In this document: positions 1-64,000 of the stretch, piece after piece | How the letters are laid out: the number at the start of each line of letters is the position of its first letter | Numbering within the stretch: the stretch's first letter is position 1 | Source of the DNA: Octopus vulgaris | Lineage: Eukaryota | Direction of reading: 5' to 3' | Length of the DNA stretch: 64,000 nucleotides | Assembly (NCBI GenBank): GCA_951406725.2 | Contig: OX597823.1 | Location: forward strand, 92,938,001 to 93,002,000 | The notes under the pieces: model-generated | Databases searched by the model: none | What the model was told of the DNA's origin: nothing | Seen by the model: the letters and a program-made list of their open reading frames with translations, nothing else | Position numbers and translations under genes: made by a program

Positions 1-399
1 GAGTTTCTTGCCAGTGATGAATATCCTTGACTGATGGAGGCAATTAGAAGAGAAACACGGGGAAGAAGAAAATTCTTACCTGTTAAAGATAAACTGATAA
101 ACTGATCCAAAGTGCTAATCTTAGTGACTTCAATATTAACATAAATTGATATAAGACACATGAAACGATTCTAACTATAAATATGTGAAATACACGATAT
201 TGCTCAGTCTCTGTTGTTCTTCCGTGTTGTTATTTTTATTAGATGATGATATTTCTGTTTTTTAGCATGATTTAGATCGAAGAAGGGTCGTTGTTGTTGC
301 GAAATTCTTCATGAAAGAAGTAGACAAAATAGCCAAACAGTAAACTAAGTCATCTGAATATAACTGTCTTAGAGTAATAGGGCTCAACGTGCCGGTTAC

Positions 400-585
400 C
401 CGAAGTGCATAGCACATAAGTGACCTGTTTCACAACATTCCATCTGAACAGGACACCAATCCTTCGTCGCGTTAATTATTTACATGAAATGCTTTTCTCA
501 ATTACACAACGCCGTATTCGGGAATCGAAACCAGGATCTTGATATCATTAGTGTAGCCCCATCAGCACTAGATCACGCACCTTCA
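400..585 (-). mobile_element. Decayed tRNA-derived SINE
   Basis: Reverse B-box GGGAATCGAAACC at ~520-532 followed by a degenerate tRNA-like head. Confidence 0.5.
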
Positions 586-614
586 GATCTAAAATACTTT
601 CGCTCATTAAATAA

Positions 615-790
615 TGATTTGAATTTTTTGGCATATGACCAGCAACGTCTGGGGACGTTTTAAGTCGATTATATCGGCTCTAATGCTCAGCTGGTACTTA
701 TTATCCCCCGAAGGGATGAAAGGGGAAGCCAACGTCGGCGAAAAGTATACTCAGAACATGAAGACACACGAAATACCAGCTCAACGCCAT
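615..790 (-). mobile_element. SINE family B, decayed copy
   Basis: CTGGTACTTATTATCCCCCGAAGGGATGAAAGGG...CTCAGAAC matches the better copies at 26200-26430 and 33060-33290. Confidence 0.75.
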
Positions 791-2027
791 ATTAGTCATT
801 AAATAATAATTTTTTGTTAACACGTGATGTAAATATTTCTTGCAAGCTTCATAACTGCCTTTAAATATGTGGCAATCTACTTCAATAAAAAAAAAAACAG
901 AAATATTATTATCCAATAAAATTAACAACACGGAAGAAAAACAGAGACTGAGCAATATCGTGTATTCCACATATTTATAGTTAGAATTGTTTCATGTGTC
1001 TTATATAAATTTATGTTAATATTGAAGTCACTAAGATTAGCACTTTGGATCAGTTTATCAGTTTATCTTTAACAAGTAAGAATTTTCTTCTTCCCTGTGT
1101 TTCTCTTCGTCGCCAGTCTCAGAGACCCTCAAATCTCACCCTCTTTAGGATGATCTGTTATTTTTCATTGCTTTATAAATGCACGTGCCCTAAGCATAAT
1201 TGCATTTCACATCATTCCTCTGTTTTATGTTTTCCACTGTTGACTTTAAAGCTTCTTTCATCTTGCGTGCCTTACCAGCGTTCTTACTACATGCATAACA
1301 TATGTATATTTATACGCGATAATATCATATCAATTTGAAACATGCTATTTTAAAGATAACGTATTCGGACTAGTATCTGTCTGTCTGTCTATCTATCAGG
1401 CCGATTGTATCACTGAGTTTTACTTAATTTAAGTATCACTTATTGAATGGCAACCTCTAAAGTTATCATTGCATATCCATGACACGCATTTTACGGAAAC
1501 ATTTGCCTTGGATTGTGATGTAATCATGAGCCTAATATCGAGGAATTCGTTGCGTATATGTTTGTAGCTGTTTCTACATAATTTGCTTGCAACATATATT
1601 CGTTCCCTATTCAAATATAAAACGATAACCGATTTAATTGTCACTGTGTATTTAATCAATAATGAAAGAAATAACATTTTTCTCTAAAGAACCAGCAAAT
1701 AAATTAATATTTTATCCATTTCAGTTCATGATGACATTCAACAAATATTGAAATATACTGTCATCATTTGTTTCCGTTTTAGGGTGAATAACACCTTCAA
1801 AGAACTGTAATGGCGACTGGATGTTGTTAAAATAGTTTTAGTTTTAATAGCGAAAGCAATTAAATTCTGAAGTGTCAAATAAATATGATAATTTCCACTC
1901 ACAAATTCAATTACATGCATATATATATACACATGCATACGCATACAGGTAAGCATATATGTATATCTATATATGCTCTGTCTTTGTGTGTGTGTGTATG
2001 TATGTGTGTAAGTGGTGCGCTTATATG

Positions 2028-2089
<62 letters not shown>

Positions 2090-2574
2090 GTATACATGCG
2101 TGTTTCAGTGTGTGCGGACATTTCATGTGTCTGCATGAGTGTTGTGTGTATTGAGTGTCGACAGAGAAAATGAGATAGAGAGAGAGAGAGTGAAAGAGAA
2201 AGAGATAGATTCGTGGAAACAGAGATAGATGCAGTGAAAGAGAAAGGCGAATAGATATATTAGTTAAACGTGTATACCCACACTTATATATCATGTTCAT
2301 AATGTTTTTCTTCAATTTCAATATTCAGTAACATACTTTCATTAAACATCATTAATACGTGATTCGACAATCAAATTTCGTCTGTGTATCATGTATAAAT
2401 TTATGTGTATTCGTCTACCTAAATACGTATCGTTTGTGATTGTCGATATGTATGAACTTAAGCGACAGGGATATTGTAGATTTCAGCATTTTAAGAAGGA
2501 AATCAATAATTATACTTTTATTGTACAAAATATCCATATTTTCACTCTCACATCATAGATTTTGTCTGTCGCAT

Positions 2575-2785
2575 AATTCTGGTTTCAAATATTTGAACAA
2601 AGCTAAGATGTCTGGAGGAGGTCAATTACATCGATCCCACTGTTCAAATTGTACTTATTTTATCGATCCCGAAATGATGGAAGCTAAGTCAACCACAGTG
2701 TGTTTGAACGCAGACCATAAAGAGGGACGACCTACTGCAAACCACTGTAGTCAGCGTGCGAACGACGTTGGCGCTCGCTGCCTTA
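2575..2785 (-). mobile_element. SINE family B, decayed copy
   Basis: GTACTTATTTTATCGATCCCGAAATGATGGAAGCTAAGTCAACC...TTTGAACGCAGA core and B-box. Confidence 0.7.
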
Positions 2786-3039
2786 AATCTTTATCGTACA
2801 AAATATCCATATTTTCACTATTGCATCATTGATTTTGGCTGCCGCATAAAGTTAGATTCTTGCAAATAACGACCATAATTTATCTCTCTTAAATATAACT
2901 GACTTTTTCGCGTTTCCAGCCCCTCGACAGCCAGACCACACTACTAGCACCCTCACCCCTACTAACTATCACAAACATAGACCTCGTTCTGAATCAAATT
3001 CAAAGCAACTGTATTTCACAAATAAAACTTAAACTAATG

Positions 3040-3164
3040 AACACAATATTTTGTTGATATTACATAAATCACCGCCCAATTCTCGCCCCACTTTTCTTCA
3101 ATGCCTCTCTTAGAACTTTCCACCGCCCGTGAGGGTACAATACTGCCCACTTTGTGAACCACTG
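3040..3164. mobile_element. hAT (Charlie-like) transposon terminus
   Basis: Ends in ...CTGCCCACTTTGTGAACCACTG; the reverse complement CAGTGGTTCACAAAGTGGGC is a typical hAT-Charlie TIR start; partner end not found. Confidence 0.5.
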
Positions 3165-3323
3165 CTTTACACATACATATGGATTCAGTGCTTTCACTTG
3201 ATCACTGTCTAACATATTTGCCGATCAAGTTTGAGCATACTTTAAGAGCATAGCATAGCGTACAATACTAACACACATATATGTAAACACATACACACAC
3301 ATACATACCTACTGACATATACA

Positions 3324-3483
<160 letters not shown>

Positions 3484-3740
3484 ACGGGAAGCTTTATGAA
3501 AATAAACAAAAGACGAAGGCAGGTGGAAAACAAACGAACAATTGTATTAGTATGGCGCTCAGGAAATATAAATAAAACAAGTCTTTAACGTTTCGAGCCT
3601 ACGCTCTTCAACAGAAAGATACACAGAGAGAGAAAAACACAGAAAGAAGGAGAGAAAGAAATGCGTGCAGTAGCTAACGAATCAACATGGCGATCTGATT
3701 TCGGCCAGAGGTCAAAGATCAAATATGAGACGCGAGAGCG
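3484..3740 (-). mobile_element. Dispersed non-coding repeat carrying a hammerhead-like motif (probable Penelope-like terminal repeat); related copies 11810-11920 (-) and 22900-23050 (+)
   Basis: AACAAAAGACGAAGRCAGGTGG...TGTATTAGTAT..CGCTCAGGAA...ACGTTTCGAGCC is shared with 11810-11920; minus strand reads TCTTT CTGTTGA A GAGC GTAG GCTC GAAA CGTT AAAGA. Confidence 0.6.
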
Positions 3741-3756
3741 AATATATACATATATA

Positions 3757-4292
3757 GGCGCAGGAGTGGCTGTGTGGTAAGTAGCTTGCTTACCAACTAA
3801 CCAACCAACCAACCACATGGTTCCGGGTTCAGTCCTACTGCGTGGCACCTTGGGCAAGTATCTTCTACTGTAGCCTCGGGCCGACCAAAACCTTGTGAGT
3901 GGATTTGGTAGAGGGGAAACTGAAAGAAGCCCGTCGTGTATATATATATATATATAATAATAAATATAAGAGAGTGGTCACTATGTGGCTCACTCTAGCA
4001 CTAGTAAATCCATATATATATATATATGTGTGTGTGTTTGTGTGTGTGTGTATGTGCGTGTGTGCGTTTGTATGTGTTTGTGTGTGTGCGCGTCTGTATT
4101 TGTCCCTCACTATCACTTGACAACTAACTTTGGTGTGTTCACATCCTCGAAACTAAGCGGTTCGACAAAAGAGACCGATAGAATAACTACTAGGCTTACA
4201 AAAAATAAGTCCTGGGGTCGATTTCTTCGACTAAAAGCAGTGCTTCAGCATGGCCGAAGTAAAATCACTCCAACAAATAAAAGAATAAAAGA
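3757..4292 (+). mobile_element. SINE family A (tRNA head, CORE-like segment, internal microsatellite, conserved tail), near full length
   Basis: A-box TGGCTGTGTGGTAAG, B-box GGTTCAGTCC, CORE-like CCTTGGGCAAGT, tail ...CGATAGAATAACTACTAGG...CAGCATGGCCG...AAAAGAATAAAAGA; about 15 copies in the window. Confidence 0.92.
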
Positions 4293-4559
4293 AAAAATGT
4301 ACATATATATGAGTATGCGAGTATGTATAGAATTTGATATTAATATTAATATAATTTTATTGCCTCAAACGTAGTGCTAAGCGTAAAAAAATACGGTCAA
4401 AAGTTTTCTGGTATTCAATATAGCTACATATGATGGGTATACGTAAATTAGCGTTTCTATAAATCCATCAGTATGGACAATTTAGGATACTATTGGTTTT
4501 GTTCCAAACACATATCATGACATTCCTAAACGCACCCGTATAACTTTTGCGAAGGTAAT

Positions 4560-5032
4560 TGGTACTCTGACTGTGTAGTGATTGGGCAAGTACAAGCGTA
4601 CTGTATCATTTTATATAGCTTGGCATGAAAAAACAGAGATCAGGGAAATGTATTTGTAGACGTCATTGAAAAGCATGCAACATTGGTATCGCACCAAGCT
4701 AGTTTGTTGTGAAGGAAAACCGAGTCAAATTTAAATATATTTCAGGTGGCACTCACGGCAATTAGTTATCTATCTGTTAAAAATGCTAATGATTTTTTTT
4801 AGAGAATCTATGCATATTAGATTATAGGAAAAACAATTATAATTAATGGGCTATTTACTATTGAAATATTTAAATGTTTTTCTATATTTATGTGAACAAT
4901 TGAAAGTAACTTTTTTTCTACAATTCAATACTAGTAACACAGAATTAACGCTATAATACATTTCCGGAAGTAAAAATCACATTTAAAATTATCGGCACTG
5001 TAAGATGGTGCTTAAATAATAATGGACCACTG
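4560..5032 (+). mobile_element. Possible Tc1-like transposon 3' remnant
   Basis: Weak C-terminal-like peptide AWHEKTEIREM..KSM and end ...AATGGACCACTG followed by TA (reverse CAGTGG TIR). Confidence 0.35.
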
Positions 5033-5076
5033 TATATCATACTTAATTATCCTGTCTTTTTAATCACATTCATTTA

Positions 5077-5169
5077 CTAATTGTCGTGACATAGAATTTC
5101 TATGTTTCTGATTGTCGTGACGTGGAATTTATATCTTTCTAATTGTCGTGACGTAGAATTTCTCTGTTT
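5077..5169. repeat. 31-bp minisatellite, 3 copies
   Basis: CTAATTGTCGTGACRTRGAATTTMTMTSTTT units at 5077, 5108 and 5139. Confidence 0.92.
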
Positions 5170-5769
5170 AGTTTTTATTCTTTCTTTATCTTCTGACACC
5201 ATCAAAACTTAAATACTAAAATGGCTTTTCTTTGAATAGTATACTTCTTCTAAATGTACATTTTGTATGCGTCCATCTATTAGCGATATTTTCTTCGTCC
5301 ACTTGGAATTTAAGCCAGTTTTGGTTGCCTCGATAACGCTCTGTTAACATATATTTTCGGATATATTAGACGGATATTTTATACTTTTTTTCTCTATCAA
5401 AATATACTCACACAAGAGAAACGATTGTTGGCTGTGTTGGTAATGTATGGTGTAATCAGCAACACTGGTTTCCAGAGTAATTGAAGCAAACAAAAACAGT
5501 TGTTCAAGCTTAATTCTGACGTGCTGATTTCAGATATTCAATGAGTTTTCACTCATCATCTCTAATATTTGAGATATACATTATTATGATTTTGCAACAA
5601 TTCACGTGACCATATATATATGGTCAATTTTTATTGTTTCCAGATTTTTGTGATACATATCATAAATGGCTTCAGGCACTTCAGAACACCGAGGATGCAT
5701 CAACAAGGCAAATACATTCATTAATATACATAGACCTAAAAAAACTACGCAAACGACATCGGACCCCTA

Positions 5770-6112
5770 TAAAAGGAAATGAGGAGAGGCAGTGCATTCA
5801 ACGTGCTGGCCACGAGGTTGGCCCTTGTCTATCACCTCAATGCCAAATACGAAGGATGCATTGTTAGATCTAAGATAAGCACAATGGGACAAGACGGAAT
5901 CAATACCGCCCGATGTGTCCGGGTGGCAGAGTTTCAACAAAATAATGATGCAACCATAGTGTCTTTGGTAATCAGCAGGGGCGATCAATAAACGAACCAG
6001 ATGAAATATGTAATGGCTTTCACCAGCATTTCGCTCAGCTTTCTTGGACGAGGGGCATGACAGGGCGCCGGATGAACTCCACGGACTTTCTCGCCGGCAT
6101 GCCGCGACTCTC
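5770..6112 (+). pseudogene. L1/Tx1-clade LINE ORF2 fragment (endonuclease-RT linker), frameshifted
   Basis: HLNAKYEGCIVRSKISTMGQDG...ATIVSLV / QQGRSINEPDEICNGFHQHFAQL...DFLAGMPRLS follows the L1/Tx1 linker pattern. Confidence 0.7.
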
Positions 6113-6189
6113 AGGCCTGGAAGCTTCTAAGAAAGGATCCAAACAAGGGATGCAGATGGTACCCCGTCGAATGACTTACACTGATATAT

Positions 6190-7572
6190 TATATAACCTC
6201 CTTAGCTAACCTGCCATATCTCTCAACTTTTATTTTTTCCTTTTCGAATACTTTGTTGTCAGCTGGGCATGGTATATCTATGATCCAGCATAGTTTGCTC
6301 TCTTTCTCAATTAAGATTATATCTGGTTTCCTATTCTCTATCTCATGGTCGCACTTAGTCATAAAATGCCATCGGATCTTTGCATTATCCTTTTCGATGA
6401 TGGCTTCGGGTTTATATTCGTACGTTTTTTTTGGTCTATGAAATCCATACTTTTTTCAGTGTGTCGAAAGGACAATCCTTGCTATATTGTCATGACGTCT
6501 CTTATTTTCATTCTGGACTAGTGGCGTATATTGACTAGTAATGTGCCATACGGTTTCACCATTTTGTTCACAAATTCTGCTCTGAACACTTTCTGATATG
6601 TTGTCGATTTTGTATTTGATATAATTCGTTCTTAATGATTGATCTAGAGCAGCACAGATTAGGTCCTCCTTTTCTGGTTTTAAATCACTTTTAGACATCA
6701 AGAGCCATCAAGAGCCATCTTTTTTCCTTGTCTGTCTTATCTTCAACATCTCTATGAAAGTATCCATGCACTCGTTTCTGTATCTACCTATTTTCAGTGT
6801 CATTCATTCTCAAGTTCTTGTACAGCGCTTTATCTTTTCAATCTTTCATCCTACACAAGCCTGACCTTCTTACTTCCAATAATAGCCGTGGCATTCTTTA
6901 TATACCATGCTATGTTGTTTTCTGCTGCTCTAATGCTGTGTTCGCATCCAATAAGTCCTCTTCCTCATATTTTTCTTGGTAATGCAGTCTATCTGTGTCA
7001 CGTTTTGGGTGGAGTGACCCATATCTAGTCAGCAACTTCCTTATCTTTTTGTCGAAGTTGTATAGTTCGTCCTGTCTATGCGATTAACCCTTCTCCGTAC
7101 CTAAGGGGTAAAAGAACCCAGGTGTTGAAAGCTTCAATCTTATTCCACCCGTTTAATTTCGACTTAAGGATCAGTCTCAGTTTGCGCAAGTACCCACCTT
7201 ACATTTTTCTGTTATTTCTTCCATCAGTTTCTCCATTTCCCAAATCCCCAAGTACTTATAGCCCGTCTCTTCTATCTGCTTCATAACCTCTCCGACCGTA
7301 TCGCTAGCCCGTCCACACATTTGACTTTGCCTCTCTTTAAGTCTAACACGCCACGCTTTTTTAGTCTGAACTCCATTCTGATATCAGCACTGAAAGTATA
7401 CACCGTATCAACAAGGGAACTGACTTGGGATTCATCTTTACCATAAAGTTTGAGGTCATCCATGAATAACAAATGGTTAAGTTACTTTTCCTCCGCTTGC
7501 AGTCTATATGTACAGTTTTGTCTATCAGGAGTTGATCCTTGGTACATCTGCATTTACGCTTGCAACCCTTAT
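6190..7572 (-). pseudogene. R4/Dong-clade non-LTR retrotransposon relic (RT, CCHC-like region, restriction-like endonuclease)
   Basis: [31 protein letters not shown]...DIRMEF, LKPEKEDLICAALDQSLRTNY...RIC..NGETVWHITS...RRHDNIARIV, and KPDIILIEKESKLCWIIDIPCP; many stops and frameshifts. Confidence 0.93.
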
Positions 7573-7750
7573 GATATGTGTATTTACATAGTTCATGTCA
7601 TTTCGGATAATCCGTTGCCTGTACTTGTAGCCAGGATTCCCCATATGCTGGATGCTGGCGTTGTTGGTGCCGTAAACGTCACATTGGGGATGGTGCCGCT
7701 AGGGATGGTGAAGGCTGGCTGTAGGTCGGGAGCAATGGTCGTTTAACTGG

Positions 7751-7806
<56 letters not shown>
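7573..7806 (-). repeat. ~190-bp segment plus (GTA)n, duplicated in inverted orientation at ~12400-12587
   Basis: Reverse complement GCTCCCGACCTACAGC...CACCATCCCCAATGTGACGTTTACGGCACCAACAACG...GGCTACAAGTACAGGCAACGGATTATCC...AAATACACATATC is found at 12430-12587. Confidence 0.92.
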
Positions 7807-9694
7807 AGTATATGAAGGGATTGCCAAGATCGTTAAAAGTTCAAATACAACATATTTTGCCGGATTCCTTGCAATTCCGTCCGTTCAGAGTTCAAATACA
7901 ACATGTTCAGCTTATTGCTTAACTGTGTGTACTTGATTCCTCAATCTCAATAGCACTGAGTGACAGAAAGTAGAATTCTATGTATGTAAACAGCGACAAA
8001 CTTAACCATTTCTTTTGGGAAATGTTCATCTGTCTTCTACTCGACCGGCGTCTTTCGCCACCATCTTGTTTCCGGATGCTTCCGCAGTCCACTTTGCCAA
8101 GTAATATGTTCCTGTCATGAAAATTTCATTATGCACTTTCTGCTGGATTTAAAAGTAAATAATTGAACCCAATATACGTACTTGGCAGAGGGCTTCCTGA
8201 TCATTTTAGGGGCAGGTTCTTGACGGTATTGTATAATTTAGAGGCATTGTGAAGTATAAAAGAAATACGGGTAGAATGCATCGTTAAATAGAAAGTGTTA
8301 TTATAAAATTCTAATCTGAATGGAGATCAACATTATCGAAGAATTAATTTAATGTGAACAACTTGATATTCACTCTTTGACAGTAATTAGCGCTCCTGGA
8401 GCACAAAATTTCAAGAAACGTAGCCTTGCTTATTTCAAAACCACACATTCGTGTATAATTGTCTAATTAGAAATTTGAGTTTTATTGATTGTTCCAATAT
8501 CAATGTATCAAATGTAAAATTGTTGGTTTATACTGTTTCTTTTTTATGATTGCCTTGTATTGGGAGTTGAGTCAGCATTAAAAATTAGAAATTAGATACT
8601 GGTACATCCAAAATGTCTCTGATATATGGAGGCAGTATTTAACTTAAATCGCCATCCATTTAGCATATTTAATACATACATATATTATGTGAGTGTCTGT
8701 ATGTATACATCTATGAGTGTGTGTGTGTATACATTAAGTATGATTCACAAATGCCTATTTTAGTTTCATGTTGCCTCTACGGTGTGCAGCTGATTTTAAT
8801 CAGCTGGGCAGCTATACGCAGCATCACCGAACGCCGTATTTAGGAACTCGTATATCAGAGACGCCGTACGGACGATTTCCCCACCCCACTTTCTCTCTCT
8901 CTCTCTCTCTCATTCGCTCACTCTCTCTCTCTTTCTCTCTGATATTGTGTCCTTAAATACAGGAAGGCTATAAGACATATCTCATGAAAAATACAACTGT
9001 AACGGACCGTTCGACAATGTGCATACATTAAATATGATACCCAGCTGGTTATGGAATTTAATATCTAATATGTTGGTATGTTGATTCTCAGACACAGGGA
9101 AAGACGTTTTGTATTTCAGTGTGTAAAGCCGCGGCAGAATGTATAAATCTGTTGTACAGTGCGCAGGATTGTGGCTTTGACTTGACATCAGTGGTATAGT
9201 GTGTAACTGGATCCCACCACTCCATTATATTGGTGACGTTCAAAGATTAACCAGTTCCTAATTTTAGATGTTCTTTTGAATGTGTATGATTTTAAACACA
9301 TCTGCTTTTTATATTTCATTAAATTTTACACATGCCCATGACAATGTTTTAAACCTCCCTCGTGGTACCATTTTCTTGTATCGTTGCAGCCATCTGTAAC
9401 ACATTTTATATGTAGATCTCGTCATAAAAAAATGATTAGCAAGATAGATTGGAAAGCGAGATTAGAAAGAGATTACTGATGCAGATAAACACAAGTCTTC
9501 AGACTGCCTTGGATTTCTTTTATAGCCACTCTTGATGCCGAGTGTTCACTTTGTGTACTAGGATAGAAAAATAAGGATCCATTGATTAGTCTAAGGCCTA
9601 GAAATTGGAAACGTGTGTTGTGAGTAGAACGCAAGTGTCTGACTTGAGGCGATATGAGCTTGGAGAAATATTTTAAAAAAAAAACACGTATATT

Positions 9695-10228
9695 TTACTC
9701 GTTTTAGTCATTAGACTACGACCATGATATGGTACCGCCCAGAAAATTTATTAGTCGAATGAATCGACCCTGTACTTGAATAGTATAAAGCCTGGTACGT
9801 ATTCTATTGGTCTCTTTTGCCGAAACACTACGATTCCAGGGACGTGGAGGAATCAAAAAGTGTTCAGTTGTATATTTAAGAGATGAGGAATTATGTACAT
9901 TATTTATATTATTTACATTTGATAGATAGTTATCCTAATCTTGTTTGTTGTTGACACAATCCTTCGGTTGATATACCCTCCAGCCTTCATCAGGTGTCTT
10001 GATGAAGGCTGGAGGGTATATCACCCGAAGCAAACAATGTAAATAATGTCAAAAAGGGTTGTCAAGCAGTTTTAGGTATAAAAATACATACTACCAGCTT
10101 CTTTCAATTACTATTTACCAAATCCACTCACAATGCTTCAGTTGGTGCGATATTATTGTAGAAGACACTTGCCCAAATGCATGTGGTTGGAAAGCAACTT
10201 TCTTGCAATACAGCTACGCCTGCGCCTA
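9695..10228 (-). mobile_element. SINE family A copy interrupted by a palindromic insert at ~9862-10050
   Basis: Tail motifs at 9695-9860; head motifs CAAATCCACTCACAA...GTAGAAGACACTTGCCCAA...GCCTGCGCCTA at 10085-10228. Confidence 0.8.
9962..10030. repeat. 31-bp-arm palindrome made of two divergent hammerhead-like units
   Basis: CTTCGGTTGATATACCCTCCAGCCTTCATCA-GGTGTCT-TGATGAAGGCTGGAGGGTATATCACCCGAAG with one mismatch. Confidence 0.93.
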
Positions 10229-10854
10229 TAATGTTCACTATTGTTGTGTAAATGCAGATTCCCTAATTAAAATATAGGTCTCTGGCTGTTAGACGAACCC
10301 GAGAACAGTTCGATTAGTTTTCAAGCGGTTTTGTTGTATCTTACTCGCCTTGAGATAGACCAATAGGCTTACTGAACATTTACACAGAATCCAAATTTTA
10401 GCAGCGCTGATATTAGTAATCTGTACATCGGTAAATCTAGTGACAGATAATATCAATTAATAGATAAAGTAGCTGTAAATTAACACACTTTCCGGCGATT
10501 TTGCACATTTGCATATAGGCATATATATTGGCAGTGTCGATATGACTGATTAGCATATCGTTATCTTCACTGACAGTTCTTGTTAATTAATAACTCACAT
10601 AGTTATTAATTAATACAGTCCACCATTGAATGTACTGGTACACAAATGTATAAAATGTTTCCTTGCTGGTCGTTGCTTTTTTGTAAGAAGGACGATGCTT
10701 GCTGTCTGTATAAAATATATAAGTTGACATTCCTTGTGGGGAGGCATTAACTAATCGAATTTAAGTTACGATTTCTCTTATTCTTCCTGCAGAGAAAGCG
10801 AAGAGCGTCAGATAATGAAATTGGAAAAGAACGAAGCTGAATAATTTTTTTGTC

Positions 10855-11015
10855 GCTGGCTTCAGTCATTGGACTGCGTCCATTCTGGGACGCAGCCTTC
10901 AATGGTTTAGTCCAACACCTCAACATCGGTACTTATTTATAAGTTTGGGACTTATTCTATGAGGTATTCTGTTGTAGGGTCACTACGTTGCCGGGATGTA
11001 AACCAACCAACACCA
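10855..11015 (-). mobile_element. SINE family A tail fragment
   Basis: TTCAGTCATTGGACTGCG...GACTTATTCTAT...GTAAACCAACCAACACC. Confidence 0.7.
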
Positions 11016-11017
11016 AC

Positions 11018-11560
11018 CACAATGGTCAACAAAATTAAATGTATTAAACTCATAAGGAATTCAAACCAACTTATTTTAGAGCAATTTTTCATACCGATTT
11101 CAAAATTGCACTCCATTTGTATGCAACACGTATCAGTTTTTCAGTAGATACACTTAAATATTTACATATGTATATTTATAAAATCATTAACGTAATAAAT
11201 AAGGACATATTTTTAGAAAGTAAAAGAGTTTATTGAGTTAAAAATCCTCACGATCATTCTACAAAGAATGAATACACACAAAATTGGGTCAGCCAAAACA
11301 GACAAAGTTAGGACAAAAGAGTTAGAAATATTGTTATTTGGATTTCCTGCGGTGTTCCTGATCTGGTTGATCATGGTAAAGTGTCCAGCAGTAGTCAATC
11401 TGCATACTGTCCTTTCAAAAACCTTTGTACCGTTCCTCCATAGCACTAATGTCCTGGAGAGATCATTCACCATCCTCATCAGAAACTGCTCCAAGGTTAT
11501 CTGCAAAGAAATACGGAAGAGAGTCCAAGGAGTGAACTTTCAGTAACAGGCAACATTGCC
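11018..11560 (-). pseudogene. Chapaev3-like (CMC superfamily) DNA transposon 3' end with decayed transposase C-terminus
   Basis: Minus-strand LKVH..FFADNLGAVSDEDGE*SLQDISAMEERYKG...DYCWTLYHDQPDQEHRRKSK* resembles the NLGAVSDEQGERFHQDI..MERRYQG..DYCW signature; CAC..GGTCAACAAAA-like terminus near 11018. Confidence 0.75.
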
Positions 11561-11631
11561 TTCAGTTCATCTTTGGTGTTACAGGGAGTTTTGTTGGTCT
11601 TTCGCTCAACTGCGGCCCACACAAAATAATC

Positions 11632-11685
11632 AAGACAAGGTAGAAAATGCTAAAATAATTATTTTAAAATGTTCTACCTTGTCTT
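11632..11685. repeat. 54-bp imperfect palindrome formed from the head of a repeat also present at ~54708
   Basis: AAGACAAGGTAGAA-AATGC-TAAAATAA|TTATTTTA-AAATG-TTCTACCTTGTCTT; CAAGGTAGAAAATGCTAAAATAATT recurs at 54710. Confidence 0.85.
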
Positions 11686-11691
11686 ATTTCG

Positions 11692-11812
<121 letters not shown>

Positions 11813-12008
11813 CGTGTTTACGAACAAAAACAAAAGACGAAGACAGGTGGGGTACAAAACTAACAGATGTATTAGTATAACGCTCAGGAATAGAAAAAAG
11901 TATTTTACGTTTCGAGCCCTTCTATGTATATATATATATATATATTTGTATATAAATATATATATATGCATACATAAATACATATATATATATATATACA
12001 AACATCTA

Positions 12009-12039
<31 letters not shown>

Positions 12040-12041
12040 CG

Positions 12042-12124
<83 letters not shown>

Positions 12125-12399
12125 CATACACATATATATTTATCTAATTAGCCATTTTCTTTTTCTCTCCATTTCTAGGACGGTGTCTAGCCCTGTTCTC
12201 TACCATAACCGTATTCGCTGCCACAACATCCTCCTTCACGAATACTACCTATCGTGACGTGGAATATTTAGTGTTGATAACCATCTGCTAATTTGTGCAA
12301 GACCGTGCACCTCAAACGCCATCACTCATTGTTACCACGAAACTTAACACCATCACCGACAACTTCTGCTGCTGCTACTAATACTACGACAACTACTAC

Positions 12400-12587
12400 T
12401 AGTACTACTACAGCCAGATAAACGACGACTGCTCCCGACCTACAGCTTTCACCATCCCTAGCAGCACCATCCCCAATGTGACGTTTACGGCACCAACAAC
12501 GCTAGCATCCAGCATAGTGGGAATGCCGGCTACAAGTACAGGCAACGGATTATCCTAAATGACATGATCTATGTAAATACACATATC
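12400..12587 (+). repeat. Second, inverted copy of the 7573-7760 segment
   Basis: Direct alignment by eye; preceded by a degenerate (CTA)n tract as in the first copy. Confidence 0.92.
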
Positions 12588-12652
12588 TTTGACTGTATTC
12601 TTCTGAAGATAGGCGTTTGTGCATCGTTAGAAACATTATTTCCCATTTCAAT

Positions 12653-12770
<118 letters not shown>

Positions 12771-12805
12771 TAGAGAGAGAGAGAGAGAGATAAATAGATA
12801 GATAG

Positions 12806-12867
<62 letters not shown>

Positions 12868-13428
12868 GGAGAGAGAAAGAGGTTTTTAAAGTTTGATAGT
12901 TTTTACTCAATCAGAAAACAAGCTTTGGAAGTTGTCATTTTATGCGTGAGACAAATGAAATATTGGCGGAATTCTGGTTCAAGCACGCCATATAGCCTCT
13001 TCGCAAATTTGTATTCTGCACAAAGTTTTGCAAAGTTGTATTATGCAAAAACAAAAAAAAAAGAAACGAAATTGGCGCGTGATTTAAGACGTATTTGGCT
13101 ATTATTTAAACATATCTCACCACCACCTGTGTTTTATGCATTTAATAATCGAAAAATGACCACGAGGGTAAGTAGTTCCGTAACATTTTGGCTTGTTACT
13201 AAGGAAACAGGCAGCTATACACCTGTGGCTTTCGACTGAGTAAGATTACCCAAAATTTCCAAACTTTAAAAGCTATTAACTCTTTATCTATTGATTGATG
13301 GCGGAAATGAATTTCCTGTCATTGATTACAATACAAAGCTACATCAACACATCAAATATGAAATCAATTGGAACAAAAATTGAAGAAATTGAAATGTGGC
13401 TGCCAAACAGAAAATATCCAAATACACA

Positions 13429-13476
<48 letters not shown>

Positions 13477-13514
13477 CGTGTGTGTGTGTGTGAATATATA
13501 TAAATATATTTACA

Positions 13515-13608
<94 letters not shown>

Positions 13609-13639
13609 TATGCATAAACATATTTATATATATATATAT

Positions 13640-13707
<68 letters not shown>

Positions 13708-14167
13708 ATGGATAGATAGACAGACAGATAGATAGATATAGTTTTATGCAGAATAAAATTTACATAGTAGTCATCAACACATACGAAATCCTATCATAAT
13801 ATGTTTCTGCTAAGAAAACCGAAACTCATTAATTTGGTTTTGGTTTCTCCACAGGAAAGATCTAATGGCATTAACTATGAAAGACGGGTCATCAAACCTT
13901 CGCCACCCTGTCTCTTCTCTTCCCTATTGTTATATCTCCTCTCTCTCCCCCTCTCTCTCTCTCTCTCTCTCTTATTCTATATTTTATTTCCTCTATTTTA
14001 TTATACTGAAATCAATATATCAGTCTCTCTCTCCCTCTATCTCAGTTTCTTTTCCGATTCTAATTATATTATCATGCCCATCAACTCCGTGTTGTTTATG
14101 TGTCTCGCTGTCTTAATATACACGTTAACGCTACGCTCACAATTCCGCACACGTTCACGTATACAGA

Positions 14168-14207
<40 letters not shown>

Positions 14208-14266
14208 ACGAACAGACATATATACATATATGTATATACATATAGATAGATATATAGATATAGACG

Positions 14267-14308
<42 letters not shown>

Positions 14309-14646
14309 TACATACATTGTTAAATAGATTAATAAATGCATCTATGTATATGTATGAATGCGCATATAGACATATATCTATATGCATCTGCCTCCGTGTG
14401 TGGCTAAGCGACATCGGAGTTCAGTCTTAGAGTATTTATAGTATTAAAATATTGCTAGAGAAGTATTGAAGTAGGAAGACGAACAGATCGAAAGATAAGA
14501 TATAAATAGCGAAGGTCATAAAGGAGAAACGATATACATACATACATACATACATACATACATACATACATACATACATACATACATACATACATACATG
14601 CATGCATGCATGCATACATACATACATACATACATACATACATACA

Positions 14647-14680
<34 letters not shown>

Positions 14681-14681
14681 C

Positions 14682-14721
<40 letters not shown>

Positions 14722-14726
<5 letters not shown>

Positions 14727-15034
14727 CGTCATCGTGAATGACCAGGATATCAGATGTTGCTATACGTCGCTGGTCATAATGCGCTTGGCATTGTTTTAGC
14801 TTTCATGTGACGCCACCCCGCTGGCTAAGCGAGCAGGCCAACAGAAGAAAGAGAGAAAGTTGCGGCGAAAGAGTACAGCAGGACTCAGTGAACATCGACA
14901 CCTCGAACGCACATTGCGGCCCCGGGATCCTATCGTCCCGGGGCCCCGTCTTGTCGAGAGGCGGTCACGACACGAAACCGCGATCCTACAAGCGCGAGTC
15001 CGCTGCCCTAACCACTGAGCCATTGCGCCTCCAC
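14722..15034 (-). mobile_element. SINE family C (head GTGGAGGCGCAATGGCTCAGTGGTTAGG), tail type 1, middle replaced by a 5.8S rRNA fragment
   Basis: Same head and CT-rich linker as 35690-36045 and 49815-50182; A-box intact, B-box region truncated at GGTTTCG. Confidence 0.9.
14878..14966 (+). rRNA. 5.8S rRNA 3'-half fragment (non-functional, embedded antisense in a SINE)
   Basis: GCAGGACTCAGTGAACATCGACACCTCGAACGCACATTGCGGCCCCGGGA...TCCCGGGGCCCCGTCTTGTCGAGAGG aligns to metazoan 5.8S (GCAGGACACATTGA.CATCGACAC.TCGAACGCAC.TTGCGGCCCCGGG...CCCGGGGC.ACGCCTGTCTGAG), including the GC-rich hairpin. Confidence 0.88.
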
Positions 15035-15167
15035 TGACTAGGGAGATATTAATGTAATATAATGTCAAGCTCTGTGGAACATCATACTCAAGTCCCTAGC
15101 TAATCACTGGTAGCGACTCAGGACATGTTTCTATAACAATGTGCGTTTCATAGAGTATTTTGTGTCT

Positions 15168-15550
15168 TTTATCTTTTGCTTGATTCAGCACCACTTTGAA
15201 GACTTTCAGTCGAATGAATCGACTCTATTTTAAGCCTGGTATTTATTTTATCAGGTCTCTTTTTCGGAGTGCTAAGTTATGGGGACATAAATCCACCAAG
15301 ACTTGTTGTCATGTGATGGTAGGGTGACAAACACAAACACAAGCACACGCAGGTACACACACACACGCACATACACACATACACATGTACGGTGGCCTTC
15401 TTTCAGTTTCCGTCTATCAAATCCATTCACTAGGTTTTTGTTGTCCTGAGGCTATAGCAGAAGACAGTTGCCCCAGGAGCCACGCAATAAGACTGAACCC
15501 TGCGCAAAGCGGTTGGGAAGCAAGCTTGTCACCACGCATCCACGCCTGCA
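15168..15550 (-). mobile_element. SINE family A
   Basis: Tail, (CA)n, then CTTCTTTCAGTTTCCGTCTATCAAATCCATTCAC...CACGCCTGC head. Confidence 0.85.
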
Positions 15551-15711
15551 CGAAACTGGAAATATCCTTCTGTTTAGGAGTTTAAAGAACTTTGGAAGTG
15601 GCATTTGAGTAAACTTTGTCATAAAAGTAGCAGCATAAATGATAGATACATTGGGAAATCGGTTTAATTCGGAAACAATGTTTCATAATATCTGAATTTC
15701 TAAAAATATTG

Positions 15712-15890
15712 GGTCCAAATTTTGACACAAAGTCAGTAATTTCAGGGAAGTGGGTAACTCGATTACACCGGCCCCAGCGTACTCATTTTATTGATTTCGA
15801 AACGATGAAAGGCAAAGTCGATTTCAGCGGGCATTGAACTCGGAAAGAATTGACAGATGAAATGCCACCAAGAATTTTGACCGGCGTGGT
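15712..15890 (-). mobile_element. SINE family B, decayed copy
   Basis: GATGAAAGGCAAAGTCGA...TTGAACTC...CCGGCGTG. Confidence 0.75.
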
Positions 15891-16653
15891 TAAAGCTTAA
15901 AACTTCTAAAAATCTTGACACCGAGACATATATGGCAATTTCTGAAAATTTTCGTTTCTACAATTCTGTCTCTATAGTTCAACAAGAGTGACACAATCAG
16001 CGATTTAGTATAAAGTTAGACGTTCAAAAAAGAAATTTCCTTATCATTAAACTCGTAAATATATTTATTTCCACGAAAATCAGTGGAGTTCTGGAATTTT
16101 TAATGGTGATAGAATATCGAGTTTACCTTGTGGAATCCGTCTAAGTTGCTGCATAAAATGCTAGACAAGTGAATGGCATTGCGAAAATTAAAGTGTTTAT
16201 ATTCATCTTATATAAAACAATGGATACTTTTATAAGAGTGGAAAGAAAGTTGCTAGTATATATTTTCAATGGAAATAAGTTGAGAAAACTTATTCCGTTC
16301 ATTTTATATAAATAGCATTTTTATGTTACCCTTTGAGCGGTGATTTGGGGGAAAACTTACCGTTTAGTATTGCGTTTAAACGACAACCAATACATATCAA
16401 TATTTAAATAGTGTAGAGACTATTTGTGACTGAATTTTCACAAACATCATTTACTTATTTAATTAGTTTTTCGGGTGTAAGTTTTTATTTGACATCTAGC
16501 AGCACACTAAACGTGCAATCAAAGCTACAAGGGTGGTAATGTCCCCACTCAGTCTAAACTTTATCTACGGACCATGGTTTCTGGGTTATTTCTGTTCATT
16601 GGTAGAGGATAACCATTGGCTCGGTCATGGCAGCACTAGATCTTCTTCGAGGT

Positions 16654-16695
<42 letters not shown>

Positions 16696-17031
16696 CATTT
16701 TACGTGTGTGTACATACATACATATACATGTGTATGCGCACACAAACTGAGTCACATACATTACCATGAAAACAAAAAAAGAACGCAACATGAATAGCGG
16801 TCAGAGTCAACAATTATTGGAAAGGTATCAAAAGGCAACGAAAATTTTCGAATAATATATATAAGTAAATGAGTGGAAATTTCACCGGTGATTGTGTTAA
16901 ATTATAAGACACTAAATGAGAATGACTATCCAGACACAACAGTATACAGACACACACACACACACGCACATATATATATGATGTGAATGTATGTATGTAT
17001 GTATGTATGTATGTATGTATGTATACATGTA

Positions 17032-17082
<51 letters not shown>

Positions 17083-17146
17083 GTGTGTATGTGTGTGTGC
17101 GTGTATGTATATGTATGCATGTATGTATGTATGTATGCATGTATTT

Positions 17147-17738
17147 TCTGAGAGAGTTCGAGTTCGGGTCTGAAGACTGTGATCCAGAATTTGACGTGAA
17201 AAGATTGCCAACAATGAAACAAGGCAAATATTCTGTAATGGTATGGGGAACATTTTGGAGCAAGGGTCAATCATAGCTGGTGACTGTGAGGGAAACTCAG
17301 ATAAATGTGTGTCCATATTGTAGGAAGGACTCCTTCCAGTCTTCTGCAATGGTGAAATGATTAAAGAAGACCCTTTAATTATGGAAGATGGGACTCATCA
17401 AAAATCTTCTATGGCCAAGTAAGTATAAGAACCCTCTTGAATACCTAAGGAGTATAATGGACAGGAGACTTTGTAAAAAGAACACGAAAGCTTCATCAAA
17501 GCCAGATCTTTTGAGAATGCAGCATGAAACTTGGCAAGAAATTCCTCAAGACAATATTAGTCATCTGATCAGTAACATGCCTAATATAATCCTTGCATAC
17601 ATAAATGCCAAGGGCTTGTCTACTAAATATCCCACATTCACATTAAATTAATTAGTAAAATAATATGAACATATAGTTTCAAATTTAAATAAATTTTAAT
17701 GATTATAAGGCTGTCTATTTAGTTCTGTCATGTCTGTG
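17147..17738 (+). pseudogene. Tc1-family (DD34E-like) transposase catalytic-domain relic
   Basis: PTMKQGKYSVMVWG, LWPS..NPLEYL, ETWQEIPQDNISHLISNMP...INAKG..TKY; probable right end ...CTGTG followed by TA. Confidence 0.85.
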
Positions 17739-17745
17739 TATATAC

Positions 17746-17953
17746 TTTTCTACTCTAGGAACAAGTCCCGAAATTCTGGGGGAGGGGGAGTCGATTAGAT
17801 CGACCCCAGCAAGCAACTGATACTAAATTTATCGACTCTGAAAGTATAAAAGGCAAAGTCGACCTCGGAGGAATTTGAACTCAGAATGTAGATAGACGAA
17901 ATACCGCTAAGCATTTCGCCCGGCATACAAAAGTTTCTGCCAGCTCATCACCC
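17746..17953 (-). mobile_element. SINE family B, full-length monomer
   Basis: TTTTCTACTCTAGG...GTCGATTAGATCGACCCCAG...AAAGGCAAAGTCGACCTCGG.GGAATTTGAACTCAGAA...GCATTTCGCCCGGC...CTGCCAGCTC. Confidence 0.9.
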
Positions 17954-18050
17954 TATGTCAGTGTATAAAAGTGTGTATGTGTCTGTCTATATGCATGTAT
18001 GTATGTATGTATGTATGTATGTATGTATGTATGTATGTATGTATGTATGT

Positions 18051-18268
18051 AGGCGCAGGAGTGTGTGTGTGGTTAAAAGCTTGCTTCCCACCCAAATGGT
18101 TCAGTGTTCAGTCCCACTGCGTGACACCTTGGGCAAGTGTCCTTACTATGGCCTCGGGCGGAGCAGAACCTTTTGAGTGGATTTCGTTGACGGAAACTGA
18201 AAGAGGCCCGTCATATATATATATCGCCATGATAGATCGTTAGCCACAACACACACTTTATTTTCACT

Positions 18269-18318
<50 letters not shown>

Positions 18319-18490
18319 GTATTATGTATGTGTGTATGTATGCATGTATGCATGTATGTATGTATGTATGTATACATTTGTGTGTCTGTGTTTATCCCCT
18401 ACTATAGTTTGACAACCGAAGTTGGTGTGTTTACGTTCTAGTAACTTACCGATTTGGCAATAGAGACTGATAGAACAAGTATTAGTCTCA
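18051..18490 (+). mobile_element. SINE family A
   Basis: AGGCGCAGGAGTG...GTTCAGTCCCACTGCGTGACACCTTGGGCAAGTGTC, internal microsatellite, partial tail. Confidence 0.88.
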
Positions 18491-20021
18491 ACTGGAGCCA
18501 CAATTTTCTCAAACACCAAGGAACAGTAATTTTAAATTCACTGGTTTTCATTTAAAATGCAGCTAAGTTATTATTAGATTCACAGTAAAAATTATCATAT
18601 ATTCTCCAAATACAAAATATTGATATTTCTATCTTTAATTATTGGTTTATTTATTGAGTGTCTTGATAGTGAAGTTGTTATCTTAACGGATGTTATTTTC
18701 TATTCTAGATTCCAAATCCGATATATTTTATTTTTGATAATTTTATGTAACTAAACAATATTCTCAAATTTTGTTACTATTTACATTTTAAAATATATTT
18801 TTTTAATTTAAATATGATAATAAATTTTATACCAATCCAAATCATAAAATAACGAGTTAAAAATTGAAAATATTGATATGGTGAATATTTCGACAAACAG
18901 ACACAATGCAAATATATTTATGAATTACCGTTTAAACTACTGAATTTTGAAACGAATTTGGTTCTATAAGAAATATTAGACATAGAATTTCATACAATAC
19001 TCTTTGAATTCGGAATGTTTCTATTTTCATATCTATTTCTTTGTAGAATAATTTTTTAATGATGTTTTATTTACCATTTACTATTTTTGATTGATTCAGC
19101 ATGGCTTTTAGCTCTGAAAACAAAAGTGTTGACGATTGTAAATTCTTTATTGTTCATTGACATACCTGGAATCTTGTGAAACCTAAATAATTTTCAATTC
19201 TCAAGTTACGCCCACATTAGTAATAATGGACTGAACTCAATGCAGTCTATTATTATATAAGTATCATATTAATATGACAGTTATAATATTTCTAAACCAA
19301 GAAAATTGCCAATGTAAGCTGTCTGTCTTCAGTGATCACAGAATATTCTAGAGTGCATGATATTAAGTGCTTTTGAATTGAAATGAGATATCCATATAAT
19401 ACCCTTTTGTGGATAATTTACCTTAAAGTGATGTTATAACCATCGATACATTTTAACAATTGATCAATTAGTGACTACTGATGTCTTAGTAAGGAAACCT
19501 CAATATGAATATATATCTTTGGGTTTCATCGTGTGTTGTCAGTTTAACTAAAAGCATTTGCCACATCCGAGAATTATCCATTAGCATCGTTTGAAGTCGG
19601 CTAATACTTTTTATGTGGAATATAAACTTATTAATCATGCAACGGTATGTGTTATTATATTCGAATGGTGTAGAGAATTTGTGACTTTGCAACTATTTGA
19701 TGCTCTATTCATATATTTCTGCTAATATTTGTTAGATATGTATACTTCACCTTCCATTACATTCTTCTACTTACATCATATGTTACAGTTAATATGCAAA
19801 ATGGCCATCCAATGGAAAACACAGCTGATTATTATAATTCTCTTTGATAGAAATTTTGAACAACCGCGCTTAGACCAATGCGCACATAGAGTCATATATG
19901 TGTTACTTGTCCTATTTTCCATTTGTTTCTCTCGCTGTTTGCGTATTGAACTCATTTATTTTCGTATTTCATGTTGTTTACTGTTGGTGACTTCCTGTAC
20001 CTATATATGCATACGTGTATA

Positions 20022-20123
<102 letters not shown>

Positions 20124-20132
20124 TATATATAC

Positions 20133-20205
<73 letters not shown>

Positions 20206-20289
20206 TACATATATATATATATAAAATAAATATGTAATATATATATATATATATTATTTATGTAATATATATATATTATTTATATTATT

Positions 20290-20900
20290 ATTTGATTGAA
20301 CGCCAAGCATCGATTTCCTACTGAGTTTAACTTAATCTTTTTGATGCAACTCTACTCTGTACTGTGTTTGTCCCCCATCCGTTTCTCTAATTCCCTTTTT
20401 CTCCCCTTCACTGTTTTCTATCTGTCTCTTTCTCTCTCCTCTTTCTGATTTCTCTCTCTTGTTACTCACACGTGACCATCACCCGTCTTTCTTTACCTCA
20501 CGTGAGCTTCCTTTCTCTTCTTTCTTTTCTCTATTCATAGAAACTATTTCTCTAGCGTTCGCTATTTTACCCTCGTTCTGGTCTAATGGACCTTCATTTT
20601 TGTTTTCGTTCGATTTCCTTGTATATATCCAATGTCCTGCTTTTGTTCCCCAAATTTGACCCTCCATAAATCCCAAATTCTAACTTGGTACTTACGAGTG
20701 CAACTGTCTTCGAAGACTCATATTGTCGTTCAGTGCTGGAAATGAGGAGAAAATAAACAACCGACAACTGATGAAGAGTCGTTCCTTGTGCTATTTGTCC
20801 TGTTTTCCATTTCCATCTCTCGTTGTTTGCGTATTGAACTCATTTGTTTTATTTGTTTTCGTATATCATATTGTTTTCTTTTGATGACGTTCTGTAGCCA
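20290..20900 (+). mobile_element. Unclassified dispersed repeat, possibly Penelope-associated; related copies 19885-20000 (+), 44440-44632 (-), 56125-56700 (-)
   Basis: GCAACTGTCTTCGAAGACTCATATTGTCGTT matches the reverse complement of 44458-44488; TGTTTGCGTATTGAACTCATTT is shared with 19936; AACTGAYGAAG.GTCGTT is shared with 56253-56270. Confidence 0.7.
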
Positions 20901-20961
20901 TGTATGCATATATATATATATGTTTGTCCTCTCTATGTTTAGCCCCTTGTGGGCAATAAAG

Positions 20962-21020
<59 letters not shown>

Positions 21021-22526
21021 AAGATGGGACAACAAAACATCCAGATAGACGACACAAAGAAACCAAGGACGGGTCATTCGGAGTTTTCTTTCCTCAGTCG
21101 ACTACCAGACTTTCTTCACAATTTCGGCTGATTAAACTTGATCAATCTGGCCAGCCCAAAGAAAAATTAAGCTAAGATCATTATGTTCCTTGGAAGAAAA
21201 CAGCGAATGTATAAAAGAACAAGGACGGAAACAAACGGACAATGTTACACAAATACAATAAAAATAATAACAGGAAATAACAATAGGTGTCTTTCGAGTA
21301 AGGACAAATTAAATTAAGCCGTGTGTGGAAATAAAGCCTTACGATATACATATATACATATACGTGTATGTGTGTGCGTGTGTGTGTGTATATGAAAGTA
21401 TGCTATTAAAATAGGCATATTTAAGATAGCTTTTTAAAATCACTATGGATAAATTCCAGCGCTGATCTTAGGCTTTCCAATATTTTAAAATTATAAACAG
21501 AAACAATGGGGTGTGAAAAAAATCAGAAATTTTCAATTTTTTTTATTTTTAATTGCATAAACTCTGCTTATGGGGAAAAATATTGAAAAACATCAATACA
21601 TGCGACAGTGACAAATGTGGTCGTAGAATGTGCTAGAAACAACAGCTATATCATCTTTGAATCACTCCTTTTCTTGTGAAAAAATTTAATTTTCAAAATT
21701 TTTTACCGAAGTGTTTTCTTGGATAGATTTTAAGTGTGTACTACAAAACAATTTGACTAAAATCGGTCCAGATAAGAGGAAGGAGGGAGAGATGAGAGAA
21801 AAAAGTAGTTCGTGGTGGAAAATAACTTGGAAAAATCACCCTCAAAACGAAGAAAATCCAACATGTGGGTGTTCTGATTCGAAACTCTGCCTTTATTGAA
21901 ATTAGTCATTACTCATTTTGCCCCTATTTAGAGATCATATTTTTGAGAATGAAAAATGATTACATTAGATGTTAGTGTGGGGAAAACATTGACACGAAAT
22001 CTAACAGAGAAGAGAATATTAATTATTAAGCACCAAAAATTATCCAGATATTTTATTAGCAACCTCAATTACAATCGGGTCAAAGCTGACGAAATATTTT
22101 TTGAAAGAAAAGTACTTGTCACCTGATTGTATTTCAAACTCTCTCAGCTCCAATAGTAACTATGCTGACCAATTTTTACTCCCAAAGATGATGCAACAGA
22201 ACAAATGAGGCAATACTGGCTATGTGATAGTGTCAACAGGTAGGGGGAAAATAACAAGCAATCAGAAGTTAATTATTTTGTCCCGCGCCCAAAAGCAATT
22301 GCATATGCCTGACGAAGTGGAATGGTAGAAAATGATGAAAACTATAGTCAAACGAAAGAAAAAAAAAGTGGAATTTAATGAAAACCATTTGAAGGTATAT
22401 GCAATAATTTTAACAAACAAAAGTGTTTTTCATGGGCCTCTTAGATACCAGCATGGAGCCACGTATATGGACTGTAATGTCTAAGGATCCCACTTGCCAT
22501 CGGAAAACCTGACAACCTGGCCACTG

Positions 22527-22560
<34 letters not shown>

Positions 22561-22845
22561 TGTATGTATGTATGTATGTATGTATGTATAAATATATATA
22601 ACGATGAATAGCTTAGCGTAAACCATGGTCCGTTTTGTTCTCTTACTTTGTTATCGTCTTATAATCATCTCATAACAATGACTTTTATGACTCGTATTAC
22701 TACCTCAGTCAATCTAAACGTATATATTTGTCTTTATCTGTCATAAATAGCCTTTTTTATTTGCAATGTGCATTTTCGTTGATTTTCCATAATTTACCCT
22801 TACATTTCCACGTGTATTTTATATTTTCTTTTTGTAACATATTTC

Positions 22846-22897
<52 letters not shown>

Positions 22898-23083
22898 GTT
22901 TATTGTTTTCTCTCTCCATTTTCTTTCTCTCCTCGTCTATTTTTCTTGTATGGGAGAGGATGCTCGAAGCGTAAAACCTTTCTAATTTTCCTGGTTGCTC
23001 CTTTGTATTACCCCGACTTCCTGTTTTTCTCTATTTTTGTACTATACATGCTTAGATACACACACACACACACATACATACAC

Positions 23084-23118
<35 letters not shown>

Positions 23119-23289
23119 TATGTATGCATGTATGCATGTATGTATAAATGTGTGCGTGCGTATGTGTGTATATTTATGCCTGTAGAAAGATGAGCATATA
23201 TAAAAGTACATATATAGAATTTTAGATAAATTTATACATACATGCATTTTATATTAGTTCATATTTGATTAAAGTTTTGTCATCGTTCC

Positions 23290-25560
23290 AACATATCAAA
23301 CATATCATTGTGTTCCATGGTCTGCTTCTATTATGCATACAAAACCTATTATTTTTCATATTACCTACAATTTGGATCCACATATATTTCATAAATAATT
23401 CTGTCTGTTCATAATCTCACATGCATTCACTTCCCTCTGTTTCGGTATTTTCTAAGGTTATCAATTAGTTAGTTCGCATTACATATGTTATTCGCGGCTT
23501 TTACACATAATTCAATGCCATACATTGTATTCCTTGATATCCATTGATAAATTACATGAAAAAATACATATCGCGGGGTTCCTGTTCTTTACTATCCCTC
23601 ACATAGAAAGGAATTGTTATATTGTCACCATTATTAACTTGACTATTACGAACATGAGCAGTCTCATATAGAATTGACTGTATCGCATTTTCATATGATA
23701 ACTAGAATATCCAAGGAAAGATCTGATCAGGTCACGATACTCAATGCCTGATTGACTTTTGTAAGAAATATTATCAGTCCAGCTGGTACACAGAATCTTG
23801 TAGTTTATTGCTAATCTCTTCCTACCAATATTGTTATATTTGGTATTTAGATAATCACTGCTTACGCGCAGGTCAAATTATTAAACTTTTTATTCAGTTC
23901 TGTTCATACCAGTTCTATAATGTTGCTAAGATTGTCCATGTTCCTATATGTAATTTTTGCTTCCAAATAATTCGAAATTCTCACATTTGCCCGTATTTTA
24001 ATATTCTAAATTTCTTTCGTGAAATTCTTCAGTGAAAGCCCAATCAATACCATACCAAATAACCTCCAATATATCCAATTTTGAACACATTTCTGGTCGT
24101 TTAAATAATTACAGCAAAGAAAGCAGTTACAAATACAACTTACTTGTGATTACAAAATTTCTCGTTTATACTAAGTTATGTTAGCAACATTAATAATCTA
24201 CTGCGTCGACATTAAAAGTGTCTCTATAGATCCAACCAACTCACCACTACAAAATATGATAACAAAAACATATAAAACAAATATTAAGAAAGTTATTAAA
24301 GTATGTGAGCGAATATTAAAAATAGAGGAGCGCATCTTGCTATTGACAGAAAATTACATAATATTTAGTTGATAGTAGGAAAGAAATGAACGGAAACTCA
24401 AGCTGAATACCGTGTTTGAGACCCATAATAAGATAGTATACGAGAAGATCAATACAAAATAAAGCACTTTGAGAGAGATTGCGACGTCGATGGAGAATTT
24501 GTTGTTTTGGATGATCCAAGAGAAAAGCCGAATACAAGGCGATAGAAATGAAGAGAAAGGGAGAGGAGAGAAAATCTCACTAATATAATAAACATGGTAT
24601 TGCCAGGAGAATTAACAAACAAAATCAAGTGTGGTAACAAAATAATATTTTTGGTGATAGTAAACATCCCTATTTTGTAGTTAAACGAGTAATAATAGAA
24701 AGAATAAACTAGAACAATAGCTGCAACATCAAGTGATTAAATATACGAGATCGAAACCAAAGGAATATTAATCCCTCGATACAAAATTAGAAAAGATCTC
24801 AAAATACCTACAGAAAGATAACATGATAACAACTAATAAAGCCGTGGGGTCTTTATTATCTAATAGGTGTATATACGTGTCGGCGAGCATTCTAAGGATG
24901 AATGTAAATGGAGATGATAAACATGAATGTTATTAGACAATAAGAAAAGAAAAATAAACGTAGTTATGCAACGATTATTAGCGAAAAGATTTTCAATAAC
25001 ATAACGCACTTTGAGATAATGAACAGATGAAAAAGACAGCCCTAATACCGTGGCAGGTTATTGAATACGCTGAGTTAAAATAGAGATTATTAAGAATAAA
25101 AACAATATAAAGCTATTATGGGGGAGTCATTTTCCCATTAGACGAATACATTTTTAAGGTGATCCTTATTGGTGCCTTCTAATTGTATTTTATGTAAATG
25201 TAACAAATTAGCAAAACGAAAATGACATAGGACACTTATAATGTGAGAAGAAACATGAATCATGTATTTAGTTGAGATGTCGTATTATATAGCCAGCGTA
25301 TATATCAGCTAAGAAATATAGATGTATACATTGGATTAGTAATTTGTATAAACATATAGTCGAAGAAGAAAATGATTTGTGAAAACGCAACATATGAGAA
25401 GTGATATATGGACAGTGAAATGGCATCATTAGACTAACAACGAACACCATACAAGTGCGTATGTATGTATGAAAGTGATAAGAATGTAAACACAAAGATT
25501 AATGAAATAATAAAACAAAGGATTATGACTAACGTAAAACATTAAAAAAACACTATGTTG
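23290..25560. pseudogene. Very old LINE relic: RNase H-like part on minus strand (~23290-24100), RT-like part on plus strand (~24110-25560)
   Basis: Minus-strand HVIYQWISRNTMYGIELCVKAAN (23490-23558) resembles RNase H QWVPAH.GI.GNE.AD..AK; plus-strand YLQKDNMITTN (24805) and YGGVIFPL (25117) resemble RT motifs; A/T skew flips at ~24100. Confidence 0.4.
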
Positions 25561-26035
25561 ATACTGGAAACTTGTTCATAGATAATAGAAATCTTCCATG
25601 TAGTAAACTGTATGAGAAAACAAAGAAAAATATACTAGAAAGTATTAAATGCTAACCAGAAAGTATTAAACGTGAAACCGAAAGTATTAATGCTGATGTA
25701 GATTATGTATGATCACATACTCATAGAGATGTGTCTTATAAAATGACAGTTGTGGTTTAGCAAATGTCATAGTTTTTTTTTTTTGTGTGTATTTATTGAA
25801 AGGAGGATCTAGGTCGCTATTTCAGTACCGTTGTCATTGTTAAAGGAAATAGAGAATGCTATCCTCAAATCGCAGATCTACATCGGTTTTACTTATTGCG
25901 GCATAATCCACTAAATTCTCACAGATTCCCAGTGGTCTTACTACAATGTGAAATGGATTCAATCTCCAACCCAAGAATAAGAACGAATTTTGAGGCTTGC
26001 TTCTACGCCAGTGTGGGTCCTGTCAACCAAATATC

Positions 26036-26430
26036 CTTTCAACTATAGGCACAAGGCCCGAAATTTTGTGGGAGAGGGCAGTCGATTAGATCGACTCCAT
26101 TACGCAAGTGGTACTTAATTTACCGACACCCAAAGAATGAAAGGCAAAGTCGACCCCAGCGGCATTTAAACTCTTAACTTAAAGGCATACAAAATACCTA
26201 CTTCTTTACTACCCACAAGGGGCTAAACGCAGTGAGGACAAACAAGGAAAGACAAACGGATTAAGTTGATTATATCGACCTCAGTGCGTAACTGGTACTT
26301 ATTTCATCGACCCCGAAAGGATGAAAGGCAAAGTCGACCTCGACGGAATTTTAACTCAGAACGTAACGGCAGACGAAATACCGCTAAGTATTTCGCCCGG
26401 CGTGCTAACGATTCTGCCAGCTCGCCGCCC
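26036..26430 (-). mobile_element. SINE family B dimer
   Basis: Two cores in tandem joined at AAATACC|TACTTCTTTACTACCCACAAGGGGCTAAAC; intact head GGCGGCGAGCTGGCAGAATCGTTAGCACGCCGGGCG on the minus strand. Confidence 0.93.
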
Positions 26431-27184
26431 TCCTGTCGACCAAATATCATCATAGAACTTTGATCAAACCGAGGCTAATTTAGACGTCGTCTTTTGGGAC
26501 GGAACACAAATCTCGCATTTGCAAAGCTAAATTCTTAACTTGAAAGATATTTCACTTCTCTCATAACTGAGCAGCGACCCCTACCATATCTTTAAGTTTA
26601 CTAGTGGAATGTCTTTTAATACACGTATGCAATTCTTGCACAAGGCCAGAATTATAGTCATGCCGATGATGTGGAGTCTAGTTCTCTACTAGTAATTTAT
26701 TTTATCGAAAGGTCGAAGGGCAAATTCAATCTCTACGCTTAATAGTTTGTCCGACGCACTCACATTTCTACCAGCCTGTCACTTTTGGTAAAAGGAAAGT
26801 GTATATATTGAATGAACAGTGTTACTATTATTTAGCCCCAAACCATATCTAATCTAAAAGGTCTAGGGCTACGATCCTAGAATTGTTAGTGCGTCGGATA
26901 AAATATTAAGCATCATTTCTCCTTGCCTTTTCTATTCTCAGTTGAAATTCCATCAAGACAGACGTGTTTCATCATTTTGTAGTTGGTTAAAGAATTACAA
27001 CTCAAGTACTGAGTGACTACATAATCTCCAAAAGCACACAAACGCGCGCGCACAAAAATTTCTGCTCTTAGCCCCAAATTTAAAACAATTATAAAGTGCG
27101 CTACACACACGATCCTTAATGGAAACTGCAAGGCATGTGTATCACCGTTTTTAAACTATGCGTACATTTCCTAAGAGATCCTAA

Positions 27185-27328
27185 CTTGACTGGTACTTAT
27201 TTCATCGACCCCGAAAAGATGAATGGTATAGTCGACCTCGGCGAAATTTGAACTCAGAACGTGGCGACAGACGAAATATCGCTAAGCATATCTCCCGGCG
27301 TGCTAACGATTCTGCCAGCTCGACGCCT
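27185..27328 (-). mobile_element. SINE family B 5' half
   Basis: CTGGTACTTATTTCATCGACCCCGAAAAGATGAA...CTGCCAGCTCGACGCC. Confidence 0.9.
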
Positions 27329-27632
<304 letters not shown>

Positions 27633-27649
27633 TAATGAGAATAATAAAA

Positions 27650-28088
27650 CTGTACTAAAACTGCTACCTTAGATATTCTTACTGATAAATGCCAAGAAAA
27701 ACCTTTCAATGGCAAATACCTAAAGAGAGCGAATAATGCAGATGTTGACAAAGTCCTTACCCATCAATGGTTAGTGTCTTCTGGCTTAAAATCAGAAACA
27801 GAAGGGTTTATCACAGCAGACCAAGATTGATGCGAACCTATAAGGAACTACCTGGCCAGCATATTAGAAAACGTCAGTAGCACAACATGTCGTGTATGAC
27901 AAAAACCAAATGAAACCATTGAGCATGTCTCCATGTTTAATCTTCTTGCGCCTACTGAGTATCTCAACAGGTATGCTAGAGCTGCACAATATATTCATTG
28001 TGTATTTTGCAAATGCCTGAATCTGCCCCATGATAAAAACTGGTGAGAACAAAAGCCACCTACAGTGCTTGAAAATGATCACATCTCA
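27650..28088 (+). pseudogene. Second R4/Dong-clade LINE fragment (post-RT to CCHC region), different subfamily from 6190-7572
   Basis: QEKPFNGKYLKRANNADVDKVLTHQWLVSSGLKSETEGFITADQD*...TCRV*..PNETIEHV...EYLNR...AQYIH...KPPTVLENDHI. Confidence 0.9.
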
Positions 28089-28089
28089 A

Positions 28090-28687
28090 TGACAGTTGCA
28101 TACAAAATTTCCTGCGACTGTCATTGTTTTAGGCGTTGTCACCAATGAAGGACATGTAATGCCTCCTTACTTCTTTCCACAATGATTTAGAGTTAACTCT
28201 GCCGCCTACATTGAGGTCCTGGACATAATTATTAAGCCCTAGACAGTGAATGCAATGGGAGTCCATATATGTTTCAGTAAGACTATCACACATAGCTCTA
28301 GTAACACAGGAACGGATGGCTGAAAACGTTCATAATCCCATAACCCCTAATATTAGGCCTACTAATTCCCCAGATCTCAATCCATCGGACTACTACAATG
28401 TTGAAAGAGAGGTCATTGAACACGCCCATAATACCAAAGATCCTTTGAAAGCTGCCATAGTCAGAGTAATGTCCAAAATGAATCATGACCACTTGATTCG
28501 AGCATGTAGATGATTTAGATCTCATATAGAAGCAGTTGTCGAAGCTAAAGGTGGATTTATTGAATAACGTTATAGAAAAAAAGGTTTATTTTTATCCTCA
28601 GTATTTTTGGATAAATAAAGTTATACTTTATGATATATATGTTTTTTTATAAACACATCTCTTTCCTCGAATATCTTACGGACCCTG
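28090..28687 (+). pseudogene. mariner-like (maT/DD37D-type) transposase C-terminal relic with right TIR
   Basis: TKFPATVIVLGVVTNEGHVMPPYFF, YMFQ*D, NSPDLNPSDYY, LIRAC..FRSHIEAVVEAKGGFIE*; ends ...CTTACGGACCCTG followed by TA (reverse CAGGGT TIR). Confidence 0.88.
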
Positions 28688-28906
28688 TATATACATATAT
28701 ATATATACACACATACATTCATACATATGTACATGCATGCATATAGGAAAACGCGCATCTAAGGTGTGCTTATGTGGTATATATGTGTGTGTGTGTGCGT
28801 GTGTGTGTGTGAGTGTATTTTTGTATATAAATAGATAAATAAATAAATAGATAGATAGATAGATAGATAGATTGATAGATATATAGATAGATAGATAGAT
28901 TGATAT

Positions 28907-28941
<35 letters not shown>

Positions 28942-29420
28942 TGTATGTACATGTGTGTACACGTATGTATGTGTGGAAGTACGTGCGGGTGAAGTATGGG
29001 CGTGTGCATGCAAGAATGTACGTAAGTCGGTGTCATGCAACCACTGTTTATATTATAGGATTTATTGCGTTTGTGAAGAGTTTACTGTCAGAAAATGAAG
29101 CAATATTGTCTTGTTTTGTGACTATGTACCGAGTGAGATGCACTATAATATCGAAATATGTCAATCTTTCTAGTTTACCGGCGCGTAGAGCCTAATAAGA
29201 TCTCTGGTGCAGATAGGGAATTATTTGTGGGTTCATGTGTTGAATAATGCGGTTGGATAGAGGGAAACGACAAATAAGATCACAAACGTCAACTTCACAA
29301 CTGTTGACACCAATACCGTCAACCTTAGCAACCCCGTTGATATTGTTATCTATCAAAAGTTCGTTGTCATTAGCGACGACGTTGTTTAAAATCCTCAGAA
29401 GCACTGTCGTCATCAAGTGC

Positions 29421-29429
29421 AATAATAAT

Positions 29430-29490
<61 letters not shown>

Positions 29491-29634
29491 GTCATAATAA
29501 TAATAATAATATTAATAATAATAATAGCAATAATAATAATATTAATAAAAATAATAATAATAATAATAATTATATAAATAATATTGATAATAATAATAAT
29601 GATATTAATGAAAAATAATAATAATATTAATAAA

Positions 29635-29684
<50 letters not shown>

Positions 29685-29694
29685 TATTAATAAA

Positions 29695-29726
<32 letters not shown>

Positions 29727-29860
29727 ACCACTAAGATTATCTTTGCGGTACATATCGTACTGTCGTATTCCCTGGTGCAGTCCTATACCTCGTGGATATA
29801 ATTATCATCATCTCTTGCAGTAGCTGTAGCAACAAAAAGAGCAACAACAGTCAACATCAG

Positions 29861-29898
<38 letters not shown>

Positions 29899-30260
29899 CC
29901 ATCATCATCATTATCATCATCGTCATCACTACCACCCTTATCTTCATCTTCCTCTCATCTACATCATCATCATCATCATCAACATCATCTGCATCATCAT
30001 CATTATCACCATCATCATCATTATAATCATCGTCATCATCGTCACTATCATCATCAATAAGTGCGTGCTAATCTATTTTTAACCTATCACCATCTGTGCC
30101 ATTGTACCCACAACCAGCCAATGATACAAAAACCATTTTATGAACATTATTATCTTCATTAATATAATCTTCTTTTTTCTGAACGGTCATATCATCATAC
30201 TCAGCTTCGTTATCCTCATACTCATCCGCCTCCTCTCCCGCATCATCATCGTCATCATTT
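29421..30260. repeat. Compound trinucleotide island: (AAT)n then (CAT)n
   Basis: Direct reading; similar mosaic islands at 47170-47800 and 53340-53460. Confidence 0.92.
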
Positions 30261-31479
30261 TTAGACTGCGTATCAGACATGCATTCCGTCATCGAATCGT
30301 AACAATCAGTTTCCCTCCCTTTACGTGCACCTCTCTCACTAATCGCCATTCAACATATCCACCTGTGCAACCGGATAGTCTATTCCTTCAAAGGAGATAT
30401 GGTAATATATCCGACTATTCAGACTCGTCTAGACACAGCCTGTTCTCACCTCTTTTAAGTACCTTTTGTATATAACAAATGTAATCATGTTCTTGGCATA
30501 CTGTTGTGTGTTTCCGTCTCCGTAAGCTGCCATAGCAAAGACATCCTGCATTTGTAAACGAAATGCCGAAGAGAAATCTATGAGGATCGGAGAGAGGAAT
30601 TCTCTGTGTGTATATATATAATGCAAATAAGAAAATGGAGAGGATATTCAATCGATAAGCATCAGGGGTAAATTTCACAATAAATTATTAATTCCCGTAA
30701 AGTTTATATAGATATGCGGTTTAATTTTACCTGTTTATAAAATAGTCGATGAGGGTTTCTTTATGTTTATCGCTTTCTATATATATATATATATATATAT
30801 CGTTAGAATATTTTTAAGTGTTTAATTTTATGAAATTTTTAGAATTTTGGGGGATTTTATAATTTTGTAATTTAAAATGTTTTAAACATTGTAAAAATAT
30901 ATTAGGAAGTTATATTACTCTTTTACTCTTTTACTTGTTTCAGTCATTTGACTGCGGCCATGCTGGAGCACCGCCTTTTATCCTTATTTCTAAAATAAAA
31001 TATCTTAGAATTTGTAGAATAAAGTAGGATCCCCTTAATAATAATAATAATAGAAGAAAAATAGCCTGAGGCCGCACTGGTGGATTTATGAATTAGGTAT
31101 TGGCTGGTAAAACAAACCGCCAGGGAAGAAACACGTGTAGCGTTGATTAATATTATCTTCTTTCCCCACAGATTAATAACAGGTAAGGTACATATATTCT
31201 AAACATATGATTAAATAATTTTTTAACTAATTCTATTGTACTTTATTTTATTGTACATTGTAGTAGGCTATAAAATGCTTATATTATTAGATTAGTATTT
31301 TGGATATCAACCTTCTCTCCAGAAAATAAGGTTATCCTGAAATTGAAGTTGTTGTCCTATTGGTAAAATGCCTAATTTGTAATTATATTATAATTGATAC
31401 TGTTTGCTTTGCATTGGTAATGTGTAAAATAGTACACATCATGATAACCTGAAGTAATTATTATTCCTTCATTTTTTTA

Positions 31480-31520
<41 letters not shown>

Positions 31521-31522
<2 letters not shown>

Positions 31523-31838
31523 GGTGGATGCCCCCTCGTTATCGAGTATGGCCACTGCACGAAGCTTAATCAATGTTGTTATCATGCAATACCTGCGCAA
31601 GAAGATTTTTTTTAAGTGAGGAAAGCAACAGCAGCCATAATCCGAAAAGAAGAACAAGTCAACATCATCGGTAACCACTGAACCGCAGCTTTTATATCGG
31701 AGTTATCCCACTTACCTGAGTTACCTTCTCCTAGAAGGATACCCTAACAAAGGCTAGGAGTCCTTCACTCCCAATAGTTTAACCGCGCGATCGGGTATTC
31801 AGTTCGATTATTTCTATGTCCCCGCGCATGATACAGCC
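31521..31838 (-). mobile_element. RTE-derived non-autonomous element, truncated copy of 54032-54690
   Basis: Reverse complement of 54253-54685 with internal deletions (TTACCTTCTCCTAGAAGGAT.CCCTAACAAAGGCTAGGAGTC). Confidence 0.8.
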
Positions 31839-32904
31839 ATAAATCAGTGCAAGTTTGTAAAAAAATTAGATTAGTATAACAGTAATAATATTGGGATTTG
31901 AGGAACAAATCTGGTAGTGATTATGATGAGATGGCTTATACAATAAATTAAATCCCTGCTTCTGGTATCATCTGCTTTGTGGACCGGCGTGCAAACGGAA
32001 GACTCAACGTCTCCTCCCTGTCTCGTAAAAAATAACTAGAGGTGATTGTGGTAGGATTTGTTCTCTGAACACATACACAGCGACACATGAGGTTGATGGT
32101 TGTCGTCTGAGGAATGCTATGGTGTCATTCACCGGGAGTAGGAAATCATCAAACAGTTAATTATAGGCACATGCGTGGCTGTTTGAGACGTAGGCGTGGC
32201 TGTGTGTAGGCGCAGGCCTGGCTGTGTGGTAAGTAGCTTGCTTCCCATGAGGCTTTGAAACTTCCTATGATTCTTCGCTGTCGGTGTGCGCATGTGCCAT
32301 TGTGATGTACACTGAAGAAGTTACGTCTTTCGTGAAATATTGAACTTTGAGACTCGACTACAGGTAGGCGTTTGTTGTATTTTTTGAGGGCTTAGTGGAG
32401 TTTGTTGCCGTTACCGCCACCCTTCTATCTAACCTGTTCTTTAGCTATCAAAAGTTTGTAGGCGATTACGCATATTAGGCTGCAAAGAAATTGGCTGATA
32501 GAGACCAAAATAAAAATGGATTGCTCTGCAGTAAAATAGTTCGAATGAAATTTTGATAAGTAAAATATGAATAAATCCTCTCAAATTTCAAGATAAGAAA
32601 GATTGGTTCCATAATTCTGAGAACTAGTTAAATGACAGCTCATATATACAACAGATTACATTCACTAACAATATTGAAACCAATGGAGAATATTCAAACT
32701 ACACTTCTATGACGTGTTGCTCCAAACGATTTCAATACATCATACATCAAATCTTGACACAGAACTATCTTAAATATAAAATGAAACCCGTCGTATGTTC
32801 TTTCGTCTGTGCAAAGCAGTTAAATATTATACGAAGGTTTAAAAGAACTTATATCAAATTCAATGCATAGAATTAAGCATACATAAAAATATTTCTTTTT
32901 TTCT

Positions 32905-33290
32905 TCAACTCTAGGCATAAGGTCCAAAATTCTTGGCGTGGGGGGGCAGTCGATTATATTGTACGCGACTGGTATTTAATTTGTCGGCCCGAAAGGTTGA
33001 AAGGAAAAGTTGACCACGGCAGAATTTGAACTCAGAACATTAAGACAGACGAAATACCTAATTCTTTATTACCCACAAGGGGATAAACATAGAGGGGACA
33101 AACAAGGACAGACAAACGGATCAAGTCGATTACATCAACCCCAGTGCGTAAGTGGTACTTAATTTATCGACCCCGAAAGGATGGAAGGCAAAGTCGACCT
33201 CGGCGGAATTTGAATTCAGAACGTAACGGCAGACGAAATACGGCTACGCATTTCGCCCGGCGTGCTAACGTTTCTGCCAGCTCGCCACCT
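32905..33290 (-). mobile_element. SINE family B dimer
   Basis: Same two-core layout and same junction GACGAAATACC|TAATTCTTTATTACCCACAAGGGG as 26036-26430. Confidence 0.93.
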
Positions 33291-34229
33291 TATGCATAAA
33301 ACTATTGGTACCACGTAAAGTAACTAATCCCCAGTTGTCAGGGCTGTAAACCTGTAATTCTATTTTGTGCAATCAACACTGTTGAATACTTATCCGCACT
33401 CGGCGAAATAAGTTTATCGGCGAAATAAGTCGACTAAACAGGTAAAGTCACCGCAATATACATGTAATTTACATGAAATTTTACTTGAATTCTTTGTCAT
33501 ACACATACGCATTCACACTTACGAGTCTTTGCTGTCTCTGTATTTATACTCTAGACACAAAGATACAAGCACGTACACATATACGTGTGGGTATCTATGT
33601 ACAGACGTAGTTTTGTGATTATATATGTCTACGTGTGTCTGGGTGCTTGAGTATTGTCAATTTATATCTTAACCATAAGGCAAATTTAACACATTTAACA
33701 GCGAAAATCGAATTTATTTAGTGAAAAATTTAACTAAGAATTAACGAACTGAAGCAGCAGAGAATTGTAGATAAGCGTTTAGTTTTAATCTCACGTGTAA
33801 ACTATTCTCTTTACATATAATTCTATATTGTAATTAGATTTTTAACGAAAAAATTTCGCCTGTAAACTCTTATAAAATATCTCTGATAAATATCATAACT
33901 TAATAGGTAAGACTTGTTTTCTCATGTAGTAATTCCTGTGTTTCTTTATATGCAAAAAATTAAGTCTACTTTCAATTATGTTAGAATTTAATCCGCTAAA
34001 ATGACATCAATGCGGATTAGCTTGGCGAAATGACTGTTTGTAGTTGAGAAACGAATGCTTAGACAACGACAATGGTAAATTAATTGATTCTGTAAAGAGT
34101 GTTGCGACAATTATAGGCTCAGTTTAATATTTATCAAGAGAAATATTTGCCTCACTATAACTAGGGCGAAAACGATTGAATTACAAAATGTGATATATAT
34201 CCATAGAAAGAGAGAGGGGGAGAGAGGAA

Positions 34230-34266
<37 letters not shown>

Positions 34267-34414
34267 TAAACAGAGAGGTAGAGAAGGAGAGAGTAGAGGT
34301 AGGGAGAAAATAGACAGGGAATATTTTCGCGCAAATCTTTTATTTCTAAATTCTCTGTTTAAATAAATTTGAACAAACGACCATTAATTGGTTGATGCTA
34401 ATTTGGAGGTTATT

Positions 34415-34570
34415 AGACGTGGTTGTGTAAGAAGCTTGCTTCCGAATCATATGGTTCGACGTTCAGTCCTATGGCATGGCAACTTGAGCAAGTGTCTTTT
34501 GCTATAACCTCGGGCCGATGAAAACCTTGTGAGTGGATTTGGTAGACGGAAATTGTAAGAAGCCCCTTGT

Positions 34571-34572
<2 letters not shown>
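34415..34572 (+). mobile_element. SINE family A 5' half
   Basis: GTAAGAAGCTTGCTTCC...GTTCAGTCC...CTTGAGCAAGTGTC...CCTTGTGAGTGGATTTGGTAGACGGAAA. Confidence 0.85.
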
Positions 34573-34668
<96 letters not shown>

Positions 34669-35089
34669 ATCTGTATGTATGTATATATACACATATATAT
34701 AGTTGTGTGTGTGTGTGTGTGTTTACTATCGTATCGTCAGTTCAAATATCCGAAAATGTACCCCATTCTAACACATTAGTGTAGTAATGTATTTTTCTAG
34801 GAAGTTAAAATTCATGGCTGGTGATAGAGTGACCTTTGGCGTCGCGCTTAGCAGTGTAGGTGACTCGTTCGATTCAAATTATTGAAGACTCATAAACTCT
34901 TTACAACTGGAGAAAGAAAATCGTAACGGTCAGATAGTTTTGAAGACAAAAAATATTCTCCGTGCTTCAGGCGGGACGAGTTTAGTTTCCTTAAATCAGA
35001 TTAGGCCGTGGCGATATTAGAATGATCTGCGGCGGGTCTATTCAGCGAATTGAGTATACCAGGTCTGTAGTAGCAAACGATCTAGAGGA

Positions 35090-36395
35090 GAGCATTGACT
35101 GAATACTTCCTTCCTCGAGTGAAATTGTTAGGATTCTTGCCCTTGCTGCCAGACAAAGGTCACATCGTCTGCTCCCGTTTATATTAGTCCCTAGTTGTTC
35201 AAGAATCTTCCATTTAATTATGCACGAGGTTCCTTCATCTTTTAAGTTCCATCCGTATCTGTCTAGGGACGTGATGTTGCACCTTTCTGGGTATGCTAAA
35301 AGAGGAGTTGTGTTTGTTCAGGAGTCAAACCGACATATTTTCCTGCCTGTGTATCAGCTGTGTTAACATCTCCGATGTTTCTTTCGTTAACGCCAATGTC
35401 ATTGTTGTGATTGTTGGAGTTGCCGCCGGTGTTGATATTCCTTCATGTGATTCTGGCAGTTGTGGTACTGATGACATAGCAGCTATCTCCAGCTGCAAAG
35501 TTGGTGTTGTTGCTGCCGTTGTAACTGTTGGTATTGTTGTCTCTGCTGCTTGATATGCTGCTGTTGCCACCGACGTCGCAGCTGCCATTGCTGTCGATGC
35601 TGCTGTTGTCGGTGGAAGTATCTTTGCTGCTTAGTCTCTTACCCTCGCTACTACTGTTGCCGCTGGTGCTGTTGCAGCTGTTGCTGTTGAGCGTAGCGGT
35701 CTTCGTCCAGTGGGAGAAGTTCGAAACGAGGTCCTTTGCTATTCGTAAGACCCGCAGAAGAGAGAGCAGGTCAACCTCCAACACCAAGAGCAGCGACGGA
35801 TGGATGAATGCGCATCCAGGCTCAGCAGTTGCGTAGGAAGTCGGGGACAAGAAACAGGAAGAAAGAGTGAGAGAAAGTTGGAGCGAAAGAGTACAACAGG
35901 GGTCGCCACCACTCTCTGCCGGAGCCTCGTGGAGCTTTAGGTGTTTTCGCTCAATAATCACACACAACGCCCGGTCCGGGAATCGAAACCGCGATCCTCC
36001 CTCCGCGAGTCCGTTGCCCTAACCTTTGGGCCATTGCGCCTCCACTTGCTGTTGCCGCTGTCGTTGTTGTCGATGTTGTTGCTGTCGCTGGATGTGTCGT
36101 TGTTGCTTAGGCGCTTGCTCTGGATGGCAGTGTCAGTTACCACCTCAGCCTCATACACGACCCCCTCGTCTTCTCAATAACTCCACCACCGAGCAGTCAT
36201 TGCATACACTACATGAGCATCCTGTCTCTCTTCGAGGTTTAGGAGTGCTCTTTAAATGTTCCTTAATGTTGGGTACGCAAGCATAATATACCCTCGAGTT
36301 GTGCCTGTTAAACAAATGTCCGTATCTGAATGACTGTGTGAAGTATTTGTCAACCAATTTAAAGAATAATCTTCCCACGCAGGTTTAAACTTTGA
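35090..36395 (-). pseudogene. Penelope-like element (Naiad-type) linker plus GIY-YIG endonuclease relic, interrupted by a SINE
   Basis: VGRLFFKLVDKYF...HLFNRHNSRVYYACVPNIK...GCSC..C..C, then VVYEAEVVT ... KYVGLT, NKHNSSF, TSLDRYGWNLKDEG...IKWKILEQ...NGSRRCDLCL. Confidence 0.88.
35690..36045 (-). mobile_element. SINE family C, tail type 2, full length with 9-bp TSD
   Basis: Head GTGGAGGCGCAATGGCCC...GGTTTCGATTCCC; TTGCTGTTG direct repeats at 35681-35689 and 36046-36054. Confidence 0.93.
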
Positions 36396-36707
36396 CTGTT
36401 TCATGGGAAGTCGTGTTCATAAATTGGTAAATGTAAGAACTGATGAACATGAATACGAGGACAAGGAAAATTGTGACAGTGCACGGAGCATTCCGTTCCA
36501 AGACTGACACTTATAGGTTGTTCATATCCAGAAGAAAGGGTGCGAGAGGTTTGACCAGTTGCCAGGCTTGTGTAGAAGTAGAGGAAAACAGCTGAGTTAT
36601 ATATATATAAGTTCAGCAAAATTTAGATTCAGATGTATATGGTACTTAAGTGAAAGGCACCAGAAGTTTGCATGGCATTATCCATATAAATCAAATGGGG
36701 TGATTAT

Positions 36708-36831
36708 AATCAAAATAAGCAACAAGGGTATCCAACATAGTGTAGTACAATCGTTTCATGCTACTTCATTTTATAAAATCAAAATAAGCAACAGGGATAT
36801 CCAAGGTAGCGTAGTACAATCGTTTCATGCT
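36708..36831. repeat. Tandem duplication, ~69-bp period, 2 copies
   Basis: AATCAAAATAAGCAACA.GG.TATCCAA..TAG.GTAGTACAATCGTTTCATGCT occurs twice. Confidence 0.9.
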
Positions 36832-37998
36832 TTGATTATATATACGACGAGATTCTTTTCAGTTTCCGACTGCCAGACCCACTCATCATATTTTGGGTTG
36901 GCCCCAAAAGAGACACCCCAATGTTGTCATGCAGTGGTGCTGAACTCAGAACCATTCACTTGGAAATCCAGTTTTCCCTCACAACTTTGTCTCTGTGTGT
37001 GTTTGTGCTTGTGTGTGTGTGTGTGTTTGCGGTTGTGTATGTGTGTATGTATGTATATATGTATAAATTCGCAATAGGTTCGTTATTTTTCAAAAGTATA
37101 GACGTACAATTTTGTCTTGAATGATATGATGTTGAATTCTATACAAATGACGCATACATATTTTGATTCACAATGTTTCAAAGATGGACGCTCGCTTTCG
37201 TCTAAGTACATGAATTTTTTATTCGTGTTTATATTGATTCATACATTTGTTGTTGTCAAATTAATTAGTTTGTATTTCAATATAATTAGTTTACTCACAT
37301 ACCCATACACACACAAACACACACACGAATATATACACATTTACACACGCTACACATACAAACGCATTCATAGACACGTATGTATACATATACACGCACA
37401 CATATTTTGTCTCCAAATAAATTGGTTTCTGTTTAATGATTTGAAGAATAATAAAAAAAATGAAATTCAAAAATATATGTACTAATTGATATAATCGTCT
37501 AGGGAATGAGATAACGTCACTCCAATGGCGAGTGAAACAAACAATATGAAAATACTCTAATATTAATAGTTACATGAACATTGTTATTCTCGGAGAACAG
37601 CGTGGAAACTCACAGGATAGAACATTCAGTGCGAGAGAGAAGGAAAGGCTGAGAGAATCAATCAGACATAAAAAGCAGAGATCAAATCAAAATTGGCCAT
37701 CTATGGTGATTGATAGTTTTGCTATTAATCTCTTGTATCCTGAAGGATTCAATTTTAGGAAGCGGGCAAGTAGAATAAAATGGCTTTGCACATATTGCTG
37801 ATGTTTTCCTCTAGATTGCCTTTTCTTAAATGTCAATCAAAAGTGGCTTCCATCGTTTGAAGCGCGCATAATTTTGATTACCTTGATCGTAAGCATCCTA
37901 TTCTACGCGACTGAGGATGTACCGTGCTCGTCGTGGTGTGATAAAATTCAAATATCCATCATGTGCGTTTTTAGCTACATTTCATAAGTAACTAAGAA

Positions 37999-38067
<69 letters not shown>

Positions 38068-38680
38068 TAAATAATGAGGGAGATAAATTGAATATTAATT
38101 ATTTAATACCAATTTAAAATTAGTTGCCTAGAATATAATAAATCTGAAAAAATTTCAACATGTGTATATTTAGGGCTATAAACGACTAGGTGGATAACCA
38201 TATGCTAGAAGTGGATCACATACGATCTAACTACAAAGAAAGAATGTTCTCCAGAATGTTCTCTTTCTTTGAAGTTACATCGTATTTGGTTTTCTTCTAG
38301 CATATCTTTTTGGGTTTTTTTGGTCTGAGGTTCCTTGACAAAGGAGATAGATGGTAATATAGGTGGGTAGGTAGGTAGGTAGTTAGGTAGGTAGGTAGGT
38401 AGGTAGGTAGGTAGATAGATAGATTGACAGATAGATAGATATACAAGATATACAGATGGATAGATTGACAGGGAGATAAATAGATAGTCAGATAGATAGA
38501 TAGGTAGAGAGAGGGAGAGAGAAGGGACCCCGTCCCTATTCACCATACATTTACCATTGTATTGGAATGGGCTTAATGATAGTGACTTCTTCACCCCACC
38601 CCCCAAAAAAAGGTGTGACGTGGTCATCACTGAAAGTTTTTTGCTTTCTTTCTCTCTTCCCCTCTTTTCTCTCTTTTTCT

Positions 38681-38729
<49 letters not shown>

Positions 38730-39499
38730 CACTATATTGGGCAAATTTTTTCTTGTGTAGTAATGAAACCCGTCATCCTTACTCCCATTTTCCTCTTACT
38801 TAACATCATCTGCAGTAAGTGCATGCAACAAGAACTATGACACTTCCACTTGAATATCCGCGTTACACAATTTTGCCCGGCTGCATAATTCACTTTTTTC
38901 AATTTTTTCCTGTTGTCTTCTTTGTGCAAAGCAGCTTTTACACACACGCACCACCCCAGTAATTTTTCACACATGTCTCTACAGTTGCAATTAATGAATA
39001 TGTATCTAACTTTAAGCTACGGATAATGTTTCACACAGTTTGTATTAGCTGTTAATTAGTCACCTGGAAACCAGGGATACACCGACAGTATTCGCACATT
39101 TAATTTTTAGCACCAGAGAGTCAAGAATTAAAATATAATATTACCAAATAAAGACGGCAAACCGAAAAAGAGAAACAGCATCCAAGAGAATGTCAGAATT
39201 AAACGTACTTCATAATTCTTTCAAGCCTGCTTTTAACTATTTATTAATATTCTTACATGTATATATCCCCAGAAGAGAATAACAGCGGTTAGATAAATCT
39301 TGGGAAGGCATTCAATTCGAACTTAGTCTTGGGTCCTGGCATTAAAAAGTGTAAAACCAGCTTCTGTAAATTATGACCAAAAATTACTGAAATTTTAGAT
39401 GTCACAGATTTGAATATAAAAGATATAGACTGTGACAAGGTCACATAAGTTTATCATATTGTGAGATATCGAATCGCTATAGAGAGTGTTTACACGAGC

Positions 39500-39920
39500 T
39501 TCAGTCACCCTTGTGCTTTTGAGCACATTTGGCAACGTGTTGGCACCGCTGGATTCTGTTGGTTACAGTTATCCTCGCATCCAGTTGTGTGATATTAGGC
39601 TCATTAATCGTGTCGGTTATGAATGTTCTGTGCCATATAGTTTTCGGTTTTCCTTTCTTTTGCCATCCGGCAGAGTTCATTTGAAAATTGTTTCAGAATT
39701 TTTTTTTAGAATGGCGTTGTCCTGCTAGTCTGATTATATGGCCTGCTAATTTTAATATTCCTTCTGTGATTGCTTCGTTATGTAGGCTTCTGCTGGCGCT
39801 CTTTGGAATGCTTTCATTGGTTATATGATCTCACTAGTGCGTTGCTAGTGTCTTTCTGCAGCATCTTTGGTGGAGCACATCTAGCTTTCTATCGATTTCA
39901 ATGCTAGTCTTCTACATCTC
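39500..39920 (-). pseudogene. RTE-clade LINE 3' coding relic
   Basis: Minus-strand DHITNESI...LKLAGHIIRL...PDGKRKGKPKTIWHRTF resembles RTE DHITNEE..RLAGHILR..GKRKRGRPKTTWRRT. Confidence 0.7.
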
Positions 39921-39964
39921 AGTAACAGAACTGTTAGAAGAAGTATAGAAACCTTGAACGATCG

Positions 39965-40440
39965 CAGACATGGCCTGTGTGGTGAGAGGTTTGCTTCCTA
40001 GCCACAGTGTTTCAATCTCAGTTCTTTTACATCGTACTACATGCCGACACAAAGCATTTGTGTGCATTCGGGAGACATAAACTAAAAGGAGCACAAAGTT
40101 TTTGTCTCTGTGTGTGTATCTGTCTGTGTATGTGCGTGCTTGTGGTTGTGTGTGTATGTGTGTGCATGTGTGTATGTTTGTATGAGTGTGTTGTGTGTGT
40201 GTATGTGTGCGTATGCGTGCATGTGTGTATGAGTGTGTTTGTGTGTGTGTGTGTGCGTGTCTGTGTTTGTGTTTGTGTGTGTATGTGTGTGATGTGTGTG
40301 TGCGTCTTTGTGTCCGTTTTTCTCCCCTTAACTGAGCGGCTCTGCAAAAATGACAATCAGGCTTCTACAAAAATCCTGCACTTAGTACACTGCAGCATGG
40401 CCGCAGTATACTAACTGAGACAAGTGAAAGGTAAAAGATA
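39965..40440 (+). mobile_element. SINE family A, decayed, with expanded (TG)n
   Basis: TGGCCTGTGTGGTGAGAGGTTTGCTTCC head; CAGCATGGCCGCAGT...ACTGAGACAAGTGAAAG tail. Confidence 0.7.
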
Positions 40441-40882
40441 AACCATGAAATCGAAAGTCACGAGAAGGCCATGAAGTTGCTATCGTAAAAAGGAACGAAC
40501 TGCTATAGCAAAATACCGTCAGAATTTGCCAAACTTTCGAATAAACAATAAAGAATCTGTGTTCTATCAACTGACGTTGAGAGTTGTAACAACCTCCAAA
40601 TCGTGCAATCAAAATATTCGCAGCTCTTCGGTGGACTGGAACACACTCTTTCTAATTCTTTAGCATCACTGGCTAAAATTCATTAACCAAAATATTATAA
40701 AACGAGCAATGCAAGTTGAACCATCTCTAGTCTAATATTCTTAGTAACAGTGTTAATTTCGGGGGGAGTAAGGTTACTTCGAAAACGGTTTTACACTGTA
40801 TTCAGCCAAACTTCAGTAAAACGGAACGTGAAAGAAATAACAGCCGACATATTCTTGTAGGAGAAAAGTTTAATGATATATC

Positions 40883-41323
40883 GGCGTAACTACAGATTTC
40901 TACCCCTCCCCCGATTTTGGATGAACCTGCCTTTCAGCAAAATGGATAGATTTTATTGAAATTTTCTACTAATATGTGTTATATCATGTAGATATCGAAT
41001 ATACAAATTTTTGGGGTCAAAGTATTTCCGAAAGGGGTGGGGTGGGGAATTTCGGAAACTTCACCGGAGTCCTCTTCAATTCGTCTTAACTTTCAAGAAA
41101 ATGAATATTTTTTAATGAAATTCTCTACAAATATACCTCGGAATATGTAGAATTCTGTCAGAAAACAATTGGCGATTATATTTGAGAACTGTTCCCCACT
41201 CAGGGTTATTTCAGAACAAGTCGTCCATACTTGTTACATTTTCTCCGTTTCACTAAAGGATATCCATTTTTCTGAAATTTATGATCATCCAAAGTCGGTG
41301 GGGCAGATATCTGTAGTTATGCC
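40883..41323. mobile_element. 441-bp MITE with ~40-bp TIRs (GGC termini; superfamily uncertain, possibly Zator-like)
   Basis: Left GGCGTAACTACAGATTTCTACCCC...CCGATTTTGGATGA; right TCATCCAAAGTCGGTGGGGCAGATATCTGTAGTTATGCC; TA-rich flanks. Confidence 0.85.
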
Positions 41324-41419
41324 TATATATCTTAAATTGATGAAAGCGGGAAGAAGAGGACAAATACAATAAGAACAATATCAAACATCAGTGAGCGAAA
41401 ACTCTTATATTTTATCTTC

Positions 41420-41740
41420 TATCTTTTACTTGCTTCAGTCATTGGACTGCGACCACGCTTATGCACTGTCTTGAAGGATTTAGTCAAAGAAATATCAGTA
41501 CTTGTTTACAGCCGTACACTCAGATACAGACACTCACTCGCACAAAGACACCCTCACAAACATACACTCTATCTCTAACTCACACACACAAACATGTATA
41601 TATACACGACGGGTTTCTACGCAGTTTCCGTCTACATGAATCATTCCCAAAGCATAGATCAGCATCAAGACCTCTATTGGAAATTGATTCCCCAAGATGC
41701 CCAACAGTAAAAATGAATGTGAAACCACGTAACTGCAAAG
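41420..41740 (-). mobile_element. SINE family A, older copy
   Basis: TTTTACTTGCTTCAGTCATTGGACTGCGACC...CGACGGGTTTCT..CAGTTTCCGTCTAC. Confidence 0.7.
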
Positions 41741-41757
41741 GAAATTAGGAGTATCCT

Positions 41758-41985
41758 CTCTTTTACTCTTTTACATGTTTCAGTCATTAGACTGCGGCCA
41801 TGCAGGAACACCGCCTTTAGTCGAGCAAATCAACCTCAGAACTTATTCATTGAAAGCTTAGTACTTATTCTATCAATCTGTTTTGCCGAACCGCTAAGTT
41901 ACGGGGACGTAAGCACACAAACATCGTTTGTCAAGCGATGATGGGAGACAAACACAGACACACAAACATATACACACATACATAC

Positions 41986-42039
<54 letters not shown>

Positions 42040-42207
42040 GACGGGCTTCTTTCATTTTTCATCTACCCAATCCACTCACAAGGCTTTCGTCGGCCCGAGG
42101 CTATAGTAGAAGACACTTGCCCAAGGTGCCACGCAGTGGGACTGAACTCGGAACCATGTGGTTCGTAAGCAAGCTACTTACACCACACAACCACTCCTAC
42201 GCCTGTG
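41758..42207 (-). mobile_element. SINE family A, full-length young copy
   Basis: Near-consensus tail and head; reverse complement of 3757-4292. Confidence 0.93.
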
Positions 42208-42493
42208 CAGAATCATTGCACCAAAACATCATAAAATTAAACTATCGGTCACATTGAATAACAAAAGCATATCTTCCATAGAAGAAATCTATTTTGAACA
42301 AATGAAAGAAACACATTAATGGCGGACACAGGCGGTCTGCCACAGATGACGTACTGACACTGGTTTAAGTACAAGCAAACACGTTGCAATTCTGACAGAC
42401 GAGTATAAACTATCTCGCATCTATATATGATTTATATCTGTGTATAACAAGGTTTACACAGCTATTCACCAACAATTGGGCCACGTATTAGAC

Positions 42494-42851
42494 GCAAAAT
42501 TTTAAATATGTTTAACCATTGACACGATACGATGAGGTAAATTAACAAGAACTGATAATATTAAATTATGAATAGAAAACGAAATAAAAGACTTGCACAG
42601 AAACCATCCATTCAGTTACTTAGATTCAGATGAAAGCGATAATATACAACACACCGAAATGAAGAAAATTACTGTAGAGTCACACGTATATTAAAATCCG
42701 AAATCAATAAAATAATACGTATAAATAAAAACTGCAGATCTGATATAAACTTTAACATAATGAAGTCGCAGTCGAATGAATTGGAGAGTTCAGGAAGAAA
42801 AAACACAGGCAACTAGTAACTGTTTCAAAACCCGGTCATAAATTTGATTGT
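42494..42851 (+). repeat. ~360-bp AT-rich segment directly repeated at 55563-55925
   Basis: AACCATTGACAC.ATACGATGAGGTAAATTAACAAGAAC...CCATTCAGTTACTTAGATTCAGATGAAAG...GTAGAGTCACACGTATATTAAAATCCGAAATCAATAA is present in both. Confidence 0.95.
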
Positions 42852-43101
42852 ATACATACATGTATATATACATGTATATATATATGTATATATATATATA
42901 TATATATATAAATTAGTAATGCAATACAAAGTATCGCCTTCCAGTAAAGTATATCATAGTGTTAATTTAATCACAAAAGAAAATTACCTTTAATAGGTAT
43001 TTTTACACGCTAGAAGAAGCAATCAAACGACCAAAACCACACCTTAAGAGCAATTTTCGAAGCGAATGAAAAATAAAAACCTCTGCCTTGGTATCTTTTA
43101 C

Positions 43102-43170
43102 GGCCATGCCTAGGTTTCAGATTATTTCAGCAAATAAAATAATTTGCTAGGCGAATCTTCATCAGTAACC
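43102..43170 (-). ncRNA. Type I minimal hammerhead-ribozyme-like motif (cleavage triplet degenerate) within a probable Penelope-like repeat ~42910-43260
   Basis: GGTTA CTGATGA AGATT [..AGCAAAT-TATTTT-ATTTGCT..] AATCT GAAAC CTAG GCA TGGCC: both core boxes, stem II, palindromic short stem III, stem I GGUUA/UGGCC. Confidence 0.7.
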
Positions 43171-43554
43171 CTGCCTTAACAATTAACATATAATTTAGAG
43201 ACAAATAACACGCCTCAACATATGTTATAATTTTTCAAAATTCAACGCGCAAGCGCAGTTTCAACCAACTGTGCGTGGAAGTGTTGATTGTATATTGAAT
43301 ATTTTTTGCATGTTAATATTTGTAATGAAGTAGTAAATCCAATAACTGTAAAAACTGTTGTGAGAGGTTCAATACTTCGTTTTGTTAATTCTGTTAAAAA
43401 AAGAAAAATGTTTTAGAGAAACAGAAAATCGGCTAGCGTTTTTTGCCTTCTCTCATCAATATCATCCTCATTTCATCATTCACCTCATCAATGTATATGT
43501 CCAGCCCGCAATCTACTCTTTGTAATGCCTTCATGGCAAATTTTAATGAAATAA

Positions 43555-43960
43555 AGTAGCTTGCTTACCCTCCACATAGTTCCGGGTTAATCCCACTGCA
43601 TGGCCCCTTGGGCAAGTGTTTTCTACAATAGCCTCGGGCAGACCAAAGCCTTATTTGTGGATTTCGTGGGCGGAAAGTAAAAGAAGCTTACAGTATATGT
43701 GTGAGCGTTTGTGTGTGTGTGTATGTGTGTTTGTGTATGTGTGTTTGTGTTTGTGTATGTGCTTGTCCCTTACCACTGCTTGACAACCTGTGTTCGTTTG
43801 TTTATATCCCATAGGTTATCAGTTTGGCCAAGAGACCGAAAGAATAGAACAGAATGGAACCAGGCTTTAAAATATATGTACTGCGTTGCATTCCGTCAAC
43901 TAAGGGCTCTTCAAGGTGTTGCTCAAACATAGATCTTCTGTAATGTCTCATACAAGCAAA
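43555..43960 (+). mobile_element. SINE family A
   Basis: AAGTAGCTTGCTTACC...CCCACTGCATGGCCCCTTGGGCAAGTG, (TG)n, tail. Confidence 0.85.
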
Positions 43961-44240
43961 AGAAACGAGGTGGGGGTTTCAGCGATGCACTTGACATTCA
44001 GAGACGGACAGAAAATACAAATCGATAGCAGGAATAATGAGGCAAGAATGAATCGATAAAATCGATTCCTTTCGACAACTGTTTATTCTCGTATTAGTAC
44101 ATACAGGTGCTCAGAAATGTATAGAGCCACATAGAGCGGAGGCTTAAAATGAATTATATATGTAAATGATCAAAATTAATAAAAATTTGAATAATTTCAA
44201 GAACGGTACCGGATAGAAAGTGACAATAATACGTTGTCAG

Positions 44241-44386
44241 CGGATAAAACTGAACAAGATAACGCTTAAACAGGTTAAACCTGAAGAGAGTAAGGCTTAA
44301 GCAGCTTAAAGCTGTACATAATAAAGCCTAAACGGATTAAACCTGTAAGGGATAAGGCTTAAACAAGTTAAACCTGAACAATGTAA
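44241..44386. repeat. 31-bp period array, ~4.7 units, each with a 13-bp palindrome
   Basis: Units start at 44241, 44271, 44302, 44333 and 44364; consensus CAGGTTAAACCTG-N7-TAAGGCTTAAA. Confidence 0.85.
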
Positions 44387-44631
44387 ATCTCTTTCGGTTG
44401 GTTTCAAAGCGAAGAACTCTGAAATGTCAGTTTCGAGCCCCTCATTTCGGGCATTTAACGACAATATGAGTCTTCGAAGACAGTTGCTCACACAAATACC
44501 AACATAAAATTATGGAATTATGGAGGTTAGTTAGATCCGAACGAGGGGGAAAATAGTGTACGCTGTTAGAAATATTTTCTTTGAAAAGAGAAACAATAGA
44601 AGCGAGAGAGAGAGAGAAACGAGTCATCCAG

Positions 44632-44705
<74 letters not shown>

Positions 44706-45513
44706 TTTACATACAATTGCTAATGTGTATTCTTTGTATAATTTCCAGTGACTGTAATGGAATATCTCATTCTCGCCGGTATTACAACCCCTCTGTCTTG
44801 GACAGGCTGCGTTTAATTCATATGTAAATTTTCTCTCGAGTATGCAATTTTCGTGCATACCAGCGCATCAGTTTACAAGCCACGAGTCGTGGACTAGCTA
44901 GGTGTTTCGCCTTCATCCCCAGGCAGGTGCTTGATGCTCACAAGCCACAAAGATGACGAAACATCGATGACCACCACTACCGAATTGGAATGAGGGTGTT
45001 TTATCTCATCTGTCTATGATGAAGGTGCTTCAACACCGGCGACAATGTGAGTTTATATATTGTTATACGCCATTGCAGTCAAAAGAAACTTCTCAAAGCA
45101 TATATATAATATATGTATTTAATAATATATATAGATATATAGATACAAACACACGCACAGACACACACTATATATATATGTATATTCATGTGTACTCACA
45201 CACTAACGAATTTATGCCTTTATGTACATATATATGCGTGCATTTATACACATTCCCGCATAAGGCCAACGAATAAAGGAGACTAAAATAGTTATACACA
45301 TAAAATAAAAGGCAGTGTGAGTAAAAGCAGGGAAAGTTAAATTCAAGGAAAGAACGCGAAACGTAAAGAATAAAGACTCACAAAGTAAACTCGTTGGAAA
45401 TTTAGCGAAACTTTACTGTATAAAGTGTTCGTATTTAGTTTATTTGAAGATATATATATATATATATATATAAATATACATACATACATACATACATAAA
45501 TACATACACACAG

Positions 45514-45617
<104 letters not shown>

Positions 45618-45872
45618 GAGAGAGAGATAGAGAGTTAGATAGTTGCATAGGTAGACAGATATTCAGATACTAATCGTCTTAGTAGTAGCGAATGTGTGCG
45701 GCACTTTCTGACTGTGGATGTATGCCTCTATATAAATCTGTGCATGTGTGTCTAAGCTGATCTATGTGTGTGTGAGTGTCTGCATGTGTCTGTGTTTGTA
45801 TATATATATATACATATATATATATGTGTGTGTATATATATATATGTGTGTGTCCATATATATATGTATATA

Positions 45873-45926
<54 letters not shown>

Positions 45927-46437
45927 TATATATACATATATAAATACATATGTGTACATATATAAACATATACATCCATCCATATATATTTGTGTGTGTC
46001 TGAGAGTGTGTGTGTGTGAGTGTGTATACACCCACCAACACACACATGATGCACGTGTAATTGGATATTTTAATATTGGACTTATATTTTTCGTTTACTT
46101 TTGATCTGAGAGATTTTGAGAAATTTTCAAAGAAAAACTAAAAGATCTGCTTAATGATTGCACGTAATGAAAGCGACTTCATACCTTTTGTATACACGTG
46201 TGTGAGTGAGTGTGTGTATGCGCGTGAAAATATGTGCGTCAATGCGTGTGTTGGAGAGAGAGAGAGAGAGAGACGGGGGGAGAGAGAGCGTGTGTTAATG
46301 CACTGGTTTCCTTTTCTTTTTATCGTTTGTTTCTTTTCATGTTTATTAATTTTCTATTTGTTTTCATTCTATTCAGATTCATTCAGTTACAATATAAATA
46401 AAGATTTAGTTATTGTAATCAGAACATTTTCCTCGTG

Positions 46438-46499
<62 letters not shown>

Positions 46500-46869
46500 C
46501 ATGTATGTATGTATGCATGTATACATTCATACAGAGAGAGATGTAGAGATGTATGTATATATGCATATGTATATATATAAATATATAATACGCAAATGAC
46601 CTTCGTATGCAAATGAGATACGTATGGCTCATGTGATTCGTGATTATGCCTCCGCGACGCAACTACGTAACATATTTGTGCATGAATGTCACCTCAGTTC
46701 GTAAATCTACATACACATCTGTATGTTAGGTGATGTGCAAGTAAATGCACTCACACACACATATGAATAATTGTAATAATTATAATAATAATAATAACAG
46801 CAATAATAATAGTGGATTAATCTGTTAAAGATTTTATCAGTGGGTAGTATATAATATAGAACATGTAAT

Positions 46870-46911
<42 letters not shown>

Positions 46912-48794
46912 TATATCATATATATATATATATATATATATACTATATGTATATACATGTGTGTATGCATATTCGTATACATATCCTTAAATTACAAGCA
47001 TATATTTATATATACATACAATGTGTGTGTGTGTGTGTGGGTGTGTGTGTGTGTGTTTCACTGTAGTAATTAACTGGAAATAAAGAATTCAACAAGTTAA
47101 AATTTTATTCTGTAAAGAATCATCTCCTTCAAATTTCTCTATTTCACCAATAACCAAAAAATATAATTTATGAGGATGAGGTTGACGATGAAAATGATGA
47201 TGATGAGGAGGAGGAGGACGAGGACGAGGACGAGGACGAGGTGGATGCTGACGACGATGACAACGATGACGACGTAATGATAATGATGGTGACGATGACA
47301 ACTACAAAATGATGATGATGAACATCATCGTCATTATCATGGCGATGATGATGATCATGATTTTTGCGAAAACGATAGAGACTTCTATTATGGCGAGTAA
47401 ATCGTCTCTCTCTCTCTCGACGACGACGACTAGGAATGATATTGGTTGTTCTGGCAATAGTGTTGTATTTTCTTTTATTTATTTTTTATATGCTGATCGA
47501 ATTTGTTGACGAAAACAATATCTTTGTCTAAGATATTAAAGAGAGATGTTGCTGACGATATGGAGGACGTCAAAGTCACGATAACGAAGTACAATGCATG
47601 ATTAGGAGAAAGTGATGGAGGCAGAGGAGGAAGGGGAGGAAGACGAGGAAGTGTTGGTGGTGGAGGAGGAAGAGAAGGAAAGCGAGGAAAAAGGGGAAAA
47701 AGCGCGTCAACTACGGGAATGATGACGGCAACACACGGTTCTTGACGGTTAAGCATTATGATGTTTCCAATGACGATGCTGGTGCGATGACGATGCCGAT
47801 AATTTCGATAGAGAGAAAGATTCTGCTGAGAAAATAACGGGTCCGATTCACATAAACGATTATAGCATATTTATTATCTGGCAGGAATTAATTCACCATT
47901 AATTTTCAAAGACTTTCAGAAAGAAATGCTGGAAAAAATAGTCTAAAATAAGAAGGAAAAATTCTGAAAAAGGAAATGCGACATGTGAAAGCAATTGAAT
48001 AACTTTAATTAAAAATGGTAAATGTTTACAGAAACATTTTATAATGTCTTTGGGGTTTTGTACAAATATATCCGTTTCTCTCTCTCGTCTCTCTCTCTCT
48101 CGTCTCTCTCTCTCGCTGTATCTCTTTTTTTCCTTCTCTCTCTATCTTTCTCTATCTTTGCAATAATGTGTGTGTATACCTGTGTGTCATGTCAAGTACG
48201 TGGTTTTAATCGTGTGTGTTGTGTGTTTAGACTTAGCTTATATAGAAAAATAATGTAAGAAGTAGTACGGTGTAATTAAATGGTAGTTAATATAGAATAT
48301 CTAGTTCTATGTCCAAAGCCTTTTGCTTTCGATTATCTTTTCAGATATTAGCATAGTTATTTAAGCATCGAACTATATAAATTTCTCTTTCGCTCTCACC
48401 CTCTCTGTTCTGTCTCTCACACTTTCTTCTTTTCATCAAATTTTCTATTCGTCGCCTCAAAACTATTAACTGTGTAATTTTCTCGATGTTTTGTCACCGA
48501 AGTTTAACAGTTGCGCACATGTCCATACAACTTGCATATACAAGGAATAATGTGAACGATAATGTGTGTGTGCGTGTGTGTGTGTATATAACATCACACA
48601 GCCAATAACTCTCTCTTAATGGTTTGGCGTGCTTCTAATTAATTTTCCACGAAAGGATTATTTAGTCAATGGTAAGCTAAATCATTCTCTAATAAAATTT
48701 AAAATCAAAGAAATGTTATTTTCGATTATATCTAATACAATATTTTGCGATGTATTGATTTGTTGGAGGTTCATATATATATATACATACATAT

Positions 48795-48942
<148 letters not shown>

Positions 48943-49081
48943 ATACATATATATATACATATATATACATATATATATACAAATATATATATGCATATAT
49001 GCAAATCGGTATGCGTAGGCGTGTATATGTTTCGAAGATTTCTCTTGAATATAAGTAAATTTATATAATAAATTAATTTTA

Positions 49082-49134
<53 letters not shown>

Positions 49135-49814
49135 CTGGCGGGGGTGGCGAGTGTAAGTTTGCGCGTGCTTGAACATATGTGATTATGGAGGATATTTTAG
49201 CTCAAAATGTACGGTAAATTAAAGAGCACTCAATACTGTGTGTATAAGCTTTAAACATTTTTTTTCAAATATAATGCTTCCATGTAATTAAAATAAATGT
49301 GACAAGTTTAACTTCAATATATATATGTGTGTGTGTGTGTGTATTTATGTGTGTGTTCGTGTTTTTGTATATGCGTGTGCGCGTGTGTGCGTATGTGTGT
49401 AGTGATGTAGTCATATATACGTGTAATAGATATGCATATATCCACACGTGCAGATACACATATACATAAATATAGATATATGCATCTATACATGCGTGTA
49501 TTCGTGTGTGCGGGCGTATCTTTGCGCTTGTATGTGTGTGTGAGTGTGATTGTGTGTATGTGTATGTGTTCGTGTATGAGAGAAAAAAAGTGGTTAAGTG
49601 CAACAAATTTTCATTGAGGTGTTTTGACTACTGGCCATTCCGATGAGCAACCATTGGTTACATTATATCCTGGCATGTTCATTTGAAAAGAAAAAAACAC
49701 GAAGAAAAATACTTTGGAACAATGCAAACCTTTTTCCGTATCAGATCAGGTGCTGAGTATGAGAGTTTTATGGTGAGACTGAAAAGTTTTTATAGAATGC
49801 AAACATATAATAAA

Positions 49815-50182
49815 TGAAGGCGACATGGCCCAGTGGTTAGGGCAGCGAACCCGTGGTTGTAGGATCTCGGTTTCGATTTCCAGACCGGTCGTTGTGAGAC
49901 TTTATTGGGTAAAATCACCCAAAGCTTCAAGAGACTCTGGCAGGGTTTGGTGGCGAACCCTGCTGCACTCTTTCACCAAAACTTTCTTTCGCTCTTTCTT
50001 CCTGTTTCTCTTGTACCTGTATTTCAAAGGGCCAGCCATGTCACACTGAATCTCCAGGAGAAATATGATAGAGGTACCCGTATCTGTGCAGTGCTCAGCT
50101 TCTTGCACGTTAATTTCACGAGCAGGCTGTTCTGTTGATCGGATCAACTGGAACGCTCGTCGTCGTAACCGACGGAATGCCA
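49815..50182 (+). mobile_element. SINE family C, tail type 3; the same tail occurs at 55118-55305 (-), 60720-60892 (+), 63912-63992 (-)
   Basis: ATGGCCCAGTGGTTAGGGCAGCG...GGTTTCGATTTCC head; tail GTGCTCAGC..CTTGCACGTTAATTTCACGAGCAGGCTGTT..GTTGATCGGATCAACTGGAAC...GACGGA.TGCC. Confidence 0.9.
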
Positions 50183-51485
50183 CGGCGAGTAATAGAATAT
50201 GTTTGCTAGGGAGGTTTACCAATCATAACATATACGTAATAATCAAAACTGCAAATGTCTAGTGATATTTCAAATATTTTGCAGAGCAAATACGCTCGTA
50301 TTTTATGTCTGGTGGTAGTTTTACTTCGTTATTTTGAACAAGGTATATAAACGTAAAACATGTATGCAGAGAAATGTTTCCCTTATTCAATGTATTTTAC
50401 ATAGCTTTGAATTATATAGAATGTGAAAAATCTACTCATAAATTGATTAATATACTCAAACTTTCACTGATTTTATAACAAACGTTGTAATATGAAATTC
50501 GTGCTAAGTTCTTGTAACAGCAAGCATTACAGATTTTATGTCGCAACTATTATGCTTGTCGATACTATCGAAGCGCCTAAAACTGATTCTACAACTTGAA
50601 TATGCTTACGTTTGTTATACAAACTCTGATGAATTGTTGATGCAATCCGTTTGTTGTGTATGTTGTGAAATAAGAAAAGAATATTCTTGGTAGCGTGTAA
50701 AATGTAGTGAATTAACGTAAAAACCGTATATTTGTTTGCGTTCGTAAGTTTCAATGTCTGTGTATATGTATGTATTCATAAGTATGCATGCATATATGGA
50801 GAGATTGATACATTGATTTCTGGACTAATTTGCTTATATCTGCATATTAGATGTAATCAGTGATGCGGTGCTCCGCATGTATAAAATAATCTACATGTCT
50901 CCTAAATTAATTCGAATGCCAACCTTTCAAGACTACTTCACAACGTGTAGAACAATCCAAAAATCTGATGCCATACATTGTTCGAAAGTAGCGTTCCTGT
51001 ATCGAATTAATATGTGTGTGTGTGTACCTCGAGGAGATTTATTTATTAATCAGAGCATGTGTAAACTATATAGTGGATACATAACAAACGCTAATTTAGC
51101 TGTTCCTCCGTAAATTGGATAAAATGATGAACAACCTTAACTGGTTTTCGAATTCTCTTTTATTCTCATCAGAGGCAGCTACATCAATTTAACCAATCCC
51201 AAAGAAACAAGCTGCCAATTTATTCATATACTCAACAATTCCAGTACCTACAGGAAACTAGAGCTACTAAATCTAACACCAAGGACTTTGTGTTTGATTA
51301 TATTTCAATACTTTATATGCGAGAAGCTAATGCGATCTTATCCTAAGTGTCTGACTAGTTTCGTTCCGATATTTTGAACAGAGTATACAAAAGTAAAATC
51401 CGTGCGAAGATTAATTTATTCCATTTATTGAATACACCCTATAACATATTTCATTTATAATATTATATGTAATATGAATATATAT

Positions 51486-51690
51486 ATACAAAATTTAGAG
51501 GGTCGACCACTAAAAGTCGACAGCCTGTATACTAGAAATAGACCTCAAAATCGCCATTTTCCACGGAGAATGTGTTCTCAAGAAAAAAATTCAACAAAAA
51601 CCCAATTCTCCGTAGAAAATGGCAATTTTGAGGACTATTTCTAGTATACAGGCTGTCCACTTTTAGTGGTCAGTCCTCTAAATTTTGTAT
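51486..51690. repeat. 86-bp-arm inverted repeat (51486-51571 / 51605-51690); right arm continues into a repeat related to 38065-38250
   Basis: ATACAAAATTTAGAGG..GACCACTAAAAGT.GACAGCCTGTATACTAGAAATAG.CCTCAAAAT.GCCATTTTC.ACGGAGAAT and its reverse complement. Confidence 0.93.
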
Positions 51691-51772
51691 GTAAAAAGTT
51701 TTTAATCTTCAGATATTTTTAAATATACTAGACCACTGGTTTTAATTGATTAATATCAATTTGTACCCTTAT

Positions 51773-51814
<42 letters not shown>

Positions 51815-52294
51815 GTGCGTGTAAGTGTGTATTCGTGAGTCTATGTTCATGTGTCTGTGTGCGTCTGTGTTTCCATATGCCACAAAATCTACAGATGCAG
51901 AACAGAGCTATAACAAAAACTGTGCAAAGGTATTTTCTCTACCTGTCTACTGATTCTACAGAAGTGTCCTTCATCCTAAGACGGAGATAGTTATATGGTC
52001 GAATCAGGTTCTGATGTCTCTATTTCTATTTCTTTCTATCTTTTCCTGAATCCCTCTACCCCTCGTAGTTCCCTTCTTGCATTTCCCTCTCCCACTCTAT
52101 CTGTCTTCTGTCTCTCTACCTCTTTGTATGTCTGCCTGTGTTCCCCTGTCTTTGTCTCTCTGTATATCTATCTATCTATCTATCTCTATCTATCTATCTA
52201 TCTATCTACCTATCTATCTATCTATCTATCTATCTATCAATCTATCTATCTGTGTGAGTGTGTGTATGCATGTATGTGTGTGTGTGTCTGTGTA

Positions 52295-52331
<37 letters not shown>

Positions 52332-52351
52332 CTATCTCTTTATCTTATTTC

Positions 52352-52770
52352 ATTTATTTCTTTATTGCTCACAGGGGTCTAAAGATAGAGTGGACAAACA
52401 AGGACAGAGAAACGGATATATCAATTATATCGATCCCAGTGCGTAACTGGTACTTATTTAATCGACCCCGAAAGGATGAAAGGCAAAGTCGACCTCGGCG
52501 GAATTTGAACTCAGAACGTAATGGCAGACGAAATACCTATTTGTTTATTACCCACAAGGGGCTAAAGACAGAGGGGACAAACAAGGACATACATAGGTAT
52601 TAAGTCGATTACATTGACCCCAGTGCGTAACTGGTACTTAATTTATCGACCCCGAAAGAATGAAAGGCAAAGTCGACCTCGGCGGAATTTGAACTCAGAA
52701 CGTATTGGCAGACGAAATACTGCTGCGCATTTCGTCCGGCGTGCTAACGTGTCTGCCATCTCGCCTCCTT
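52352..52770 (-). mobile_element. SINE family B dimer
   Basis: Two cores, junction GACGAAATACC|TATTTGTTTATTACCCACAAGGG; both units carry the ACAAACAAGGACA tail. Confidence 0.93.
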
Positions 52771-53976
52771 TATCTATCTCTCTATCTGTCTGTTTAGCTA
52801 TCTCTCTGCAGCCTCCTAAAGATTTGAAGTTTAACCAAATCTCCGGTATTCAAATTAGTAAAAAAACTCGCGATTGTTTTTACAAGATTACTCACCTGGC
52901 CATATTTTCGACCATCTACGTAATGCGCAAATATATACGAATAGGTAGGTGTGTTTATGTGTATGTTTAAATATCGCAGTGTGACGCCCTGCACAAGTTT
53001 CTCCCACAATATATCTCTTGTGGAATTAATTTGGTATTGACATGCAAAGGAATTATGGCACTGTTCTGGGAGCCCTTTGTCGTTCTGACAAAATATCAAG
53101 CTTACTTTGCATTATGCTTCTTTTAAAAGAACTCATGTTCACAAAACACTAAACTATGTTAACAGTGATTTAAGAAATGGTCGATTAGGTGGAAACACTG
53201 TTGTGATCTTGCAGCCTGCTAGAAATAGCAGTCATATTTATTATTGCTTTAATGTAGCAAATCAGGCTTTAGAGAAGGCGACGATGCTTCGGGCTTGACT
53301 GTATGTGAACAACTTACTCCTTTTATTCGAGAAGTTGGAGTGAGCAACAACAACGACAGCAACAGAAGCAGGAGCAGCAAGATCAACAGTAACACCAACA
53401 ACGAGAGAAACAAAAAGAACACCAGTGAAAGCAGTAGTAACAAGAACAGAAACAGTGATTATACGTATTCTCCGTATCACAGCTGCCGCGAGATCCATCG
53501 TACATGAGAATACATATGTATAAACCGGAAACTTGCTTTAAGATATTTCATGTTGAAAACTTGCTAAAACTTTAAATCTAAATGTATTTCAGTGAATTTA
53601 TTTACTTTCCTCAATTGAAAATGTAGAACCATTATTTATGATGGCGCAGAAAGACTACTATAGATCTCTCACTAAAACCAATAAACGAATAAAATGGAGT
53701 CGACGAGAGTGTATTATACGCTTGGGTCTTTTCTACTTAATTTCAAATTTGGTGTTGAATTTCATGTATGAAATGTAGTATATTGACCGTTGCTTGTCTC
53801 TTCAAGAAATATTTATTTGTGTTTAATCATGATGTTTAATATAACCATCTTACGCTGTATGTCTACAGATAACATACGAAACATGAATGTTTTCATCGAC
53901 AAATACACGAAACAACTTCAGAGACCTGTCGATCATTAAATCTTAAGTAACATACATTGAGATATCAGACTTCTAA

Positions 53977-54007
<31 letters not shown>

Positions 54008-54031
54008 TGTATGTATGTATGTATATATATG

Positions 54032-54690
54032 TCAGAACACTTTCGAGTGCTACTGGTAACATGTAACCCAGTACAACCTGTTGCATGGTCGGGCCGTCGG
54101 TGTCTAAACCGGCAACCCCACCAAGCTTGCTTGGTGAGGAGGGTGTTTATTGGACACCCTGCGGGATAAAAAACAAAACCCGTCAAAGGGCGGAGGAACT
54201 CTTGAGAGTCAACGGCCATCCAATAAATGTGTATTTTTTTTAAGGCTTAAAGCTGTATCATGCGCGGGGACATAGAAATAATCGGATTGAATACGCGATC
54301 GGGCTGTTAAACCATAGGGAGTGAAAGACTCCTAGCCTTTGTTAGGGCATCCTTCTAGGAGAAGGTAACTCAGGTAACTGGGATAACACCGACATAAAAC
54401 TTGCAGCTCAGTGGTTACCGATGATGTTGAGTCGTTTTTCTCTTCGGATTATGGCAGATGTTGCTTAATGGGATTGACACTGTGCACAGCCTTTCCTCAC
54501 TTTACAAAAAATCTTCATGCACAGGCATTGCACGATAGCAACATTGTTCATGATTGTTGATAGGGTTGTGGGTCTCAACTGAATAGCTGGCTGTAGCCTT
54601 AAAAAGCAAATAAAAGTCACATTCGATCTCAGCACCAATAACAGTTAAGCTTCGTGACATACTCGATAATGAGGGGGCGGTCATTATTAT
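54032..54690 (+). mobile_element. RTE-derived non-autonomous element (structured 5' leader joined to a short 3' tail)
   Basis: RTE 5'-UTR-like GGGCATCCTTCTAGGAGAAGGTAACTC; 3' end ACTCGATAATGAGGGGGCGGTCA(TTA)n; no long ORF; second copy at 31521-31838. Confidence 0.65.
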
Positions 54691-55562
54691 ATATATAAGG
54701 AGAAAAAGTCAAGGTAGAAAATGCTAAAATAATTTTATTATAAAGAAACATTTTGCTGCCAGTCTCAGTCATTGAGACTTTTGCAGCTGTATGGAAAACA
54801 ATAAAATTATGGAAAAATTAAATGAAAAGTGTTTTAAAAGAATATTTGCATGCTATAGGGATTTTGTCCTTGTTTCTGCTGTCTCCGTTTCTTTTGTTTA
54901 CACATGTGGGTTCGAGGATATATATATATATAAGAAGAAAGCATAAGACATTGACAGTGTTATAAAATTGCCTTAAAGTTCGGATTGCACGCACGCAGAA
55001 CAGCGAGTATCTAGTATGTAGTCATTCTTAAAGCTTTCTGGCAGATGTTTAGGTGAAGAGCTGATAACTAGCGTTTTGTTGTTCGAAGATCATTTCTTCT
55101 CTTTAAGCGATGTTTTCACGGCCTGGCTCTTCGTCGGTTACAACTACGAGCTTTCCATTTGATTTGATCTGATCAATAGAACAGCCGTTCGTGAAATTAC
55201 CGAGCAGGTGACCGAGCAGGTGACCGACCACTCCACAGACACGCGTATCATTTACTATTGTTCTCATGGAAATTTAAAGTGTTACAAAGCTGGCCCTTTG
55301 AATTACAGACACCCTATCACTTCGCCAGTTGCGTGGACTGTTTGTAACATTCTTCATACTCCGGTGTGGTGTGACTTCGAGACATTGCGTTGTTTGTGCC
55401 TATCTGCCCAATCAAACCTATCTTACCACTGAACCCATGCTTTTCTGCAGGCCACAGATGAATTATTATCCGTTTTGGCACACTCCAGCTCGAATTCACA
55501 AATAATTTGCTTATTGATTGCTATAAACAAGAGCTGGTGCTCTGGTCAGATTCGTCAGGGTG

Positions 55563-55925
55563 GCAAAATTTTAAGTGTGTTTAATAACCATTGACACAAT
55601 ACGATGAGGTAAATTAACAAGAACCGAAAATATTAAATTATGTATAGAAAACGAAATAAAAGACGTTCAGAGAAACCAGCCATTCAGTTACTTAGATTCA
55701 GATGAAAGTGATAATATACAACACACCAAAATGAAGAAAATTACTGTAGAGTCACACGTATATTAAAATCCGAAATCAATAAGATAATACGTATAAATAA
55801 AAACACCAGATCTGATATAAACTTTAACATAATGAAGTCGAAGTTAAATGAATAAGAGAGCTCAAGAAGAAAACAAACAGGCATCTAATAACTGTGTTTC
55901 AAAACACGGTCTCAAATCTGATTGT
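55563..55925 (+). repeat. Second copy of 42494-42851
   Basis: Direct alignment by eye; the sequences upstream of the two copies differ. Confidence 0.95.
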
Positions 55926-56007
55926 GTGTGTGTGTGTGTATACAGAGTAAAACTTACTTCGAAAAGAATGCGTAGCGTTCAATCATAAAATAAGATAAAT
56001 TATATAT

Positions 56008-56042
<35 letters not shown>

Positions 56043-56791
56043 GATAGATATATATATATATTTATGGATATATACATACGTATATGTACATATTTACATC
56101 TATAAGTGTGTATATATATATATATGCAAATGTGGGTACAGGACGTCACAAAACATGTACAACAGAAATTACGAAGTACGTATACATGGAATTTGAACTT
56201 TTTTTCGAACAACGAAAGACACAAATAGAAAGCAAGACAAACAACATAAAAAACGACCCTTCGTCAGTTATTAGCTGTTTTACTACTCTCGTATTTCGAG
56301 CATTTAACGCTTTCGATAAAACAGTTGCTCCCGCAAAGCAAATTAAATCAAATTTGGGATTTTGCGAAGGATCAAAATTGGTAACACAAACAAACAGGAA
56401 GGGTTGTTAAGCCAAATCGAGGTTGTGATGGTGAACGCGTAAATCAAGCTTAGATAGGAGACAGACAAGAAGACGCCTTCCTTGTTCCAGCTACAACGGA
56501 GAGAAAGAAAGTAACACAATTTTGGAGGAAAAATAAAGATGGCTAATGATCACGTGGGAACCACATGAGGAAGGGAGGAGGAGTGAGGGAGAGATAGTGA
56601 CAGAGTAATAAGATAGAATATATGGAGAAGAGGAGGTAAAATATTAAGAGAGAGAAAGAGAAAAGCAAAAGATTAAAAATATCGTATAGAGTGCACATCG
56701 GAATTATTAAGATAAAATTTACTTTGAGATGTATGTACATATACGCTTGTATATATGCATATATACATACATACATACATACATACATACA

Positions 56792-56823
<32 letters not shown>

Positions 56824-57011
56824 CATATATATATATATTATTTATATTATTATATAAAGTGTGAGTGGAACGTAACAAAGCATTAGAAACTGCTTATAGA
56901 ATTTTCAGTATCACTGAAGTCATGAAACTAACATTTTTTAATCAGTCAACTCTAATAGGGATTTCTTATTATTTATTTATTTTGTCTTATTTCGCATTTC
57001 TTTTTTTGCCG

Positions 57012-57390
57012 ATGGCCGGTCACTTGACTATTCAGGAGCGAGCTAAGATAACAGTACGCTATGAAGTGTGGAATTCTATTGTATTGTTTCAGAGATGGTG
57101 GCGTGCAACACTAGGTCCGTAGACAATAAAGGTTGTCATGCAAAGCTGATGACCATGGTTTCTGTGAACGATGCAAGAAGTGACCTCCCAACTACATACC
57201 GATCACCGGAGGAGGTGGCAACAGTGCATGAAATGTTTAATCACAGCCCACAAAAATTAACACTTCAAGCAGCTCGTGAAAGTCGACTAACGAGACACAT
57301 AACCCGTGCGGTGTTGCTTAAAGAATTGAATTTTGGGCCGTGGAAATCCCTCTAGGCGGAGGAGCCAACACCTGAGGACTGTGACCGGAG
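57012..57390 (+). pseudogene. mariner (rosa/DD41D-like) transposase N-terminal HTH region, frameshifted
   Basis: MAGHLTIQERAKI..RYEVWNSIVLFQRWWR...KLMTMVSVNDAR...RSPEEVATVHEMF..SPQK...AARES.LTR...VLLKELNFGPWK...TPEDCDRR. Confidence 0.8.
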
Positions 57391-57711
57391 ATATCCAGAA
57401 GTCCAGCAGTCAAAGAATCCCAGGTATCATTCCATGTGATTCTAACTTTGGGGTTACACACATAAAGAGGGTTGCTTTGACTCGAGAGGTACAAGTAGGT
57501 CGAAGCAACAAGGTATCTCAAAGTCCTCTTGCACCGGTAAATAAAGCGTGCTAAGAACACACAGACAGGAGGTGTTCTCTTAAGACAAAAGTGCGCTCTG
57601 CTATTTACGTTTGAATTAGCCAAAACGCATTAACTTACATAAGACATTTTCTACTTGTGTTTATGTATGTTACATTGTATGAATATGTCTGCCTGAAAGA
57701 AGCCCCAAGTA

Positions 57712-57745
<34 letters not shown>

Positions 57746-57746
57746 C

Positions 57747-57972
57747 CTTTTTACCTTTTACTTGTTTCAGTAATTTGACTGCGGCTATGCTGGAGCACCG
57801 CCTTTAGACGAGCAAATCGACCCCAGGACTTATTCTTTGTAAACCTAGTATTTATTCTATCGGTTTCTTTTGCCGAACCGCTAAGTTACGGGAACGTAAA
57901 CACGCCAGCATCGGTTATTAAGCGATGTTGGGTGGACAATCACAGACACATAAATATATACACACACATAGA

Positions 57973-58014
<42 letters not shown>

Positions 58015-58015
58015 C

Positions 58016-58087
<72 letters not shown>

Positions 58088-58222
58088 TTATATACGACGG
58101 GCTTCTTTCAGTTTCCGTCTACCAAGTCCACTCACAAGGCTTTGGTCGGTCCGAGGCTATAGTAGAAGACACTTGCCACGCAGTGGGACTGTACCCGGAA
58201 CTATGTGTTTGGTAAGTAAGCT
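57747..58222 (-). mobile_element. SINE family A, full-length young copy
   Basis: Near-consensus tail, internal (TA)n, head. Confidence 0.93.
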
Positions 58223-59003
58223 ACTTTCCACACAGCCACTCCTTCGTATATACATACGACGGCCTTCTTTCAGTTTCACCCTACCAAATCCACGCCTATG
58301 TGTGTACATGAATAACATTGGCCGTGGTATGTCATCGAAAATTTTAAAAAGGAAACTGTATTTTAAAAACATAAAAATGTATTTTCTCCCTTTCGAACTT
58401 CGTTCGTACGCAAATTCCCTTTGCATCGGTTGTCATTCTCGCCTTTCAAAATTTAAACGGAAAGAAAACGAACATTTGACAACCACTGATGCCGTCGCTC
58501 ATCAATTTCGATATAAAAATATTAGAATAAAGCTTTGTTCTAATATTCTTATGTTGCGCTTGTTAAGTGTTATGGGATTCATTAAACACCTTACGATGCT
58601 TCTATTACTATTGATGTTAATATATAATATTGTTTTTGCTTGAAAGGAATAGCTGTATCGCTTAATGATTATGATATATAACTCTATCGATGCAATTATT
58701 AGGTTCAGAGAGAATACTGTCGACGGCAATGGCGGTGTTTCTTTCCGTCATTTTAATGTCCGATCTGTTAGGATTTATGGGCCGTCGAGTGGATGTTATT
58801 ATCTTACTATTGATGTTAATATATAATATGTTTTTTTACTTGAAAGCAAGCATTCTATTGTGTAAGCTTTATCATTTATAACTAAACCTAATTTAACATC
58901 AGTTTCATTGCAGTATACGTTTAATTCCTCTATCCTCTTTAAAAGCCTATCATCTCTTTTAGTTAATTAAGCGCTTACTAATACGTTTGTCTTGTACGTC
59001 AGC

Positions 59004-59055
<52 letters not shown>

Positions 59056-59073
59056 TATATAGTATATATATAG

Positions 59074-59104
<31 letters not shown>

Positions 59105-59111
59105 TATATAT

Positions 59112-59175
59112 AGTATATCACCAGTCGTATATCAGGATATATATATATATCCTGATATACGACTGGTGATATACT
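59112..59175. repeat. Perfect 64-bp palindrome centred on (AT)7
   Basis: AGTATATCACCAGTCGTATATCAGG-ATATATATATATAT-CCTGATATACGACTGGTGATATACT. Confidence 0.97.
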
Positions 59176-60214
59176 TTCTGTAACAATACAGGAATACAGG
59201 TTGGGGTGCTATGCGAAGCTAGATGTGATTACTGTTTATACAATATCAATATTTTTCTATCACTGTGATATATGTGAACGCATATTTTATGATATAAATC
59301 TTGGTGGAGGAAGTATAATGCGAATGTTTCTCGCTGTCGTCGTGTATTCCGAGGTGAACATGAATCAAACATATTTATGATCACAAGCACTCAACGTATT
59401 AGTCACCTGCATTTGAAAGACAAAAATTTAGAGTGTCCGAAGAAATATTGCATCGAAAGCTTTTGCTTTCGTCCTACTCAACGTTTGCTGATTTTGTTTT
59501 CCTTTGCAGAATATATGCAACTATGGGAGTAACCATTATTTAAATTCCTAGAATTAAAACAGTAATACTATTTCCTCTTAAGAACCTTGTATGCACACAC
59601 TTTTGCCATTGCTGGTTGTACAACATATGTACGGGGACACAAGCTTATAAGCAGCATCAAATGTTGGGTGAAATTGTCATCTAGCTCTAAGGCGTCTACT
59701 TGATTTATAGATTTTCTTTCGAGGATATAAACTAAACAACACTGATTGTGTAAATGGAGTGAACAAACACAAGCACAAAACACGCACACTCATACATAGA
59801 CTCTCACACACACACAGACACACACACACACACGATTTCTTTGTGTATGAACAAGGCAGCCAATGATTTTGTGGGGGAAAAAACTCTTCACAACATTTAC
59901 GCAATCTACTTCAGAATGTTGCTAATCGTCTCCATTTTTGATTACTAGCATTCTCAAATGGATCGCTATAAAATTGTGGAAATTTTGCATATATGAAACT
60001 ATTGGTTGCCCTGAAAATCCATAAACAAAAATATTTAATATTTTTTCCACTAATGGCGGTTTTGACTTACTGGAATTGTTCATGTTTCTAATGGTCAGTG
60101 TAAATAAATAAGAAAAAAATACTCGCATTTTCCAACCATTCATCTTCTCTGTCCACGGTTCTTGGAAGAGTCGTGGATCTAGAATCCATAGGAACCTCCA
60201 TAGTCGTCCTATCA

Positions 60215-60590
60215 AAAGCAGTTGATTGTTCAGTTTCTGACTGGATTTCTAAGCATGACCAACTGAGAATTTGACTATTGTCCAATCGTCGTGTCTCCGT
60301 CTACTCCCAGGTCAGTTGACAGTTGGCTCGGCCTAAAGAATTCCATTTGCGTTTCCTTGCAACATACTAAACACATGACCGTAGTACTGAAGCTGTGACC
60401 GTTGAATATGAAGAATTACTGACACAAATTCGAGAGAATCCTTTATCTCCAAACTACGCTTTTCGGCGAGTAAATTTACTCCAGAGAACCTCCCTTCGAA
60501 CACCATTTTAGCCTCTTGTATTCGCACAACATTCCTCAGAATATATCATACCCGTATAACACACATACTGTAGAGGTGTACGGTTTTGTA
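60215..60590 (-). pseudogene. RTE-clade (Expander-like) LINE 3' coding relic
   Basis: RIQEAKM.F..RFSGVNLL..KRSLEIKDSL...ILHIQRSQLQYYGHVFSM...LSWSCLEI resembles RIQAAEM.FLRR..GV...RS..IRE.L..IERSQLRW.GH. Confidence 0.8.
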
Positions 60591-60892
60591 GTGAGCTGCT
60601 TTAGGCTCATGATCGTAACGTTGTGCGTTTGATTCCAAGTGACGTGTGTTATCCTTGAGTAGGACAATTTATTTCACGCTGCTCTAGTCGACACAGATGG
60701 CAAAAATGTGTGTTATCTTTAGTACAAAGGGCCAGCTTGTCACATTCTGTGTCACACAGAAGCTCCTTGAGGACTACGTTAAAGGCACGCGTGTCTGTGG
60801 AATGCTCAGCCGCTTCCACGTTATTTTCATGTGCAGAATCATCCGTTGATCGGACCAGCTGGTACAATCGTCAGCGTTCGACAAAGTGCCAT
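60590..60892 (+). mobile_element. SINE with a different (CORE-like) front half but tail type 3
   Basis: GTTTGATTCC B-box, TCCTTGAGTAGGACA, then CAAAGGGCCAGCTTGTCAC...CGTGTCTGTGGAATGCTCAGCC tail. Confidence 0.75.
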
Positions 60893-61458
60893 AAAGAAAC
60901 TATTAATTGGTAAATCGAATATGGTTTAATTTGACCATGAAATGCGAATGTGGATAAAATTACCATGGTATAATTATTCGGAGGTAATGTTAAATTAGAC
61001 ATCTATATGATATCATAAACATGAAATTCTAAGTTAAATCACTGTTATCGGAGGTATGTTATAGAGATTCCTTAATCGCTTGTTTAAAATAGACAAAAGT
61101 GTGGGGTACGCAAAATTATTAATTCAATCTCTAATGATTCGTTATAATATATTTACAAAAAATATCCATGTAATTAATAAGATTATTTTAATGTTATATT
61201 ATTGCCTGCAGTGATGATTTATCGGTTTTATTAACAGCTGTAGTAATAATGGCATTAATAATTGGATGAAAAGTAGATATCGTCTTGTTGAGTATTGCAA
61301 TAAATTGCATTTAAGTTAATTTTAATAAAATTCTAAACGTCAAAAAAGGAGAAAAATATGGTATGAAAATGATGAAAGATGACGTATGTTGCGTGTTGCG
61401 TGAGGCGTGAGGTAACAAATTTCTATATTTTCTAACGATAAAAAACAGTCAGTAACTG

Positions 61459-61534
<76 letters not shown>

Positions 61535-61817
61535 TCTCTCTCTCTCTCGTTTCATATATTTATTTATTTATCCACCAGTATGTCTGTCTGTCTGTCTGTC
61601 TGTCCGTCTACCTATCTGTCCATCTGTCTATCTACCTACCTGTCTCTATATCTATTTATTTCTCTATCTATAAACACACACACATACACACGTATACAAA
61701 TATATATTCATAGATAGGTAGATAGCTAGATAGATAGACAGATAGATAAACAGAGAGAGGGAGACAGGCAGATAGAGAGATAGACAGTCAGGCAGGCAGA
61801 CAGACAGACATATAGAC

Positions 61818-61880
<63 letters not shown>

Positions 61881-62627
61881 CATAAGTAAGAATATATATA
61901 TATATATATATATATATATCCATACATATATGCGTGCATGTATTTAATTATGCATACATATATATATATGTATGTATATATGAATGGATGTATGCATAAA
62001 TGTATGTATGCAGTGTGCATGTGAGTGTTTGTGTGTGTGTGGGTGCATACTCGAGGGAGAGCGGTAGAGGGAAAAGTGAAAGATGCATAACAGAAGCATT
62101 ACTGAGATATCTACATACATCGATACCTATTAAAAAGCGATGAGAAAGAAGAAAACAAACAAGAGAACGGCAGAGTACCGTTTGCTTTTGGTAGATTTGT
62201 ACGTGTGTTGTGCAGACATTTCTAAGTGAAACGTGCCGATTTCCAATGGAGCAGATCAATAAGTTACATCATTGATAGAGAGCCGAATTATTCACTTTGT
62301 TCCGAAAGTGTTTTTCCCTGAGATCAATCAATGTTTGCATCGACTGTGTACAGCTTTATTATCTAAAACTATACATTGATGGCTGCATGTGGCTGCTAAA
62401 TGTATTTCATAAGATGCACGCCGAAGGTCGATATGCCTCTTTCAATAAGCAATGCTTTACACATTTAGAATTTTTTTTCTGTTACATATCATCTCTCTCA
62501 CAATGTCATTCGTCTCTCTTTCTATTTGTTTGTCTGTCTGTCTCTCTCTCTCGGTCACACACACTATCTCTATTTCTCTCTGAGTACACACATACATGCA
62601 TATTCACACCCACCCACACATACATAT

Positions 62628-62691
<64 letters not shown>

Positions 62692-62825
62692 ATATCTACA
62701 TGTAAGTATACATATATATTTATGCATCTGCGTAAGATAATTAGATACATATATGTGCGTTTGTATATACATACGCATGTGTATATGTATATGTATATAT
62801 ATATATATATGTGTGTGTGTATGCG

Positions 62826-62902
62826 TGTGTGTGTGTATATATATAGATACATGCACACATAAATATATACGTATGTATACACACAATCACACGCATACAT
62901 GC

Positions 62903-62981
<79 letters not shown>

Positions 62982-63004
62982 CATACATATATGTGTGTGT
63001 GTGT

Positions 63005-63041
<37 letters not shown>

Positions 63042-63115
63042 CATGTATGCATAATTGTGTGTATACATACGTATATATTTATGTGTGCATGTATCTATAT
63101 ATATACACACACACA
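62826..63115. repeat. Perfect ~62-bp inverted repeat inside a microsatellite mosaic (62826-62887 / 63054-63115)
   Basis: GTGTGTATATATATAGATACATGCACACATAAATATATACGTATGTATACACACAAT and its exact reverse complement. Confidence 0.92.
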
Positions 63116-63283
63116 TACATACTTCTATGTATGTGTGTGAATATATACATACATACAAACAAACACACAAAAACACAGACACACACACATACACATACAA
63201 ACGCAAATATATGTATATAAAATCATGCCTGCAGTCATTCCTCGCACAGTGATACACAGAAACACACATTTATTTTATAACCA

Positions 63284-63350
<67 letters not shown>

Positions 63351-64000
63351 CACTAAAATATTTCGCATCACATTCATTCACATATATATACGCTCTATAA
63401 ACTACACACACACATATACACACACGTACGCGCATACAATCAGAAACCCTCTCCTTTATCTCATCGTACGTCTATAACCATTCATCTTCGTTATTACCCT
63501 CTTTTATTCTTCTCTAAATACGCAAACTCACAAATGCTAAATAAACATTGACTTACTGCCAGCCTTCTGTTACGTTGATGCCCGTCTTGATTTATGGCTT
63601 TTAGGGGAACATTCTTAATGTACAGCTTCAGTTAAACACGAGAATATGAAATTATAAGGTCGAAGGTACTCGATTTAGCTCAACGTGTATTTATATATTC
63701 TAACTTCCCTTCGTAGTCCGTTGTTAATTCTGCATATCTTCAAATAATGAAAACGTCAACGTGTGAGCAGACAGTGAGGTATTCCATTTAGAAAGGTTTT
63801 ATGTAACTTTTCCTTGAAATGGTTTTCGTCTACTCAGAGGAATGTGGCCAACACCTGGCTAGTTTTCCAGTTAGGTTTTAATTCTTTTGCTTCCATATTT
63901 TTCTTGAAATAACCGGCACTCCGTCTGTTACGACGACATATGTTCCAGTTTTTCTTATCAACGGAACGGCCTGCTTTTGAAATTAACGAGAAACAGGTTG

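Follow-up and report, generated by a model that had tools for sequence, protein, structure and literature searches.

How did a piece of ribosomal DNA come to lie, in antisense, in the middle of a SINE, and is the resulting chimera a single event or one member of a family of such elements? The question is raised by a locus in a 64,000-nucleotide stretch of Octopus vulgaris DNA (the whole stretch that was analysed, hereafter the window), in which a first-pass annotation had proposed a SINE with its body swapped for antisense 5.8S rRNA. Two origins had been offered, either microhomology-guided repair or template switching, or a 5.8S-bearing SINE subfamily whose transcript could pair with rRNA. 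We examined the locus itself and surveyed the host genome (2.8 Gb, 227 contigs).

The chimeric SINE and its rDNA patch

An Rfam search of the window returned nothing at the gathering threshold. Below it, the plus strand matched 5.8S at 14849-14963 (33.3 bits, E 4.8e-7); being partial, this match falls short of the 42 bits set for gathering. The rDNA-derived stretch 14878-14977 was identical at 97 of 100 positions to a tandem rDNA unit (L005) on another contig of the same genome, and with these two results the proposed chimera was confirmed. Its host is a tRNA-type SINE of ~308 bp at 14723-15034 on the minus strand. The tail is abundant (2927 first-look candidates genome-wide), and we used its 29 best matches in the genome to define the extent of the element; a family majority sequence built from 29 copies served as the reference for SINE comparisons. 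Relative to this reference, 90 bp of rDNA had been substituted for 83 bp of SINE body, in good agreement with the first estimate of ~90 bp for ~82 bp. The fragment is also antisense to the SINE as described, the patch lying on the plus strand and the SINE on the minus strand. The features of the locus are as follows.

14533 to 14722, no strand: microsatellite of (TACA)n/(TA)n units next to the SINE 3' end, from sequence inspection
14723 to 14882, minus strand: retained SINE 3' body and tail, with 148 matches, 12 mismatches and 4 gap positions against the majority sequence
14878 to 14882, plus strand: left microhomology GCAGG, common to SINE and 5.8S
14883 to 14972, plus strand: 90-bp patch unique to rDNA, consisting of the 5.8S 3' half (to about 14963) and 9 nt of ITS2
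14918 to 14945, plus strand: intact G+C-rich 5.8S hairpin, with 10-bp arms at 14918-14927 and 14936-14945
14973 to 14977, plus strand: right microhomology CGAAA, common to SINE and ITS2
14973 to 15034, minus strand: retained SINE 5' head (family C), 62 nt, 60/62 identical to the family majority sequence

The intact hairpin and the left junction on a shared GCAGG had thus been read correctly. CGGTC, which had been noted near the right junction, was rejected as the crossover because the bases between CGGTC and CGAAA follow rDNA, and the crossover is CGAAA. Two other descriptions stood in part. The patch is the 3' half of 5.8S as far as 14963, but it extends beyond this into ITS2; the SINE tail is retained as stated, but only 62 nt of the head remain. 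At 15012-15022 the head carries an A-box-like motif of the kind found in tRNA promoters, and both this motif and the tail are intact. A B-box-like motif is cut at the right junction and loses its invariant A, and it is here that the copy fails to show an intact Pol III promoter. Because the motif is broken, Pol III transcription of the patched copy is predicted to be unlikely, and from its sequence the copy would be dead or a poor Pol III template.

Exact microhomology of at least 5 bp is expected by chance at 0.54% of random SINE and rDNA breakpoint pairs, and at both ends with a probability of about 3e-5. At the right end the resemblance continues onto the retained SINE side as a stretch of homeology in which 11 of 14 bases are alike, a level attained by 42 of 2089 pairs of SINE and rDNA positions with a 5-nt seed. 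No target-site duplication was found around the patched SINE within 3 kb, in a search weakened by the microsatellite. Flanking matches of at least 10 bp, many of them simple repeats, were present in 15 of 23 full-length sister SINEs.

The patch differs from the array unit at 3 positions, one of which, 14968, is common to older dispersed rDNA copies. The patch has C at this position, as do L003, L011, L018, L021, L024, L065 and L068, while C occurs in 0 of 7 tandem array units examined. The array lies on contig C20, where 18S-5.8S-28S was confirmed and the units are spaced at about 18.4 kb. Counted from GCAGG, the patch is rDNA-specific to +94, past the mature 5.8S 3' end. Because it extends into ITS2, its donor would not be mature 5.8S but a 3'-extended precursor, rDNA or a fragment of rDNA; as templates, rDNA and pre-rRNA are identical in sequence. 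Comparison of L021, L024, L065 and L068 with L003, L011 and L018 and with L004-L010 shows that dispersed rDNA fragments preserve at least three successive rDNA types, C53/C90, T53/C90 and T53/A90, which could serve as a clock for concerted evolution. Two rDNA fragments, L016 and L019 (C1:41395447 and 41397188), lie 1.7 kb apart in opposite orientations.

Elsewhere in the window, an ARAGORN search found nothing, no gene context was evident by eye, and the 139 stop-to-stop frames of at least 90 aa look like translated simple repeats. Matches to microRNAs proved to be microsatellite and were discarded. Other matches to the SINE family within the window are confined to positions near 0.5, 35.9 and 49.9 kb. 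The copy at 35.9 kb (35770-36046) had been taken as a sister, which it is in its family head and body but not in its 3' tail, which is different. One further SINE copy (L022) ends in an RTE-like tail that is also found in L023, and 3' tails have been swapped within the family. SINE heads at L038, L048, L054 and L061 share a recurrent 14-nt deletion between two short internal direct repeats.

Authenticity and copy number

Both partners of the junctions are high-copy, and the right junction was not seen bridged among the contigs listed from other samples, as might be expected of an assembly or library chimera. Against this, a 100-bp contig of run X4 bridges the left junction, covering 14824-14923 without gaps and with 54 and 41 letters either side of the microhomology. 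Its depth was 48.7, versus 52.1 for the unique right flank, and with its 4 differences it does not come from the assembled sample. In runs X3 and X4 the SINE head is joined to the same right flank. Among the contigs listed, runs X1, X3 and X6 gave none that bridges a junction (X1 is without cover of the unique flank), and an unpatched allele was not seen. The base at 14968, shared with old dispersed copies and found in no tandem unit examined, also speaks against an artefact. We therefore regard an artefact as very unlikely and argue for a real, inherited and older event, in which the left junction alone is read-supported.

Counting the junctions had been suggested as a way to tell a one-off event from a subfamily. 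Each junction 24-mer matched the 2.8 Gb once at up to 2 mismatches, with controls at 0, which by that reasoning makes the chimera a one-off event. When a chimeric 166-mer was used as query, the window's copy alone aligned end to end among the 40 candidates scored out of 1454. We also looked for SINE copies whose interior had been swapped for a longer one; there were 348 matches, and no wholesale interior swap was apparent in the letters shown for the 100 listed.

These results bear directly on the idea of a propagating 5.8S-bearing SINE subfamily with an antisense transcript that pairs with rRNA. The A-box-like motif and the tail are intact, which is in its favor, and the B-box-like motif is broken, which is not. 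Precedents exist in rRNA-derived SINEs known for 5S and 28S, according to the available part of a review (PMC10946416). However, the junctions are single-copy and the element is 1 of 79 5.8S copies in the genome, which argues that no 5.8S-bearing SINE subfamily exists. By these counts the patched SINE is a one-off, and we find a subfamily barely credible.

Other 5.8S copies in the genome

A 24-mer from the 5.8S core matched 79 genomic places at up to 3 mismatches. We classed these copies by alignment, using a five-member repeat library drawn from these loci and the SINE majority sequence.

35 of 79: ITS sequence present, no library repeat immediately downstream
36 of 79: ITS-free, with a repeat following in sense
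7 of 79: ITS-free, without a recognised partner
1 of 79: antisense and internal, the window's copy

The window's copy was the only antisense, internal case. The 36 sense fusions, 5 of which are the library's own sources and 2 of which have a repeat of unnamed type, place 5.8S 5' of a SINE or LINE-like tail (for example L022:1433-1770, L025:1433-1830, L063, L069, L070, L072, L103, L110 and L125). Their partners include at least four SINE-like families, one RTE-like tail and one unnamed repeat. Most of them start close to the mature 5' end, and none extends beyond +87 (from GCAGG); the modal end of ITS-free copies is +83. Because the joints vary between copies, the fusions look like independent events. 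The joint starts with T in 16 of 21 near-full-length fusions, and with four or more T in 4 of 21; a target duplication surrounds the whole fusion in 5 of 13 tested. Across 8 chimeras in which 5.8S and SINE were inserted together, 5.8S had diverged at 56 of 1163 positions versus 143 of 1923 for the SINE part.

Reverse transcription has plainly used 5.8S RNA as a template often in the Octopus vulgaris genome, and the sense fusions may be likened to U6/L1 chimeras, of which they would be the 5.8S analogue. They possibly record uridylated 5.8S ends, or SINE 5' flanks may simply be T-rich. In open-access main texts we found no report of 5.8S/SINE chimeras. Where the joints are T-rich, the sense fusions could preserve a record of the states of the 5.8S rRNA 3' end, and we consider the sense chimeras a more interesting lead than the window's patch. 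At L071 (C7:9558500-9560200, minus strand) there is a three-part copy in one orientation, with a putative U6-like stretch, then 5.8S, then a SINE head. At L111 (C6:79677918) a truncated 5.8S (-48 to +55) is joined, in the same orientation, to a tail of the window's SINE family that is itself truncated at the 5' end.

The genome also holds a second rDNA patch, at L106:598-707 (C20:16339777), where about 110 bp of the 5.8S 3' half and ITS2 replace about 20 bp of another abundant repeat, different from the window's SINE. It carries the old C allele. Its junctions, which were resolved by genome search, are less clean than those of the window's patch. Three of 4 intact copies of the host repeat have terminal inverted repeats of 17-23 nt, about 180-195 nt apart, suggesting a MITE-like element. 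Since the host is not a SINE, SINE reverse transcription is not needed for such patches. Among 16 short 5.8S copies, no pair with a collinear host repeat was found within the fetched loci.

Origin of the patch and comparison with known systems

The 5-bp microhomology at both ends, the near-equal lengths and the second rDNA patch all support the branch of the original proposal that invoked repair or template switching. We consider the patch to be probably the scar of microhomology-guided repair of a germline DNA break. A break or gap would have fallen within the SINE, and one resected end, probably the head-side end, pairing over 11 of 14 bases with ITS2, would have primed on an rDNA or pre-rRNA template. 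After 90 nt had been copied, the new strand would have annealed to the other end at GCAGG, with the loss of 83 bp. By this route the antisense orientation would be incidental. Strand logic excludes first-strand SINE reverse transcription onto sense rRNA, because the opposite orientation would result. Priming on a sense template, whether from the broken end on the head side or from a second strand under synthesis, fits the exact product, and a DNA template fits equally. We also considered an antisense rRNA template of a risiRNA-like kind (PMC7472701, PMC8450093). There are 2-3 differences from rDNA in the 90 positions of the patch and 14 in the 222 of the SINE parts, a contrast that is not significant (P 0.07-0.17). 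The 5.8S part is the less diverged one in co-inserted chimeras too, and thus the patch may be as old as the SINE. Counting against repair are the missing target-site duplication on the SINE, the less clean junctions at L106 and the frequency of 5.8S reverse transcription.

The last of these points could favor a double template switch in the retrotransposition of the SINE itself, during second-strand synthesis. Here a LINE reverse transcriptase would leave the cDNA after 62 nt, copy 90 nt of a 3'-extended 5.8S precursor and return in register. The strand logic suits a second-strand switch onto sense RNA, the lengths are near register (83 versus 90), the ages of patch and SINE are compatible, 36 of 79 5.8S copies show that retrotransposition machinery uses 5.8S RNA, and double jumps have been published (PMC2104539, available part). 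Yet none of the 36 sense-fused copies runs past the mature end, the L106 patch sits in an inverted-repeat element, which favors general break repair over template switching, and in the available accounts published chimeras have the same orientation and flanking direct repeats, whereas this one is antisense, internal and without a target duplication. We judge such a switch unlikely. Less likely again is a composite in which two SINE copies were joined via the patch, or in which antisense 5.8S and a SINE tail entered an older SINE head by twin priming; in its two-copy version the DNA between the joined copies would have been lost. A composite of this kind is consistent with the lack of a target-site duplication within 3 kb and with a tail that is 7.5% diverged versus 3.2% for the head, and twin priming is credited for antisense 5S and tRNA pieces at the L1 5' end in the accessible part of a preprint (bioRxiv 10.1101/2025.02.02.635956). 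The difference in divergence is not significant (P 0.36), however, no remnant of a SINE body was found past the microsatellite, and the near-exact register would be a coincidence.

Within the preferred break repair, a narrower version is possible, and we hold it tentatively: the patch would be a germline fossil of RNA-templated repair, in which the broken SINE end reverse transcribed a 3'-extended 5.8S precursor RNA. Such repair may then be one of two routes of 5.8S capture, an equally tentative suggestion, the other being that of mature, often T-extended 5.8S placed before SINEs. Should patches of this sort turn out to derive from pre-rRNA, nature would have supplied evidence that breaks in the germline of an animal can be repaired from an RNA template. 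Taken as a single scar, the window's patch carries little weight, although it is a clean, base-resolved distant templated insertion, readable because donor and recipient sequences are both known, and the patched SINE is a usable marker between the lineages that share it.

Among known systems, RNA/LINE chimeric retrocopies include U6/L1, 5S/L1, 28S/L1 and tripartite forms (bioRxiv 10.1101/2025.02.02.635956; PMC2104539, available parts), and the available text of the preprint does not contain the term "5.8s". As in the window, an rRNA fragment is fused to a retroelement, and some of the 5S and tRNA pieces described there are antisense. Their RNA, as far as these texts go, lies at the insertion 5' end inside shared target duplications, whereas the window's patch is internal and replaces body sequence. 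The same orientation, a 5' RNA and flanking direct repeats are all absent from the window's element, the microsatellite weakening the repeat search; the 36 sense 5.8S/SINE copies belong with this class and the window's element does not. The rRNA-derived SINE3 (5S) and SINE28 (28S) resemble it in having rRNA sequence inside a SINE. They are multi-copy families (PMC10946416), and no 5.8S-derived SINE is among those given in the available part of that review. The window's element has a broken promoter motif and a single copy, not several dispersed copies with the same junctions. A human screen that included 5.8S describes tailless copies of pol I rRNA as rare (PMC5322556, available part). We found no report of an internal 5.8S patch in a SINE in open-access main texts.

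Closer parallels come from templated insertions. Distant insertions of the MMBIR/Alt-EJ type have 0-20 nt of junction microhomology, are primed by it, and copy and paste from repetitive regions, with rDNA among the donors set aside in the analyses (PMC11724301; PMC8421209, as far as available). Those are induced or somatic, in yeast and cancer, whereas the window's scar was inherited through the germline. Class 2 templated sequence insertions, or TSIPs (Onozawa and Aplan, PMC5110952), are described in the available portion as 73-414 bp patches from a distant locus, with microdeletion and microhomology and without target duplication or poly(A) at the patch. The word "ribosomal" is absent from the main text of that paper, and the present case differs in having rDNA or pre-rRNA as donor and an invertebrate SINE as recipient. 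Otherwise the likeness is close. The patch was copied from a distant intact locus, represented by the rDNA units on another contig, it has 5 bp of microhomology at both ends and an 83-bp deletion, and its junctions show neither target duplication nor poly(A), so that, judged by sequence, it agrees with a class 2 templated sequence insertion in those features that can be tested.
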